From Candidatus Latescibacterota bacterium (lineage in GTDB: Bacteria; Latescibacterota; UBA2968; GCA-2709665), in NCBI GenBank assembly GCA_965237675.1, contig OZ250150.1, positions 3,168,001 through 3,232,000 of the forward strand: a DNA stretch of 64,000 nucleotides, written 5' to 3'. Positions within the stretch are counted from its first letter, which is position 1; every line of letters begins with the position of its first letter. This document shows positions 1 through 64,000 of this stretch, one piece after another. The translations under genes were made by a program, and so were the position numbers. The notes under the pieces are model-generated. The model was not told where the DNA came from and did no database searches. It saw only the letters and a list, made by a program, of their open reading frames with translations.

Positions 1-2
1 AG

Positions 3-1211
3 CAGGAACAGTATACGCGCGGAAACAGGGGGCCGTCTCGCGGCCGGTTGCTGGCGTTTGAGACGGCACACCACGATGTACAGTGGATGGAAGCCGGCGG
101 AGAACGCGCATACCCCGGGTTGGCGCGGGATTACCGGCGGATGGTCATGCTGGCCAACGCGGGCGGCGGGGACGTCTATTCCGTGGACATTTTTCGTGTC
201 TGTGGAGGCGCTCAGCACGATTGGAAGTTGCACGGAAGCGCGGACCGGGACGGATGGGCCGAGGTGGATGTGCCAGTGAAGCCTTTCGGGCCGAACCTGT
301 TGCCGGGCGTAAACGTGCGGCTGCCCGAAAATGGGGGGGATGCCGGCGATGCCGAGGGGCGCTGCGTGAGCTACGGATTCATCCAGAACGTGTCGCGTGG
401 TCGTGTCGCCAACGGTGTTTCACTGCGTTTCGGCCTCGAGGGACGGCAAGCAGGGCTGCGGTGCCATCTACCTGGGCTTTCGGAAGCGGTGATTTTCCTG
501 GGTGACGCGCCGTCTGTGCGCCGAACGAACGAAAATGATGCCGAATTGGATCGGTTCAGGATGCCCGTTTTCCTCGCGCGGCGGCGAGGACGAGCACCGC
601 TATCCAGCGTGTTTGCCGCGATCCATGAGCCCTTCGACGGATCTCCGTTTGTTGAGGCCGTGCGACAGGTATACGCGGATGAATGGAATATCGCGCTGGA
701 GGTGAGTCATAGGGGATATGTGGACCATATTGTGCATCGTGCCGTCTGGACTGACGAGCCACTGGTGGTTGGTGATCTCAGCTTGAGCGGCGAGTTCGGG
801 TTTGTGCGGGAACGGGACGGCGTCCCCACGTGCATGGGGCTGTGGGGCGGGGACGCGTTGAAGTGGAAAGAGGAGGTGGTTCTGGGCGAGGGAGTCTATG
901 ACCTGGACGTGGCCGGTGTTCTCAGGAAGGCGGATGGAGACCCATTTGACGGCTTGAGGGTGACCGGTCGCATACCGGATGGCGCCGAAGTCGCGGGGAC
1001 AACGGCAATCATCCGTTTCGGGGATGGCCAGACGATGGGATGCGGTGTGGATCGTGTTATCCGCGACCGACAAGGGCTCACCCTGGCGACCACGGAAGAT
1101 CCGGGATTCTCAATTGAGAATGGCACGATGCGCCACGAGTTTTTTCCACTGCGTGAAAACTCGGGGCCGGTGACCTGCCGCATCCGGACGTCGTCGTTCG
1201 TTTGCATATAG
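3..1211 (+). CDS. Heparinase II/III-like protein, C-terminal part (5' truncated by window edge)
   Basis: Frame open from position 3 (QEQYTRG...). The pattern 'YPGLARDYRRMV...YSVDIFRV.GG.QHDWKLHG' resembles the heparinase II/III-like beta-sandwich region. Confidence 0.55.
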   Translation, partial: QEQYTRGNRGPSRGRLLAFETAHHDVQWMEAGGERAYPGLARDYRRMVMLANAGGGDVYSVDIFRVCGGAQHDWKLHGSADRDGWAEVDVPVKPFGPNLLPGVNVRLPENGGDAGDAEGRCVSYGFIQNVSRGRVANGVSLRFGLEGRQAGLRCHLPGLSEAVIFLGDAPSVRRTNENDAELDRFRMPVFLARRRGRAPLSSVFAAIHEPFDGSPFVEAVRQVYADEWNIALEVSHRGYVDHIVHRAVWTDEPLVVGDLSLSGEFGFVRERDGVPTCMGLWGGDALKWKEEVVLGEGVYDLDVAGVLRKADGDPFDGLRVTGRIPDGAEVAGTTAIIRFGDGQTMGCGVDRVIRDRQGLTLATTEDPGFSIENGTMRHEFFPLRENSGPVTCRIRTSSFVCI

Positions 1212-1233
1212 GAGGGACGGGAGAGGATCAGCA

Positions 1234-2388
1234 TCAGTTTGTGCTCGACGCGGCGCGGTAGACTTCGAGGATGGGTACGCCCTGTTCGCTCGCAATACGG
1301 GCGCAGTCTTCGTACTCGGGCGCAATACGCGTCCTGCCGCCGTAATTGGCGACCTTTACGGTCACGGGGCCGAATGCGGTTTCGACAACTTCCGTTCGTC
1401 GAGAGATGGTCTGACGCTCAACGCGGCGGAGCCGAACGCCAAGCGTCGTGGTTTCACGGAAGATCAGATCCGTGACGGACTGTGTGTTGGCGGGATCGGC
1501 GAGCACGCTGAGCATCACTCCGGGGCGCCCTTTTTTCATAATGAGGGGCGTGAGGTACGCGTCTCTGGCGCCTTCGGAGAGCAGGCGGTCGATCAGATAG
1601 CCGTAGATTTCCGGCGTCATATCGTCAATGTTGGTTTCTATGAGGGTGAGCGCGTCTGTCCGGAGGCAGGACTCGGATTCACCGATTTCCAATCGGAGCA
1701 GATTCGGTATCTGATCCATGTCACGACTGCCTGCCCCGTAGCCGATCTGACGCGTACGAAATGAAAGACGGGCACCGATCTGGTCCGCCAACGTGGTCAA
1801 AATCGCTGCGCCTGTAGGTGTGACCAGCTCACACGGTATGTCGGTGCGTTCGGCGGGAACATCTCTGCAAAGGGCGAGCACGGCAGGTACGGGAATGGGC
1901 AGAATGCCGTGCGAACTTCGGGTTGTTCCGCGACCAAACCGTAGGGATGAGGCGCAGACGCGTTCGACTCCGAGCAGTTCCAGGCCGATAACGGCCCCGA
2001 CGATATCCGCTATCGCGTCGATCGCACCCACTTCGTGAAATTGTACGCGTTCGACTGAAACGCCGTGAACTTCGGCTTCGGCTTCGGCGAGGCGGCGGAA
2101 AATGGCGCCGCTTTGCCGTTTGGCTCTGCTCGAGATGCCGGCGGCGTTGATGATTCCCAACACGTCCTTCAGTCGACGGTGTACATGCCCTTCTCCGGCG
2201 ACGACATCGACCTTTGTCGCGGCGATACCGTGCCTGTGAACCCTTCCGGCCCGGAGGCAGACTTCTTTCAGATTGAGTTTGTCAAGTTCCTTCTGCAACA
2301 TCTGGATACACAGGCCGGCATCCACCAGCGCGCCAAGAATCATGTCGCCGCTTACGCCCGCATAGCAGTCGAAGTACGCAAGTCTCAA
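1234..2388 (-). CDS. larC: Nickel pincer cofactor biosynthesis protein LarC
   Basis: YFDCYAGVSGDMILGAL, HFHEVGAxD-like 'QFHEVGAIDAIADI', ELVTPTGAA, ETNIDD, MKKGRPG, ETTTLGVR, PEYED. Confidence 0.92.
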   Translation of the reverse strand: MRLAYFDCYAGVSGDMILGALVDAGLCIQMLQKELDKLNLKEVCLRAGRVHRHGIAATKVDVVAGEGHVHRRLKDVLGIINAAGISSRAKRQSGAIFRRLAEAEAEVHGVSVERVQFHEVGAIDAIADIVGAVIGLELLGVERVCASSLRFGRGTTRSSHGILPIPVPAVLALCRDVPAERTDIPCELVTPTGAAILTTLADQIGARLSFRTRQIGYGAGSRDMDQIPNLLRLEIGESESCLRTDALTLIETNIDDMTPEIYGYLIDRLLSEGARDAYLTPLIMKKGRPGVMLSVLADPANTQSVTDLIFRETTTLGVRLRRVERQTISRRTEVVETAFGPVTVKVANYGGRTRIAPEYEDCARIASEQGVPILEVYRAASSTN

Positions 2389-2618
2389 GATATCACCTTT
2401 ATTTCATTCTGAAGGGAGTCAGGTGCTGGCGTAACGCGAGATCTGCTTCGGATAGGCGTTTTTTTGGGATTGTGCGTTGGGACGTCGATCGACAAGCTGG
2501 CGGGATTTTATCGTCGCCGCAGCTATTGAGAGCCCGGTCGTCTTTGCCGGGTTTTTCGTTAGCGAATTCATCTTGCTCCCGTGGCGACGACCCGGCGATG
2601 GGCTGTGGGCGAGGTGAC

Positions 2619-3980
2619 TTACGGAGGGGGCTGCAGGTTGGTCGCAATCGACGCGGTCTGGTTGTCGAACAGCGCCAGCAGAAGGTCGCGGTGCTGCCTG
2701 AAGCCGGCCAGTTGATCCGGTGGTAGCGGCCTGGCCTTGGAGCGATTGGCCAATCTGGCGGGGTTGCCAAGGCGATAACCCTTGCCGTTTCTGACAAAGA
2801 AGTTGTAATGAAGGTGTGGTCCGGTGGCGCGACCGGTCGCCCCCACAAAACCGATGACCTGCTTTTGCTTGACGTATGAGCCTTTCTTCAACCCCCGCGG
2901 GAACCTGCTGAGGTGGCCGTAGCCGGTTTTGTAGCCGTTTCGGTGCCGAATTTCGACGTAGTTCCCGAGAGCGCCATTCCGGCCCTTGAATACGACGGTA
3001 CCCGGGGCGGTTGCCCAGACGCGGGTGCCGTACCTGGCTGCGTAGTCGATGCCGTGGTGTGGGGTGTACTTTTTAAGGATGGGGTGGTACCGGCGGTTGG
3101 AATATCCGGAGCTGATTCGCCGGTAGTTGAGCGGGGATTTGAGAAACAGTCCGCGCAGCGACTTGCCGTTCGAATCGTAATAGGCCAGGTGGCCGTCGGG
3201 TGTTTCGAACAGGAAAGCCTGATGGTTATTTCGCGCGGCCTGGTATTCAGCTGAAAGGATATCTCCGTAACGCAGGAACCGGCCGTCTTTGTGCAATTTC
3301 TCCAGCGCCAGGGCAAAACGGTCGCCGTCGCGGCAATCGACCATAAAGTCGATGTCGTATTCAAAAATCCTGGTCAATTCACCGCTCAGTACGGCGGCGT
3401 CTTCACCGGTTTCACTCAGGGCATTCCATAGTGTGTTGTGGATTTCACCCGAAACAACGGCGATCCGGCTTTCAAGAGGCATGCGCTCCTTGTGCGCTGT
3501 AAGCTTGCCGTTCTTCCGCGCCGCGATAAAACGGGTCTCTACGGCCCCCTTTTTAATGAATTCGAAAGACTGAATGGCTCCCAGGCTGTCCAGGCGCAGT
3601 TCATAGCGGTCTCCGCTCTGGACGATTCTGGGATTGAATTCCGCCCGGGGAATCCCTTTCTGTAACGCGTCAAGCAGTTCATGGATCTGGGACCGCGCGA
3701 CGTCTTCCCGATTCAACGCGTCCCAGAATGTTTCTCTACGGCGGATGCGTCCGTCGATTTCAGAGAATTGCGGTTCCGGACTTGCGGGAAGAGAGACTGC
3801 AATCGGGGACGTTTCCTGGGCGGCGTCAGGGATTTGCACGGTTTCAGGCTGCCGGGACCGGGTGGCCGTGAGCCAGATCAGTGCAGCGGCGGGTAGGATA
3901 ACGGGAACAAACTTTGCCAGCCGGAACCGGCGACCGGATCGGGGGGGCCGGTTCGTGCGATTACATTCACGAATATGCAT
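2619..3980 (-). CDS. M23 family peptidoglycan DD-endopeptidase (MepM-like)
   Basis: N-terminal TM anchor; RYHPIL, HHGIDYAA (HxxxD), YGHLS, TGPHLHY (HxH). Confidence 0.9.
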   Translation of the reverse strand: MHIRECNRTNRPPRSGRRFRLAKFVPVILPAAALIWLTATRSRQPETVQIPDAAQETSPIAVSLPASPEPQFSEIDGRIRRRETFWDALNREDVARSQIHELLDALQKGIPRAEFNPRIVQSGDRYELRLDSLGAIQSFEFIKKGAVETRFIAARKNGKLTAHKERMPLESRIAVVSGEIHNTLWNALSETGEDAAVLSGELTRIFEYDIDFMVDCRDGDRFALALEKLHKDGRFLRYGDILSAEYQAARNNHQAFLFETPDGHLAYYDSNGKSLRGLFLKSPLNYRRISSGYSNRRYHPILKKYTPHHGIDYAARYGTRVWATAPGTVVFKGRNGALGNYVEIRHRNGYKTGYGHLSRFPRGLKKGSYVKQKQVIGFVGATGRATGPHLHYNFFVRNGKGYRLGNPARLANRSKARPLPPDQLAGFRQHRDLLLALFDNQTASIATNLQPPP

Positions 3981-4093
3981 ATCTTTAGGTGCGTGGGATG
4001 CCGGAAGGGGCCTGAGGGTTTATGGAAGACCCAACTGACAACAAATGGACAAATGAACGTAACTTATTGTTCTGGGGGCATTGCGAATCTTGC

Positions 4094-4122
4094 AAGATAG
4101 GTCAAAACGGACTTTCTGTCAA
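4094..4122 (-). promoter_or_regulatory. Putative sigma-70 promoter for the M23 gene
   Basis: Minus strand TTGACA-N17-TATCTT. Confidence 0.55.
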
Positions 4123-4215
4123 CCCTATTTTAGCTTGCGTCCGGAGCGCTGCATTGTTACTCTCATACCTGTACTGTTTGATTAAGTGAATGGACCCATG
4201 GCGGGGGTTTGAGAG

Positions 4216-5280
4216 ATGGGTGACCGTGTTGACCTGAAGGGAATCTATCCCGAGGAACTGGAGGTATTCGTCGCTTCCCTCGGGCTGGAGCCGTATCGCG
4301 CCCGGCAGATTGCGGCGTGGATCTACAATCGCGGCACAACCGATTTCGCTGAAATGACCGACCTCACAAAGGCGGTTCGCGCAACCCTGCGGGAGCGCGC
4401 GTCTATATTGAGTTTGAAAGTAGCTGCAAAGGCGGGGGCGGATGCCGGCGACACGGTGAAGTACCTGTTTGAGCTTCCGGACGGCAGGCGCGTCGAGAGC
4501 GTGTTGATGCGCGATGGCAGGCGTCGCACGCTGTGTGTTTCGTCCCAGGTGGGATGTGCGCTCGATTGCACGTTCTGCGCGACCGGCCGGATGGGGCTGC
4601 TCCGCAACCTGTCCGCTGGCGAAATTCTGGATCAACTGGTTTGGGTCCGGCGCGAACTGAGGGCGCGCGATGACGATCTGACCAATGTCGTCATGATGGG
4701 TATGGGCGAGCCGCTGTTGAATTACGAGAACGTTGTTCGTGCGATCCGACTGATGAATCTGGATTACGGTCTGGCAATAGGGATCCGGCGGATCACGCTT
4801 TCGACAGTCGGCTACGTGCCCGGCATATTGAGGTTGGCCAGGGAGGGATTGAAGGTCGGCCTGGCGGTTTCTCTGAATGCGACAGACGATGCGCAGCGTT
4901 CGCGAATTATGTCGATCAATCGGCGGTGGCCGATTGCCGAACTGCTCGCGGCCGTCAGGGCGTATCGCAAGGGAGTTAATCGGCGGGTGACGTTCGAGTA
5001 CGTGCTCCTCCACGGGTTCAACGATTCCGTGGAGGACGCCGAACGGCTGGTTGCGCTGGTCCGGGATATCGCGTGCAAAATTAACGTCATTCCATGGAAT
5101 CCGGTCGAAGACGCGCCATTTGAACGGCCGCCGCAGGAGGCCGTGGATCGGTTTGTGCAGATCCTCAGGAATGCCCATCTGACAACGACAGTACGCTACA
5201 GCAAGGGGGTGGATATCGCGGCGGGATGCGGGCAACTCTATGTCCATCCCGAAGCGACTGCCCCCGCTTCGGGCGTTTGA
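4216..5280 (+). CDS. rlmN: 23S rRNA m2A2503/tRNA m2A37 methyltransferase RlmN
   Basis: CVSSQVGCALDCTFCATG (CxxxCxxC), MGMGEPL, TFEYVL, INVIPWN, DIAAGCGQL. Confidence 0.96.
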   Translation: MGDRVDLKGIYPEELEVFVASLGLEPYRARQIAAWIYNRGTTDFAEMTDLTKAVRATLRERASILSLKVAAKAGADAGDTVKYLFELPDGRRVESVLMRDGRRRTLCVSSQVGCALDCTFCATGRMGLLRNLSAGEILDQLVWVRRELRARDDDLTNVVMMGMGEPLLNYENVVRAIRLMNLDYGLAIGIRRITLSTVGYVPGILRLAREGLKVGLAVSLNATDDAQRSRIMSINRRWPIAELLAAVRAYRKGVNRRVTFEYVLLHGFNDSVEDAERLVALVRDIACKINVIPWNPVEDAPFERPPQEAVDRFVQILRNAHLTTTVRYSKGVDIAAGCGQLYVHPEATAPASGV

Positions 5281-5325
5281 CGAGCACGGTGGCCAGCGGC
5301 CGCCGCGTCCCGTCGAAAATTTTCC

Positions 5326-5354
5326 TTGATTTTTATGTAAAGATATGTTATATT
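5326..5354 (+). promoter_or_regulatory. Putative sigma-70 promoter for murA-cca
   Basis: TTGATT-N17-TATATT with extended TGn, in an AT-rich intergenic region. Confidence 0.6.
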
Positions 5355-5421
5355 GTAACTTATAACGATATACACATGATCACCGTTCTCCAGTCCGAGA
5401 GACATCGGGGCGCGTGTTTTT

Positions 5422-6714
5422 ATGGAACAGTTCGTCATTGAAGGTGGATTTCCACTTTCCGGAACCATAACCCCTTTCGGAAACAAGAATGCCGCGCTCA
5501 CGCTCCTTGCGGCTGCGCTGTTAACGGACGAGACGGTCGTGCTGAAGAATGCGCCTGCCATCGGAGACGTCCTCACCCTCATCGAACTCTTGCGCGATCT
5601 GGGTGTCTCGGTTCAGCACACGGGCCGGTCCGAATTGACCGCGTGTGCAGCTTCGCTGAGCAAGACCGCTCTAAATCCTGATTTCTGCAGAAAAGCCCGC
5701 GGAAGCATTCTGCTGGCAGGACCGCTTCTCGCGCGACATGGCCGCGCGACAATGCCCCGGCCCGGAGGGGACAAAATTGGCCGTCGGCGTCTGGATACCC
5801 ATCTTCGTGCGCTGGAGGCGCTGGGCGCCCGCATCCAGACCAACCACGTCTACGAAATGTGGGCGCCAGAGGGATTGAGGGGCGCCGACATATTTCTGGA
5901 TGAGCGGAGCGTGACCGGTACGGAAAATGTAATCATGGCATCCACGCTTGCCGAGGGCGCAACCGTCATCCGGAACGCGGCTTGTGAACCGCACGTGCAG
6001 GAGTTGTGTCTTCTGCTCAACGCGATGGGTGCCCGGATTTCAGGCGTAGGCACCAATGAACTGACGATTGAAGGCGTAAAAACGCTTCGTGGCGGCGAAC
6101 ATACCATCGGCCCCGATTTTATGGAAGTAGGGAGTTTCATCGGCCTCGCGGCGGTAACCAACGGGGAGATACGGATCAAGGACGCCGCACCGTATCATAT
6201 GCGGCGGAGTCTGATGGTTTTTGAACGGCTGGGGGTAGAGGTGGCTGTTGATGGAGAGGACATCCTGGTTCCGGACCATCAGAAGCTGGAGATCGTCCGG
6301 GATGTCGGAGACGCGATTCCAAAGATTTTTGACGATCCCTGGCCGGGTTTTCCCGCGGACCTGATGAGCATCGCGCTGGTCGTGGCCACCCAGGCGCGCG
6401 GCACCGTCCTGTTCTTCGAGAAGATGTACGAGAGCCGCCTTTTCTGGCTTGATCGGTTGATTGAGATGGGGGCGGAGATAATCCTTTGTGACCCTCACCG
6501 CGCGGTTATCGTGGGTCCGTCGAAGCTATATGGGGAGCGGATTACGAGTCCCGATATCCGGGCCGGGATGGCGCTGCTGATCGCCAGCCTGTGCGCCGAA
6601 GGCCAGAGCGTGATCCGGAACATCGAGCAGATCGATCGCGGGTACGATTGCATCGACGAGCGTCTTCGCGCGCTGGGCGCCCGGATCGAACGGGTTCCCG
6701 TTCCTTTTGACTAA
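5422..6714 (+). CDS. murA: UDP-N-acetylglucosamine 1-carboxyvinyltransferase (Asp at the Cys115-equivalent position)
   Basis: [43 protein letters not shown]. Confidence 0.95.
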
Positions 6715-6719
6715 ACGCA

Positions 6720-8087
6720 ATGGCATCTGCTAAGGACACGGCAATCGAAGTGGTTCGACGCCTTCACGCACGGGGGTTCCGTGCGTTGCTGGCCGGCGGG
6801 TGCGTGCGAGACCTCTTGCTTGGGCGGGAACCCCGGGACTACGATGTCGCGACCGATGCCGATCCCCAACAGGTGATCGGCATTTTTCGCCATGCGCAGC
6901 CTGTGGGCGCACACTTTGGCGTGGTGGAAGTGCGGCTGGACGGGCACGTCTTCGAGGTTGCCCGTTTCCGGCGTGATCTGGGCTACAGCGATGGACGGCA
7001 TCCCGACGCGGTCGTCTTTACAGATGAAACTGAGGATGCCCGGCGTCGGGATTTCACCGTGAACGGAATGTTCTGGGACCCCCTGGCGGATCGGGTGCTG
7101 GATTACGTGGGCGGACAGGCGGATTTGAAGGAGAGAGTGATCCGGACCATCGGCCCCGCCGAGGACCGGTTCACGGAAGACCGCCTGCGAATGATGCGGG
7201 CGTTGCGGTTCGGTTGTCGCTTCCACTGGCGGATCGATCGATCGACGTTTGCGGCGATCCGGCGTATGAGCCCAAACCTCGCGGACGTCAGCAGAGAACG
7301 CATCAGGGACGAATTTTCCAGGATGTTAACCGAAGGGGGCGCGCCTCTCGGCGTGCGATGGTTGATCGATACCGGGTTGATGGTCGAGGTCGTACCGGAG
7401 ATACTGGCCCTCGACGGGGTCGCGCAGCCCCCGGAATTTCATCCGGAAGGCGACGTGTTGACCCACACGTTGATAATGCTGGGGTTGATGCGCAATCCGT
7501 CCAAGGAACTGGCGATGGCCGTCCTGTTGCACGATGTGGGCAAACCGCGTACGTTCAAGTCAGCGGACCGTATTCGCTTTGACAATCACGCCCTCGTGGG
7601 CGCCCAGATGACCGACACGATATGTCGCAGGCTGCGGTTTTCCAGGGAGTCGACCCGTCACATCGTTCGACTGGTGGCGGACCATCACCGTTTTATGCAC
7701 GTAAGGGTGATGCGCAAGAGCAGGTTGAAGCGGTTTTTGCGCACGGAGCGGTTTGAAGAACACCTGGAACTGCACCGGGTCGACTGTTTATCCAGCCACC
7801 GTAATCTGGAGAATTACGGATTCTGTCGGCAGGCCCTTGAATCATTGGAGCCCGAGGAAATACGCCCGGAGCCATTGATCACCGGTCGGGATCTGATCGA
7901 GCTCGGATATCCGCCCGGACCGGCCTTCAAGACCGCGCTGAGGGCTGTGGAAGACGGCCAGCTTGAAGGCCGCGTGAAGGATCGTGAAGACGCTTTGCTG
8001 CTCGCTCGGGGAATGTTCGAGAGGGGCACGGAGTCCCGGTGCGGAAACCCGTCGGATAGTGGATCCGCTTCGGGGTCACCCGGTTAG
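6720..8087 (+). CDS. cca: CCA tRNA nucleotidyltransferase with HD domain
   Basis: GGCVRDLLLG..DYDVAT, RRDFTVN, EDRLRMMR, HPEGDVLTHT...LLHDVGK. Confidence 0.9.
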   Translation: MASAKDTAIEVVRRLHARGFRALLAGGCVRDLLLGREPRDYDVATDADPQQVIGIFRHAQPVGAHFGVVEVRLDGHVFEVARFRRDLGYSDGRHPDAVVFTDETEDARRRDFTVNGMFWDPLADRVLDYVGGQADLKERVIRTIGPAEDRFTEDRLRMMRALRFGCRFHWRIDRSTFAAIRRMSPNLADVSRERIRDEFSRMLTEGGAPLGVRWLIDTGLMVEVVPEILALDGVAQPPEFHPEGDVLTHTLIMLGLMRNPSKELAMAVLLHDVGKPRTFKSADRIRFDNHALVGAQMTDTICRRLRFSRESTRHIVRLVADHHRFMHVRVMRKSRLKRFLRTERFEEHLELHRVDCLSSHRNLENYGFCRQALESLEPEEIRPEPLITGRDLIELGYPPGPAFKTALRAVEDGQLEGRVKDREDALLLARGMFERGTESRCGNPSDSGSASGSPG

Positions 8088-8255
8088 GGGCCGCCGCCGC
8101 CGGATTCCGAACGGTGCCCCGGCCGCTCCGGATAATCGGTAAGGAGCGTTGCGGGCCGACAGGCATGTCTGGAACCATCGCAGGATAAGGGCGTATGTAG
8201 ATAGAGAAGACCAATTAACTTCCGCTTTTCAATTTCGCTTTGCGAAGGGTGTGCG

Positions 8256-8831
8256 ATGTCCGGCCTGATACGATCTGCTTTGACCATTGCTTTTCTGGCG
8301 GTCTGGGTGCCGGAGCCGATGGCAACCACCGTGGTTCGGTTCGCGTTCGATTCGCTATGTGAAAAAGCGGAGACGATCGCCCATGTTCAGTGTGTGTCTC
8401 GCAGCAGTTTTATGGATGACTCACGCGGCCAGATCGTAACACAGACGCGGTTCAGGGTACTGACACCGGTCAAGGGCAATCCCGGAGACGAGATTATTCT
8501 CACGCTGCCAGGAGGAACCGCAGACGGCCGTCGGTTTTTTATTCCGGGCATTCCCGAGTTCATCCTCGATGAAGAGGCTGTTCTGTTTCTTACCGGCCCG
8601 GACTTCCACGGATCGCCCTGGCCCCTGGGACTCGGACAGGGCTGTTACCGCGTGCCCGGAACGCGGGGGGGCCTCACCCAGGTCAGGATGCATCCGGGTA
8701 CCACGCCCCTGCCGGCCGGACCGCTGTTCAAGCCGGCGCTCAACCGGCCCTCTCGTCCGTTCAATGTACCGCTCCAGCAGTTTCTCCATCAGATCCGGCT
8801 GACGATTCCGGAACCGGCCGACGAAAGGTAG
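8256..8831 (+). CDS. Hypothetical exported protein
   Basis: Signal-peptide-like N-terminus; beta-rich body with 'VKG...LPGGT..G....IPGIPEF..EEAVLFL'. Confidence 0.65.
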   Translation: MSGLIRSALTIAFLAVWVPEPMATTVVRFAFDSLCEKAETIAHVQCVSRSSFMDDSRGQIVTQTRFRVLTPVKGNPGDEIILTLPGGTADGRRFFIPGIPEFILDEEAVLFLTGPDFHGSPWPLGLGQGCYRVPGTRGGLTQVRMHPGTTPLPAGPLFKPALNRPSRPFNVPLQQFLHQIRLTIPEPADER

Positions 8832-8934
8832 GATGCCGGCACCGGACCAGCGAAGTTTCACGGATCGCCGAGCTCCGTTCAGGAGACCTGTAAACGAATT
8901 CTCAAGAAACTCATTCCGGAGCATCGATTGTCAC

Positions 8935-8985
8935 AGGATCTAAGGGATGAATCCTCGGCTTCACCTTGAGATCCTTTTTTATTTT
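8935..8985 (+). terminator. Putative intrinsic terminator
   Basis: Imperfect stem AGGATCTAAGG...CCTTGAGATCCT followed by TTTTTATTTT. Confidence 0.55.
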
Positions 8986-9149
8986 GCTTGACTTTGAGCC
9001 GGCATTGTTGCATCATATTCGCATAGTTTATGCGCCCGCTTCTGCGCGTGTAAGGTTCTGAATTTAAGTGACTTTGGCACTTTCGGCATGCTTCGAGGGC
9101 GGCGTTATGCCCTTTTTTTGTTGGCTTCGATCCGGAAGGAGGCGTTTTA

Positions 9150-10337
9150 ATGTTCAAGCTGCATTTTGATATTCGGGATATCTTTCGCGTGGTTCGGCTC
9201 GGATGGTCCGGCAAGAAGATCTGGGTGGGCTTGTGTGGTTCGCTGATCGCGTATGCCGGATATTCCATCCTGGCCATTGTCGACCAACTTCTGGCAGGTG
9301 CCACGCTCCCGCAGGTCTGGCACCGGTACGGGTTGTTCCCCGGGCCCTCGCCAGTTCCCGCCACATTAGCGGGTACGGCGATTGACGTGATTGCAATGCT
9401 ATATGGGTGGGTAGTGATTTTTTTGACGGTTTGCATGATCTGCAAGATTACCTACCAGCAACTGAAGGGGGACGACTTTTATTCCTCGGGGGACGCGTGG
9501 GGGTTCATCAGAAAGAACTGGGGCGGCGTTGTCTGGGGGCCTGCGGCCACGCTGGCACTCTTGATCTTTTTTGTCGTCGCGGGCATCGTGATCGGGTGGC
9601 TGGCCGGAATGATTCCCTGGGCCGGAGAAGTGGCATTCGGGGTCTTTTTCATACCGATCTTTTTTGCGGCGCTGGTTGCGATTTTTATATCGATCGCGTT
9701 TGTCGTGTCCATAACGATGTCTCCCGCAGTCGTGGGGACGGTGGGCGAAGACGCGCTTGAAGTGGCCATCCAGTCCTTTTCGCTGGCCTGGAGTCAGCCC
9801 TGGCGGTTGGTCCTATATATGCTCTGGATGAAGATATCGGTCTTTATAGGTTCAGTTTTGCTGGGCACCTTTATGGCCTCCGCGTTGGGGCTGGTCAGCT
9901 GGGCTTGCGGCTTGTTTATGAAAGAAAAACTGGCGAATCTGGTCTATGTGGCAGGCCGGTTTGTTCCGTTTGACTTCACCCGCTGCGAATGGTTGTCCAT
10001 GGACATTACGGCGTTTTTACCGCCGGCCGGTACCCCGTCCGGGTCCGAACTTCTTGCAGGCGGAATTCTGGCCGTGATGTTGATTCTGCTCACGGTTATC
10101 TTCGGTTCATACGTGATGTCCGCCTATGCTTCGGGTATCAGCCTGATTTACGTAATTCTTCGTAAACGCAAGGACGATGAGAATTTGCTCGAGTGGGAAG
10201 ACGGTGCGGTGGAGGAAGGGATGGAACAGCATGACGGTGCGGAAGCGGCAGACGGCGACGCGACGGGTGATGACACGTCCGTGGAATCGGAGAATGGAGA
10301 CGGTGAGGCATCGGACACGGAAACGGAACAGTCCTGA
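9150..10337 (+). CDS. Hypothetical polytopic membrane protein with acidic C-terminal tail
   Basis: AAGGAGG RBS; several hydrophobic segments; D/E-rich C-terminus. Confidence 0.8.
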   Translation: MFKLHFDIRDIFRVVRLGWSGKKIWVGLCGSLIAYAGYSILAIVDQLLAGATLPQVWHRYGLFPGPSPVPATLAGTAIDVIAMLYGWVVIFLTVCMICKITYQQLKGDDFYSSGDAWGFIRKNWGGVVWGPAATLALLIFFVVAGIVIGWLAGMIPWAGEVAFGVFFIPIFFAALVAIFISIAFVVSITMSPAVVGTVGEDALEVAIQSFSLAWSQPWRLVLYMLWMKISVFIGSVLLGTFMASALGLVSWACGLFMKEKLANLVYVAGRFVPFDFTRCEWLSMDITAFLPPAGTPSGSELLAGGILAVMLILLTVIFGSYVMSAYASGISLIYVILRKRKDDENLLEWEDGAVEEGMEQHDGAEAADGDATGDDTSVESENGDGEASDTETEQS

Positions 10338-10368
10338 CAACCGGCATTCCGGAAACGTACTGGCGGAT

Positions 10369-11352
10369 GTGGCGGCCGATGCGCGGCTGGCCGAGGGTCC
10401 GGAAGGCGTTCGCCGCGTGTTGAGGGCCGTTTATCGGGCAGGGACGCTGCCGGTTCGCGACCTATCGCGGGAGGCGGGTTTGCCGGTTCCCGTGGTGGCG
10501 GCGGTTCGAGGCGAGTTGGAGCGAAGGGGTTGGGTGGAGAGAAGAGGGGGTGTTGTCCTGTCTTCCGCCGGTCGGAGAGCGGTTGAAAAAGAGTTGGGTC
10601 TGGGCTGTCGACGGCGGTTTCCGAGGCCTGTTTTTCCCGCCCTGGACGACGGGATGCGTTCGTTGCATGCGCGGATGGAGGCATTTGGGGAACAGAGGCC
10701 CGCTGTAGACGTGCGGCTGGATCAATCCCATGCGACGGCGGAAACCGCGTTGCGGCGCGCCGTGTATTTATATGAGAACGACGGGTTGGAAGGGCGGGAC
10801 ATCCTGGTTCTCGGAGACGACGACCTGACCTGTCTTGCAATCGGCCTGCTGGCGGATCACCTGGGGATATCAGTGGGTTGTATGGTGGTGCTGGAATGCG
10901 ACTCACGGCTGGTGACCTATTTGAACGCCACGTCCCGTGAAACGGGACAGGCCCTCGAGGCCGTCGAACACGACCTGAGGTCGGACCTTCCGAGCGATAT
11001 TACCGGAAGGTTCGATCTGTTTTTCACCGATCCGCCCTATACACTTGCGGGGTTGTCTTTGTTTGTTTCCCGAGGGGCCGCCGGACTTCGGCCCGAGGTG
11101 GGCAAGCAGGGTTATATCTGTTTCGGCAATCGCAGGCCCGAGGAGGCGGCTGCCGCCGTCGGGACAATCACGGAGACCGGGCTGGCGCCGGTCGAGATCG
11201 TTCCGGATTTCAATCGGTATGTTGGCGCGCAAATGCTTGCCGGAGTCAGCCATATGATACGGACAGTCGCGACCGCCCGGCTACGACCCCCGATTCAAGG
11301 ATTCTACGAGGGTGCGCTGTATACGGCCGATCGGACACGGAAGACGGGATGA
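10369..11352 (+). CDS. Bis-aminopropyl spermidine synthase (BpsA/DUF43) family protein with N-terminal wHTH-like region
   Basis: LDQSHAT, ILVLGDDDL, FDLFFTDPPYT..G..LF motifs. Start uncertain (GTG 10369 or CTG 10360). Confidence 0.8.
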   Translation: MAADARLAEGPEGVRRVLRAVYRAGTLPVRDLSREAGLPVPVVAAVRGELERRGWVERRGGVVLSSAGRRAVEKELGLGCRRRFPRPVFPALDDGMRSLHARMEAFGEQRPAVDVRLDQSHATAETALRRAVYLYENDGLEGRDILVLGDDDLTCLAIGLLADHLGISVGCMVVLECDSRLVTYLNATSRETGQALEAVEHDLRSDLPSDITGRFDLFFTDPPYTLAGLSLFVSRGAAGLRPEVGKQGYICFGNRRPEEAAAAVGTITETGLAPVEIVPDFNRYVGAQMLAGVSHMIRTVATARLRPPIQGFYEGALYTADRTRKTG

Positions 11353-12257
11353 ATCTGCCGTTTGAAGCCGAACCTATTCGCCCGATGCATACGGACCGAT
11401 TGCAGGCAATATTCGCGTCGGCAGTTAAGAGCGCGTGGTGTTACTACGCCCCTTTTCTCTGTTGTTTCAGCCTGCCTCCGGCTCGGGAAGTGTTCGTGGC
11501 CGAGCACGACGGCGCGCTTTGGCTTCCCGTGCGGCGGGCAAGGCGGTACGGCGGCGTATGGTTCGACCTTATCGTACCTCCGATTCCGATGTCGGTTGAA
11601 CCCCTCGTTGCCATGCTTGACGAGATGCGCGCGATCAATGGGGGGCGACGTCCACGCATTTTGTGGATCGATGAGGCGGACCGCCGGTGCCTGCCGGCGG
11701 GTCGGTTCGAGGTTCGGAGCAAGTCGTATGAATATCTGTACGATCCGTCGAAGATCGCCGAGGCCGCGGGGAGGCCGTACCGGGACCTTCGAAAGAAAGT
11801 CCGGCGTTTCCGGAGGGAGGTAAACGCCCACTTTCGTGAAATGACGTCAGCGGATGTGCCAGCCTGCCAGACGCTTCTGCGGTATTGGCGGAAACGGCAG
11901 GGGCGCAAGAGAGATTTCCTGCTTGACTGGGGATATACACGCTCGGCGTTGTCGATGTATGGCCACTGGAACGCGAGGGAACTTCAGGGCTGGTGCGTGG
12001 ATGTGGGGGGCCGGATCGCGGCCTTTGCCATCGCGGGCAGAATGCGCGCGGGGCTGGCCAATTTCTTTATTGCAAAATCGGATCCGGACGTCAGGGGATT
12101 GTCGGAATATTTGCGCATGGGGGTTTATCGGGCTCTGGCGGACTACGACCGGGTCAATGACGCCGGAGATCTGGGTCTGCCGGGATTGCGCCAGCATAAG
12201 CTGAAATTCCGGCCCGTCGCCCGGATCCCGGTGTACAGCGCGTCGATTTCGGATTGA
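11349..12257 (+). CDS. DUF2156 / MprF C-terminal-like (GNAT-fold) domain protein, soluble
   Basis: YEYLYD...AGRPYRDLRKKVRRF, FIAKSDPDVRGL, NDAGDLGLPGLRQHKLKFRP. ATGA overlap with the upstream gene. Confidence 0.78.
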   Translation: MNLPFEAEPIRPMHTDRLQAIFASAVKSAWCYYAPFLCCFSLPPAREVFVAEHDGALWLPVRRARRYGGVWFDLIVPPIPMSVEPLVAMLDEMRAINGGRRPRILWIDEADRRCLPAGRFEVRSKSYEYLYDPSKIAEAAGRPYRDLRKKVRRFRREVNAHFREMTSADVPACQTLLRYWRKRQGRKRDFLLDWGYTRSALSMYGHWNARELQGWCVDVGGRIAAFAIAGRMRAGLANFFIAKSDPDVRGLSEYLRMGVYRALADYDRVNDAGDLGLPGLRQHKLKFRPVARIPVYSASISD

Positions 12258-12434
12258 CGATCGACCCGCGCGTCGGTATCGGCCCGGTTTGGATGCCGGG
12301 GTTCGCCGGAAAAGGGGCGTATTCCGAATGGAATGCAAGAGTACACCCGATTGGCTCCAAACCACGCTGAATGGATCGAATTCCGGCAAGGCTGGCAAGT
12401 CGTAGTATACGATCCCAAAACAAGGAGGCTGTTC

Positions 12435-13058
12435 TTGACGGCAGCGAAAGCAACCAATATTGTTTGGCATGAGGGCCATGTGGGTCGGGGGGAACGGGAG
12501 GGCCTGTTGGCACAGGAGGGGTGCCTCGTGTGGTTGACCGGTCTGCCTTCCTCCGGGAAAAGCACCATTGCTTTCACCGTCGAGCACGCGCTGGCCGCCC
12601 GCGGAAGACTGGCCTATGTGCTGGATGGAGACAATATCCGGCACGGGCTGAATAAGAACCTGGGTTTTTCGGCCGAGGACCGGGCTGAGAATATACGCCG
12701 TATCGGCGAGGTGGGGAAGCTGTTCGTGGATGCCGGGGTTCTTGCGATAAGCAGTTTCGTGAGTCCGTACAGGGCCGACAGGGACGGGGTTCGCGGATTG
12801 CTGGCCAGGGGCGATTTTATCGAGGTGTTCGTGGATACGCCGTTGGAGGTCTGTGAAAAGCGGGATCCCAAGGGGCTCTACAGGAAGGCGCGGGCGGGTG
12901 AGATTCCGGATTTCACCGGAATTTCAGATCCCTACGAGCCGCCGGAGCATCCGGAACTGGTGATAAAAGCTGCCCAATGTTCACCGCAGGAGGCAGCACA
13001 GCAGATAATCCACAACCTCGAGTCGGGTGGCAAGATACCGAAATCGAATCGGCGATAA
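12435..13058 (+). CDS. cysC: Adenylyl-sulfate kinase
   Basis: WLTGLPSSGKST, LDGDNIRHGL, RDPKGLY, FTGISDPYE. AAGGAGG RBS before TTG 12435. Confidence 0.95.
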   Translation: MTAAKATNIVWHEGHVGRGEREGLLAQEGCLVWLTGLPSSGKSTIAFTVEHALAARGRLAYVLDGDNIRHGLNKNLGFSAEDRAENIRRIGEVGKLFVDAGVLAISSFVSPYRADRDGVRGLLARGDFIEVFVDTPLEVCEKRDPKGLYRKARAGEIPDFTGISDPYEPPEHPELVIKAAQCSPQEAAQQIIHNLESGGKIPKSNRR

Positions 13059-13162
13059 CGCGGAATCCATTGCCGGGGCACGAACAACGGCACCCGTTTT
13101 TTTCAGCTGTGTTGGATGCCCCCAGGAGATGAGCGCGGTTTCACCGGCCCCGGCGGCTGAGC

Positions 13163-14077
13163 GTGAATACGGACATGGGCTCGGACGATCTGAGAAAACG
13201 ACTTGTAAGGCTCAATCGGGGCAGGCTCCGGAACGAACCTGAACCGGGGGCCGCCCAGACCGATGCGGTGGATTGTGGGGAAGGTGTCGTGGAGATAGCC
13301 CGGGCAGGTCTGCCCGCATCGACCGTGGAAGTGGGCCAACGGGTTACACTGGATGACGTGGCCAACGGAACCGAGATTCACAACACGGCCGGCCGCTTCG
13401 TTGAGATTCACCGTTCGTTCCGGGAACTTGCAAATGCCGGCGACGAATTGGAGGTGAGGTACGTCCGGTCGATTGCATCCTTTCCGTCCGGTCACGTTCA
13501 GGCGGGGTTCGACGGGAATTTTCACGCGCTGGAAGGCCTGGCGCCGGACGACTTGCTGTTTGTGGATATCGAGGCCACGGGGCTTTCGGCGCAAACGCCG
13601 CTATTTCTGGTCGGTGTGCTGCTGTATGCCCACGGGTGTCTCAATGTTTATCAATTGTTCGCACGAGATGAAACGGAGGAGCCGGCGGTGCTGGCGCACT
13701 TTTCCGGTCTGCTGGCCAACGCGCGTCTGGTTGTGAGTTTTAATGGCAAGTCCTACGACCTGCCGTACATTCGACACCGTTCGATGGTTCACGGTCTGGC
13801 GTGTCGATTTCCACCTGGCGATCTCGATATATTGCACGAGGCGCGCAGGCGCTGGCGCGGCCGATTTCCGAATCACAAGCTGCAGACGCTCGAGCAATGG
13901 GTCTGTCGCCGGACGAGAACCGGAGACATTCCCGGCGCCGAGATTCCTGGCGCATACGGTCTGTTTGTGCGGACCGGAAATGCGGCCGAGATTGGCCGTA
14001 TATTGCACCACAACGCGTTGGACCTGGTGACATTGGCCGAACTGATGGTTGCGATGCTGGAGGGATGTGAACCGTGA
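13163..14077 (+). CDS. RNase H-like (YprB/RNase_H_2) DEDD exonuclease-domain protein
   Basis: FVDIEATGL, VSFNGKSYDLPYI, DIPGAEIP, HNALDL. Confidence 0.85.
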   Translation: MNTDMGSDDLRKRLVRLNRGRLRNEPEPGAAQTDAVDCGEGVVEIARAGLPASTVEVGQRVTLDDVANGTEIHNTAGRFVEIHRSFRELANAGDELEVRYVRSIASFPSGHVQAGFDGNFHALEGLAPDDLLFVDIEATGLSAQTPLFLVGVLLYAHGCLNVYQLFARDETEEPAVLAHFSGLLANARLVVSFNGKSYDLPYIRHRSMVHGLACRFPPGDLDILHEARRRWRGRFPNHKLQTLEQWVCRRTRTGDIPGAEIPGAYGLFVRTGNAAEIGRILHHNALDLVTLAELMVAMLEGCEP

Positions 14078-15450
14078 TCCCGCTGGATGGGCGGCGCGTC
14101 CTGGTGATGGGCCTCGGCCTCTTCGGCGGCGGTGTGGGGGCCGTGCGTTTTCTGTGCCGGGAGGGGGCCCTGGTGACGGTTACCGACCTGCGACCGGCCG
14201 AGGCGCTCCCGGAGTCGCTGCAGGCATTGGAGTCGCTGCCTGTTGCGTACAGACTGGGTGGACATGAAGCATCGGATTTCCGATCGGCGGATTTGGTCGT
14301 GGCCAATCCTGGCGTGCCCAGGTCGTCCCGGTTCCTGAAGGTTGCCGAGAAAAGCGGAGTCCCGGTTACAACGGAGGTATGTCTGTTTGTTGAGCGTTGC
14401 AGCGCTCCGGTTGTCGGCGTTACGGGTAGCAGTGGAAAGACCACAACAACGTCTCTGGTCGGGGAGATGTTGCGGCGCAAGACGCCGCGGACGATGGTGG
14501 GCGGGAATATCGGCGGGTCTTTGCTGGATCGGTTGGAGGAAATTTCATCGGACACGCACGTCGTACTCGAACTGTCCAGCTTTCAACTGGACCGGCTGTC
14601 GGATATGGAATGGAGCCCGCAGACTGCCGTGATAACCAATTTTGCCCCCAACCACCTGGATATGCACGGCTCGTTGGAGGCCTATAAACGGGCGAAACGG
14701 CAAATAATGGCCCACCAGGGCGCACCTGATGTCGTGGTGTTGAATGGAGACGATCCTGAAGTCCGGCAGTGGGCGGGGGACGGGAGCCGCATCGTATTCA
14801 GCACGAAACGAAGGTCGGGTTGCGACGTCTTCCTGGACGACGGGGAAATTCGACATCGGGTTGGCAATTCCGAAAAGACCGTCTGCCCGTCCACGGAGGT
14901 TGCGCTTCCGGGACGTCATAACCTGGCAAACGCGCTGGCGGCGTGCGGCGCGGCGCTTTGCAACGGCGTGTGCGAGGCAGATATTGCAACCGTACTTCGC
15001 TCGTTCAGCGGCGTGCCCCACCGGTTGGAGCGGGTGGCCGATATCGGGGGCGTGACGTACTATAACGATTCGATTGCAACCAGTCCGGATCGGACGCGGG
15101 TGGCGCTTGAAGCGCTTCCGTCGGATGTGGTGTTGATCGCGGGGGGGTACGACAAGGGTCTGGCATTCGACGCGCTGGGTTGTCATATCGGACGGAAGGT
15201 GTCGGATCTGATCCTGACGGGTCAGACGGCGGACGCGATAGCGGCATCGGTACCGGGCGGGTCTTCAACACGCATTCTGTGGGTGGATTCACTGGACGCC
15301 GCCGTGTTTGCGGCAGCACGGTTGGCGGAATCGGGCGCGACCGTGTTGTTTTCTCCGGCATCCGCCAGCTATGACTCTTTTCGCAATTTCGAAGAGCGTG
15401 GTGACCGGTTCAGAAAACTGGTTTTGGATATGAGGGCTTGTGATGGCTGA
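14074..15450 (+). CDS. murD: UDP-N-acetylmuramoyl-L-alanine--D-glutamate ligase
   Basis: GLGLFGGG, GVTGSSGKTTT, GGNIG, ELSSFQL, NHLDMH, HRLE, NDSIAT, SPASASYD. Confidence 0.95.
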   Translation: MIPLDGRRVLVMGLGLFGGGVGAVRFLCREGALVTVTDLRPAEALPESLQALESLPVAYRLGGHEASDFRSADLVVANPGVPRSSRFLKVAEKSGVPVTTEVCLFVERCSAPVVGVTGSSGKTTTTSLVGEMLRRKTPRTMVGGNIGGSLLDRLEEISSDTHVVLELSSFQLDRLSDMEWSPQTAVITNFAPNHLDMHGSLEAYKRAKRQIMAHQGAPDVVVLNGDDPEVRQWAGDGSRIVFSTKRRSGCDVFLDDGEIRHRVGNSEKTVCPSTEVALPGRHNLANALAACGAALCNGVCEADIATVLRSFSGVPHRLERVADIGGVTYYNDSIATSPDRTRVALEALPSDVVLIAGGYDKGLAFDALGCHIGRKVSDLILTGQTADAIAASVPGGSSTRILWVDSLDAAVFAAARLAESGATVLFSPASASYDSFRNFEERGDRFRKLVLDMRACDG

Positions 15451-16282
15451 AACGATCGACTTGCGGGCCATCGCTCCGACCGTTGCTCGTATACTCAACG
15501 TGCGCCCGCCTGATGGCGCGGTGGCGGCGCCGATTGCCGAGGTCGTCGAGACCCTGCATACCGCCGACCGGCTTGCATTGGTGGTGGTGGACGGTTTCGG
15601 GTCGTCGTTGTGGACGCATGTTCGCGATGTCGTGCCTGTGTTGAATCGGGTCGCGGCGCTTCGGCGTCTTGAGATCCAATCCGTGTTGCCGTCGATGACC
15701 TATATTTGCATTTCCACGATGTTGACCGGCGTGTCTCCGTCCGCGCATGGCGTGACGGATCTACAGTCGATGATCCGGGTGTCCCAGTCCACCGATATGG
15801 ATACCGTATTCAACCGGGTGAAAGACGCGGGTGGCCAGACGTTGATGGCTGTGCACAAACGGGATGTTGCGGGGTTGGATGTAGAGCGGTTTGCCGACCG
15901 AACGGTCTTGGCTGAAGAACGAAATGATCTGGAGATTTACGGCCAGGTTCCGGGGATCATCGTTGAAAACTCGCCGATGTTCGCGTTTGTACATTTACTC
16001 GACATCGACGAAGCCGGTCACAGGTACGGTCCTTACGCGCAGGAGGTCCGGCAGGCGGCCAGGGGGCTGGACCGGCGTCTGAAAGGCCTGCTGGCTTGTC
16101 TTGCGGCATCCGGATACGCGGTAGTTATTGTGGCCGACCACGGAATGCACGAGTCTCCTCGAGGCGTTCCGGGCGCGGAGGGAAATCGTGGCATGCACGA
16201 TGGCTCGGTTCCAGAAGATTTGCTCATTCCGCTGCTCTGGGCGACTGCAGGAGAACTGGGTGGTATTGTAAGAGGGAAATAG
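15443..16282 (+). CDS. Alkaline phosphatase superfamily (NPP/phosphodiesterase-like) protein
   Basis: VVVDGFG, SVLPSMT, DEAGHRYGP, ADHGMH metal-binding motifs. Confidence 0.8.
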   Translation: MAETIDLRAIAPTVARILNVRPPDGAVAAPIAEVVETLHTADRLALVVVDGFGSSLWTHVRDVVPVLNRVAALRRLEIQSVLPSMTYICISTMLTGVSPSAHGVTDLQSMIRVSQSTDMDTVFNRVKDAGGQTLMAVHKRDVAGLDVERFADRTVLAEERNDLEIYGQVPGIIVENSPMFAFVHLLDIDEAGHRYGPYAQEVRQAARGLDRRLKGLLACLAASGYAVVIVADHGMHESPRGVPGAEGNRGMHDGSVPEDLLIPLLWATAGELGGIVRGK

Positions 16283-16286
16283 TATG

Positions 16287-16330
16287 AAAGCGAGGCCGGA
16301 CGATTCATTCGTCCGGCCTCGCTTTTTTTT
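16287..16330. terminator. Intrinsic terminator between convergent genes (probably bidirectional)
   Basis: Perfect 17-bp IR AAAGCGAGGCCGGACGA / TCGTCCGGCCTCGCTTT plus T run. Confidence 0.85.
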
Positions 16331-16348
16331 CAATTGTACGGTCTCTGG

Positions 16349-17212
16349 TCATGCGCCGTCGGAATAGGGCATGAGTTTGCGCCGCCTCGTGGGGTGGCGG
16401 AGCTTTCGGAGCGCTTTTTCCTTGATCTGGCGGACGCGTTCCCGGGTGAGCCTGAACCGGATGCCGATTTCTTCCAGGGTCATTTCGACGTCGCCGCCCA
16501 GGCCAAAATAGAGCCGAATGACTTCCCGTTCCCTTTCCTCCAACGTATCCAGCGCCGCGAAAATCTCGTCTTCAAGTGAATTGCGCATGAGAAGGCGGTC
16601 GGGCGACTCCTGGTTTTCGTCCGTCATGATCTCGAGCAGACTTTTTTCTTCGTCTTCGCCAAAGGTCATATCGAGCGAGAGGATGCGCTGCCCGCTGGCA
16701 AGGGTATCGACAACCTGTTTGACCGAGATGCCGAGCTCCTCCGCGATTTCTTCTTCCTGAGGACGCCCGGACGTCTCCTGTTGTCGGCTATTGACGTAGC
16801 GGGCGATACGGCGAAGAAGGTCCACGCGGTTCAACGGAAGACGTACGACCCTGGAATGTTCGGCACGGGTTTGGAGGATGGACTGGCGAATCCACCAGAC
16901 CGCGTAGGAGATAAACTTGAAGCCCTTGGTTTCGTCGAATCGTTCCGCCGCCGTGATGAGCCCCAGGTTGCCTGCACTGATTAGATCGGCCAGCGGCACG
17001 CCCTGGTTCTGATATTCACGGGCCACTGTAATGACAAACCGAAGATTGGCCTCGACAAGCTTTTTGCGGGCTTCGAGGTCGCCCTTCTTGATGCGGCGGG
17101 CGAGGATGACTTCCTCCCGGGCCGTCAATGGTTGGGATGTGGCAACGTCTTCCAGGTAGCGGTGCAATGAATCTTTCACCTCATGGCGGTAGATTCCGCT
17201 TTTTCTTGCCAC
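16349..17212 (-). CDS. RNA polymerase sigma-70 factor, RpoD/SigA family, lacking region 1.1 (FCB-type)
   Basis: ANLRFV, YQNQG, GNLGL, FDETKGFKFISYAVWWIRQSIL, TLEEIG..LTRERVRQIKEKAL. GAGGTG RBS before GTG 17212. Confidence 0.92.
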   Translation of the reverse strand: MARKSGIYRHEVKDSLHRYLEDVATSQPLTAREEVILARRIKKGDLEARKKLVEANLRFVITVAREYQNQGVPLADLISAGNLGLITAAERFDETKGFKFISYAVWWIRQSILQTRAEHSRVVRLPLNRVDLLRRIARYVNSRQQETSGRPQEEEIAEELGISVKQVVDTLASGQRILSLDMTFGEDEEKSLLEIMTDENQESPDRLLMRNSLEDEIFAALDTLEEREREVIRLYFGLGGDVEMTLEEIGIRFRLTRERVRQIKEKALRKLRHPTRRRKLMPYSDGA

Positions 17213-17293
17213 GAAGATCACCTCGAATGAATGTGCGATTGGTGGGTGGGATTCTGTCGCCGGCGGGAGGAAGTATGACATATCACCAATTCG

Positions 17294-17322
17294 AATATTT
17301 CGCGTTTCTTGGGAGATGTCAA
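17294..17322 (-). promoter_or_regulatory. Putative promoter of the sigma factor gene
   Basis: Minus strand TTGACA-N17-AATATT. Confidence 0.45.
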
Positions 17323-17479
17323 GCGAAATTTCCAATGCGGACTCCGAATATCCGATTTTGGTTCCGCACGTCCTGTTGAGGGGAGATGAGCAACGGAAAA
17401 TTTGGGTCTCTTTGTCGATATATCTGGCTGTTCAACACCGGTGTTCAGCCGCAAATCAGGCTTCCCCAACGGGACCCGC

Positions 17480-17508
17480 TTGACTGTGTCTTGAGTTTGG
17501 CATAAATT
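17480..17508 (+). promoter_or_regulatory. Putative sigma-70 promoter upstream of the M42 peptidase
   Basis: TTGACT-N17-TAAATT. Confidence 0.5.
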
Positions 17509-17722
17509 ACGCATCGCTCCTTCAGACCCGGGTACCCGTCATCATGATGTATGTGTCGATACGACGCCGTTCCCGGGGTGCGGAGGCCACGTCGAAACGC
17601 CGGTCGGTCTGCCGGACAGAAGCGGGCAGGCGCCGGGCGCCGCGTGGCCCGCGCCGGGTCGTCGGCCTCAGAAAGGCGCGCAGGCCTTGGCAGTCTAAAT
17701 TACGGCGTGTGGAGGGATTCCA

Positions 17723-18781
17723 ATGGATGTGTCAATTGATCGTTCCCGTTTCTTGGGGTTGCTGAAGAAACTTCTGGTGGCCCATGCGCCTCCCGGAGCC
17801 GAAGGCGAAGTCGACAGAATCGTGATGGAAGAGGTGCGACCCTTTGCGGCATCGGTCTGGCAGGATGCTGCCGAGAGCATCGTGGTACATATCAAGGGCC
17901 GTGGGGATGGCGCGCCTGTTGCCGTCACGGCGCATAAGGATGAGATTGCACTCATAGTGAAGCGGATCCAGGACGATGGACGTCTCCGCGTCCGTCCCCT
18001 GGGTGGCCTCCATCCATGGGCGGTGGGCGAGGGGCCCGTGGATATTCTCACCGAAGGCGAACCTGTGGCGGGCATACTCTCCGTGGGGTCCAAGCATGTC
18101 ACCGAAGAAAGTCCGGCCGGTCCTCTGAGGACGGGCATGGCGATAAAGTGGGAGACGTTCTGGATCGAGACCAAGCGCTCTGCCCGTGAACTGCGAGAAC
18201 TAGGTGTGCATCGCGGCAGCAAGGCGGTGCTGGCGAGGTCCCGCAAACAGCCCATGTTTATAGGCGATTTTATCTGCGGATACAATCTGGACTGCAGGGC
18301 CGGCTTGGCCATCCTGCTCGAGGCGGCCAGGCAACTGGCGGAAACGCCCCCGCCGTGCGATGTGTACCTTGTCGCAAGTTCCGAGGAGGAGATCGGCGCG
18401 CAGGGCGCAGTTTATTCGATTGGACAACTGCCCGCTCAGACCGTAATCGCGCTGGATATCGCACCGGTGGCCGAGGAGTATCAGATTGAAAACTGCGGAA
18501 ATCCGGTTTTGCTTTACGGCGATGCGTCGGGGGTTTACCACGAACGGACGTTGCGTCACCTGGAGCGGCTGGCAACTCGATCGGGGTTCGAAACGCAGCC
18601 TGCTGTTGTGAGTTCCTATGGCAGCGACGCCAGTATATCGAAGCGGGCGGGGTCGGCCGGCCGGTCGGCCTGCATAGCGTATCCAGGAGAGAATACGCAC
18701 GGGTACGAGATCTGTTCGATGGATGGGATTCTCAATTCAGCGCGCCTGCTGATGACGGCTTTGAGGCATCCCCTGGATTGA
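17723..18781 (+). CDS. M42 family metallo-aminopeptidase (FrvX-like)
   Basis: AHKDEI, NLDCRAG, SSEEEIG, LDI, THGYE metal ligands. Confidence 0.88.
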   Translation: MDVSIDRSRFLGLLKKLLVAHAPPGAEGEVDRIVMEEVRPFAASVWQDAAESIVVHIKGRGDGAPVAVTAHKDEIALIVKRIQDDGRLRVRPLGGLHPWAVGEGPVDILTEGEPVAGILSVGSKHVTEESPAGPLRTGMAIKWETFWIETKRSARELRELGVHRGSKAVLARSRKQPMFIGDFICGYNLDCRAGLAILLEAARQLAETPPPCDVYLVASSEEEIGAQGAVYSIGQLPAQTVIALDIAPVAEEYQIENCGNPVLLYGDASGVYHERTLRHLERLATRSGFETQPAVVSSYGSDASISKRAGSAGRSACIAYPGENTHGYEICSMDGILNSARLLMTALRHPLD

Positions 18782-18828
18782 ATGCCGATGCGCAGGCAAC
18801 GCAGGCAATGAACATGAATGTGCCGAGC

Positions 18829-18876
18829 CCCTGAGCCGCTTCCTGAGCTTGCGGTCCCTGACCGCTTGTCGAAGGG
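18829..18876. repeat. Degenerate REP-like element with CCTGAGC units
   Basis: CCCTGAGC, CCTGAGC, CCCTGA...CTTGTCGAAGGG. Confidence 0.35.
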
Positions 18877-19085
18877 TCGGCGACGGGCGGCGGAGAGTCC
18901 AGGGCTTCGGATGGGACCATGATCCCGATTTTCCGGGCTCTCCGTACTGGCGGTGATTTCTCGATAGCCTTGTCAATATGGCGCTCTCGCAATTTATCAC
19001 GGGGAGCACTTTACAGTTTACATCATACTCCACTGTAGCAGGGGCAATAAATGTCGACTATTTACTGCTCCCGGCAATAGGAATT

Positions 19086-19835
19086 ATGCTTTTTGAGAAT
19101 AAAAAAGGGCACTACCAATTCCTTAAAGGAATTGTTCCCTATTCCTGCGGCGTAAGGGCGGTGCCCGGGTACGAGGTCGTACACGCGACGTTGAAGGACG
19201 CGCTGCCATGGCGAGCCGGGTTTGAACAAGTGGATATGCATCTGCGTGAGTCGGGTCGGGACCGGCATGCGCTTTGCGGGGTGGAACTGCGCTGCCCGAC
19301 GCCGCATCCGATGGATGGGTTCATCAGGTTCAACGAAGCGTATTGTGACCTTTTGAGATCCTGGGATTTGCATGTAGAGGGGATAAATCCGGTGGCGCGG
19401 ACGAATGTCGCGCCGTTGCACAATCCACCGGGTGAGACCGTGATGCACGGGTTTTCGTACACGATGCCCTGCCGCGAAGATAATGGATGTACGTTCATTG
19501 TATCGGGCGCGGGTGAATTGCTCGGAGGCGAGTTGGCGAACGACGGGATCGTGCGGCGGGGCGAGACAAGCCCGGGTGCGATGCGCGAAAAAGCGGCGTA
19601 TGTGGTGCGGGTGATGGCGGACCGGCTGGCGGGCCTGGGCGCGAATTGGGACCAGGTGACGATGGTGGATGTTTACACGGTACACCCGTTGGAGGGAGTT
19701 CTGGATCAGGTCGTGCTGCCCGGGATCGGAACCGCGCAGCGGTACGGCGTCAGGTTGTACCGGGCGCGGCCGCCGGTGCGGGAGATTGAATTCGAGATGG
19801 ATATGAGGGGAATCAGGCGGGAACACTGTGTCTGA
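19086..19835 (+). CDS. CnbZ-like (2-aminomuconate deaminase / RidA-fold related) protein
   Basis: PYSCGV, ELRCPTP, NPVARTNVAP, FIVSGAGE, RPPV.EIEFEMD.R resemble the CnbZ family. Confidence 0.6.
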   Translation: MLFENKKGHYQFLKGIVPYSCGVRAVPGYEVVHATLKDALPWRAGFEQVDMHLRESGRDRHALCGVELRCPTPHPMDGFIRFNEAYCDLLRSWDLHVEGINPVARTNVAPLHNPPGETVMHGFSYTMPCREDNGCTFIVSGAGELLGGELANDGIVRRGETSPGAMREKAAYVVRVMADRLAGLGANWDQVTMVDVYTVHPLEGVLDQVVLPGIGTAQRYGVRLYRARPPVREIEFEMDMRGIRREHCV

Positions 19836-20141
19836 CGTCGCAAGTGAGACGCAAAGGCGCCGGGCCCCGTCGAAGACGCGTTAAGGCGACGTTCGGAACC
19901 TGGTGCGGAGTTTGTCGAATCACGGGTAAAAACGGCAATACCGGTCGACGGATCCCGTGTGGCTGGGAAGCATGACTCCCCCGCAGGAAAGCGTCCGAAG
20001 CCATGCGGGAGGCGAGTAGAATGCGCACCGTTCGACAACGATTTTTTCGCGGTGCCTCCGGCCGTCAGGAAATGGATTCCGGCAGAACTCGGTTCGAACG
20101 TTTCGTTCGCCCTTTTTTTGTATTCCCGTATTTCAGACATT

Positions 20142-21110
20142 TCAAGGGGTCAAGAGTACTTTGCCCTTGGTCTGCCTGCCTTCCAGAAGCCGGTGGGCCT
20201 CCGGGGCATCCGAAAGAGGAAGGGTACGGTCAATGCGCAGTCTGAGCGTGTCGGACTGCAACCAACCAAGCACCTCCCCGGCGCGAAGATGCAGTTCCTC
20301 CCGGGTCGCGGTGTAGTCTACAAGGGTGGGGCGCGTCATGAATATTGAGCCGTGACGGGTGAGCAGCAGTGGATCCACGGGCGGCACGGGGCCGCTGGCA
20401 TTGCCGAAGAGCACGAGGAAGCCCCGCGGCCGAAGGCATTTCAGGCTTTTTTCCCAGGTCGCTTTCCCCACTGAGTCGTAAGCGACGTTAACGCCCTGGC
20501 CGTCCGTGAGACGCTTGACCTCGGCTTCAAAATCCTGTTCGGTATATCGGATGGTTTCGTCCGCTCCCGCGTCTCGTGCAAGTTGAGCTTTTTCTTCAGT
20601 TGAGACGGTGCCGATGACCTGCGCCCCCCGCAATTTCGCCATCTGGACAAGGATGAGTCCTACGCCGCCCGCGGCGGCGTGGATGAGAACGGTGTCGCCT
20701 TCCGCAATCTCGTACGTGCTGTGCACCAGGTAGTGGGATGTCATTCCCTGAAGCATGGCGGCCGCGCCCGCGGCGGGGTCCACGCCGTCGGGAAGTTTGA
20801 CGAGTCTTTCCTGTGGCGCCGCCACGAATTCGGCATAGGAACCGGGCACACCGGCGTAGGCCACGCGATCGCCCAACTGGAAATCGGTGGCTTCAGAACC
20901 CAGGGACACGACCGTACCGGCGGCCTCGAGACCGGGTATGAAGGGCAGGTCGAGCGGATAGAGGCCAGTGCGGTGGTACGTGTCTATATAGTTCAGACCG
21001 ATGGCTTCTGTTTCGACCAGAACCTCACCCGGGCCGGGCTCCGGATTCGGGACATCCTTAAAGCAAAGGACTTCAGGACCGCCGGTCCGGGAAACGTGAA
21101 TCGCTTTCAT
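20142..21110 (-). CDS. qor: NADPH:quinone oxidoreductase (zeta-crystallin/MDR family)
   Basis: GGPEVL, GLNYIDTYHRTGLY, HAAAGGVG, YDSVGK, GNASG, TKGKVLL. GGAGA RBS. Confidence 0.9.
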   Translation of the reverse strand: MKAIHVSRTGGPEVLCFKDVPNPEPGPGEVLVETEAIGLNYIDTYHRTGLYPLDLPFIPGLEAAGTVVSLGSEATDFQLGDRVAYAGVPGSYAEFVAAPQERLVKLPDGVDPAAGAAAMLQGMTSHYLVHSTYEIAEGDTVLIHAAAGGVGLILVQMAKLRGAQVIGTVSTEEKAQLARDAGADETIRYTEQDFEAEVKRLTDGQGVNVAYDSVGKATWEKSLKCLRPRGFLVLFGNASGPVPPVDPLLLTRHGSIFMTRPTLVDYTATREELHLRAGEVLGWLQSDTLRLRIDRTLPLSDAPEAHRLLEGRQTKGKVLLTP

Positions 21111-21129
21111 GGTAATCTCCTTGTCGGGT

Positions 21130-23343
21130 TCAGTGCCGGGCTGAAATGCCCAGAGAGATGCGCCTGGGTGACCCCAGATTGCGTTCAACAATGGCATAGT
21201 TGTACGCGAGGGCGTTATGGGCCTTTAAGACGACCTGGATCTGTCCGAAAGCGTACGCGGCAGAGAGGTCGAACAGGTAAACCGGTATGAGATCGCGGTT
21301 CCCTTCCGGCAAGAGTCCGGATGCGCGCAGGATTCGGCTTCTGAACGTGAATCGACCTTCCAATGTGAGACGGCGGAACGTGGTCTGCAATCCGGCGGTG
21401 GCAATGTGTCGGGGGCGATAGGGCAGCGGCTGATCGCCCTCAGGCAGATTTTCGATCGCGCTGATGAAGGTATAGTTCCCTTCGAGGCGCAACGGATCCA
21501 ACGCGGCTGCAAGGCCCGCTTCGACGCCGGCGGTTCGGCCCCTGGCGACGTTCCGGAAACTGACGACGCCGGCGAAGTCCGGCCGGGCCTCGACGAGGTC
21601 CTGATAGCGGCTCCAGAATGCCGCGGCGTTGAGGTGAGACCAGGGAGTTGGACGGTGATCCAGGGCGACTTCGGTGGAGATGCTTTTTTCGGCCGCCAGG
21701 CCGGTATTGGGAACGATGGGAATGGCGGAGAAGGTGGCGTCTGTGTAGATTTCCGCGATTGAGGGTCCTCTGAAGCCCCATCCCAGGGTTGCGCGCAACG
21801 TGGAGCGCCTGGATGGGCGATAAGAGAAACCCAGCTTGGGACTGAAACGATTTTCCGCCTCGCGGTCGTCGGTGCGGTAACGGTCGAAGCGGCTGCCCCC
21901 GGAGAGCGTAAGCCGATCCGTGGCTTCGATTTCGGCCTGCGCGTACGCGGCCAGATTGAGCCCGGTGTGATTGCCGAAGAGGTGGTCCGAAGAATGCACG
22001 GTGTCATGGATCCATTGCGCTCCGACGGTAAGCGCCACCATTCTGGCGGGCTGGAGATCCAACTGGAGTTCCTGGCCGAATTTGTAGGCTTCCGACCGGG
22101 TTCGCCCGCTAATTTCGTTGTCAAATTCCGTGCGATACACAAAGGATTTGAGTCGATAGCCCGTTTGCGGGTCGAGCAGGTGGTAGAAGTCGACGTTCAG
22201 ATTCAGCTTCTGGGATACGGTTTTGTCGTTTTTGGCGCTCTCAGGCACTACCAGGGGCTCGTTTCTGTCTTTCCAGAGGACGAAGGTGCCGTGATCGTCC
22301 AGGGCCCAGTTGCAGGTTGCGGTGAACGTCGCCGCAGCCTTGAAGCGATGCCTGAGTTTGCCGAAAAGTTTGTATCTCCTGTGCCATGCGTTTTCTCTGA
22401 ATCCGTTGGTCCATTTTTGTCCGGCCCCCAGAATGAAACCGGTGTTGCCGGACTGTCGGGAGTGGCTGACGTCTATACCCTCGAAGTACCTCCCGCTCGA
22501 TGACCAGCGCCACTCCTGATGGCTGGGTTCGCTGTATCGTCCGCCCAGAAACCGGAAGTGTGTCTCCGGTTTGGGCGCCGGATTCCGGGTGATGACGTTG
22601 ATGATGCCGCCGAGTGCGCCGGTGCCGTAAAGCGCGGACCCGGCGCCTTTAATGATTTCCACGCGCGCGATCTGGTCGATAGGAATGGCGTCCCACTTGA
22701 CGTCGGCGTTGTCGGCGGATAGTGCCGGAAATCCGTCGATCAGCATAAGCACGCGGCTTCCCGTTCCCCTGGAATAACCGCTGGACCCCCGTATGTTGAC
22801 CTGGCCTCCCACCATATTGACGCCGGGCACGTATTCCAGGGATTCGTTCAGGGAGACGGAATTGTCGGACTGGAGTTGCTCCGAGCCGATGATCGAGACG
22901 CTTGTTGGCGCGTCGACGACGTTTCGGGCGCGTTTGCTCGCGGAGACCACGATGGCGGGCATTTTAATGGGCGTGGACGAGAGTTGGACCCACAGCCGGA
23001 GGGTATCGTTCGCGGCAACCCGAACGTCTTTCGCTACATGCGGTGCGAAACCCAGCATGGAGACGGAGACGGTGTAGACGCCCGGCGGTAAACCGGTCAA
23101 GCTGAATTTACCGTCCACGTCGGTTTCCGTTCCGATGCCGGTGCCAAGCAATACGATGTTGGCGCCCGGCAACGGTTCACCGGTCTTGTCGTCGGTTGTT
23201 CGTCCTACCATCGCGCCCGAGGTTTCCGCCTGCAGGGATGAGCCCAGACAAAGAAGGCAGAGGAGGCAGAAAGCCGGTGCAAATGCGGCGATCCGGCCGA
23301 TCGGCGCCCTGCACGAGGTCGAAATAGGTCTGGATATCGACAT
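21130..23343 (-). CDS. TonB-dependent receptor
   Basis: Signal peptide, carboxypeptidase-regulatory-like N-domain (GEPLPGANI...TDVDGKF), plug (RVEIIKGAGSALYG), beta-barrel C-terminus. Confidence 0.92.
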   Translation of the reverse strand: MSISRPISTSCRAPIGRIAAFAPAFCLLCLLCLGSSLQAETSGAMVGRTTDDKTGEPLPGANIVLLGTGIGTETDVDGKFSLTGLPPGVYTVSVSMLGFAPHVAKDVRVAANDTLRLWVQLSSTPIKMPAIVVSASKRARNVVDAPTSVSIIGSEQLQSDNSVSLNESLEYVPGVNMVGGQVNIRGSSGYSRGTGSRVLMLIDGFPALSADNADVKWDAIPIDQIARVEIIKGAGSALYGTGALGGIINVITRNPAPKPETHFRFLGGRYSEPSHQEWRWSSSGRYFEGIDVSHSRQSGNTGFILGAGQKWTNGFRENAWHRRYKLFGKLRHRFKAAATFTATCNWALDDHGTFVLWKDRNEPLVVPESAKNDKTVSQKLNLNVDFYHLLDPQTGYRLKSFVYRTEFDNEISGRTRSEAYKFGQELQLDLQPARMVALTVGAQWIHDTVHSSDHLFGNHTGLNLAAYAQAEIEATDRLTLSGGSRFDRYRTDDREAENRFSPKLGFSYRPSRRSTLRATLGWGFRGPSIAEIYTDATFSAIPIVPNTGLAAEKSISTEVALDHRPTPWSHLNAAAFWSRYQDLVEARPDFAGVVSFRNVARGRTAGVEAGLAAALDPLRLEGNYTFISAIENLPEGDQPLPYRPRHIATAGLQTTFRRLTLEGRFTFRSRILRASGLLPEGNRDLIPVYLFDLSAAYAFGQIQVVLKAHNALAYNYAIVERNLGSPRRISLGISARH

Positions 23344-23743
23344 TTTTTGTGGTTTCACCCAGATGAACCTGCACCGGTGTGGGCAGGGTGTCGTTGCCAA
23401 CGTGGTAACAGCCGATCAAGGAGTCGAAGTTCCAGAAGCCGCCCTCTGGCCGCCAGGCCACCACAATCCATTCATAGGTGCCCGGCTCTTCCAGAGGGAC
23501 GGAATATTCGTACCGGACCGCACCGATGGTCACGGATGTATCCCAGCCTGCGATGTTGAAAAAATCGGCCAGCGTCTGCGGGCGACGCCTGTAGACCGCC
23601 ACGGCGACGTCGTTGGTTTCCGGCGGCCACTCGCCGTTGAATATCAGGGTTCCCTTGATGCCCGTACCGTCTGGTGGCCCGGGACCCAGGCCGCGGCCAC
23701 AGGCGATAAGCAGGAGAAAGGCCGTTGGAATGAAACGTTTCAT
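23177..23743 (-). CDS. Hypothetical lipoprotein
   Basis: MKRFIPTAFLLLIAC lipobox; beta-rich body. The 3' end overlaps the start of the TonB receptor gene. Confidence 0.7.
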   Translation of the reverse strand: MKRFIPTAFLLLIACGRGLGPGPPDGTGIKGTLIFNGEWPPETNDVAVAVYRRRPQTLADFFNIAGWDTSVTIGAVRYEYSVPLEEPGTYEWIVVAWRPEGGFWNFDSLIGCYHVGNDTLPTPVQVHLGETTKNVDIQTYFDLVQGADRPDRRICTGFLPPLPSLSGLIPAGGNLGRDGRTNNRRQDR

Positions 23744-23811
23744 GTCGGATACGCGGCGGGTAAGCAGCGTTCGGGGTTTGCGCGTGATCGGTGTCGCCAC
23801 GCTGGTTTTGC

Positions 23812-23840
23812 TTGACATGGCCGGGGGATCAAAATAAGTT
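23812..23840 (+). promoter_or_regulatory. Putative promoter for the ygfZ-like gene
   Basis: TTGACA-N17-TAAGTT. Confidence 0.5.
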
Positions 23841-23889
23841 TCATCAGGACGTAAACGTATTTTCTCGGGGTTCAATCGGGAGGTCCCCA

Positions 23890-24984
23890 ATGACCATTTC
23901 AGCGCTACGGGCAGCCAAACTGGCGGCGGGCGCGGTATTCGAACGGATTGACGGCAGGGAGGCGGCGGCCCACTACGGTGATGTTGCATCCGAGTATGTT
24001 TCAGTTCGAGAGGCCGTGGGTCTGATCGATCGGGGCGACAGGGGCCACCTGCTCGTTACCGGCTCGGATCGTGCACGTTTCTTGCACGGGATGTTGAGCA
24101 ATACGGTCGAAGGGCTGGAAAACGGGTCGGGCAACTATGCGACAATGACCACGCCTAAGGGCCAGACGTTGACCGATGTATGGGTGTATCGCCGAGCGGA
24201 AGGGTTCTTGCTGGAGACGGAGCCCGGATTTCAGGGGAAATTGATGGCGGCCCTGGATAAGTACCTGGTCGCGGACGACGTAAATATCAGAGACATCACC
24301 GGGGAACAGGCGATATTGGGCGTGCACGGATCCGGCTCCCGCGCTGTGATCGCGCGTACGTTGGGCGAGGTACCCGCCGATCTTGCGGATTGCCATACCG
24401 TAGATCGTGCGATGGATGGCGCGGTTGTGTCTGTGACCGCGCGATATTATACGGGAGAGCCCGGCTACGATCTTCGGATAGCGGCGGACAAAGTCCCTCT
24501 CCTGTGGAATGCGCTGATTGCTGCGGGCGCGCGCCCCGTGGGTGTTCGCGCATTGGAGGCATTGCGAATAGAGTCCGGAATTCCACGTTACGGAGTGGAC
24601 ATGGACGAGCGGGTTGTACCGCTGGAAGCGGGCCTTTATCACGCGGTCGATTTCGCAAAAGGATGTTTTATTGGCCAGGAAACGATCGCCAAGATGCACA
24701 ACCTGGGCAAGCCCAGACGGTATCTGGTTGGTCTCCGCCATGAGACGGAAAGAATCCCGCCCTCTGAGACGCCCCTTCGCGACGGCGAAAAACAGATCGG
24801 ATGGACAACGAGCAGCCTGCTTTCACCTGCCCTGGGAAGGGTGGTATCGCTGGCGTCGGTTCGAAGGGGCTATGAACAGCCGGGCCGGTTCCTGTCTATC
24901 GATGGAGGAGGCCGGGCCGAGGTCGTTGAACTGCCGTTTTATCGACGACAGGCAGCCCGGCGCGGAGCCGATCCATCATTTTAG
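23890..24984 (+). CDS. ygfZ: Folate-binding protein YgfZ (GcvT family)
   Basis: KGCFIGQE signature, GcvT-like fold. GGGAGG RBS before ATG 23890. Confidence 0.85.
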   Translation: MTISALRAAKLAAGAVFERIDGREAAAHYGDVASEYVSVREAVGLIDRGDRGHLLVTGSDRARFLHGMLSNTVEGLENGSGNYATMTTPKGQTLTDVWVYRRAEGFLLETEPGFQGKLMAALDKYLVADDVNIRDITGEQAILGVHGSGSRAVIARTLGEVPADLADCHTVDRAMDGAVVSVTARYYTGEPGYDLRIAADKVPLLWNALIAAGARPVGVRALEALRIESGIPRYGVDMDERVVPLEAGLYHAVDFAKGCFIGQETIAKMHNLGKPRRYLVGLRHETERIPPSETPLRDGEKQIGWTTSSLLSPALGRVVSLASVRRGYEQPGRFLSIDGGGRAEVVELPFYRRQAARRGADPSF

Positions 24985-25078
24985 GATAAAGGCAAAAATC
25001 GGCGATGTCAAGGGCTTTTTGTCATAAAACAGCGCAACGGCGCGCGGTGGTCTTCTTTGGCCGGAATCCACAGGGTTG

Positions 25079-25107
25079 TTGACTCTGCACATTTGTTCAT
25101 TTATATT
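25079..25107 (+). promoter_or_regulatory. Putative promoter for the folB-folK-dNK-panB-panC operon
   Basis: TTGACT-N17-TATATT. Confidence 0.6.
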
Positions 25108-25221
25108 CAGATGGATAGCGGGTCGGAAGTGGAGCGATCTCCACATTGGCGGCGCCTTTGTGTGAGGCAATTTGAGACGGGAAACGTGGCACACACCCGG
25201 TGGGCGTTGCAGAGACAGGCA

Positions 25222-25578
25222 ATGGGAAACGACGTGTTGCGTCTGAGAAATATGAGGTTTTTTGCCTATCATGGGCTGCTCCCCGAAGAGGCGAAATTGG
25301 GCCAGTGGTTTGAGGTGGACGTCGAGATCTTCGCAGACTTTCGGGGCTATGCCTGCGAAGGCGCGACCCACGCTGTCGACTATACGCGGGTTTATGAAAT
25401 GACGCAGTCGGTTGTAACGGGTGAGCGTTTCGGCATGGTGGAGGCCCTGGCCGACCGGATCGCTGAGGCGCTGCAGTCGAGCTTCCATCTGGAGCGCCTG
25501 CGTGTCAGGGTGCGCAAACCCAATCCGCCCATTCAGGCTATATTCGACGGTATTGAGGTTGAAGTGCAGCGGGGATGA
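25222..25578 (+). CDS. folB: Dihydroneopterin aldolase
   Basis: FFAYHG..PEE..GQWFEVD, VDY, RKPNPPI. Confidence 0.93.
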   Translation: MGNDVLRLRNMRFFAYHGLLPEEAKLGQWFEVDVEIFADFRGYACEGATHAVDYTRVYEMTQSVVTGERFGMVEALADRIAEALQSSFHLERLRVRVRKPNPPIQAIFDGIEVEVQRG

Positions 25579-25581
25579 CGA

Positions 25582-26094
25582 ATGACGCTCTCCTACATCG
25601 GTATGGGGGCGAACCTGAGCGACCGTGCGGCTGCACTGTGCCGCGCCACGGCCACACTGGAGGCTCACGAGAGACTTGAGGTAAAAGCAGCCTCTCCAGT
25701 CTATGAGACTGCGCCGATCGGATTGACCGACCAGCCGATGTTCCTGAATGCGGTGCTGGCCCTGGAAACAGACCTCGACGCGCGGGCACTGCTGGCATGT
25801 GTGTTGGCAGTGGAGAGCCGTTTCGGAAGAGTTCGTAAACAGCGGTGGGGTCCCCGAGTCCTGGATCTGGATATCCTGCTCTACGGCAACGAGATTATTC
25901 GGGGTCGAGGATTGCAGATACCCCATCCGAGGTTACACGAGCGGGCTTTTGTCCTGGTACCGCTGTCCGAGTTGGCGCCTCGAGGCCGCCATCCTGTGTT
26001 TAAAAAAACCTTCTCGGAATTGGCTGAAACGGTCGTTTCAAGGCAGGATGTCCGAAGGCTGAAAGGGGTTTCACTCATGTCGTTGCGTACATAA
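25582..26094 (+). CDS. folK: 2-amino-4-hydroxy-6-hydroxymethyldihydropteridine diphosphokinase
   Basis: IGMGANL, FLNAV, WGPRVLDLDIL, PHPRLHERAFVLVPL. Confidence 0.96.
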   Translation: MTLSYIGMGANLSDRAAALCRATATLEAHERLEVKAASPVYETAPIGLTDQPMFLNAVLALETDLDARALLACVLAVESRFGRVRKQRWGPRVLDLDILLYGNEIIRGRGLQIPHPRLHERAFVLVPLSELAPRGRHPVFKKTFSELAETVVSRQDVRRLKGVSLMSLRT

Positions 26095-26105
26095 GGACGC
26101 AAGCT

Positions 26106-26747
26106 GTGAGCGTACGTTATATCGCAATCGAAGGTCCACCGTGTGCGGGGAAGACCGATCTTGCACGCCTGCTGGGCAGGTCTCTGCAGGCGCGCCTGGT
26201 TCTCGAAGAGGCGGGAGAGAATCCGTTTCTGCCCCTATTTTACGAGAACCCCGAGCACTACGGGTTTCAGACGCAGGTCTTCTTCATGCTGCACCGTTAC
26301 CGGCAACAACAGGATTTGCATCAGATGGACCTGTTCGAGTCCACGGTGGTCAGCAATTATCATTTCGCCCGGAGCGGTATATACGCCCATGTCTCCCTGA
26401 ACGACGCCGAACTGTCACTTTACGAGCGTATGGCCGAGACGCTTTACGAGAAGGTGCCGGTTCCCGATCTCGTCATTTACCTGCATAATTCGACGGAAAG
26501 TCTCCTTCGGCGGGTTCGAAAGCAGACGCCGACGTACGAACGCCTGATGACCGAATCGTATCTGTCACGTCTTGTTGAGGCATACACCCATTTCTTCTTT
26601 CACTATACGGAGTCGCCTTTGCTCATCATCAATGCGTCACAGGTCGACTTCGTGCGGAATCCCCGGGGTCTGGAGGAACTGCTGCATCAGGTGAAGGAGC
26701 CGCCGGCTGGCACCCGCTACTACCGCTCGTTCCAGATAGAGGCTTGA
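26106..26747 (+). CDS. Deoxynucleoside kinase
   Basis: IAIEG..AGKT P-loop, ENPFLPLFY, PDLVIYL. Confidence 0.9.
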   Translation: MSVRYIAIEGPPCAGKTDLARLLGRSLQARLVLEEAGENPFLPLFYENPEHYGFQTQVFFMLHRYRQQQDLHQMDLFESTVVSNYHFARSGIYAHVSLNDAELSLYERMAETLYEKVPVPDLVIYLHNSTESLLRRVRKQTPTYERLMTESYLSRLVEAYTHFFFHYTESPLLIINASQVDFVRNPRGLEELLHQVKEPPAGTRYYRSFQIEA

Positions 26748-27628
26748 TGGCGGCACACGAACATATGCATGGGGGAGCTCAAGGAGTGTCCGACGAGGAA
26801 TTACGTGCCACACCGTGTGTATTGATGGGGATGAAGAGGCGAGGCGAGCCAATTGCCATGCTGACGTGTTATGATTTTCCGACCGCCATTTTGCAGGATG
26901 CCTCGAACGTGGATGTCATCCTGGTCGGCGATTCGGTAGGGATCAATATACTCGGATACGAAAGTCCTCAACAGGTTACCATGGCGGATATGCTTCACCA
27001 TACTTGTGCGGTCAGGCGGGGTGTCCAAAGGGCAATCCTGTTGGCGGATCTACCTTACCGGTCCTACGAGACAGCTTCTCAGGCGGTCAACAACGCCCGG
27101 TTACTGGCAGACTCAGGGGCCGATATGGTAAAACTGGAAGGCGCCGAGGATGTGGCCGAAATGATCGCGGCGATTACATCCGAGGGCATTCCGGTGGTGG
27201 GCCACGTCGGACATTTGCCGCAGACCTGGAAGGGAAACCGTCATGTCTATGGAGACCGGGCCGACGAGGCTGCGCTTGTGCTGGCAGGCGCGCTGGCGCT
27301 TGAGGCGGCCGGGGCGGTCGCCGTGGTGTTGGAATGTGTTCCCGAACAGGTGGCCGGCGTGGTTACGCGCGCATTGAGCATTCCCACGATCGGTATCGGG
27401 TCGGGTCGCCGCTGCGATGGACAGGTGCTCGTGGCGCCTGATCTGTTGGGCCTCAACGACTATTCATTTCGGTATTCCAAACGGTACGCCGAGTTGGGCA
27501 GGACCATGTGCAAGGCTTTTTCGGCCTACGTTGAAGACGTGAAGGGCAAGCGGTATCCTGCCGGGGAGCATCGGTATCGAATCAGGAATGAGGAGTTACG
27601 GAAGTTCAAGGCCCTGGCGGAGGATTAG
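26747..27628 (+). CDS. panB: 3-methyl-2-oxobutanoate hydroxymethyltransferase
   Basis: MLTCYD, LVGDS, VKLEG, LECVP, PTIGIGSG, DGQVLV..DLLG. Confidence 0.95.
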   Translation: MAAHEHMHGGAQGVSDEELRATPCVLMGMKRRGEPIAMLTCYDFPTAILQDASNVDVILVGDSVGINILGYESPQQVTMADMLHHTCAVRRGVQRAILLADLPYRSYETASQAVNNARLLADSGADMVKLEGAEDVAEMIAAITSEGIPVVGHVGHLPQTWKGNRHVYGDRADEAALVLAGALALEAAGAVAVVLECVPEQVAGVVTRALSIPTIGIGSGRRCDGQVLVAPDLLGLNDYSFRYSKRYAELGRTMCKAFSAYVEDVKGKRYPAGEHRYRIRNEELRKFKALAED

Positions 27629-27710
27629 GAACAACCTCCATTCGTAGACCGAAGACACCGTGGGGCGGGGATCTCTCGCCCTGCGTTTTTGTGTGGCGAA
27701 AGACAGCCGG

Positions 27711-28598
27711 ATGACGATGGGAACGGTCAGGGTCATACGGACGGTGAATGAAATGCACCGTATTGCAGACGGAATGCGCAGGGATCGAATCCGGATCGGG
27801 CTGGTTCCTACCATGGGTTGTCTTCACGCTGGCCATTCAAGTCTGATACGTCAGGCGGGGCGGGCGTCGGAACGGACGGTCGTGAGTATCTTCGTCAATC
27901 CCGCGCAGTTCGGGCCTGATGAGGATTTCACGACGTATCCGCGCGATTTCGAACGGGACCGGGAGATCGTCCGGGAGGCCGGGGGCGACTTGATCTACGC
28001 ACCGCTGCCGGAGGAGATGTACCCCGACGGTTATGCGTCGTACGTCGAAACGGAACGGCTGACGGGCCACCTGTGCGGGGCATCCCGCCCCGGTCATTTC
28101 AGGGGCGTGGCCACGGTGGTGACGAAGCTCTTCGCAGCCGTCAAACCGCACCTGGCCATATTCGGACAGAAAGACGCCCAGCAAGCCGGTGTTGTCCGCC
28201 GGCTGGTGAGAGATCTGAATCTTGACGTAGACGTCTTGATCGCGCCGACGGTGAGAGAGGCGGACGGTTTGGCCAAGAGCTCCCGCAACGTTTACCTTAC
28301 ACCCTACCTTCGCCGGTGCGCCACAGTGCTTTACGGGGCTCTGCAGGAAGGAAGAGATCTGGTGCTGGCGGGCGAAAAGCGCGCAGCCGTGGTGCTTGAC
28401 GCCATGAACCGCCGGGTGCGCCAGAGATCGGGCGCCGAGGTCGATTACATCGCGGCGGTCGATGCCGAGGATTTTCAGCCCGTTGACACGCTTGCAGGCC
28501 GGGTTCTTCTGGCGGTGGCCGTGCAGTTTGGTCAATCCCGCCTTATCGACAATATCGTCGTGGAAACCGAAGGACCGGCGGTACGGGAAATACCATAA
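27711..28598 (+). CDS. panC: Pantoate--beta-alanine ligase
   Basis: VPTMGCLHAGH, SIFVNPAQF, RPGHFRGV, FGQKDAQQ, SSRN, RLIDN. Confidence 0.96.
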   Translation: MTMGTVRVIRTVNEMHRIADGMRRDRIRIGLVPTMGCLHAGHSSLIRQAGRASERTVVSIFVNPAQFGPDEDFTTYPRDFERDREIVREAGGDLIYAPLPEEMYPDGYASYVETERLTGHLCGASRPGHFRGVATVVTKLFAAVKPHLAIFGQKDAQQAGVVRRLVRDLNLDVDVLIAPTVREADGLAKSSRNVYLTPYLRRCATVLYGALQEGRDLVLAGEKRAAVVLDAMNRRVRQRSGAEVDYIAAVDAEDFQPVDTLAGRVLLAVAVQFGQSRLIDNIVVETEGPAVREIP

Positions 28599-28639
28599 GT
28601 ATAAGTTTTTGTTATAAGTAAGGGGGGGGTGGAAATCAC

Positions 28640-28668
28640 TTGACGTTGAGTCTGGACTTCGTTATATT
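28640..28668 (+). promoter_or_regulatory. Putative promoter for sodA
   Basis: TTGACG-N17-TATATT. Confidence 0.6.
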
Positions 28669-28738
28669 TTGTGTCCTTCATATTCGATTGTATTATCTGG
28701 ATCTGTCGCCCATCCTCATTCAACAAGGAGTGTACTCA

Positions 28739-29353
28739 ATGGCCTATTCACTTCCGGATCTGCCGTACAGTTATGACGCTCTGGAGCCCCATATCGACGC
28801 CCGAACAATGGAGATTCATCACAGCAAGCACCATAACGCCTATGTTACGAATTTGAACAACGCACTCGACGGGCACGCCGGTCTGGCCGACCAGAGTGTT
28901 GAAGATCTAATCAGTGATCTGGATCGTGTTCCCGAGGCAATTCGAACGGCGGTCCGGAACAATGGCGGCGGCCATGCCAATCACAGTCTGTTCTGGACAG
29001 TGATGTCGGCAAACGGCGGCGGAGAACCTTCCGGAGATCTGGCCGACGCCATCGACGACGCATTTGGCAGCCTGGATGCGGCACGGGAACAGTTTGCCCA
29101 GGCGGCAACCACCCGTTTCGGCAGCGGATGGGCCTGGGTGGTCGTGAACGACGGCAAACTGGAGATTCTCAGCACCCCGAATCAGGACAATCCGCTAATG
29201 ACGGGCGACGGCACGCCGATTCTCGGGCTGGACGTCTGGGAGCACGCCTATTACCTGAATTATCAGAATCGGCGCCCCGATTATATCGAGGCCTGGGGAA
29301 ACGTGATCGACTGGAGCGCGGTGGCGGCCCGATTCGCGGAAGCAACCTCCTAG
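28739..29353 (+). CDS. sodA: Superoxide dismutase, Mn-type
   Basis: [44 protein letters not shown]. Confidence 0.95.
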
Positions 29354-29529
29354 CGCGAGCGTCCGCGCCGGCGCAGGAGGGATGATCGTCAGGTAGATAA
29401 CGAACACCCGCCCGATCTTCAATCCGCCGCCGGCTCCGCCGAAACGAAGCGGCAAAGCGCTGTAGACGGTTGTCGGTTTGTGTGTAAATAAACGGCCGGT
29501 TGTATGAATTTTCGCGAAAGGATCATCCG

Positions 29530-30006
29530 ATGGGGCTCAATGTAGGCGATCAGGCGCCGGACTTTACGTTAAAGAGCAAGCGCGGCGACCTGGAAGATGT
29601 TATGTTGAGCAGTTTCAAGGGAAACAAAAACGTCGTGTTGCTGTTCTTCCCCCTCGCGTATACGTCGGTCTGTACCGATGAAATGTGTTCGGTGAGTGGA
29701 GGACTTTCGGAATATAACGACCTGAATGCGCAGGTGCTGGGCATTAGCGTGGACAGTCCGTTTGCCCAGGAGGCGTGGGCAAACGAGAACGATATCTCTT
29801 TTCAGTTGCTGAGCGATTTCAACAAAGAGGTGAGCGCCGCCTACGGAGCGCAATATCAGGATCTCCTGGGTTTCAAGGGCGTCGCGAAACGCGCGGCATT
29901 CGTATTAGACAAAGAAGGGGTCATCCGGTACGCCGAAGTCTCGGAAGACGCTACCGTACTTCCCGACTTCGACGCTGTAAAACGCTGTCTTTCCACGATT
30001 GGCTGA
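29530..30006 (+). CDS. Peroxiredoxin (AhpC/TSA family)
   Basis: FFPLAYTSVCTDEMC (PxxxTxxC), GISVDS, LLSDF. Confidence 0.9.
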   Translation: MGLNVGDQAPDFTLKSKRGDLEDVMLSSFKGNKNVVLLFFPLAYTSVCTDEMCSVSGGLSEYNDLNAQVLGISVDSPFAQEAWANENDISFQLLSDFNKEVSAAYGAQYQDLLGFKGVAKRAAFVLDKEGVIRYAEVSEDATVLPDFDAVKRCLSTIG

Positions 30007-30046
30007 GCGGTCGAGTTACACAATCCTCGAGAAGGTTGAGGGTACT

Positions 30047-30370
30047 ATGGTTACGGTCACCGAGGCTGCGGCGGTAAAAATCAAAGGCCTGCTGGAACGT
30101 GAAGGCCTTCCCGAAGCCGGCCTCCGGATGAAGGTCATCGGAGGCGGTTGTTCGGGGTTGCAATACCAGTTGGGCTTTGAAAATGGCCCGGGCGAAGATG
30201 ACGACACCATCGAATGCAACGGCGTCAGGGTGTTTGTGGATATGAAGAGCGCGCTCTATCTCGCCGGGTCCGCACTGGATTATGACGATGGACTGATGGG
30301 AACGGGCTTCAGGGTATTGAATCCCAATGCCAAGAATCAGTGCGGCTGTGGGGAATCGTTTGGTGTATAA
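30047..30370 (+). CDS. A-type Fe-S carrier (IscA/ErpA/HesB family)
   Basis: GGGCSG and NPNA..CGCGESF. Confidence 0.95.
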   Translation: MVTVTEAAAVKIKGLLEREGLPEAGLRMKVIGGGCSGLQYQLGFENGPGEDDDTIECNGVRVFVDMKSALYLAGSALDYDDGLMGTGFRVLNPNAKNQCGCGESFGV

Positions 30371-30675
30371 TGAAATGAGCCGGCTTCCTTTGCTGAAACG
30401 GCCGGTTTGTTTCCGGATTTTGGGAGGGAGGGGTCCGGGCTGGATGCCTCCCTTTGTTGTCTGATCAATCAGTTGAACCGGAGTTTCATATTGTTTTTAT
30501 TGCACATTGCAAGCCTGCTCTTGCAAGGGTGCCGGCAGCAATTGGCACTATTGCGGAATTCCGGTGAACCGGCGTCGCCTTGCTGCAAGGAGCCAAGGCG
30601 ACAATTCACGGTGGGGCCGAATGTGCGTCAATCGATTGACCTGGACCTCAATTTTAACGAACACGGGAGGCTTCA

Positions 30676-32475
30676 ATGGCACTGGATGCATACTCAGTGG
30701 GTCTTGCCATTGCTTGCGCGTTTCTCCTCTTTGCTGCGGGTTGGTTTTTGTGTGCGAGGCTCAAGGCCCGCAAAATTCAGGACATTGAACACCACACCGA
30801 GCGTCGCATTTCAAAAATGGTTGAGAAGGCGGGCCGGGAGCGCAGAGCCACATTCCTCGAAGAGAAGAACAAGTGGTACGACGCCAAGACGACGTTCGAG
30901 CGGGAACTGGATAGCAAGAGGCGTGAATTGGAACGGCGGGATGAGGACCTCAACGAAAAAGATAACGGCATACAGGAGCAGCACGAAAACCTCAAACAGC
31001 GAAACAAGGAACTGAATCGCCGGGAGCGCGACGTCCGGCAGCGCGTGGTACAACTGGATCAGAATCAGCAGGAACTCGAACAGGTGCTTGCCGAACAACG
31101 CGCCCAACTGGAACGCATATCGGGCATGAATGTGGATCATGCCAGGGAAATGCTTCTGGAGAACATCGAGACCGGTCTCCGGCATACGGCAACCGCGATG
31201 GGTATGGAGATCATCGATCAGGCCAAGGATCGGTCCGAGCGAGAGTCAAAGAAGATCATTGCACAGGCGATTGAACGATGTTCAACGGATCAGACCGTGC
31301 AATCGTCCATTTCGGTCGTGACGCTGCCCGATGACGATATCAAGGGGAGGATCGTCGGCAAAGAGGGGCGGAATATAATCTCTTTCGAGGCTGCAACCGG
31401 CGTGAAGGTGATCGTTAACGATACGCCCGAAGCCGTGGTTCTCTCCAGCTTCGATCCGGTAAAGCGGGATGTGGCCAGGCTGGCGATGGAGCAGTTGGTG
31501 AAGGAGGGGCGGATCAATCCGAGCCGGGTGGACGAGGTTGTGGCCGACTGTGAAAATCGTATCGAGACCTTCATCGAAGAGGAGGGACGGCGCGCGGTCA
31601 AAGAATTGGGCATCGACAACATGCATCCCGAACTGGTAACGACGTTAGGGCGCTTGAAGTATCGCACCAGTTACGGCCAGAGCGTGTTGGGGCATTCCAA
31701 GGAAGTTGCGTTCCTGGCTGGCGCGATGGCTGCGGAACTCCGGTTGGACGAGACGCTGGCAAGGCGTGCCGGACTGTTGCACGACATCGGCAAAGCGGTC
31801 GATCAGGAACAGGAAGGAACGCATACCGACATCGGCGTGGCGATGGTACGGCAACATGGCGAAGGGCCCGAGGTGGCGAATGCTATTCTGTACCATCACG
31901 GAGACGCCGAAGCCAGTTCTCCCATATCCTTCCTGGTCAAGGCGGCGGACGCCATTTCATCCTCCCGTCCGGGCGCCCGGCGGGATGACGCGGAAGGGTA
32001 TATTCGAAGGGTACGTGATCTGGAGGATATTGCCCGGGGTTTTCACGGCGTGCGCGACGCGTATGCGATCAATGCCGGTCGGGAGATCCGGGTCATGGTA
32101 AATGCCGGCCGGGTGGACGACGAACATGCCAAGGGTTTGTCCTTTGAAATCGCCCAGCGCATTCGGGAGGGAATGACCTACCCCGGCGAGATTCAGGTTA
32201 CGATCATCCGTCAGACGGTCGCCACACAGTGGGCTGGCCGTTCCAATAAACGTCGCAAGGGCAGATCCCGAAACAAGAGAGGAGAACGCCGGTATGAAAA
32301 AGGTCGGTCACGAAATGACGCTGACCGAAAGAATGTACGTTCCAGCAATCACAAAGGGGCTGTCTCTGACCTTCAGACATCTGCTCGGCAAGAAGATCAC
32401 GATGCAATATCCGGAGGAAACATGGACAAAACCCAGCGGATACAGAGGGCTGCACAAGCTAACGAAGGACGATAA
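30676..32475 (+). CDS. rny: Ribonuclease Y with basic C-terminal extension
   Basis: N-terminal TM, coiled coil, KH (KGRIVGKEGRNI), HD (GHS...LLHDIGK), ADAISSSRPGAR, AGREIRV, YPGEI. Confidence 0.95.
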   Translation: MALDAYSVGLAIACAFLLFAAGWFLCARLKARKIQDIEHHTERRISKMVEKAGRERRATFLEEKNKWYDAKTTFERELDSKRRELERRDEDLNEKDNGIQEQHENLKQRNKELNRRERDVRQRVVQLDQNQQELEQVLAEQRAQLERISGMNVDHAREMLLENIETGLRHTATAMGMEIIDQAKDRSERESKKIIAQAIERCSTDQTVQSSISVVTLPDDDIKGRIVGKEGRNIISFEAATGVKVIVNDTPEAVVLSSFDPVKRDVARLAMEQLVKEGRINPSRVDEVVADCENRIETFIEEEGRRAVKELGIDNMHPELVTTLGRLKYRTSYGQSVLGHSKEVAFLAGAMAAELRLDETLARRAGLLHDIGKAVDQEQEGTHTDIGVAMVRQHGEGPEVANAILYHHGDAEASSPISFLVKAADAISSSRPGARRDDAEGYIRRVRDLEDIARGFHGVRDAYAINAGREIRVMVNAGRVDDEHAKGLSFEIAQRIREGMTYPGEIQVTIIRQTVATQWAGRSNKRRKGRSRNKRGERRYEKGRSRNDADRKNVRSSNHKGAVSDLQTSARQEDHDAISGGNMDKTQRIQRAAQANEGR

Positions 32476-32791
32476 GGGTCGCCCGAAATGCGTGGCCTGC
32501 TACATGTGCGCCGCGGCTTGCCCGGCGGAATGTATTGCCATCGAGGCCGAGGAGGCCCCGTGGGAAGACCGGGAGAAGCATCCCAAGCGGTTCGACATCG
32601 ATATGCTGAGGTGTATTTTCTGCGGCATGTGTGTTGAAGCCTGTCCGGAAGACGCGATCGTAATGACGGAGCGAACCGAACTGGCCGCGGAGACCCGCGC
32701 CGAATTGATCTATACCAAAGAGCAGCTGTTGGCGGTGGAAGACCGGGTAACGCTTACGCCGCCTCGACGGCCACTCGAAAATACGCGATGA
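32294..32791 (+). CDS. nuoI: NADH-quinone oxidoreductase subunit I (2x[4Fe-4S]), orphan copy
   Basis: TMQYPEE, YRGLHKL, CVACYMCAAACP, RCIFCGMCVEACP. GAGGAG RBS. Confidence 0.88.
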   Translation: MKKVGHEMTLTERMYVPAITKGLSLTFRHLLGKKITMQYPEETWTKPSGYRGLHKLTKDDKGRPKCVACYMCAAACPAECIAIEAEEAPWEDREKHPKRFDIDMLRCIFCGMCVEACPEDAIVMTERTELAAETRAELIYTKEQLLAVEDRVTLTPPRRPLENTR

Positions 32792-32812
32792 GTGGTCGGG
32801 TGGTTGGGTTCC

Positions 32813-33193
32813 ATGGCCGAGCTCTATAGCGAAATTGTCCTCGATCATTTCAGGAATCCGCGCAACGCAGGTGCGATGCACGATGCGGATGGCGTCGGTT
32901 CGGTCGAAAATCCGGCGTCGGGTGCGGTGGTGTCGCTTCAGCTAAAAATTGCAGATGAACAGATTGTGCGGGCCTTGTTTCAGGCTCAGGGTTGCACGGC
33001 CACGATCGCCGCTGCTTCCGTGTTAACGGATATGGTGGTCGGTCTGTCGGTTGCGGATGCGGGGGCGGTTACCCGGGCGGATGTCGAGTCCGAGCTGGGC
33101 GGACTGCCGCCCACAAAAAAACATGCGGCAGCGCTGGCCAGAGATGCGGCCAGGGCGGCTGTCGCGGATTTCAGGGCCCGGGTGAGGGCCTGA
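32813..33193 (+). CDS. IscU/NifU-N-like scaffold protein, degenerate (one conserved Cys)
   Basis: YSEIVLDHFRNPRNAG, GCTATIA, LGGLPPTKKHA. Confidence 0.8.
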   Translation: MAELYSEIVLDHFRNPRNAGAMHDADGVGSVENPASGAVVSLQLKIADEQIVRALFQAQGCTATIAAASVLTDMVVGLSVADAGAVTRADVESELGGLPPTKKHAAALARDAARAAVADFRARVRA

Positions 33194-33215
33194 TGGTTTT
33201 GATTTTGTTGAACAG

Positions 33216-33249
33216 AAAAGGACAGGGTGCGTCCGTTCCCTGTCCTTTT
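33216..33249. terminator. Intrinsic terminator-like hairpin
   Basis: Perfect 12-bp IR AAAAGGACAGGG / CCCTGTCCTTTT. Confidence 0.7.
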
Positions 33250-33266
33250 GGGCTTGGTTGGCGGCC

Positions 33267-34517
33267 ATGGCAATGGATTGCGAAACCGAACAGCGGAAGT
33301 TGACTACGCAAATCAAGGGGCAGGCACACGGGATGGGTTTCAACCCCGTGGGTGTAGCGCACGCCGGGCCGCCGGAGCACTGGGGCTTTTACCTGGACTG
33401 GCTGACGCGGGGGTATGCCGGCGAGATGGCTTATCTTGGCCGGAATCTCGACCGCAGATCCCATCCCGAACAGGTGCTTCCGGGCGCAAAAACCGTCCTT
33501 TGCGTGGGGATGAACTACGATCAGGAGACCAGGACGCCTCCTGCCGATGGCCATCCCAGGGGAAAGATCTCCAGATATGCGCGTGGAGACGACTATCACG
33601 ATCTGATGGCCGCCCGCCTGAAGCGTCTGCTGGAATGGATTCAGGGCCTGGTTCCGGAGGCGAGGGGCCGTGTCTACGTGGATACGGGACCTGTGCTGGA
33701 GCGCGATTTCGCCGCTCGAGCCGGCCTCGGGTGGTTCGGAAAGCACACCAACCTCATTCATAAGCGACGAGGGTCGTGGTTTTTCCTTGGAGAGATTCTG
33801 CTTACGATACCTCTGGTCTACGACCGTCCCGTCGCCGACCACTGCGGAACCTGTACGCTGTGTATGGACGCCTGCCCGACCGCCGCGATCCCCCAGCCAT
33901 ACGTACTGGATTCCAATCGGTGCATCTCGTACCTGACGATTGAGTTGAAAGACGCTATTCCCAGGCCTTTTCGGGAACAGATTGGGAACTGGGTCTACGG
34001 CTGCGACATATGCCAGGAGGTCTGTCCGTGGAATCGGAAACATGCCACGCCGACCAATGAGCCGGCTCTTAAAGCACGCGACGGTCTGGACGCGGCCGAT
34101 CTCACAGAAATGCTGGCTATGGACCAGGCGACGTTCAGCCGGAAATTTCGGGGAAGCCCCATCAAACGTGCCAAACGGCGAGGGTTGTTGCGGAACGCCG
34201 CCGTGGCTCTGGGCAATCGCGGCACGGTGGCCGATGTTCCCGCTCTGACGGGCGCGCTATCCGATGATGAGCCCCTGGTCCGTGGGCACGCGGCCTGGGC
34301 ACTGGGCCGTATCGGCGGCCCCGCCGCGCGCCGCTCGCTTTCAGCGGCCCGCGGCGCTGAGAAGGACGCCGCCGTCCGCGAGGAAATCCGACTGGCGATT
34401 GACGAGGTCGACAGAGGGGTCGAAGGCAAGGAACCACGTGACCGGCCGGAGAAATTAACCAAATCATTGAAGACGGACAATCATCCTGGAGTGCCGAATG
34501 CGGCTTCTGGACATTGA
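33267..34517 (+). CDS. queG: Epoxyqueuosine reductase with C-terminal HEAT repeats
   Basis: SRYARGDDYH, VDTGPVLER, CGTCTLCMDACPT, CISYLTIE, GCDICQEVCPWN. Confidence 0.95.
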   Translation: MAMDCETEQRKLTTQIKGQAHGMGFNPVGVAHAGPPEHWGFYLDWLTRGYAGEMAYLGRNLDRRSHPEQVLPGAKTVLCVGMNYDQETRTPPADGHPRGKISRYARGDDYHDLMAARLKRLLEWIQGLVPEARGRVYVDTGPVLERDFAARAGLGWFGKHTNLIHKRRGSWFFLGEILLTIPLVYDRPVADHCGTCTLCMDACPTAAIPQPYVLDSNRCISYLTIELKDAIPRPFREQIGNWVYGCDICQEVCPWNRKHATPTNEPALKARDGLDAADLTEMLAMDQATFSRKFRGSPIKRAKRRGLLRNAAVALGNRGTVADVPALTGALSDDEPLVRGHAAWALGRIGGPAARRSLSAARGAEKDAAVREEIRLAIDEVDRGVEGKEPRDRPEKLTKSLKTDNHPGVPNAASGH

Positions 34518-35874
34518 GCGATCATCGGACATACATGTGGCGGACGAAGTGGCCTCGCCCGTACCGGATGCAGCGCGTCGGGTTTATGTCGAGACCTACG
34601 GCTGTCAGATGAATGTGTCCGACACGGAACTGATGATGGGCGTTTTGAAGAAGGCGGGTTTCCGGCGGGCGGACGGTCTCGAAGACGCGGACGTGGTACT
34701 GTTGAATACCTGCGCCATTCGAGAGCGGGCAGAGGAGCGGGTGGTGGGCCGCCTGTCTCAGCTGAGCCAGGCGAAGCGTACGCGTCCCGACCTCGTGCTC
34801 GGCGTGAGTGGATGTATGGCCAAACATCTTGCCGAGCAACTCCTGAGCAAGTTGCCGTACGTCGATCTCGTGGTCGGGCCCGATTCCTATCGCCGCCTGC
34901 CCGAATTAATCGAGGAGGCGTCCGGAAGTCCCACTCTGGACGTTCGGCTCGATCGGCACGAGGATTACCTGGAACTGGATCCGGTTCGCCAGGAAGGCGC
35001 CAATGCCTGGATTACAATCATGCGTGGCTGCGACAAGTTCTGCACGTTCTGCATTGTTCCCTATGTGCGCGGTCGGGAGCGGAGCGTTCCTGCCGATGAC
35101 GTGTTGCGGCAGGCCCAGATGGCTGCGTTGGAGGGGTTCCGGCAGGTGACCCTTCTCGGGCAGACCGTGAATTCCTATCATGACGGCGAAACCGATTTTT
35201 CCGATCTGTTGAAGATGGTGGCCGGGGTCAAGGGTATCCGGCGGATTCGTTTTACGTCACCGCATCCCAGCGATTTTTCGGAAAAACTGATCGAGACCAT
35301 GGCGGCAGAGCGGAAGATTTGCCGTTTTATCCACTTGCCGGTGCAGTCCGGCTCCGACACGGTCTTGAAGTCCATGAAGCGAACCTATTCCACGGGCCAC
35401 TACCTGGACCTTGTTGCGCGACTGAGAACGGCTCTGCCCGGGCTATGTCTGTCCACGGATGTCATCGTGGGATTCCCGGGAGAGGCGGACTCGGAATTCG
35501 AGTTAACCATGGCGCTGATGCGACACGTGCGGTACGATTCGGCATATATGTTCAAATATTCGCCCAGAAAGGGTACGGTGGCCTACCGGGAGATACCCGA
35601 TACGGTGTCGGAGAGCGAAAAGGCACAACGGCTGGAGGCCGTCATTACCCAGCAGACCAGGATCTCGGGGGAGATCAACCGGCGTTATGTTGGGCGTTTG
35701 CAGGAGGTGCTCGTGGAGGGCGATGCGAGGCGGGGCAGGGGGCAGGCGGTCGGAAAATCGGACGGATTCAAAACCGTTGTGTTTCCAAGGAACGACGTCA
35801 AAACCAATACCTTCGTGAATGTCAGGATCACCGGCGCAACATCACACACGTTGATAGGACAAGCAGAACCCTGA
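34498..35874 (+). CDS. miaB: tRNA-2-methylthio-N6-dimethylallyladenosine synthase
   Basis: [36 protein letters not shown]-terminal TRAM domain. Confidence 0.96.
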
Positions 35875-35908
35875 GCGGCGGCGTGCGATTTACGGCCGGC
35901 ATGCGTTT

Positions 35909-36796
35909 ATGGTACTACAAATCGAAAACCAGAACCCGAGGAGAAACCGGAGGTTGCCGGACTGGTTCCGGGTACGCGCGCCCGGCAATATCGGGTACCG
36001 GGAATTGAAACGCCTCATGCGGGAACTGGATCTGCACACCGTTTGTGAGAGCGCACAGTGTCCGAATATCGGTGAATGCTGGGGAGCGGGCACGGCCACA
36101 TTTATGATTCTGGGAGACATCTGCACTCGCAGTTGCGGATTTTGCGCGGTGAAGACCGGGCGGCCCGAAGGCCTCGACGAGGAAGAACCCGGACGGGTCG
36201 CCGAAGCCGTACAGCGACTGGGGCTGCGACACGCCGTTGTGACGTCCGTAAACCGCGACGAACTGCCGGACGGCGGTGCGTCGATATTTGCAGCCACAAT
36301 ACGGGCGATTCACCGTCTGCGTCCCGAGACTCGTGTCGAAGTCCTGATTCCCGACTTTCAGGGAAACTGGCGGGCGTTGGATGCGGTGATGGCCGCCGGC
36401 CCCGACATTCTGAACCACAATGTGGAGACGCCGCCCAGGCTTTATCGCTTCATGCGCCCCCAGGCGAATTACGCCCAGTCCCTCGAATTGTTGCGTCGCG
36501 CCAGGGTTACAGGCGCCGGAATTAGAACGAAATCAGGCATTATGGTTGGTGCGGGCGAGACTTTGGAAGAAGTGTACCAGACCATCGACGATATTGCCGA
36601 ACAGGGTACGGATATTTTGACCGTGGGTCAATATTTGCAACCCTCGTCGGCCCACGTTCCCATTGCCAGATTCTACCATCCGGACGAGTTCGGGAAGATC
36701 CGGATTTTTGCGGAGACGCAAGGATTCCTCCACGTGGAGTCGGGTCCGCTTGTACGGAGTTCCTACCACGCCGCAAACCACGCTGTTGCAGGGTGA
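35909..36796 (+). CDS. lipA: Lipoyl synthase
   Basis: [41 protein letters not shown]. Confidence 0.97.
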
Positions 36797-36800
36797 TACT

Positions 36801-37193
36801 GTGTTTAGGTTGAATCGATGGCGTCCGAAGGGCGCGTGCCGATCCGGTCATTCCGCTCCGGCCGGCCCAGGGCGGAATCAGCGGTTTTTTCGGGTGGCCT
36901 CGGTGCATGAAGTTCCGCCTGGGACTGGAAAGTTGGTCATGACGATGGGCCGCGAAATCGGGCTCTTCAATGTCGGCGGCAGAATTGAGGCGATCGACAA
37001 TATCTGTCCGCATAACCAACGCCCAATTGGCACAGATGGGCTCGAGGGCGGCATGTTGACCTGTTTCTGGCACAACCTGAGGTTCGATCTTGAATCTGGC
37101 GCTTGTCCCGAGGCGCCACATTTCAGAATCAGAAAATACCCGGTGCGTATCCGGAAGGATGAGATTTTCGTCTCCACGGACGTAAAGGCCTGA
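36801..37193 (+). CDS. Rieske [2Fe-2S] ferredoxin
   Basis: CPH...CFWH ligands. Start uncertain (GTG 36801 or 36894). Confidence 0.82.
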   Translation: MFRLNRWRPKGACRSGHSAPAGPGRNQRFFRVASVHEVPPGTGKLVMTMGREIGLFNVGGRIEAIDNICPHNQRPIGTDGLEGGMLTCFWHNLRFDLESGACPEAPHFRIRKYPVRIRKDEIFVSTDVKA

Positions 37194-37215
37194 CAGGTTG
37201 CCGGGCGCTTTGGAG

Positions 37216-37244
37216 TTGACTTGAATATTCGAGTTCAATACATT
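37216..37244 (+). promoter_or_regulatory. Putative promoter with overlapping inverted-repeat operator
   Basis: TTGACT-N17-TACATT; TTGAA-N8-TTCAA at 37221-37238. Confidence 0.5.
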
Positions 37245-37331
37245 GTCTTTTTCGGCCGGGGGCAGGACGCTCCGGGTCCGCAGGTGATTCCTGGCGGCAA
37301 ATAGCTCCACAACATCTCGGAGACCTGGGAA

Positions 37332-38708
37332 ATGAGAAATATGAATCGGCTTTGGATAGGCGTCTCGCTGGTTGCGAGTGTTACGACCTGGTGCTCGCAG
37401 GGGCTATGTGAGGAGATGCAGCCCGTGGATTTGCCCCGGATGGGTGAAGGAAAGTTGGAGTTTTTCACGGACACCGCCGGATTCCAGGGATCAGTCGGGT
37501 ATACCCGCCAGGAAATCTACGTTCTTCTCGATGCCAGCCAGTTGAAATTCCGACGAAAGAAGAAGCGGTACGAGGCGGAAATGGAATTGGCCGTTTCGCT
37601 GGCCGATTCGGGGGGCGTCGTTGTCAACGAAGAGACCTGGAAGCGAAAGGTCTGGGTCGAAAACGCCGACGATATCGAAGGCGCGGGTCTGCCTTTTCGA
37701 GATGTGATCGGGTTCGATCTGGAGCCGGGCGCGTATCGCATGTCGTTAACGATTCGAGACCTCAAGCAGAAAAACAGTGGGTTGGCCAAGGGCATTTTGC
37801 GGGTTCGGGATTTTGAGGGGCAGACCTTGAAATCCAGCGACTTGCTATTCGCATCCGGTGTATCCAGGACGGACACGGACGGCAGGTTTTCGAGATATGG
37901 CTGGCTGGTGACGCCAAACGTGACGCGGACCTATCCGGTCGGCGGGGATATCGAGGTCTATTTCGAGATCTACAACCTGTCGCCTCCTGTTGAGGGAGCA
38001 GACAACACGTTCATACTGGGTTACAGCATGCTGGATACAACCGGCGCCTCGCTGATGAAGTTTTCAGACCAGCGCTTGCTGAAGCCAGGCACAAGCGCCG
38101 TAAAAACGGAGATCTTCAAAACGGGCGACCTGCCCCCGGGTTCGTATTATCTTCAAGTGGAGGCACTCGACCGGAGCAACCGCGCCGTTCTCAGGGCGAA
38201 GCGGTTGGTTTCTCTGGCCGTGCAGCAGGAACCCATGGAGTTGACGCAGGCGGAGCGGGACAATATTCGTTATTACAAAGATATTCGATATGTTGCCAAG
38301 GGTTCGCAGTTGAAGGAATACGACCGTCTGCAGAGTCGCCAGGATCAGATGGTGTTCCTCAAAGCGTTCTGGAAGGGACTGGATCCAACGCCGGCAACTG
38401 ACGAGAACGAACGCCTGATTCAACATTTACAGCGAATGCGGTTTGCAGAGAACAACTACGCGGCTGGCCGGGGCAAGCGCGGGTCGGATACGGACAAGGG
38501 GCGAATCCACATCAAATTAGGCGAACCGAGCGACATTCAATACAATCTGGCGGCTTCAAATGAAAAGCCGTTTGAAGTCTGGACTTACGAAGAACGGCGA
38601 GGTGTCCGTTTCATTTTCATGGATCGCCGTGGCGCAGGTATTTTTGAACTGGTGCACTCCACACATCCGGCGGAAACGTATAACCCGAGTTGGCGGTTGA
38701 TCGAATAG
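37332..38708 (+). CDS. GWxTD domain-containing exported protein
   Basis: Signal peptide; FWKGLDPTP.T.ENE...R...A...GSDTDKGRIHIKLGEP...EVWTY. Confidence 0.85.
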   Translation: MRNMNRLWIGVSLVASVTTWCSQGLCEEMQPVDLPRMGEGKLEFFTDTAGFQGSVGYTRQEIYVLLDASQLKFRRKKKRYEAEMELAVSLADSGGVVVNEETWKRKVWVENADDIEGAGLPFRDVIGFDLEPGAYRMSLTIRDLKQKNSGLAKGILRVRDFEGQTLKSSDLLFASGVSRTDTDGRFSRYGWLVTPNVTRTYPVGGDIEVYFEIYNLSPPVEGADNTFILGYSMLDTTGASLMKFSDQRLLKPGTSAVKTEIFKTGDLPPGSYYLQVEALDRSNRAVLRAKRLVSLAVQQEPMELTQAERDNIRYYKDIRYVAKGSQLKEYDRLQSRQDQMVFLKAFWKGLDPTPATDENERLIQHLQRMRFAENNYAAGRGKRGSDTDKGRIHIKLGEPSDIQYNLAASNEKPFEVWTYEERRGVRFIFMDRRGAGIFELVHSTHPAETYNPSWRLIE

Positions 38709-38761
38709 CGCGTGAAGGTGCCGGAAACCACGGGACCGGTTCGGTTCCGGGTGCGCGGTCT

Positions 38762-41700
38762 ATGTTGACGTCAAGCGGGGACCCATCCAAGGAAATTGCT
38801 GTGGATCCGAGATTTCTCCGGGAAGAAGGCATCGGGATATTTACCGGCAATGAGCTCATTGTCAAGGGCGGTCTGGAACACCGCATGGGACTGCTGACCG
38901 GCTATCCTGGTTCTCCGGTGGCTGAGGTCTTCGACGCCGCCGAACGCATCCGGGAACTGCTGGTTGAGAAGGGTGTGGTGGTGCAGATCGCCAATAACGA
39001 AGCGCTCAGTGCCGCGCGGTTGAACGGTTCCCAGATGACCCCCGTCCGCGCAATGGCGGTGATGAAGAGTGTGGGCGCGCACGTGGCGTCCGACGGTCTT
39101 GCGCTGGGCAATATGGCGGGGACGGCGCCCGGGGGCGCGGCGGTGGCGGTGTTTGGCGACGATACGTGGTCTGAAGGCACTCAGGTGCCCGCCGATTCCC
39201 GGTTTCTTGCCAAACATCTCTACATGCCTGTGCTGGCGCCGAGTACGTTCCAGGAAATCAAGGACTGGATCGGCGTCGCCTTCGATCTCTCGGAAAAAAC
39301 ACGCCTTTATGTGGCCTATCTCATTACCTCCAACCAGGCGGATGGAGGCGGCACCGTTACGGTCGGTCCGAATCGTTTTCCTGACCTGACGCCGCACACA
39401 CCCGTAACCATCGATACCCGGTCGATTCCGCTCGACGACCGGGTGATCATACCCCCCAGCACGGCCATCAAGGAGGAAGATGTACTTCATCGACGGATGC
39501 CGGAGTTGCTCGAATACGCCCGCGAATACAATCTGAATCGCATTCTTTATCCACCTGCTTCCGAAAAGAAGCGAATCGGATTCGTCAGTTCCGGCCTGTC
39601 GTACTGCTACCTGGAGCATGTGATGAATATGGTGGGGCTGGAAGGCAGCATTCCGATTTTGAAATATGGGCTGACGTATCCCGTGGACCCTGAGATTTTG
39701 AAAGCGTTCGTGGCGATTGTCGACGAAATATATGTCGTGGAAGAGAAGCGAGGGTTTCTGGAGGGGCAGGTCACGGCCGCGCTGCAGGGATTGCATCAGG
39801 ATGGAGAGATCGGCCCGTTCCGCATCTGGGGGAAGCGCTTTCCAGACGGCAAACCGGGTTTCCCGGACAGCAAGGGTATGAATCCATCCATCCTGCTAAA
39901 GGTGCTGGCGCCCGTGTTGATGGCCCTGGACGATCCCACTGTGCCCATCGACAGGGAGCGGATTGTGCGGGAGGTCGACCTTGTCGACGAGACCGCCAAC
40001 TATCGTGTGCAGGCGGCCGTTCGCACCCCCTCCTTCTGCCCCGGCTGCCCGCATCGGGATTCTGCAAGTGTGTTGAATCGGGTGATCGATGATTTCAGCA
40101 GTGCGGATTATATGCGGAAACACCATCAGAGAGACCCGGCCGACCTGGTATTTCATGGAGATATCGGTTGTTATTCCCTGTTGAAATACAAGCCATTCGA
40201 CCGGCTGATGCACAATTTGTCGGGGATGGGGTTGGGCGGGGGCACAGGCGCCGGTATCGATCCCTATATCAACAACAAGCAGCTTGTCTTTATGGGTGAC
40301 TCGACCTTTTTTCACAGCGGAATGGCAGCGATTTCCGATTCAATAAAACACGGTCAGGACATTACCTATGTCATTCTGGACAATAAAACGACGGCAATGA
40401 CGGGGCACCAGCCCACGCCCGGTGTGGACGTGGATATCCTCGGCAAGCCGACATTTGCCCAGGATATCGAACAGGTTGTACGGGGCATGGCAGGTGCGGG
40501 AGATAGCGTGTTTGTCGCGCGGATGAATCCAGCCGAACGGACGTCCTACAGGGAGACACTGGAGCGCGCACTGTTGAAGGATGGCGTGAAGATTGTGATT
40601 GCGGATAAGGAGTGCGGAATCACGTTCCACCGCAGGCAGCGCGCAATGCAGAACGAGATTGTCCAGGATAGAGGATACCTTCCCGAGGAACGGCATATCA
40701 ACATTACACCGGAGGTCTGTGAGTATTGTCTGGAGTGCACGCAGGCAACCGGTTGTAGTGGATTGACGGTCGAGGAGACCTTACACGGGCCCAAGATTGC
40801 CACGGATCTTTCCCTGTGTGTGGCGGATGGAGCCTGTACAAGGGTGACGGTTTCGAATGGCGATGGCACCTGCCCGTCGTTCGAGGAGGTTATTGTAAAG
40901 CGCAGCCGGCCCGCGCAGACGCAGACGGAAGCAATCGACCTTTCGAATCTGCCCGTGCCGGAGGTCAAGGCGTTTGACGCCACGTGGTACGCGTATATTG
41001 CGGGGGTAGGGGGAATGGGCATCAATACCATCGCCGCGATTCTCTCCGTTGCCGGTGCCAGGCAGGGCTATACCGTTCGGTTTACCAACAAAAAAGGGTT
41101 GGCCATCCGAAACGGGGCGGTGTATTCCCACGTGAGTTTCACGAAGGGCGACCGCGTCATTTCACAAATCACCCCGTACGGCCATGCCGATTTGCTTCTG
41201 GGCCTGGATATCCTGGAGGCGGTGCGCGGGCTGGAGTCCATGGGAAACGGGCGGGTCGCCAGCCCGGGACATACGACGGCGGTGGTGGAGACCGGGAAGC
41301 GCCACACGGTACTGACGCTTACAGGACAGGATGATTTCGATACCTTGGAACTGGAGGAAGTGCTGAAGCGGCACACGAATTCCGAGGGATATTTCGGGAT
41401 GGACCTGGGCGAGATTTCAGAGCGTTTCCTGGGCAATAAGATCTATGCCAACAGCATTCTTCTGGGGGTCGCCTATCAGCGGGGCGTGTTGCCGCTGGAA
41501 TTGGAACACATAAAATGGTCGATGGAACGCAATATAAAACCCAGCGACCTCGAGTCCAATTTGAAAGCGTTTGATCTGGGGCGTAAAATCGCGATTGATC
41601 CGGATGTCGTCGACAAGGAGACGCCCTCGATTTCCTACCGGGAATTGATTAAGGATAAGGCTGCCATTCTGGAACGCGGGAAGGGCCGGAAAGCGCGCGC

Positions 41701-42406
41701 TGCCTATCTTGAATTGGCCGCTGCGGTGGAGCCGCTGGCCCTGGCCGAAGAGGATTACCTGCAGTTTGCTCTGGGTGTGTACGATTTGATGCAGTGGGAC
41801 GGCGCGGACTATGCCAGGACTTACGTGCAACGGGTGCGGAAGGTGTACGACAACGACCGGCCGGAGCAGGGGTACGAGGCGACCCGTGCGGTTATCAGAT
41901 ACCTGCCCCGTGTGATGGCTTACAAAGACGAAATGTATGTCGCGCATCTGCTGACAAGCGAAGAGAAATACCGGCGCGACTGTGAGCGATACAACGTCTG
42001 TATCGAGCGTGGAGATCGGATTGCCTACCGCCACTTCAACCGGGGCAATTTCAATATACTCGGTTTCAACGTCTATCTCAAACTGACGACCCGGGACTGG
42101 ATGCTGAAGCTGATGAGACGCATGAAGTTCCTGCGCAAGCTGATGCCGGCGTGGCATAAACAGGAAAAGGCGTACCGGGATTGGTATGTCGAGTTTGTCG
42201 ATCGGTTTGAATTCGATCACGAAGAACGCTACGGAGACTACGTGCGGGTGTTCCGGTTACCGGACGAGGTGCGCGGATATCGCGAGGTGATCCGTCCCAA
42301 AATTCAGGCCGCGTATCAGGCGGCAGCGGCGATGATGAACGGCAACGCACGTCCGCAGTCCACTGATCGGTATCTTTCCATCGAGCCCGTCGTTGAACGG
42401 GTCTGA
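38762..42406 (+). CDS. Fused alpha/beta indolepyruvate:ferredoxin oxidoreductase family protein
   Basis: GYPGSP, NE, VVEEKR, RTPSFCPGCPH, GDIGCY, GDSTFFHSG..N..TAMTG (TPP), ferredoxin Cys, AGVGGMG, AYKDE.YVA. Confidence 0.9.
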   Translation: MLTSSGDPSKEIAVDPRFLREEGIGIFTGNELIVKGGLEHRMGLLTGYPGSPVAEVFDAAERIRELLVEKGVVVQIANNEALSAARLNGSQMTPVRAMAVMKSVGAHVASDGLALGNMAGTAPGGAAVAVFGDDTWSEGTQVPADSRFLAKHLYMPVLAPSTFQEIKDWIGVAFDLSEKTRLYVAYLITSNQADGGGTVTVGPNRFPDLTPHTPVTIDTRSIPLDDRVIIPPSTAIKEEDVLHRRMPELLEYAREYNLNRILYPPASEKKRIGFVSSGLSYCYLEHVMNMVGLEGSIPILKYGLTYPVDPEILKAFVAIVDEIYVVEEKRGFLEGQVTAALQGLHQDGEIGPFRIWGKRFPDGKPGFPDSKGMNPSILLKVLAPVLMALDDPTVPIDRERIVREVDLVDETANYRVQAAVRTPSFCPGCPHRDSASVLNRVIDDFSSADYMRKHHQRDPADLVFHGDIGCYSLLKYKPFDRLMHNLSGMGLGGGTGAGIDPYINNKQLVFMGDSTFFHSGMAAISDSIKHGQDITYVILDNKTTAMTGHQPTPGVDVDILGKPTFAQDIEQVVRGMAGAGDSVFVARMNPAERTSYRETLERALLKDGVKIVIADKECGITFHRRQRAMQNEIVQDRGYLPEERHINITPEVCEYCLECTQATGCSGLTVEETLHGPKIATDLSLCVADGACTRVTVSNGDGTCPSFEEVIVKRSRPAQTQTEAIDLSNLPVPEVKAFDATWYAYIAGVGGMGINTIAAILSVAGARQGYTVRFTNKKGLAIRNGAVYSHVSFTKGDRVISQITPYGHADLLLGLDILEAVRGLESMGNGRVASPGHTTAVVETGKRHTVLTLTGQDDFDTLELEEVLKRHTNSEGYFGMDLGEISERFLGNKIYANSILLGVAYQRGVLPLELEHIKWSMERNIKPSDLESNLKAFDLGRKIAIDPDVVDKETPSISYRELIKDKAAILERGKGRKARAAYLELAAAVEPLALAEEDYLQFALGVYDLMQWDGADYARTYVQRVRKVYDNDRPEQGYEATRAVIRYLPRVMAYKDEMYVAHLLTSEEKYRRDCERYNVCIERGDRIAYRHFNRGNFNILGFNVYLKLTTRDWMLKLMRRMKFLRKLMPAWHKQEKAYRDWYVEFVDRFEFDHEERYGDYVRVFRLPDEVRGYREVIRPKIQAAYQAAAAMMNGNARPQSTDRYLSIEPVVERV

Positions 42407-42469
42407 TACGGAAGTCGGTGGCACCCAGGCAGTGTCTCAGTGCCGCTTCGCCCTGTCTCGGACGGAGAT

Positions 42470-43519
42470 ATGTTAAAAGTCGGGGTAGCCGGTTTGAGGC
42501 GTGGACGCAGCCTCGCAAAACCCTTTCACAACCATCGGAAAACGCGACTTGCGGCAATTTGCGATCCGGTGGCAAAGCTGCGGGAACAGGCGGCCAAGGC
42601 CTTCGGCGTCGGACAGACGTACTCGGAATTTGAAGCATTCCTTTCGGCGGACCTGGATGTGGTTGTCGTGGCGACTCCGGCGCCCCTCCATGCGGCTCAG
42701 TCCATTCGCGCGATGGAAGCTGGAGCACACGTTCTGTGCGAGGTTCCGGCAGTTTGGACGCTCGAGGAATGTGAGGCGTTGGCAGAAGCCGTACGGCGCA
42801 CCGGACGGATCTACATGATGGCTGAAAATATGAATTTCTACCATTATATTCAAGACTGGAAAACGAAAATCCGGTCGGGTGCGATCGGGCATGTCTTCTA
42901 CGCGGAAGCGGAATATATACACGATTGCCGGAAACTGATGCGAGGCCCGGAGGGGCAACTGACGTGGCGGGCATCGATGCCGCCCATCCACTATTGCACC
43001 CACAGCCTGGGACCGGTGCTGGATATCCTGGACGACCGGTGCGTTTCCGCCGTGGGCATGGCAACCGGCACGCATACCGCGCCCGAGATCGGTTCGATCG
43101 ACATGGAGGTGGGGTTGTTTCGGACGATGAAGGGTTGCGTCGTCAAGATCCTGTGCGGGTTTACCGTGACCCGCGAGCCTGCGATGCACTGGCAGATTTT
43201 CTACGGTACCGAGGGTACCCTGGAGAATAGGCGGGCACCGTGGGAAGAGGCCAAGATTTTCCGGTCGGGAGAGGGGCCTATGGTGACCATTCCGGCGGAA
43301 GACTCGGATCCGGATGCGCCGGAGGAGGCAATGGCGGGTGGGCACGGGACGTCGGAATATTATATGGTGGATCGGTTCGTTCGTGCGGTTAACGACCGCG
43401 CTCCCGTGCCGATAGACGTATACCGATCCCTTGATTTCTCAACACCCGGGCTTTGCGCGCATCTGTCCGCCCTGCAGGGAAGCGCACCGGTTGATGTTCC
43501 GGACTTCAGGGTCCATTGA
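42470..43519 (+). CDS. Gfo/Idh/MocA family oxidoreductase
   Basis: VGVAGL, VVVATP..H, HVLCEVP, AEY.H, YCTHSLGP. Confidence 0.88.
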   Translation: MLKVGVAGLRRGRSLAKPFHNHRKTRLAAICDPVAKLREQAAKAFGVGQTYSEFEAFLSADLDVVVVATPAPLHAAQSIRAMEAGAHVLCEVPAVWTLEECEALAEAVRRTGRIYMMAENMNFYHYIQDWKTKIRSGAIGHVFYAEAEYIHDCRKLMRGPEGQLTWRASMPPIHYCTHSLGPVLDILDDRCVSAVGMATGTHTAPEIGSIDMEVGLFRTMKGCVVKILCGFTVTREPAMHWQIFYGTEGTLENRRAPWEEAKIFRSGEGPMVTIPAEDSDPDAPEEAMAGGHGTSEYYMVDRFVRAVNDRAPVPIDVYRSLDFSTPGLCAHLSALQGSAPVDVPDFRVH

Positions 43520-43762
43520 GTGCTGCCATTGTCAGGCGGCAGGTGCCGGAGTTACCGGGGTCGCCCGTGCGTCACGATCCAGGCACCGACGCTTCCGGGG
43601 CGGTTCGGCGGGTTGTGGATGGTCCTTTGCTTCCTTGAACCGGGCGACCCAATCGCGTATATTCGACAGATAATTGAGGGGAATTTCTGAGATGGGTCCG
43701 ATGGAAGCCTCCGCGGGCCGACTGCATCGAACCCTATTTTCAATTTTCAAGGAGGGCACGTT

Positions 43763-44908
43763 TTGGCTGCTAACCAGTGGAAGACGTTCAACGCTTCGGG
43801 TAATCGGCGCGTGGTGGTTACCAAGGAACTTCCAGGCGACCGCTGGTTGAAGATTCTGGAAAAGGCGGAATGCTGCGTCGAATACAATACGTCCATCCGG
43901 ATATTGCAGGTTAACGAGATCAAAGCGGTCATCGGTGATCGATGCGACGGCGTGATCGGACAGCTTACCGAAGATTGGGGCGAACCGCTGTTCTCGGCAT
44001 TGAAAGAAGCAGGCGGCAAGGCGTATAGCAACTATGCGGTCGGATTCAACAATGTGGATGTGGATGCGGCTACAAAGAACGGGATCCCCGTGGGCAATAC
44101 ACCGGGCGTGTTAACGGAGACCACGGCGGAAATGGCGGTTGCGCTCACGTTCTCTGCCGCTCGGCGCGTGGTGGAGGCCGATGAATATATGCGCGGCGGC
44201 AGGTACGAGGGATGGCTGCCTACCCTGTTCCTGGGGCAGTTGCTGAACCGGAAGACCGTCGGCGTGGTCGGCGCGGGACGGATCGGCGCCACGTATGCCC
44301 GCATGATGGTCGAAGGGTTCAAGATGAACTTTATCTATTACGATCCCTATCCCAACGAGAGACTCGAGAACTACATTCGGGATTACGCCGCGTTCCTGGA
44401 GAGGCAGGGTGAGGAGCCTGTTAGCGTTACCAGAGCGGATTCCGTAGCCGAGGTGTTGCGCGAGGCCGACGTGGTCAGCCTGCATCCGCTTCTCGATCCG
44501 ACGACCCACAACCTGATGAACGAGGAAACTCTGAACCTGATGAAGAAAAAAGCGATTCTCGTGAATGCCAGCCGGGGTCCCGTCATCGACGAAAACGCGC
44601 TCGTGGCGCACTGCAGAAAAAATCCCGATTTCCGCGTCGGGCTGGATGTCTTCGAAGATGAGCCGGAAATGAAACCCGGCTTGAATGAGTTGAACAACGT
44701 GGTGATTGTTCCCCATATTGCGTCGGCAACGAGCTGGACACGCGAGGGCATGGCAACGCTCGCCGCCAGCAACGTGGCCGGCATTTTGAGGGGCTTCCCC
44801 ACGTGGGCCGACCAGGACGATATTCTGCTGTTTCTGACCGACGAGGCGCCCATGGCGTGCCCGAGCATTGTGAATGCCGAAGAACTGGGTCTGCCGGTCA
44901 CCGGGTAA
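43763..44908 (+). CDS. D-glycerate dehydrogenase / hydroxypyruvate reductase (plant HPR1-like)
   Basis: GQLTEDWG, AVGFNNVD, NTPGVLTETTAE, GAGRIG, SRGPV, DVFEDEP, PHIAS. AAGGAGG RBS before TTG. Confidence 0.92.
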   Translation: MAANQWKTFNASGNRRVVVTKELPGDRWLKILEKAECCVEYNTSIRILQVNEIKAVIGDRCDGVIGQLTEDWGEPLFSALKEAGGKAYSNYAVGFNNVDVDAATKNGIPVGNTPGVLTETTAEMAVALTFSAARRVVEADEYMRGGRYEGWLPTLFLGQLLNRKTVGVVGAGRIGATYARMMVEGFKMNFIYYDPYPNERLENYIRDYAAFLERQGEEPVSVTRADSVAEVLREADVVSLHPLLDPTTHNLMNEETLNLMKKKAILVNASRGPVIDENALVAHCRKNPDFRVGLDVFEDEPEMKPGLNELNNVVIVPHIASATSWTREGMATLAASNVAGILRGFPTWADQDDILLFLTDEAPMACPSIVNAEELGLPVTG

Positions 44909-44942
44909 TCAGACCGGTCATTTTTCGGTATATCGACAATAC

Positions 44943-44993
44943 AGCGGCGGGGTTCCGTGCAGAAATGGCGTGAGACCCCGCCGCTTGGTTTTT
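44943..44993. terminator. Terminator-like hairpin between convergent genes
   Basis: AGCGGCGGGGT / ACCCCGCCGCT followed by TGGTTTTT. Confidence 0.6.
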
Positions 44994-45009
44994 CGTGGCA
45001 CACCGTAGG

Positions 45010-45870
45010 TCACTCGGTTATCTTTGCGATGGCAATGCCGGATTCACCGGCAACAGAGTAGAGGAGATAGGTGTCTGCGCCCTCCCGGTAGATCCCCGGG
45101 TCGCGAAGCTGGCGCACCCGCTCGGGGGCCCATCCTCGCTTCGAGGGTTGGAGGGGAAGATCCGTACCCTCGAAGTCGGTTTCGGGTTCGAGGATGACCT
45201 CTGCCTCTGAAGCCCGCCAATTCATCCAGTCCGGTGTCAGGTCGACTTTGGACCGCAGGATGCGTTCGGGGCGGCAGTCGTGAGCGTTGGAATAGAAAAC
45301 AGAGAGCGTGTTGCCATCCAGTTTCAGCGCGGTGTGGCGCTGATCGTCTGAGAATAGCACGGGACCGTGCCGGAAATCCGCGAGGCCATCCGACGATCGA
45401 TAGAAAATGCCGGGCATGCCCAGCGCATACGTCGCGCTCCGCCACAGGAAGACCCGGAAGTAGGAATTGCCGAGATCTTCGGGTCGAGCCGTGAAGTGAG
45501 TCCCGTCGGAAGACAGCGCGACTTTGGACTGTTGGCCCCTTCCCGGAACCGGTCCGTGGTAGTACATCCTGATTTCGCGATTCTCGTCGTCGATGTGGAC
45601 GTCCGGCGAGGCAAGGTGGCCCGACGTGTAGGCATCCTTGAGGTCCAGCACCCCGGGTTCGTAGGTTGTCCATGGGCCTGAAAGTCTGTCCGAATAGCCA
45701 AGGCGGATGTAATCGCCTCGATGGTGGGCAAAATAGAGGTAATACTCGCCGAGGGGGTTTGGCAGCCAGTGGGGCGCCCGGATGAGCGACGGTCCGTTGA
45801 TGTTGGCACCCATCCGCGAGTCCATGTGGGGCCGGATGATCGGATTGTTCGGCAGGCGTTCAACGCGCAT
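45010..45870 (-). CDS. Five-bladed beta-propeller glycoside hydrolase-like protein
   Basis: NPII, NINGPSL, YYLYF, ASPDV, RDPGI..LLYSVAGE.GIAIA. Confidence 0.65.
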   Translation of the reverse strand: MRVERLPNNPIIRPHMDSRMGANINGPSLIRAPHWLPNPLGEYYLYFAHHRGDYIRLGYSDRLSGPWTTYEPGVLDLKDAYTSGHLASPDVHIDDENREIRMYYHGPVPGRGQQSKVALSSDGTHFTARPEDLGNSYFRVFLWRSATYALGMPGIFYRSSDGLADFRHGPVLFSDDQRHTALKLDGNTLSVFYSNAHDCRPERILRSKVDLTPDWMNWRASEAEVILEPETDFEGTDLPLQPSKRGWAPERVRQLRDPGIYREGADTYLLYSVAGESGIAIAKITE

Positions 45871-45959
45871 TGACAGTGTCTCCCTTAACCCGGCGGCGAA
45901 ATGACGTCGGCGGCGGCGCTCCGGACCGTGCGGTCTTTCACCTGTATTGGAGGTTGACG

Positions 45960-46940
45960 TTGGCGGAAAAGACCTTCAATAGACGCCTGTCGGTTGCGCC
46001 GATGATGGATTGGACCGACAGGCACGAACGGTATTTCCTGAGAATGTTCTCCCGGTATATCCTGCTCTATACCGAGATGATCACCGTGGACGCCATCCTC
46101 CGCGGCCGGCGCGAGCAACTCCTGGCCCATCATCACCTGGAACATCCGGTCGCGCTGCAGCTGGGCGGGAGCGATCCGGCGGCGCTGGCAAGCTGTTCGC
46201 GGATTGGTGAGGACTACGGGTACGACGAGATCAACCTGAACGTGGGCTGTCCGAGCGATCGGGTAAAGGCCGGTCGGTTCGGCGCGCGCCTTATGGCGGA
46301 ACCCGACCGGGTAGCCCGATGTGTGACGGCCATGCGCGAGGCGGTCGAGATTCCGGTAACCGTGAAGACCAGGATCGGGATCGACGACCGGGATTCCTAC
46401 GCGGACCTCGCCCATTTCGTGCGGACCGTATCCCGTGGCGGGTGCCGGGTTTTTGTCATTCACGCCAGAAAGGCCTGGTTGCAAGGGTTGAGTCCCAGGC
46501 AGAACCGGGAGATCCCGCCGTTGCGCTGCGAGGTGGTGTATCGTTTGAAGCAGGACTTTCCTGACCTGGAGATCATCCTCAACGGAGGAATTACAACCGC
46601 CGGACACGTGCGTCAGCACCTGAAATTCGTGGATGGGGCGATGATTGGACGTGAGGCGTATCAGAATCCCTATTTCCTGGCTTCGATGGACCAGATGTTC
46701 TACGGTGACACCCGCCCCGTTGCCGCGCGCGGGGAGATCCTCGAACGATTCTGCGAGTACGTCGACGATCAGTTGCGCGTTGGGATGCCGCTTGTTGGCA
46801 TGACGCGGCATATCCAGGGCCTCTTCCACGGAATGCCCGGAGCCCGTGCCTGGCGCCGTCACCTCAGCGAGAACGCGCACCGACCCGGATCGGGGGTGGA
46901 GGTGATTCAGCAAGCCGCGCGGTTCGTGCGGGGGCCGTGA
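45960..46940 (+). CDS. dusA: tRNA-dihydrouridine(20/20a) synthase
   Basis: VAPMMDWTDRH, LQLGGSDP, NLNVGCPS, HARKAWLQGLSP, NGGI, MIGREAY. GGAGG RBS before TTG. Confidence 0.95.
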   Translation: MAEKTFNRRLSVAPMMDWTDRHERYFLRMFSRYILLYTEMITVDAILRGRREQLLAHHHLEHPVALQLGGSDPAALASCSRIGEDYGYDEINLNVGCPSDRVKAGRFGARLMAEPDRVARCVTAMREAVEIPVTVKTRIGIDDRDSYADLAHFVRTVSRGGCRVFVIHARKAWLQGLSPRQNREIPPLRCEVVYRLKQDFPDLEIILNGGITTAGHVRQHLKFVDGAMIGREAYQNPYFLASMDQMFYGDTRPVAARGEILERFCEYVDDQLRVGMPLVGMTRHIQGLFHGMPGARAWRRHLSENAHRPGSGVEVIQQAARFVRGP

Positions 46941-46987
46941 AACAGGTTGTGAGTTGCGCCGAAAAGCGGACCGCGCGTTGCGGTATC

Positions 46988-47773
46988 CTACGACTGGAGC
47001 GCTTCCCGGCACGCTGCGACGAGTTCCTTATGGGATGTTGTATAACCGATGTTGACCTCCGTGTCGATTACGGCCGCCCTTGACAGATCCAGGCCCTCAC
47101 AGGTGTCGGTGACTTCAATGGCCGTCGTGCAGTCCCGGATGAGGACGATGTCATAACCACGGTCCTTCATCGCCCTCATGCCGTAGTCCCTGAACGGGAC
47201 GCACATATTGGCGGCAAAGCCCGCGTAAAAGAGGTGCAGGATCCCGCGGTGTTTCAGAAGGCGGTGCAGTTGGGCGCCGGTGACGACAACGTCGTCTCCT
47301 TCGCGAGGCTCGGCTTCGGGGATGATGCGGCGGTTTTGGATGATGTCTTCAAAGACCTGGTCGTGCGGATCTTTTGGCTGCGCCCATTTCTTGTAGTCGC
47401 CGGTTTTGGATCGGAACTCGGCGGGCGGCCATTCGTCGCGCGGCACGGACGAGCGGCCGAAAACCTCTTCATCGCCCGCAAACCGGGTCCAGGGCGCGTA
47501 GTGCCTGGCGCAGTCCGGGCTGGGCGCGTGGATAACGGCAGCACCGACGGATCGGAAGGCTTCGGCAACGGGAAGAATACGTTCAAGGGTGATGTTCCTG
47601 CCGCGTTCCAGGTGCGTGGACACAAAGTGGTCGCTCCAGACATCGACCAGCACCAGTGCGATCCGGTTCACCGGGTATTCGTGCTGCAGGATCCTGAGAT
47701 GGAATTCTTCTTCCGTAATGTACGCTTTCCTGGTGAGGTGGTAATATCGGACATCCAGTCGGATTGACTTCAT
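46988..47773 (-). CDS. Isochorismatase-family cysteine hydrolase
   Basis: ALVLVDVW, YAGFAANMCV, LIRDCT. Confidence 0.75.
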   Translation of the reverse strand: MKSIRLDVRYYHLTRKAYITEEEFHLRILQHEYPVNRIALVLVDVWSDHFVSTHLERGRNITLERILPVAEAFRSVGAAVIHAPSPDCARHYAPWTRFAGDEEVFGRSSVPRDEWPPAEFRSKTGDYKKWAQPKDPHDQVFEDIIQNRRIIPEAEPREGDDVVVTGAQLHRLLKHRGILHLFYAGFAANMCVPFRDYGMRAMKDRGYDIVLIRDCTTAIEVTDTCEGLDLSRAAVIDTEVNIGYTTSHKELVAACREALQS

Positions 47774-48004
47774 GGGGGCCCCTTCCGTACTTGTCGGTGA
47801 TTTCTAACCTCCGGGCGCGTGGGCAATATGGGAACGAGTGAGTACCTGTGTCAAGGACAACCCACGACCGGGCGTTCTCCGGCTATCGGATCTCGCTTTC
47901 ACGCACAATAATAAGGTTCAATCTCGTCCCGCTTTCAGGGGCGATATGGCCGTGTCGCTCAGGCCGGCGGCTATTCAGTCATTTGGAGAAAGGCGGTATC
48001 CACG

Positions 48005-49375
48005 ATGAAGAGAGAGCATATCTGGGCGCATCATGAATGGGATGCAACGATAAACTGGAAGCTGATGGAGGGCGGCTATGCGAACCGGCAGAGTGTCAGA
48101 CCGGGGGATGAGCTCGCATTCCATATTGCGAATTCGCGGTCGTACTATGAGATTTTCATTTTCCGTGAAGGAGCCAAGCGGGAACTGGTCAAGACAATCG
48201 AGGGAATGCGAGGGACGCTTCAGGAGGTTCCGGAGCTGGGTTATCAGGACGGATACGAGTGGGCGCCGACGGTGTCTTTCGTCGTTCCGGATACCTGGAC
48301 GAGCGGAATCTATGTTGCAACCTTCCCCACCGGACAGGGGTTGCGGGAGATTCTTTTCGTGGTACGACCCGGTTCTCCGGAATCGCCCATGTTGCTGACG
48401 GTTGCGACAAATACCTACCAGGCCTACAATAACGTGGGCGGCAAGTGCTTCTACGACTACATTTCGACGGATCGGCAGCACGCCAAGCTAGTCAGTTTTG
48501 AACGCCCCCTTCAGATGGAATGTCTGGGCAACTTCTATATCTGGGATCAGTTTTTCACGTCCTGGCTGGATGCGGAGGGGTACCGCGTCGATTATTGTGT
48601 GAACGGCGACCACGACGCGGAGCCCGATATTCTGAAAGACTACCGGGCGAACGTGCGCTTCGGTCACGACGAATACAACAGCCGGAACGAGTGCGAACAG
48701 CTGCAGCGATTCGTTCAGGATGGTGGCAATCTGGTTCTGTTCGGGGGGAACTGTTTCTGCCAGGAGATCGAGTTGAAAAATCAGGGTCGGCAGATTTACT
48801 GTGCAAAGCCCTATTATCACGATCATCCGACGCCCGAGCGGCCGGAGACGTCGTTTCTGTGTTTCCTCGACGATTTGCGCCAGAGGACCATCGGCTTGTT
48901 CTACACATCGTTTGTCCACACAAAGACACGCGATCCGAATGTGTTCCTGGCCCCTACGACCGAAGACTGGGGATACTTTCGTGTGTGCGATCCGGACCAC
49001 TGGGTGTTTGAGGGAACCGGATTGGCACAGGGGGACGAATTCGGCCGGGAGGATTCGATCGTCGGCGTGGAGGCGGATGCGGCGGATCTGGAATTCGTGA
49101 ACGGACGGCCGCGTTACACCGGCACGGACGGGGTGTCGCCGGAATACAGAATTGTGGCCATTGCGGATTGTATGACGCCCGACGGGCACCGGCTGGTTAA
49201 GGTTGGCGGAAAAGAGGGTGAAGCCCGTTGTTACGGTACCGTCGCCGTTAATGAAACGGAGTTCAAGGGCACGGTGTTCAACGCGGCGACAATCGAATGG
49301 GCGCACGGGCTATACAGGGACCGCGGCGTGGTCGCCACAATCACGCGTAACGTGCTCGACAGGTTGGCGACGTAA
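48005..49375 (+). CDS. N,N-dimethylformamidase beta-subunit-like protein
   Basis: GY....SV.PG, W.SGIY, TYQAYN..GG, SFERP, GHDEY, GVEAD, VFNAATIEW, ITRNVL. Confidence 0.75.
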   Translation: MKREHIWAHHEWDATINWKLMEGGYANRQSVRPGDELAFHIANSRSYYEIFIFREGAKRELVKTIEGMRGTLQEVPELGYQDGYEWAPTVSFVVPDTWTSGIYVATFPTGQGLREILFVVRPGSPESPMLLTVATNTYQAYNNVGGKCFYDYISTDRQHAKLVSFERPLQMECLGNFYIWDQFFTSWLDAEGYRVDYCVNGDHDAEPDILKDYRANVRFGHDEYNSRNECEQLQRFVQDGGNLVLFGGNCFCQEIELKNQGRQIYCAKPYYHDHPTPERPETSFLCFLDDLRQRTIGLFYTSFVHTKTRDPNVFLAPTTEDWGYFRVCDPDHWVFEGTGLAQGDEFGREDSIVGVEADAADLEFVNGRPRYTGTDGVSPEYRIVAIADCMTPDGHRLVKVGGKEGEARCYGTVAVNETEFKGTVFNAATIEWAHGLYRDRGVVATITRNVLDRLAT

Positions 49376-49435
49376 CGCGGATCGATCGCGATTCCTGGCG
49401 CGTCTGTTCGGAATTCTTCAAACCGGGTATCTCCA

Positions 49436-51103
49436 ATGTCGGATGCGGGCATTCGAATTCAACTGGATCTGAGAATCCCCATGAGAGACGGGGTGAACCT
49501 CTACGGCGCGGCATATCGGCCCGCGCAGGGAGAGCGGTTTCCCGTTCTGTTGATCCGGTCGCCCTACAGCACACAGCACCCCAGGTACGTGGAATGGGCG
49601 GTGCGTTTTTCAGGGTCGGGATACGCGGTGGTGATGGTGGACAGCCGCGGGCGTTACGAGTCGGAGGGCGAGTGGCGGGCGTACGTGGATGAGGCGAGAG
49701 ACGGCTATGACACGCAGCAATGGATCGGGGCACAGGCGTGGTGCGACGGAAATATCGGAATGTTCGGGATTTCCTATCCCGGTTTCACCCAGATCCTGCC
49801 GGCCCCCTACCGGAGTCGCTTCGTGAAGGGACTTATGCCCATTGCGAATCAGGAGGATAACTACGGGCATCTGCGGTACAACGGCGTCCTTCAGTTGCAG
49901 AATGCGATGAACTGGATCTGGCTCGGCGGGCGGACCAATCAGAATGCGCCCAGGGACCTGCTGGACTGGGAACGGATCTACCGGCGGCTGCCGTTGATTT
50001 CGGCGATGGATGGCATCGCGGAACGCCCGTTCTTCCGCGAGGTGGTCCGGCATAACGAATTCGACGATTTCTGGTCGTCCTACAGCATGAAAGGCCGGTA
50101 CAAGGAGGTGAGCGCGCCAGCCTATTTCGTGACGGGTTGGTACGACAATCTGGTCCACGAGGGCTTCAAGTGTTTTCGCGGTTGGCGGATGGAAGCCGGC
50201 GATGCCAGGACCCGGCGATTGAGCCGTCTGATGGTCGGGCCCTGGACACACTCACAGATCGGGAGCGCGGAACCGTTCGGGGAAATTGATTTCGGGTCGG
50301 ATGCCGCGGTGGATATTCCCGGTGAACATCTGCGCTGGTACGATCAGCGGCTGCGCGGAATCGACACGGGGATCGACGAGGAACCGCCCGTCAGGATTTT
50401 TGTGATGGGCCGGAACGCGTGGCGTTGGGAGAACGAATGGCCGTTGGCGAGGACGAAATACACAATATACTATCTCCACAGCGGCGGCCGCGCCAATTCG
50501 CTGCTCGGCGACGGAGAACTCAGCCCTGAAGCGCCAGCGGATGAACCGGTGGATCGGTTCGACTACGATCCCGAGCATCCGGTGCCGACCGTGGGCGGAC
50601 AGAGTATGTTCCCCGCCAACACGGGTCCCAGGGATCGGCGCACCGTGGAAGGTCGCGAGGATGTACTGGTGTATTCCACGGCAACGCTGGCGTCGGACCT
50701 GGAAGTGACCGGACCGGTGGAACTCACCCTGTTTGCCGCGTCGGATGCACCGGATACGGATTTTACGGCCACGCTGGTGGACGTACATCCGGATGGCAGC
50801 GCGATTCACATTACGGAGGGCATCGTGCGGGCGCGTTTTCGCGAGTCTTATCGAGAACCCGACCTGATTCGGCCCGGGGCGGTGGTGGAATATCGGATCG
50901 TTCTCTGGGAGACGAGCAATCTCTTCAAAGCGGGGCATCGAATCAGACTGGAGGTCTCCAGCAGCAACTTTCCGCGGTTCGACCGGAATCTGAATACGGG
51001 CAATACGCCCGGCCTGGATGATGACGTGCGGGTTGCACGCCAGACGATCTATCACAACAGCCGCTACGCTTCACGCCTTCGTTTGCCGGTGGTTCCCGGA
51101 TGA
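49436..51103 (+). CDS. CocE/NonD family serine hydrolase
   Basis: IPMRDGV.L, RSPY, GISYPG, GWYD, GPWTH, SSSNFPRFDRN. Confidence 0.92.
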   Translation: MSDAGIRIQLDLRIPMRDGVNLYGAAYRPAQGERFPVLLIRSPYSTQHPRYVEWAVRFSGSGYAVVMVDSRGRYESEGEWRAYVDEARDGYDTQQWIGAQAWCDGNIGMFGISYPGFTQILPAPYRSRFVKGLMPIANQEDNYGHLRYNGVLQLQNAMNWIWLGGRTNQNAPRDLLDWERIYRRLPLISAMDGIAERPFFREVVRHNEFDDFWSSYSMKGRYKEVSAPAYFVTGWYDNLVHEGFKCFRGWRMEAGDARTRRLSRLMVGPWTHSQIGSAEPFGEIDFGSDAAVDIPGEHLRWYDQRLRGIDTGIDEEPPVRIFVMGRNAWRWENEWPLARTKYTIYYLHSGGRANSLLGDGELSPEAPADEPVDRFDYDPEHPVPTVGGQSMFPANTGPRDRRTVEGREDVLVYSTATLASDLEVTGPVELTLFAASDAPDTDFTATLVDVHPDGSAIHITEGIVRARFRESYREPDLIRPGAVVEYRIVLWETSNLFKAGHRIRLEVSSSNFPRFDRNLNTGNTPGLDDDVRVARQTIYHNSRYASRLRLPVVPG

Positions 51104-53193
51104 GTGAACGATCGTATCGAATTGGCGCGGACGTGGGCGGGACGTTTACCGATGTGATTCTCGTTGACAACGACGGGCATATCTGGACGCACAAAATACC
51201 CTCCACGCCGCCGGATTTCGAGCGGGCGGTATTGAACGCCATTGGGCATCTGTTGCACGAGGCCGCCGTACCGGGCGCCTCGATTCGGGACGTCGCGCAC
51301 GGCACCACGGTGGCGACCAACGCCGTCCTGGAGCACCGCGGCGCGAGGACGGCGTTGATTACCACGCGGGGTTTTCGCGACGTACTGGAATTGCGGCGGG
51401 TCAGGGCGCCGCAGATGTACGACTTGTTCTTCGACAAACCCGAACCGCTCGTGGACCGTTACCTGCGGTTCGAGGTCACGGAGCGCATCGCCGCCGACGG
51501 TGAAGTGCTGATTCCCTTAGACAAAACCGAACTCGAGGCGGTCAAAGCGGCGCTGACGCTGGAACAGGTGGAGTCGATTGCGGTGTGTACCCTTCATTCC
51601 TACGCGTTTCCGCGCCACGAACGTGCCATAGAGGCGTTTCTCAGAGACGCGTTGCCGGAGGTGCCGGTGTCTCTATCGTCGGAGATTCTACCGGAACGAC
51701 GGGAGTACGAACGCACTGCGACCACGGTCCTGAACGCCTATGTGCGCCCGGTGATGGAGCGTTATCTCCGGGCGATGCGGCGTGGTCTGCGAGAGCGAGG
51801 GATTCAGGCGCCGCTTCTGATTATGCAGTCCGCGGGCGGCCTGACGCCGGAAGCCGATGCGGCCCGGCGGCCCGTATATATTCTGGAATCCGGCCCGGCG
51901 GCGGGGGTTTTTGCGGCGCGTTTCGCAGGAGAGCGGCTGGGTATCGAGGACCTTATCACATTCGATATGGGAGGGACGACGGCGAAGGCGTCGATCGTTG
52001 AAGGCGGGGAGATTTACTACAGCCCGGAATACGAGGTCGGCGCATCCGTATCGGCGGGAAACAGATTGGTGGGCGGGGGCGGCGAGTTGATCCGGGCGCC
52101 GAGTATTGATATCGCGGAGGTGGGATCCGGCGGGGGCAGCGTGGCCTACCTGGACCGGGCGGGCGGGTTGCGGGTCGGACCCAGAAGCGCGGGCGCGGTG
52201 CCGGGGCCGGCCTGTTACGGCCGCGGGGGAGGTGAACCTACCGTAACCGACGCCAATGTGGTGCTGGGATATATCCGGCCGGGTGAACTGGCCGACGGCG
52301 AGGTTTCCGTAGACCCCGAGGCCGCACGAAGGGTCGTGCAAGATCGGATCGCGAAACCTCTGGGCATGGATCTGCTTGAGGCCGCCGAGGGCATCCACCG
52401 GATTGCCAATGCCCGGTCCATGCGGGCGTTGCGTGCCGTGTCCACCGAGCGGGGACGTGACCCGAGGGCATTCTCCCTGATCGTATTCGGTGGATCAGGG
52501 CCGATCCACGCGGCTGGCCTTGCCATGGAGTTACTCAGTCCGAGAGTCATCGTTCCGCCGTTGCCAGGGTTGTTCAGCGCGCTGGGACTTCTGTTCTCGG
52601 GCGTGGAACACCACGAAGTGTTCAGCTGCCTTCTCTCGGGCGACGGCTTGAACGCCGCAGCGCTGGGCGGCATTCAGTCGGATCTGAAACAGAAGATGCT
52701 GGCCCGGTTCGAGGCGGAGGGCTATTCCTCCGGACAGGTGGTATTGAACGACAGCGTCGACGTGCGCTTCAGAGGCCAAGCTTCGGAGATCCGCATTGCT
52801 GTGTCTGAATTCCCTGCGACTGACGCGGGCGTTCGGGGAGTTTGCGAAGCATTCGAACAGGAGCACCGGCGGCTGTACGGCCATTCGTCCGAACCCGACA
52901 ACCCTGTTGAGGTGGTTGCCGTTCGCCTGATCGGCAAAGCTGCCCTGGGCGGCCGGAGCCGGCAAATAAGGGCCGCGCAGCGGGGGGGCCGGAAGATGTC
53001 TGGCCGTATGGCGTATTTCGGAAAGGCATGGGGATCGGTGGAGACGCCCGTAGTCGACCGGGCCGACCTGACGGAGCCCCGACACGGACCCCTTCTGATT
53101 GATGAGTACGACACCACGATTGTGGTGCCTCCGGAAATGCGCGTGTACCGCGATGCGCAGGACTACTTGGTACTGGAAGGAAACAGCACGTAG
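51100..53193 (+). CDS. Hydantoinase/oxoprolinase subunit A (ATP-binding)
   Basis: DVGGTFTD, HGTTVATN, REYER, SGPAAG, DMGGTT, GSGGGS, PTVTDAN. Confidence 0.93.
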   Translation: MSERSYRIGADVGGTFTDVILVDNDGHIWTHKIPSTPPDFERAVLNAIGHLLHEAAVPGASIRDVAHGTTVATNAVLEHRGARTALITTRGFRDVLELRRVRAPQMYDLFFDKPEPLVDRYLRFEVTERIAADGEVLIPLDKTELEAVKAALTLEQVESIAVCTLHSYAFPRHERAIEAFLRDALPEVPVSLSSEILPERREYERTATTVLNAYVRPVMERYLRAMRRGLRERGIQAPLLIMQSAGGLTPEADAARRPVYILESGPAAGVFAARFAGERLGIEDLITFDMGGTTAKASIVEGGEIYYSPEYEVGASVSAGNRLVGGGGELIRAPSIDIAEVGSGGGSVAYLDRAGGLRVGPRSAGAVPGPACYGRGGGEPTVTDANVVLGYIRPGELADGEVSVDPEAARRVVQDRIAKPLGMDLLEAAEGIHRIANARSMRALRAVSTERGRDPRAFSLIVFGGSGPIHAAGLAMELLSPRVIVPPLPGLFSALGLLFSGVEHHEVFSCLLSGDGLNAAALGGIQSDLKQKMLARFEAEGYSSGQVVLNDSVDVRFRGQASEIRIAVSEFPATDAGVRGVCEAFEQEHRRLYGHSSEPDNPVEVVAVRLIGKAALGGRSRQIRAAQRGGRKMSGRMAYFGKAWGSVETPVVDRADLTEPRHGPLLIDEYDTTIVVPPEMRVYRDAQDYLVLEGNST

Positions 53194-53224
53194 CATTTGT
53201 CGGACGAGGGAGAGACATCGAACG

Positions 53225-54979
53225 ATGCCGGAAACCGATCCCATAACGCGCGAGATTATGCAGAACGCGCTTGCGGCTGTCGCCGACGAGATGAGCGCCG
53301 CGCTCTACCGCACGGCCTATTCCACCATTGTGCGCGACTGCCTGGACTATTCCACGTCGTTGTGCAACGCGGAAGGGCAGATGATTGCGCAGGGTGTCAC
53401 GATTCCGCTGCATCTGGGGTCGGTTCCGTATGCCATGGCCGCCCTGTTTGAACGCTACGGCGACGAGATTGACCCCGGTGACGTCTTTATTCTGAACGAT
53501 CCTTTCGACGGCGGGATGCATATCCCGGATATTTTTATTGTGCGGCCGATTTTCTGGGAAGGCGAGCGGGTGGCCTTTGCGGTGAGCACGGCGCATCACC
53601 TGGACCTGGGGGGACGGTTGCCCGGCAGTTCGGCGTGCGATAACACGGAGATCTTTCAGGAAGGGATTCGCATTCCGTGGTTGAAGCTCTATCGCCGGGG
53701 CGAACCGGACGAGTCCATTTTCGCCCTGATCCGGGCGAATGTGCGGGTGCCGCAGATGACGATCGGGGATATCAGGGCGCAGTTGGCAGCCTGCCACATC
53801 GGGGAGCGGGCGGTGCATTCGTTAATTGAACGATACGGCCTGGATACGATTGTGGCGTGCGCAGATGATCTGATCGACTATACGGAGCGGTTGGTACGCT
53901 CGGAGATTGCGTCCTGGCCCGATGGATCCCATACCTTCACCGATTATCTGGATAGCGATGGCGTGGGCGGCCCGAGGGTTCGAATTCGGGTGACAGTGAC
54001 CGTACGGGGGGATTCGCTCACCGCCGATTTTACGGGTACGGACCCGCAGGTGCGGGGGGCGGTCAACAGCACGCTCTCGTTTACGGCAGCCGTGGTGGCA
54101 CTGTGCGTGCGCGCCGTGATGCGGGAGGAGATTCCGAACACGGAAGGGATGTTCCGGCCGCTGGAGATCATCGCGCCCGAGGGAACGCTCGTGAATGTGC
54201 GGATGCCCGGCGCGTCGTCGATGCGCGGCGTGACGGGGTTTCGGATGGCGGACGCGGTCTTCGGGGCGCTGGCCGGGCTGCTCCCCGACCGGGTGCTGGC
54301 GGCGGGCGAGGGCGGCAATACGCTGGTGATAATCGGCGGCCAACGTCAGGACCGGTCGCCCTACGTTTACTATGAGTTGCTCTCCGGAACCTGGGGCGCA
54401 CGGCCGGATCGGGACGGGAACGACGGTTTGTGCAATCCGGCGAACGTGGCCAGCAATATTCCCATTGAACAGGCGGAATGCGAATACCCTGTCAGAATCG
54501 ACCGGTACGGGCTGGTTTGCGACAGCGGGGGTGCGGGACGATATCGGGGCGGGATGGCGATCGAGCGGGAGTGGACGCTGCTGTCGGGCGAGGCGCACCT
54601 GGCGATTCGGTCCGATCGAAGAGACCATCTGCCGTACGGATTGTATGGGGGCGGGCCGGCGACGGGATCGAACAACGTGCTTTATTTTAAAGATGGCAGT
54701 AGAGTGTTGCCGACGATGATTTCAACCACGATGTCGGCCGGTGAGCGAATCTACCACCGCCAGGCGGGTGGAGGCGGATGGGGCGATCCGATGGAACGGG
54801 ACCCCGCGGTCGTCGCGCGGGACGTGAAGAACGGGAAGGTGTCTGTGAAACAGGCGCGGGATCAGTACGGCGTGGTGTTGGACCCCGGGAACCTCACGGT
54901 GTGCGAGAGGGAAACCACGAACACGCGACAACGAATGGCGGCGCATGATGCCGGGCGGGATCGTCGGGATTCGGGTTGA
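53225..54979 (+). CDS. Hydantoinase B/oxoprolinase subunit
   Basis: RTAYST, NDPF.GG.H.PD, HH.D.GG, EG, DFTG, DSGGAGRYRGG, GGGGWGDP. Confidence 0.93.
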   Translation: MPETDPITREIMQNALAAVADEMSAALYRTAYSTIVRDCLDYSTSLCNAEGQMIAQGVTIPLHLGSVPYAMAALFERYGDEIDPGDVFILNDPFDGGMHIPDIFIVRPIFWEGERVAFAVSTAHHLDLGGRLPGSSACDNTEIFQEGIRIPWLKLYRRGEPDESIFALIRANVRVPQMTIGDIRAQLAACHIGERAVHSLIERYGLDTIVACADDLIDYTERLVRSEIASWPDGSHTFTDYLDSDGVGGPRVRIRVTVTVRGDSLTADFTGTDPQVRGAVNSTLSFTAAVVALCVRAVMREEIPNTEGMFRPLEIIAPEGTLVNVRMPGASSMRGVTGFRMADAVFGALAGLLPDRVLAAGEGGNTLVIIGGQRQDRSPYVYYELLSGTWGARPDRDGNDGLCNPANVASNIPIEQAECEYPVRIDRYGLVCDSGGAGRYRGGMAIEREWTLLSGEAHLAIRSDRRDHLPYGLYGGGPATGSNNVLYFKDGSRVLPTMISTTMSAGERIYHRQAGGGGWGDPMERDPAVVARDVKNGKVSVKQARDQYGVVLDPGNLTVCERETTNTRQRMAAHDAGRDRRDSG

Positions 54980-55004
54980 CTGATAACGGAAAGCAGGATA
55001 TATT
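54976..55004 (+). promoter_or_regulatory. Putative promoter of ankyrin gene 1
   Basis: TTGACT-N17-TATATT; the -35 overlaps the upstream stop codon. Confidence 0.55.
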
Positions 55005-55048
55005 TTGGTAACTGGAATCTTCCCTGATATCAAAATCGGAGTTGGGCG

Positions 55049-55885
55049 ATGTCCTGGACGATAAGACGATTCGCTGTGTTGTTGATGTTGTTGGGCACGA
55101 CGGGCTGCGGCGCCTCGTTGTTGGAACTGTCGAAACGTGGAGACCTGCAGGCGGTAGAGCAGGCGTTGCAACGTGGAAGCAACGTGAATGCCAGGACGGT
55201 TCAGGGGCACAGCCCGTTGACTCTGGCGGCACGGGAGGGCCACCTGGCGGTCGTTCAGGCCCTGATTCAGGCCGGCGCGGATCCGGACGCTGTGGCGTGG
55301 TCATTAAGCACACATCCGCGCCCCCGTGCATTTCGCCACCAGGGGTCCGAACTTACGAGGGAACGTTTCGTGAACGCCGACAGTTCCGGGCCGCAGTCCA
55401 GGTTTATGGCCGAGCGTACCGAAATCGATGTGGTCTGGGTGCTGAAAGATGGGAAAACACCCCTGATGCTCGCCGCCGAAAGGGGTCACCTGGATGTGGT
55501 TGAAGCGCTGGTCGATAACGGCGCCGATGTGCGGTTGACAAGCGGCGGCTATTGGGCGCTCGACACAAAGCCTGATAGGGAGAACTTCGACTTTTCTGCT
55601 TACCCGAGTGTTCCCCAGCCTCGAGATCCTGGCGACGTCTCTGGCCATTTCCTTCAACACAGCCGCTATTATGGCCATGAATCTTATGAATACGGCGACT
55701 ACGTTGAAACGGAAGACGCCTCTGGCAAACTCTCCGCCAGTGCGTTTCATGGTTATCCCCGGCGGTTTTACGACTCGCCGGACAGAAAGACGGCACGGGA
55801 TCTGGCGTATGAGTACGGGCATGTGGACATCGTCGATTTTCTTCGAAAAGCCATCCGGAGGAGGCCTGCATCGAGTTCAAGATAG
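55049..55885 (+). CDS. Ankyrin-repeat lipoprotein with long loop insertions (paralog 1)
   Basis: Lipobox-like TTGC; GHSPLTLAAREGHL..., GKTPLMLAAERGHL..., RKTARDLA..GH. Confidence 0.88.
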   Translation: MSWTIRRFAVLLMLLGTTGCGASLLELSKRGDLQAVEQALQRGSNVNARTVQGHSPLTLAAREGHLAVVQALIQAGADPDAVAWSLSTHPRPRAFRHQGSELTRERFVNADSSGPQSRFMAERTEIDVVWVLKDGKTPLMLAAERGHLDVVEALVDNGADVRLTSGGYWALDTKPDRENFDFSAYPSVPQPRDPGDVSGHFLQHSRYYGHESYEYGDYVETEDASGKLSASAFHGYPRRFYDSPDRKTARDLAYEYGHVDIVDFLRKAIRRRPASSSR

Positions 55886-56197
55886 GACCCTGGAGTGGTC
55901 TTTTCCGTTGGAGATTCGGTCTCGTAAGATCTTTACCTTGCGAGGCCGTCTTGTTGATGTGGGTGAGTTGTGTCCATGGAGTTCATTATTACAGGGTTGT
56001 TGGTCTAACCATAATATAATACAATGACTTGAGTAAGGAAACTGCTTTTCTTGTGAATAATTCGGGCTCGGTCAACGAAGCATGATAATGAAATTCACAC
56101 TTTTGATCTTACATCTGGCATGGAAGTGGACCCCGTCTTCGGTGTTTATCCAGGGCCGCAGGCAGTTCGTATATGGTCGGGGCGGTTGAGATACGGA

Positions 56198-56225
56198 TTG
56201 ACTTAAGGGACGAAGGGGGTATATT
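56198..56225 (+). promoter_or_regulatory. Putative promoter of ankyrin gene 2
   Basis: TTGACT-N16-TATATT. Confidence 0.5.
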
Positions 56226-56273
56226 CTCGATCAGAACGAGCAGTCAAAAAACGATTCGCAGCGGAGGCGGCCA

Positions 56274-56996
56274 ATGTCTCGAACGATCAAGCCATTTGCA
56301 TTTCTGTTGATCGTGATGGGTGTGGGGGGTTGCGGCGCCTCGTTGATGGAATTGTCACAGCGCGGAGACCTGCAAGCCGTGCAGCGGGCGTTGCACGATG
56401 GACACGACGTGAATGCCAGGACGGTTCAGGGGCAAAGCCCGCTGACGCTGGCGGCCAGGGAAGGGCACCTGGACGTAGTCCGGGCGTTGATTCAGGCCGG
56501 TGCGGAACTGGATGTCAGGGCCTGGACTATAGGCGCAAATTCGCGTACGCGCATCTACCGCCATCTGGCTCCAGAGCTTACCCGAGAGCGGTTCGTAAAT
56601 GTCGACAGTTCCGGACCTCAGTCCCTGTTCATGGCGCAGCGTTCCCGTGACCACGCCAACCTTGCGCTGAGAGACGGGAAAACGGCGCTGATGTTCGCCG
56701 CTGAGAGGGGGCACGTGGAGATCGTCAAAGCGCTGATCCAGGCAGGCGCGGACGTGCGTAAAAAAAGTGGCTCTACTCGAAGTCGTCTTTATGATCGTCG
56801 TGGACACGCCGGTGTCGACGCAAACAGCCGCACGCCTAAGAGGATCGGATATCTTAATCGTACGTATCCCCAACAGGTTCACGATTCGCCGGACAGAAAA
56901 ACCGCACAGGATTTGGCTTACGAGAATGGGCATATGGATATCGTGAATCTTCTAATAAAGGCCGACCTGCGGTTGCTTGAAGGGAGCAACAGGTAA
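56274..56996 (+). CDS. Ankyrin-repeat lipoprotein with long loop insertions (paralog 2)
   Basis: Lipobox VGGC; same ankyrin scaffold as paralog 1. GGAGG RBS. Confidence 0.88.
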   Translation: MSRTIKPFAFLLIVMGVGGCGASLMELSQRGDLQAVQRALHDGHDVNARTVQGQSPLTLAAREGHLDVVRALIQAGAELDVRAWTIGANSRTRIYRHLAPELTRERFVNVDSSGPQSLFMAQRSRDHANLALRDGKTALMFAAERGHVEIVKALIQAGADVRKKSGSTRSRLYDRRGHAGVDANSRTPKRIGYLNRTYPQQVHDSPDRKTAQDLAYENGHMDIVNLLIKADLRLLEGSNR

Positions 56997-57115
56997 GTGC
57001 TTTCAGTATTGGTGCCAGGTGTCGGGACGGTCTCGTAATGGCGTTACCTTGCGAGACTGTTTTTTTACGTATGGGCGAGTTGGTTCCATCAGGTTCGCGA
57101 ATCGAAAGAAATACC

Positions 57116-58705
57116 ATGGATATGGTGATTTCGGGCGGGACGGTAGTTGACGGTACGGGTAGCCCGCCGGTCCGGGCCGACGTGGCCGTGGCCGACGGCC
57201 GGATCGTCGACGTCGGCCGGTTCCGGCGGCCGGAGGGCGTACCGTGTGTGGATGCGGCCGGCTGCTACGTGGCGCCCGGGTTTATCGATATTCACAGTCA
57301 TTCCGATTTCACCCTGGTCGTGGACCCGCGGGCGGTGAGTTCGGTCATGCAGGGCGTAACGCTCGAGGTGGTGGGGAATTGCGGGCATGGGTGCGCGCCG
57401 ATTGGCGACCCTGCGCGTGCCAGGTCGAACATATACGGGTGCAGGACCGGGCATGAGATTGACTGGCGTACCGTGGGCGAGTACCTGGATCGCCTGGAGG
57501 CGCAACGCCCGGCCGTAAATGTCATGACGCTGGTGCCCAACGGAAACCTGAGACTGGCGGTCTGCGAAGCCGTGGATCGCCCGTCCACGCCGGACGAACT
57601 CAGAAAGATGAAACGCCTGCTGGCGCAGGGGATGGAAGAGGGGTCCGTGGGGTATTCCACGGGCCTGGAATACGGTCCGGAGCGGGATTGTCCCGAAGAA
57701 GAGATCTCCGAGCTATGTGCGATCGCCGCGGAATACGGCGGGATCTACTCGACCCATACCCGCAACCGTATGGGCGAGGCGGAGGAGACCGTCGCCGAGG
57801 CGATTCGCACGGCCGAAACGGCCGACGCGCCCCTGCAGATCTCGCATATATCGTCCGTGGCCAGGCTCGCTGAAGACGGCCGGTGGGCGGTCGATCGGGC
57901 GCTAGAACAGGTGGACCGGGCGCGCAGGAGCGGGTTGGACGTGCAGTTCGATATGCACACGCGGCTTTTCGGGACCACCAACTTGAGCGCCGCTCTACCC
58001 CCGTGGGCGCTGGAGGGACGTTCAAAAGACATCGCGAGGCGGCTGCGGGATCCATCCTTACGCCGGGAGATGGAAAACTGCCGGAGTATCGTTTCCGCGC
58101 TGGCACGGGGCGACTGGAGTCGGATTGTTATCTTTCACTCGCCAGCGCAGCCGGAGCTTGCGGGGAAGAGTATTGCCGAACTGTCCGCCGCCGGAACCGG
58201 TAACGCCTTTGACGCAATCGCCGATATTCTGCTCGTTGGAATCGACTATCTGCACGAAATTATGGTGATCGCGTTCAGTTATTGCGAGGCGGACGTGCGG
58301 CCGGCATTCGAACACCCGTTCTGCATGGTCGGGTCCGACGCGACCGCGCTGGCCGCGGACGGCCCGTTGAAGGATAATACCTTCCACGGCGCCTATACGT
58401 GGGCATCCTGGTTTTTTCGGCATTTCGTCCGCGAACGGAAGTTGCTCAGCCCGCAGGAGGCCGTGCGCAGGTTGACAACTCTGCCGGCTTCGCGGCTGGG
58501 GTTGACCGACCGCGGTGTGATACGCAAACAGGCGCGGGCGGACCTGGCCATCTTCGATCCGAGCGTGTTTGCCGAGCGAGGCACGACGTTCGAGCCCAAT
58601 CGGACAGCCGCGGGTATGCGGCACGTGCTGGTCAACGGCGGCTTCACAGTAAGGGATGGCGATCTTACGGGACAGCGATTCGGCCAGGTGCTTCGCCGAG
58701 CCTGA
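57116..58705 (+). CDS. N-acyl-D-amino-acid deacylase (D-aminoacylase family)
   Basis: VVDGTG, APGFIDIHSHSD, GNCG, STGLEY, H.R, ISH, GSD, ADLAIFD, VLVNG. Confidence 0.9.
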   Translation: MDMVISGGTVVDGTGSPPVRADVAVADGRIVDVGRFRRPEGVPCVDAAGCYVAPGFIDIHSHSDFTLVVDPRAVSSVMQGVTLEVVGNCGHGCAPIGDPARARSNIYGCRTGHEIDWRTVGEYLDRLEAQRPAVNVMTLVPNGNLRLAVCEAVDRPSTPDELRKMKRLLAQGMEEGSVGYSTGLEYGPERDCPEEEISELCAIAAEYGGIYSTHTRNRMGEAEETVAEAIRTAETADAPLQISHISSVARLAEDGRWAVDRALEQVDRARRSGLDVQFDMHTRLFGTTNLSAALPPWALEGRSKDIARRLRDPSLRREMENCRSIVSALARGDWSRIVIFHSPAQPELAGKSIAELSAAGTGNAFDAIADILLVGIDYLHEIMVIAFSYCEADVRPAFEHPFCMVGSDATALAADGPLKDNTFHGAYTWASWFFRHFVRERKLLSPQEAVRRLTTLPASRLGLTDRGVIRKQARADLAIFDPSVFAERGTTFEPNRTAAGMRHVLVNGGFTVRDGDLTGQRFGQVLRRA

Positions 58706-58759
58706 CGGGCTTCAAACCGACATCGCGCTACTCCCGTATATTTCCCATGGAGGAGATTT

Positions 58760-59761
58760 ATGGAACGGAACCCGCTTTCAGGTCGGATAGTTTGGAGGTT
58801 CAGCGGCGACAATCCGGCGGTCGCGCCGGGTCAGCTGCACCCGGATATGGATAGTCGGCGCGCTGGCGCCGCGCATGTTGTGCAGGTCGGAGATCGATAC
58901 CGGATGTATTACTGGGGAACCGGAACGGATGGGTATCATCACATTCTGCTTGCCGAGAGCCACGTGGATGCGCCGAACGACTGGCGGCCGCTGGGCTCCG
59001 TGCTGGACCGGCAGCCCGGCACCGCGTATAACGATCAGGGGCCGGGGTTTCCGTTTGTGGTTCCGGGGGAAGACGGCCCGTGGCTCCTGTATTTCTGCGG
59101 GTGGGGCAAACCCAGGGCGGACGGCAAACTGCCCAATACCACGGGTGTGGCATTCAGCGATGACGGCGGATACCGGTTTGTTTGCCGGCAACGGCAACCG
59201 ATTTTGCCGATGGACCGGGACTGGGACCGCGAGGGAACCGGAAGCGTATTTGTCTTGCACGACGGCGACGGGTACCATATGTATTATACGGCCATCGGTG
59301 CCTATTTCGCCAGGCCCGAGGGCGCCAGGACGGGCCACGGGGATGTGATACCCCGTATAGGGGTCGGTTACGCGGTTTCGGCAGACGGGTTGATATGGAC
59401 CAAACCGCTGAATGGTCTGATGGTTAGACCAAGGGGTTTCGACACCGAACCCTACGAGTACATCTGTTCAAAGCCCTTCGTTTTGCGGGAACCTGAAGGT
59501 TACAGGATGTGGGTGAACACGTTTGGTACGGCCTATCGGATGAGGAGTCTGGTCGGATCCGACGGCCGGGACTGGCGATGGTGCAAAAGCGGATGCGATG
59601 GGGAGTTGGGTGTGGGCGCGCCGGGCGCGTTCGACGACAGACAGCGGTGTTACGTGAGTGTCGTAAAATGCGGCGACGAATATCGGTGTTGGTACACCGG
59701 CAACGGGTTCGGCGCAACGGGGATGGGTTACGCGGTGGGACGGGTTGAGAGTGAGCGATGA
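58760..59761 (+). CDS. Beta-propeller glycoside hydrolase-like protein
   Basis: Repeated 'YRMYYWG / WLLYFCG / YHMYYTA / YRMWV / YRCWYTG' blades with S.DG..W motifs. Confidence 0.7.
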   Translation: MERNPLSGRIVWRFSGDNPAVAPGQLHPDMDSRRAGAAHVVQVGDRYRMYYWGTGTDGYHHILLAESHVDAPNDWRPLGSVLDRQPGTAYNDQGPGFPFVVPGEDGPWLLYFCGWGKPRADGKLPNTTGVAFSDDGGYRFVCRQRQPILPMDRDWDREGTGSVFVLHDGDGYHMYYTAIGAYFARPEGARTGHGDVIPRIGVGYAVSADGLIWTKPLNGLMVRPRGFDTEPYEYICSKPFVLREPEGYRMWVNTFGTAYRMRSLVGSDGRDWRWCKSGCDGELGVGAPGAFDDRQRCYVSVVKCGDEYRCWYTGNGFGATGMGYAVGRVESER

Positions 59762-59859
59762 TTGTGAATGGTCCGTTGGGGACCCGGCACGTCGCGTCCC
59801 TATCGCCGGCATGTTCGTTAGACCTTAATGTTCATTGCGTGTGATCGGGAGAACAGCAC

Positions 59860-60582
59860 ATGGAACTGGACGAGTCGAAACTGCGGCAGTACGAGCACGA
59901 TGGATATACAACGGTGGAACGGCTGATATCGACCGCTGAGGCGGCCGCGGTGCGGAAGCGGCTGATGGAATTGCTGGAGGGGGAGCACGACTGGCCGGAT
60001 CTGCATTTTCAGATATTGGATCCCGTGACGTTCCGCAACACAAGGGATGGGTTCGTGCCCATCGGCGTCCAGAGACCCGCCAAACAGGAGGCCGTCTTCC
60101 GGCAGATTGCAGACCACGTCAATTTACAGGGGGCGATGTCCCGGCTTATGGGGGGTCCGGTGAAGCGATTCACGGATCAGGCGTTAATCAAGAACCGGGC
60201 AATCGACGGCCAGTCGTTCTATCACCAGGATTCCTACTACTGGAAGATCCAGCCGAGACGAGGGTGCAATGCCTGGATCGCGCTGGATGAGGTGGGGGTG
60301 GACGCCAGCGCGTTGGGTATTCTACCCGGAACTCACAGGGACTGGAAACTGGCGACCCACGAGCGTTATTACGACGAGCCCAATTTTTACGCCGCGCGGT
60401 CGGGCGAAGCGTTCACCCGGTGGCGGATACCGACAGAGGGGCTGGACTTATCCGGGGAAGTGGTGTTGCCGATGCAGCCGGGGGACGCGGCTTTTTTCTC
60501 GAATTACACGTGGCATCGGTCAGAGGTGAACCGTTCGGGCGAGCACAAGACGGCCTACGCGATCGCGTATCAGTTGCGATAG
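59860..60582 (+). CDS. Phytanoyl-CoA dioxygenase (PhyH) family Fe(II)/2OG oxygenase
   Basis: YEHDGY, HQD, WIALD, PGTH, PGD..F..WHRS..N.S. Confidence 0.88.
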   Translation: MELDESKLRQYEHDGYTTVERLISTAEAAAVRKRLMELLEGEHDWPDLHFQILDPVTFRNTRDGFVPIGVQRPAKQEAVFRQIADHVNLQGAMSRLMGGPVKRFTDQALIKNRAIDGQSFYHQDSYYWKIQPRRGCNAWIALDEVGVDASALGILPGTHRDWKLATHERYYDEPNFYAARSGEAFTRWRIPTEGLDLSGEVVLPMQPGDAAFFSNYTWHRSEVNRSGEHKTAYAIAYQLR

Positions 60583-60677
60583 TCGCCGAAGACGGCGACG
60601 GTGGGAGCGGCGGAGTTGGCACATGCGCGGATAGAGATACGTCTGCATCCGTCATTGATAACACAGAGAGGGTCAGT

Positions 60678-62135
60678 ATGGTTCGAAGAAAGGAGCGTGC
60701 GCCGACCTCCCGCGTGCGCTTTGGCTTTGCACGGGTGGACCTGACGCCGCCCGTGGGGATTTATCATCGGATGTGGGGCGCGGCCAGGCACGACCGTGCA
60801 ACGGGCATTCACAGGCCGATTCTGGGTGACGTGCTGGTATTCGGGCCGGTGGACGCACCCGACGAAATACGGCTGATTCGGGCGCATCTGGACCTGGTCT
60901 GCCTGGTGGCCCAGCAGCATGCGGCGCTTGTGACGGCGCTCAGCATGGCCGCGGGGGTCGGACAGGATCGGGTGGACGTGACGTACTCCCACACCCATTC
61001 CTCCGGGTGGTACGCTCCGGATCGCTTCGATATGCCGGGCGGCGAATTGATTGAACCCTTCCTGAAGAACGTCGGGGAAAAGCTGGCGCAGGCCTGCGCG
61101 GAGGCGCTGGCGGGGGTACGGGAGGTGCTGATTACCTATGCCGACGGGCATTGTGACATGGCGGCCGACCGGGACTATCGGGATGACGTATTCGGGGGGT
61201 ACGTCTGCGGGTATAATCCGGACGGGAAGGGTGACGATACCCTGCTGGTGGGACGGATATGCGACACAGAGGGCAGGACCGCGGCGACGGTGGTGAATTA
61301 TGGATGCCATCCGACCACGCTGGCCTGGAAGAACACCCTGATAAGCCCGGATTACGTGGGTGCGATGCGGGATGAAGTGGAGCGGGTGACCGGGGCGCCG
61401 TGCACGTTCGCCCTGGCGCCTTGCGGGGATCTGGGCCCAAAAGACGGGTTTGTCGGAGAGTTGGAAGTCGCGGAGAAAAACGGACGTCAGCTCGGGTTTG
61501 CTGCGCTGTCCGTCTTTATGTCCATGGGGCCTCCGGGCACGGATTTCGAATACCAGGGTCCGGTGATCTCAGGCGCCACGCTTGGCACCTGGGCGCACGT
61601 GGGATTCGGAGATGGGCGTCTGCGCGCCGCTTCGGTCGTTTCCGGCGGCGTACATTCCGTGGACCTCCCGATAAAAAAACAGCGTGACCGGGAGGCGCTC
61701 CTGGAGGATCTGGCGCGGTGGTCGGAAGCCGAGCGGGCAGCCGACGCGGCCGGAGACGCCCTGCAGGCCCGATCGTGCGGCGCCCGGGCGGAGCGGGCCA
61801 GGCGCTGGCTCGCGCGGATTGCGAACCTGCCGCCGGGCGAGACATACCCGTATCGATTCTCCATATATCGAATGGGAGACGCAATCTGGGTGACCTGCGG
61901 CGGTGAGCCCTACAGCTTTCTGCAGGTCGAGTTACGTCGGCGATTTCCCGGATTTGTGATTCTGGTTTCTCCTCTTTCGGGCAATGTACAGGTTGCTTAT
62001 TTGTTGCGGAAAGACGCGTACGGCAAGGGACTGTACCAGGAGGAGCCGTCGAGTCTGGCGCCGGGCAGTCTGGAGACCCTGACCGAGGCCATTGCGGAAC
62101 GAATCGAAGAACTCGCGGTTGTACGTGAGTCTTGA
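60678..62135 (+). CDS. Neutral/alkaline ceramidase-like amidohydrolase
   Basis: RVDLTPP, SHTHS, NYGCHPT, ISPDYVG, GDLGP, GGEPY. Confidence 0.65.
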   Translation: MVRRKERAPTSRVRFGFARVDLTPPVGIYHRMWGAARHDRATGIHRPILGDVLVFGPVDAPDEIRLIRAHLDLVCLVAQQHAALVTALSMAAGVGQDRVDVTYSHTHSSGWYAPDRFDMPGGELIEPFLKNVGEKLAQACAEALAGVREVLITYADGHCDMAADRDYRDDVFGGYVCGYNPDGKGDDTLLVGRICDTEGRTAATVVNYGCHPTTLAWKNTLISPDYVGAMRDEVERVTGAPCTFALAPCGDLGPKDGFVGELEVAEKNGRQLGFAALSVFMSMGPPGTDFEYQGPVISGATLGTWAHVGFGDGRLRAASVVSGGVHSVDLPIKKQRDREALLEDLARWSEAERAADAAGDALQARSCGARAERARRWLARIANLPPGETYPYRFSIYRMGDAIWVTCGGEPYSFLQVELRRRFPGFVILVSPLSGNVQVAYLLRKDAYGKGLYQEEPSSLAPGSLETLTEAIAERIEELAVVRES

Positions 62136-62149
62136 ACGGAGAGATCGAC

Positions 62150-63028
62150 ATGGCCGAACTGGTATATGATGCCGGCACCGATACGTATCAATTCGAGACG
62201 GAGGCGATGACCGGTGGAATTCGGGCATCGGGAGATTATCACGGGGTCTGGACACTGACGGACAGGAAAACCGGAAGACAGGTCATCCATCCGAAATATT
62301 CGGCATTGAACCTGTTTCGGTTATTTGCCGTTCATCAGGGCCTGGACCAACCGCGCCTGATGGACCGCATGGTCGAAGCCCGGGACAACGCCGTCGTGGT
62401 GCACTGGGCGGCTACGGAAACGCACCAGGGTGCCTTGACCGCCCGTTACGAGGTGTGCGAGCCGAATCGTATCGACCTGACGGTAACGGTGGCAAGCGAA
62501 GGGACCTATGCGGGGTATGAACTCTTCCTTTCCAACTATTTCGACAAGGCGTTACGACCCCATATCTATCTCCACGGTAGCCGTTACGGACGGGAGAGCG
62601 TGGACCCCGAGTTGGTCGTTCCCATGGTGAACGATGTCTTTCGAGGAACCGTCATTGTGTTTCCACGGGACCCGCATGCGGCGCGGCGCTGTGTGGACGG
62701 GCGGTGGAATCGCAGCGAAAGTAACTCGCCCACCGTGCAGATGTGTCCGGTGCGGTACTATGGGTATCCGTTTTCCTTCCTGACGGACAATCGGCTGGCC
62801 GTCGTGTTGATGTCTACGGAAGAGGACTGTTATGCCATCAGTACCCGTTACCACGTGGCGGACGAAGCCGATCGCATGACAGATTACAGCGCGTTTGATT
62901 TTTCTCTTTTCGGCGACGACCTCGTGCCGGGCAGTCGACGCACGGTACGTATGCGCCTTGTAGTGACGGAGGTCGACGGGGGAATGACCCAGCCCCTGGC
63001 GCATTATCAGGCGTTCTCGGGAGTTTGA
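62150..63028 (+). CDS. Hypothetical protein
   Basis: Long ORF co-oriented with its neighbours, GGAGAG RBS; no motif recognised. Confidence 0.65.
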   Translation: MAELVYDAGTDTYQFETEAMTGGIRASGDYHGVWTLTDRKTGRQVIHPKYSALNLFRLFAVHQGLDQPRLMDRMVEARDNAVVVHWAATETHQGALTARYEVCEPNRIDLTVTVASEGTYAGYELFLSNYFDKALRPHIYLHGSRYGRESVDPELVVPMVNDVFRGTVIVFPRDPHAARRCVDGRWNRSESNSPTVQMCPVRYYGYPFSFLTDNRLAVVLMSTEEDCYAISTRYHVADEADRMTDYSAFDFSLFGDDLVPGSRRTVRMRLVVTEVDGGMTQPLAHYQAFSGV

Positions 63029-63229
63029 ATGCACGCGGTTGTATCATCGATCGACCTGCGTCGGCCATCGCCGGGTCCAGGTATTCCCGCACGGAGCGCC
63101 CGATTCCGAGAGTTGGTTCAATTTTGAGGTTGAATGGGAACTGCCTTGTGCAAATTTTTAAAGGATGCCTGCTGCCTGGCGCGGCGAGGCGCCGTTTCTG
63201 CTCGACGTCGAAAATTCGTTAAGATACGG

Positions 63230-64000
63230 ATGATGAAAATCCTCGAACATGTGTGGTGGCGGTACTTGCTGACGTTCGGCCTGTTTCTGGCTGTGGCTGA
63301 CTGCGGCAAGACACCGCCCACCGTGGACGATGATCTGTACGAAGAGTACCCGGGGTTGCCCTACGGGATCATGATCACCCTCGCCGGCACCGGAGATGCA
63401 GGCAGGAACGCCACGGGATCGGGTCCTCTGGATACGCACCTGTATTTTCCCCAGGATATGACCGTTGGACCCGACGGTCGGACATACATTCTGGATTGGA
63501 ACAACAATCGCGTTCTTGTGATCGACAACGGAATCGTGCGTCCCCTGATCGGTAGCGGCGAACCGGGTGATGCGCTCGCGGGTCCGGCACTGGAGGTGGG
63601 CATCGACCACCCGACCCATATTTCGTTCGATCCCCAGGGAAGATTGATCCTTTCGGCCTGGCAGAATGCCAGGATCCTGAGGTATGATTTTACCACAGGC
63701 CGCGTCGAACCCATTGCCGGCCGGGGCGAACGCGGTTTCGGGGGCGACGGCGGCCCCGCTCTCGAAGCCTCGTTAAATCTTCCGAGTTCCACGGTCTTCG
63801 ACGAATCCGGCCGTATGTATATCTCGGATCAGGGCAACCTTCGCATTCGTATGGTGGATCTCAACGGTGTGATCTCCACCGTTGCGGGAACCGGACGGGA
63901 GGGACTTGCCGGGGACGGTGGTCCTGCCATTCTGGCCGACCTCTATGCACCGACAGGAGACGCGGCGCAGCCCGCCGGCCGGATTGCCATGGATAGCCGG
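63230..64000 (+). CDS. NHL-repeat (teneurin-like) lipoprotein, 3' truncated by window edge
   Basis: Translated by hand (absent from the ORF track): MMKILEH...LFLAVADC lipobox, then AGTG, P.D..VGPDG..YI.DW.N.R, GFGGDGGPALEASLNLP, YISDQGNLRIR repeats. Confidence 0.85.
   Translation, partial: MMKILEHVWWRYLLTFGLFLAVADCGKTPPTVDDDLYEEYPGLPYGIMITLAGTGDAGRNATGSGPLDTHLYFPQDMTVGPDGRTYILDWNNNRVLVIDNGIVRPLIGSGEPGDALAGPALEVGIDHPTHISFDPQGRLILSAWQNARILRYDFTTGRVEPIAGRGERGFGGDGGPALEASLNLPSSTVFDESGRMYISDQGNLRIRMVDLNGVISTVAGTGREGLAGDGGPAILADLYAPTGDAAQPAGRIAMDSR

Follow-up and report, generated by a model that had tools for sequence, protein, structure and literature searches.

Among the candidate symbiosis factors of sponge bacteria, ankyrin proteins are the best known. 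Amoebal phagocytosis work on the eukaryotic-like ankyrin proteins (ELPs) of sponge symbionts was reportedly carried out by Nguyen et al. 2014, and Jahn et al. 2019 are said to have dealt with a phage-encoded ankyrin. Zhang et al. 2012 reportedly treated ankyrins that serve as immunity proteins in polymorphic toxin systems. Here, two adjacent genes, ORF1 and ORF2, were analyzed in a window of 64,000 nucleotides (the whole stretch of DNA under study), and their family was compared with these proteins, with the LoopDARPins and with Bd3460 of Bdellovibrio bacteriovorus.

The family resembles the sponge-symbiont ELPs in its ankyrin repeats and its probable occurrence in sponge-associated bacteria, with an ankyrin-rich genome. 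One report states that single ELPs, ankyrin ones among them, let bacteria escape sponge phagocytosis (PMC13747020). Compared with these ELPs, the ORF1/ORF2 family adds a lipobox, two fingers of 21-74 aa and the invariant motif DSSGPQS, and its genes form a polymorphic tandem array whose slot is fixed. A full-text literature search, at the level of listings and abstracts, returned no description of such a lipobox, finger inserts, DSSGPQS motif or polymorphic array.

The LoopDARPins also carry an extended, protruding loop at the ankyrin finger position, and this elongated loop complements the concave surface (PMC5405424). However, LoopDARPins are synthetic and have one randomised loop, whereas the ORF1/ORF2 family has two natural and much longer inserts, one of them invariant and the other in five conserved forms. 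The LoopDARPin chain 4k5c_B was found at rank 16 among the Foldseek matches, which reflects the shared ankyrin fold only. Bd3460 is, like the predicted products of ORF1 and ORF2, a small ankyrin with an export signal. It is described as a periplasmic self-protection protein that binds other proteins in the cell envelope, with six regular repeats, short fingers, a plain signal peptide and a gene adjoining that of its target endopeptidase (PMC4686830). In contrast, no such neighbor was seen among the five genes scanned around ORF1 and ORF2. The ankyrin immunity proteins of polymorphic toxin systems share with the family the diversification in arrays and the lineage-specific turnover, but ORF1 and ORF2 had no toxin gene among the five flanking genes and no T6SS sheath gene in the genome.

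Two tandem ankyrin genes with a predicted lipid anchor

The initial annotation had described ORF1 and ORF2 as tandem paralogs, and both open reading frames were recovered at the coordinates given there, on the + strand (Table 1). Their products shared 141/281 identities in BLASTP (50%, E 2e-85), and the alignment contained a single gapped block of 44 columns, at insert 2. The Pfam Ank E-values for the two were 1.3e-23 and 4.8e-24. The bit scores were 82.2 and 83.5 for Ank (PF00023; cut-off 21.1), and 68 and 77.1 for Ank_2 (PF12796; cut-off 27.3). The AlphaFold2 models contained four helix pairs per protein, in agreement with the roughly four ankyrin-like units proposed before, and the mean pLDDT of these predicted helix-pair blocks was mostly 84-98. 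The best compact Foldseek match was 1n0r, a four-repeat consensus ankyrin, with a TM of 0.89 normalised to the target. Moreover, the long inserts lay at the hairpin (finger) positions as originally suggested, between helix pairs 2/3 and 3/4 in both models.

Table 1. Location of the features of the two-gene locus in the window
Feature	Coordinates	Strand	Description or basis
ORF1 promoter-like site, TTGACT-N17-TATATT	54976..55004	+	10/12 consensus positions
ORF1, predicted class II ankyrin lipoprotein	55049..55885	+	278 aa; BLASTP, Pfam, AlphaFold2 model
ORF1 predicted signal peptide and lipobox (…LLGTTG-C20)	55049..55108	+	Lipobox rule; Cys20 at least 90% conserved
ORF1 insert 1, residues 86-133	55304..55447	+	Beta-stalk plus motif-bearing tip
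Invariant motif in ORF1 insert 1, residues 104-123	55358..55417	+	Tip of finger
ORF1 insert 2, class II form, residues 167-240	55547..55768	+	Acidic; aromatic 14/74 residues
Spacer between ORF1 and ORF2	55886..56273		Scar of ~1.3-kb deletion
Terminator-like hairpin 3' of ORF1	55917..55948	+	12 pairs, then T-rich tail
ORF2 promoter-like site, TTGACT-N16-TATATT	56198..56225	+	10/12 consensus positions
ORF2, predicted class V ankyrin lipoprotein	56274..56996	+	240 aa; BLASTP, Pfam, AlphaFold2 model
Tract 98-99% identical to genome G008	56322..57400		Flanks 76-95%; sliding 300-nt windows
ORF2 insert 1 with invariant motif, residues 86-133	56529..56672	+	Family alignment, model
ORF2 insert 2, class V form, residues 167-202	56772..56879	+	36 aa; net charge +6

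A promoter of its own had been assigned to each gene, and the same sigma-70-like pair of hexamers was indeed found ahead of both, with a spacing of 16 or 17 nt. Promoter-like sites numbered 5 in the region, against 1.1 +/- 0.9 in shuffles. The ribosome-binding site of ORF1 was GGAG, 7 nt ahead of the ATG, and GGAGG stood 6 nt ahead of the ATG of ORF2. The terminator-like hairpin behind ORF1 was considered weak because only one such site was found while 2.5 were expected.

For a bacterial lipoprotein, a PROSITE PS51257-type rule calls for an n-region with basic residues, a hydrophobic h-region and a lipobox whose terminal Cys occupies position 15-35. Both ORF1 (TTGC) and ORF2 (VGGC) passed this rule, which upheld the lipobox claimed for each, and so did 53/59 family sequences. 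The six failures comprised three sequences with truncated or replaced N-termini and three that were off by a single residue. Furthermore, signal peptidase II (LspA) was found in the genome as a Peptidase_A8 match of 133 bits. The sequences thus predict that the family is lipidated and located at the membrane.

Constant and class-specific fingers

The conserved core of insert 1 reported earlier was present in both proteins, and 10 of the 49 insert-1 columns, in this core, were invariant across 58 family sequences. The invariant motif was RERFVN-x-DSSGPQS-x-FM. In the ORF1 model, insert 1 was bounded by strands 83-90 and 128-136, and residues 94-116 had a pLDDT below 50. The dN/dS of the core was 0.02-0.05 for classes I-III and 0.15 for class IV, and no other part of the protein was as constrained as insert 1. 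A phmmer search among 1.84 billion representatives gave no true relative of insert 1 outside the family. The six matches at E<=1e-3 were four family members and two PKD or PA14 repeat proteins, and the latter were read as chance matches boosted by repeats. In the ESM Atlas no usable match was obtained for insert 1 or insert 2, and a PDB profile search with the inserts aligned only ankyrin repeat positions.

Insert 2 differed between the two proteins in length and charge, as had been noted. With the boundaries of the initial annotation, its length was 68 aa for ORF1 versus 30 aa for ORF2, a difference that explains the full 38-aa gap. Its boundaries were fixed in the family: G166 was invariant, and R239, T248 and A249 were at least 90% conserved. 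Between them, 0/74 columns were invariant family-wide, and the length of the finger ranged from 21 to 74 aa. The view that the two inserts are unrelated held for their cores and calls for some qualification at the ORF2 tail. The class II and class V cores had no profile similarity (E 0.49, which did not improve on the 0.048 of the reversed control). At the end of the tested ORF2 segment, however, a stretch of ~100 nt, in which the insert-2 tail passes into the conserved DSPDRKTA boundary, aligned in frame with 70.6% to a class II gene. The ORF2 insert may therefore be a shortened and diverged derivative. A frameshift origin of this insert was rejected: neither translation in the alternate frames nor blastn and tblastx searches of 26 family genes produced an out-of-frame match, apart from the gene's class V copies themselves (in G000 and, as its ortholog, in G008).

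Across the 58 sequences, insert 2 fell into five discrete classes, which occur in one genus. The mean identity of insert 2 was 75% within classes (range 60-100%) and 21% between classes, and the cores of most class pairs were mutually unalignable. Divergence was not uniform along the protein, in agreement with the earlier expectation: the scaffold was 54-68% identical between classes, compared with the 21% of insert 2, in which 38% of the columns were gapped. The dN/dS of insert 2 in classes I-IV was 0.14, 0.48, 0.26 and 0.20, respectively, and that of the scaffold was 0.16-0.21. In class II, which has 4 genes only in this comparison, insert 2 evolved 2.4 times faster than its own scaffold (0.48 vs 0.20), and this could be relaxed constraint.

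The pLDDT was also below 50 at residues 177-237 of ORF1 and 171-198 of ORF2, within insert 2, so the tips of both inserts may be disordered. A functionless and drifting disordered linker, with only the scaffold and insert 1 mattering, would be compatible with these low values in both models and with the raised class II ratio. It would also fit the sister-genus proteins, which kept insert 1 and ended after repeat 3, without insert 2 and repeat 4. However, the dN/dS of insert 2 in classes I, III and IV was near the scaffold values, and the identity within these classes was 74-83%. Moreover, the aromatic content of insert 2 was high (12-17% in classes I-IV), more than is usual for a simple disordered linker. 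This explanation of insert 2 is hence very unlikely.

The initial annotation had proposed a natural counterpart of antibodies or LoopDARPins, with an insert 2 hypervariable in fixed boundaries and loops exchanged between copies on a constant scaffold. The finger positions of the inserts, the fixed boundaries, the lack of any invariant insert-2 column and the unalignable cores of most classes are what such a system would look like. Nevertheless, hypervariability was not borne out, as only five forms occurred in the 58 sequences, each conserved among orthologs, with a dN/dS that never exceeded 1 in any class. Loop exchange between scaffolds was contradicted by a scaffold-only tree, in which all five insert-defined classes were clades (SH-like support 0.84-0.997); the scaffold co-diverges with the loop. 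In addition, ORF2 and its positional counterpart in G012 showed recent shared ancestry only in codons 1-30 and 259-278. Since this likeness was confined to the ends, the diverged middle was nearly the whole gene and not the loop alone. A second sample (X2), with the same study and organism label as the best holder, had zero differences across the region; this comparison was between strains, and its runs are stored as assembled contigs in which rare variants are dropped. An antibody-like system is consequently highly improbable, and ORF1 and ORF2 are members of a small family of paralogs that are probably binding proteins.

The net charge of insert 2 was -5 in ORF1 and +6 in ORF2, which agreed with the opposite charges seen before, and the class means were -6.3 (I), -2.7 (II), -0.6 (III), +4.2 (IV) and +6 (V). 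These charges would allow ORF1 and ORF2 to form a heterodimer through their insert-2 loops, and an acidic class (I/II) was accompanied by a neutral or basic class (III/IV/V) in 9/10 multi-gene genomes. However, the II+V combination was found in 1/15 same-genus genomes, so an obligate pair is unlikely, and class I stood alone in 5/15. The two genes have separate promoters as well, and the acidic/basic pattern may just follow the positional order in the array. Pairing of the two proteins is thus quite improbable.

Distribution and turnover of the array

At E<=1e-10, the family was matched in 14/14 other same-genus genomes, in 2/2 sister-genus genomes and in 0/44 further relatives. Among 5.8 billion clusters, ~42 family proteins could be set apart from generic ankyrins. 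The full-length form was seen in a single genus only, probably one of sponge-associated bacteria, and the shorter form in the sister genus. A close relative occurred in a sponge metatranscriptome run: contigs of this RNA library, which carries its own label of sponge metagenome, matched positions 55045-55219 and 56432-57020 at 97-99%; they give a faint hint of expression and may derive from DNA. The 33 Ank_2 matches in the genome corresponded to ~17 ankyrin ORFs, in line with the expanded ankyrin set that had been supposed.

The array occupied a fixed slot, with HyuB upstream in 14/15 and an amidohydrolase downstream in 15/15 same-genus genomes. The five flanking genes encoded hydantoinase A, hydantoinase B, the amidohydrolase, an unknown protein and PhyH, and these metabolic genes gave no functional clue. 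A phage origin was rejected, as no family member was present among the viral contigs, where the four loci found were all generic ankyrins at 28-50% identity. Matches to defence-system models (MzaA, PDC-M72A and Legionella Ank effector models; PADLOC, NCBIfam) were read as generic ankyrin similarity, because they were far under the curated cut-offs where these were given, or covered the ankyrin repeats alone.

Each genome carried an array of 1-3 genes, and the class content varied between species. The visible exchange concerned complete genes or the greater part of one, not loops. The ~1-kb tract that carries ORF2 was attributed to recent recombination or introgression bringing the class V gene. 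Spacer positions 1-225 and 287/299-358 matched the two ends of a 1.66-kb interval in G008 and G012. The deletion between them took out an ORF of 151 aa as well as a YHS-thioredoxin-like gene, both of which are present in relatives. The repeat in the spacer had no Rfam match, no significant fold (z +0.68) and no inverted repeats. In ORF2, protein windows of repeats 1-2 were 85-100% identical to class III. Recent gene conversion from this class was rejected, since the synonymous differences (0.41-0.45 per site) were no lower than to other classes, and the similarity was thus ascribed to conservation.

Arrays with such polymorphism and recombination resemble orphan immunity arrays. The proteins might be periplasmic inhibitor or immunity ankyrins, for which Bd3460 and the ankyrins of polymorphic toxin immunity are precedents, anchored to the membrane and neutralising envelope enzymes or toxins of the cell itself or of its competitors, with each class finger matching a different target. 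The tandem array of diverged paralogs, with its presence/absence polymorphism and inter-species recombination, is compatible with this, and the secreted YHS-thioredoxin-like gene inside or beside the array in 7/15 relatives would suggest an envelope setting. Furthermore, a predicted export signal is combined with ankyrin repeats as in Bd3460, although the regular repeats and short fingers of Bd3460 are unlike those of ORF1 and ORF2 (PMC4686830). None of the five flanking genes encoded a toxin, a peptidoglycan hydrolase or a secretion protein, and ORF1 and ORF2 each had a separate promoter, without an operon with an enzyme. The T6SS sheath gene (PF05943) was not found in a search of the 99.9%-complete genome, which also argues against this function. 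An inhibitor role is therefore possible but doubtful.

Predicted function and its significance

Given the gene and family structure, the selection pattern, the synteny and the recombination described above, ORF1 and ORF2 are best read as predicted binders anchored in the envelope, with a constant finger and a second finger that is specific to the class, a reading to which we assign a probability of roughly 0.55. Lipidation, the binding function and the division of labour between the fingers are the predicted parts of this reading. The family consists of four-repeat ankyrins, predicted to be exported and lipid-anchored, in which two enlarged fingers flank repeat 3. Finger 1 (48 aa), with a two-stranded stalk and the motif at its tip, is ancestral and nearly invariant, and may contact a partner or ligand that all family members share. 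Finger 2, with five class forms that are each under purifying selection and are mostly unalignable with one another, may set a class-specific specificity beside the ankyrin groove. Each genome holds 1-3 classes in the fixed slot, and this set shifts via gene gain or loss and inter-species recombination.

A more specific proposal is that these binders are two-finger envelope receptors. The invariant finger would dock a conserved component of the sponge, a phage or a competitor, while the class finger would pick the host or partner variant, and the five classes would be kept, and passed between bacterial species by recombination, under frequency-dependent selection. This proposal is unlikely as it stands. 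If it were true, the locus would be a polymorphic symbiont recognition locus, using a principle later used by engineers for LoopDARPins.

The family is a compact test case for ankyrin specificity, with a fixed scaffold, an invariant loop and five natural loop forms. If the loops were not binding determinants, it would simply be another lineage-specific ankyrin paralog family. If they prove to be binding determinants, loop swaps between the natural classes would test partner choice directly, and the invariant DSSGPQS finger would be the signature of a new, conserved interaction module.

Structure of the two ankyrin genes

ORF1 and ORF2, the two neighbouring ankyrin lipoprotein genes, are arranged head to tail, and their proteins shared 141 of 281 aligned positions (50%, E 2e-85), with the length difference confined to a single gapped block. 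Both scored as ankyrin repeat proteins against Pfam Ank (E 1.3e-23 for ORF1 and 4.8e-24 for ORF2). A TTGACT-N16/17-TATATT site matching 10 of 12 consensus positions lay 5' of each gene, a GGAG(G) ribosome-binding site was present for both, and both N-termini passed the lipobox rule. Therefore, the initial annotation was correct in describing ankyrin paralogs with their own promoters and lipoboxes and a length difference in one block. Furthermore, signal peptidase II is encoded in the genome, and a terminator-like hairpin lies 3' of ORF1.

Coordinates and properties of the features (window positions unless a locus or residues are named)
Feature	Position	Strand	Length	Remark
HyuB, Pfam-matched frame	53219-54979
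ORF1	55049-55885	+	278 aa	class II
ORF1 insert 2			74 aa	net charge -5, 14 aromatic residues
Dispersed repeat	55982-56068		~87 bp	ORF1-ORF2 spacer
Weak promoter-like site	55988-56015			inside the repeat
ORF2	56274-56996	+	240 aa	class V
ORF2 insert 2			36 aa	net charge +6
Conserved ORF	58760-59761		333 aa	no Pfam match at E<=1e-5
Insert 1	residues 86-133			AlphaFold2: two-stranded stalk (strands 83-90 and 128-136)
Two-gene insert (G012)	L045:8293-9441			equivalents in G003, G004, G005, G007, G008, G011
Short three-repeat homolog (G021)	L048 about 7585-8034			sister genus; in-frame TAG within insert 1
Short three-repeat homolog (G018)	L022			sister genus

AlphaFold2, with family alignments as input, gave four helix pairs in each protein, with block-mean pLDDT mostly 84-98. 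The Foldseek matches were consensus ankyrins and DARPins, including the 4-repeat design 1n0r at a TM of 0.89 normalised to the target. In the models, the two long inter-repeat loops, insert 1 and insert 2, took finger positions flanking repeat 3; the tip of insert 1, which bears the conserved core, was of low confidence, and the pLDDT of insert 2 was below 50 in both proteins.

Searching the window's own genome with the spacer repeat gave 38 matches of 76-89% identity. Across three metagenome runs, the repeat reached a contig depth of 365-617, compared with 13-60 for neighbouring sequence. The repeat showed no Rfam match, no significant fold and no inverted repeats.

Divergence of the two inserts

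The insert-2 signature sorted 58 of 59 aligned family sequences into five classes, with one fragment excluded.

Insert-2 classes (dN/dS by Nei-Gojobori, number of genes in brackets)
Class	Sequences	Typical length	Same-genus genomes	Insert-2 dN/dS
I	19	~279 aa	13/15	0.14 (13)
II (ORF1)	14	266-278 aa	4/15	0.48 (4)
III	11	265 aa	3/15	0.26 (3)
IV	11	225 aa	4/15	0.20 (4)
V (ORF2)	3	240 aa	2/15	

Within classes, insert-2 identity was 60-100% (mean 75%), compared with 82-89% for scaffold regions; between classes it was 21%, with 38% of columns gapped, compared with 54-68% for the scaffold. The dN/dS was below 1 in all four classes measured, class II being the least constrained. A hypervariable insert 2, as had been proposed, was thus not borne out. 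On a FastTree phylogeny of the scaffold only, with both inserts excluded, each class formed a clade (SH-like support 0.84-0.997), classes IV and V being sisters (0.86); therefore, inserts and scaffolds diverged jointly, and the suggested exchange of loops between copies did not hold. Insert 2 is a conserved, class-defining element rather than a hypervariable loop.

In profile-profile comparison, the insert-2 cores of classes I and III gave the sole collinear match, a marginal one (E 0.0043 across 51 columns, with 0.1 for the reversed control), and classes II and V gave an E of 0.49. A frameshift origin of the ORF2 insert was searched for and none was found. The last ~100 nt of the tested ORF2 segment, from the insert-2 tail to the conserved DSPDRKTA boundary, aligned in frame to a class II gene at 70.6%.

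For insert 1, 10 of 49 columns (N109, D111-S117, F119 and M120) were invariant across the 58 classified sequences. The dN/dS of its core was 0.02-0.05 in classes I-III, the lowest of the protein (scaffold 0.16-0.21), and 0.15 in class IV. The 51-residue insert was compared by phmmer with 1.84 billion representatives. Four of the six matches at E<=1e-3 were family members; the other two were long PKD or PA14 repeat proteins with 6 and 4 matching stretches, and were read as repeat-boosted chance. Both sister-genus homologs kept insert 1 and its motif, the protein stopping after repeat 3 without insert 2 or the fourth repeat. Because of its invariant core, low dN/dS, restriction to the family and retention in the sister genus, insert 1 is both ancestral to the family and its defining feature.

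Distribution and recombination of the array

Full-length members of the family were seen in no genus other than that of the window. Matches at E<=1e-10 occurred in all 14 other same-genus genomes and, weaker and shorter, in both sister-genus genomes; the 44 further relatives had none. In a collection of 5.8 billion protein clusters, about 42 proteins (E<=2.4e-48) were set off from generic ankyrins, and among the 78 loci kept from 185,579 species genomes, five were family members at >=48% identity, the others reaching <=36%. Depositors labelled the family-bearing genomes, including loci L053-L057, as Gemmatimonadota or Candidatus Latescibacterota, though the search places them in one genus. Since these labels differ, the public phylum name of the lineage is unsettled.

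The array occupies a fixed slot: of the 15 same-genus genomes, 14 have HyuA-HyuB upstream, and all have an amidohydrolase, the 333-aa ORF (77-93% identity) and PhyH downstream. The longest HyuB frame has a TTG start at 53099 and overlaps the final part of hyuA, whose stop is at 53193. In the translation from 53219, probably the true start, the Pfam Hydantoinase_B match starts at residue 7. Class I was the sole class in 5 of the 15 genomes, and II and V occurred together only in the window's genome. The idea that ORF1 and ORF2 pair with each other is weakened by the class co-occurrence data across genomes, although an acidic class stood alongside a neutral or basic one in 9 of 10 multi-gene genomes.

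A two-gene insert, comprising a 151-aa ORF without Pfam match and a gene for a secreted 227-aa YHS-thioredoxin-like protein (YHS domain plus AhpC/TSA-redoxin-thioredoxin fold), was located inside or beside the array in 7 of the 15 genomes. The 388-bp ORF1-ORF2 spacer matched both ends of the corresponding interval in relatives G008 and G012, and the two genes were deleted from the window's genome. The ORF1 ortholog of G012 (L045:7044-7889; also P0025) has a replaced N-terminus without signal peptide and lipobox; it may be undergoing decay or have been relocalised.

The window and G008 were 98-99% identical at about 56322-57400, which covers ORF2, amid a total of 12 kb of flanks at 76-95%; this indicates recent recombination between species. 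Between ORF2 and the same-position gene of G012, pS and pN were 0.19 and 0.03 in codons 1-30 and 0.07 and 0.04 in codons 259-278, and pS rose to the paralog level of 0.36-0.59 in the middle. The replacement spans nearly the entire coding body, beyond the loop alone. This array-like, recombining architecture is in line with a periplasmic inhibitor or immunity role, as is the Bd3460 precedent (PMC4686830). This is the less likely alternative: the five flanking genes scanned included no linked toxin or hydrolase, and a search of the window's genome found no T6SS sheath gene.

Other samples were compared as assembled contigs. Contigs of X2, which shares study and organism label with the best holder, were identical to the window across the region. 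The dominant strain of X3 differed by 7-11% in ORF1 but merely 1.4% in ORF2, and 55525-55592, the start of the ORF1 insert 2, was too diverged for alignment; a minor X3 contig was identical to the window. An RNA library labelled sponge metagenome yielded two contigs, 97-99% identical to the window, on the ORF1 5' end and the greater part of ORF2, which is not proof of transcription.

Putative function

Ankyrin proteins of sponge symbionts are already well known. At the level of titles and abstract openings, no description was found of an ankyrin lipoprotein family that combines two long finger inserts with an invariant DSSGPQS finger and a polymorphic array. The best-supported reading is that ORF1 and ORF2 are putative envelope-anchored ankyrin binders with one constant and one class-specific finger. 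According to a previous report, single ankyrin and other eukaryotic-like proteins of sponge symbionts alter sponge phagocytosis (PMC13747020). Because of this precedent, a host target is favoured for the putative binder.
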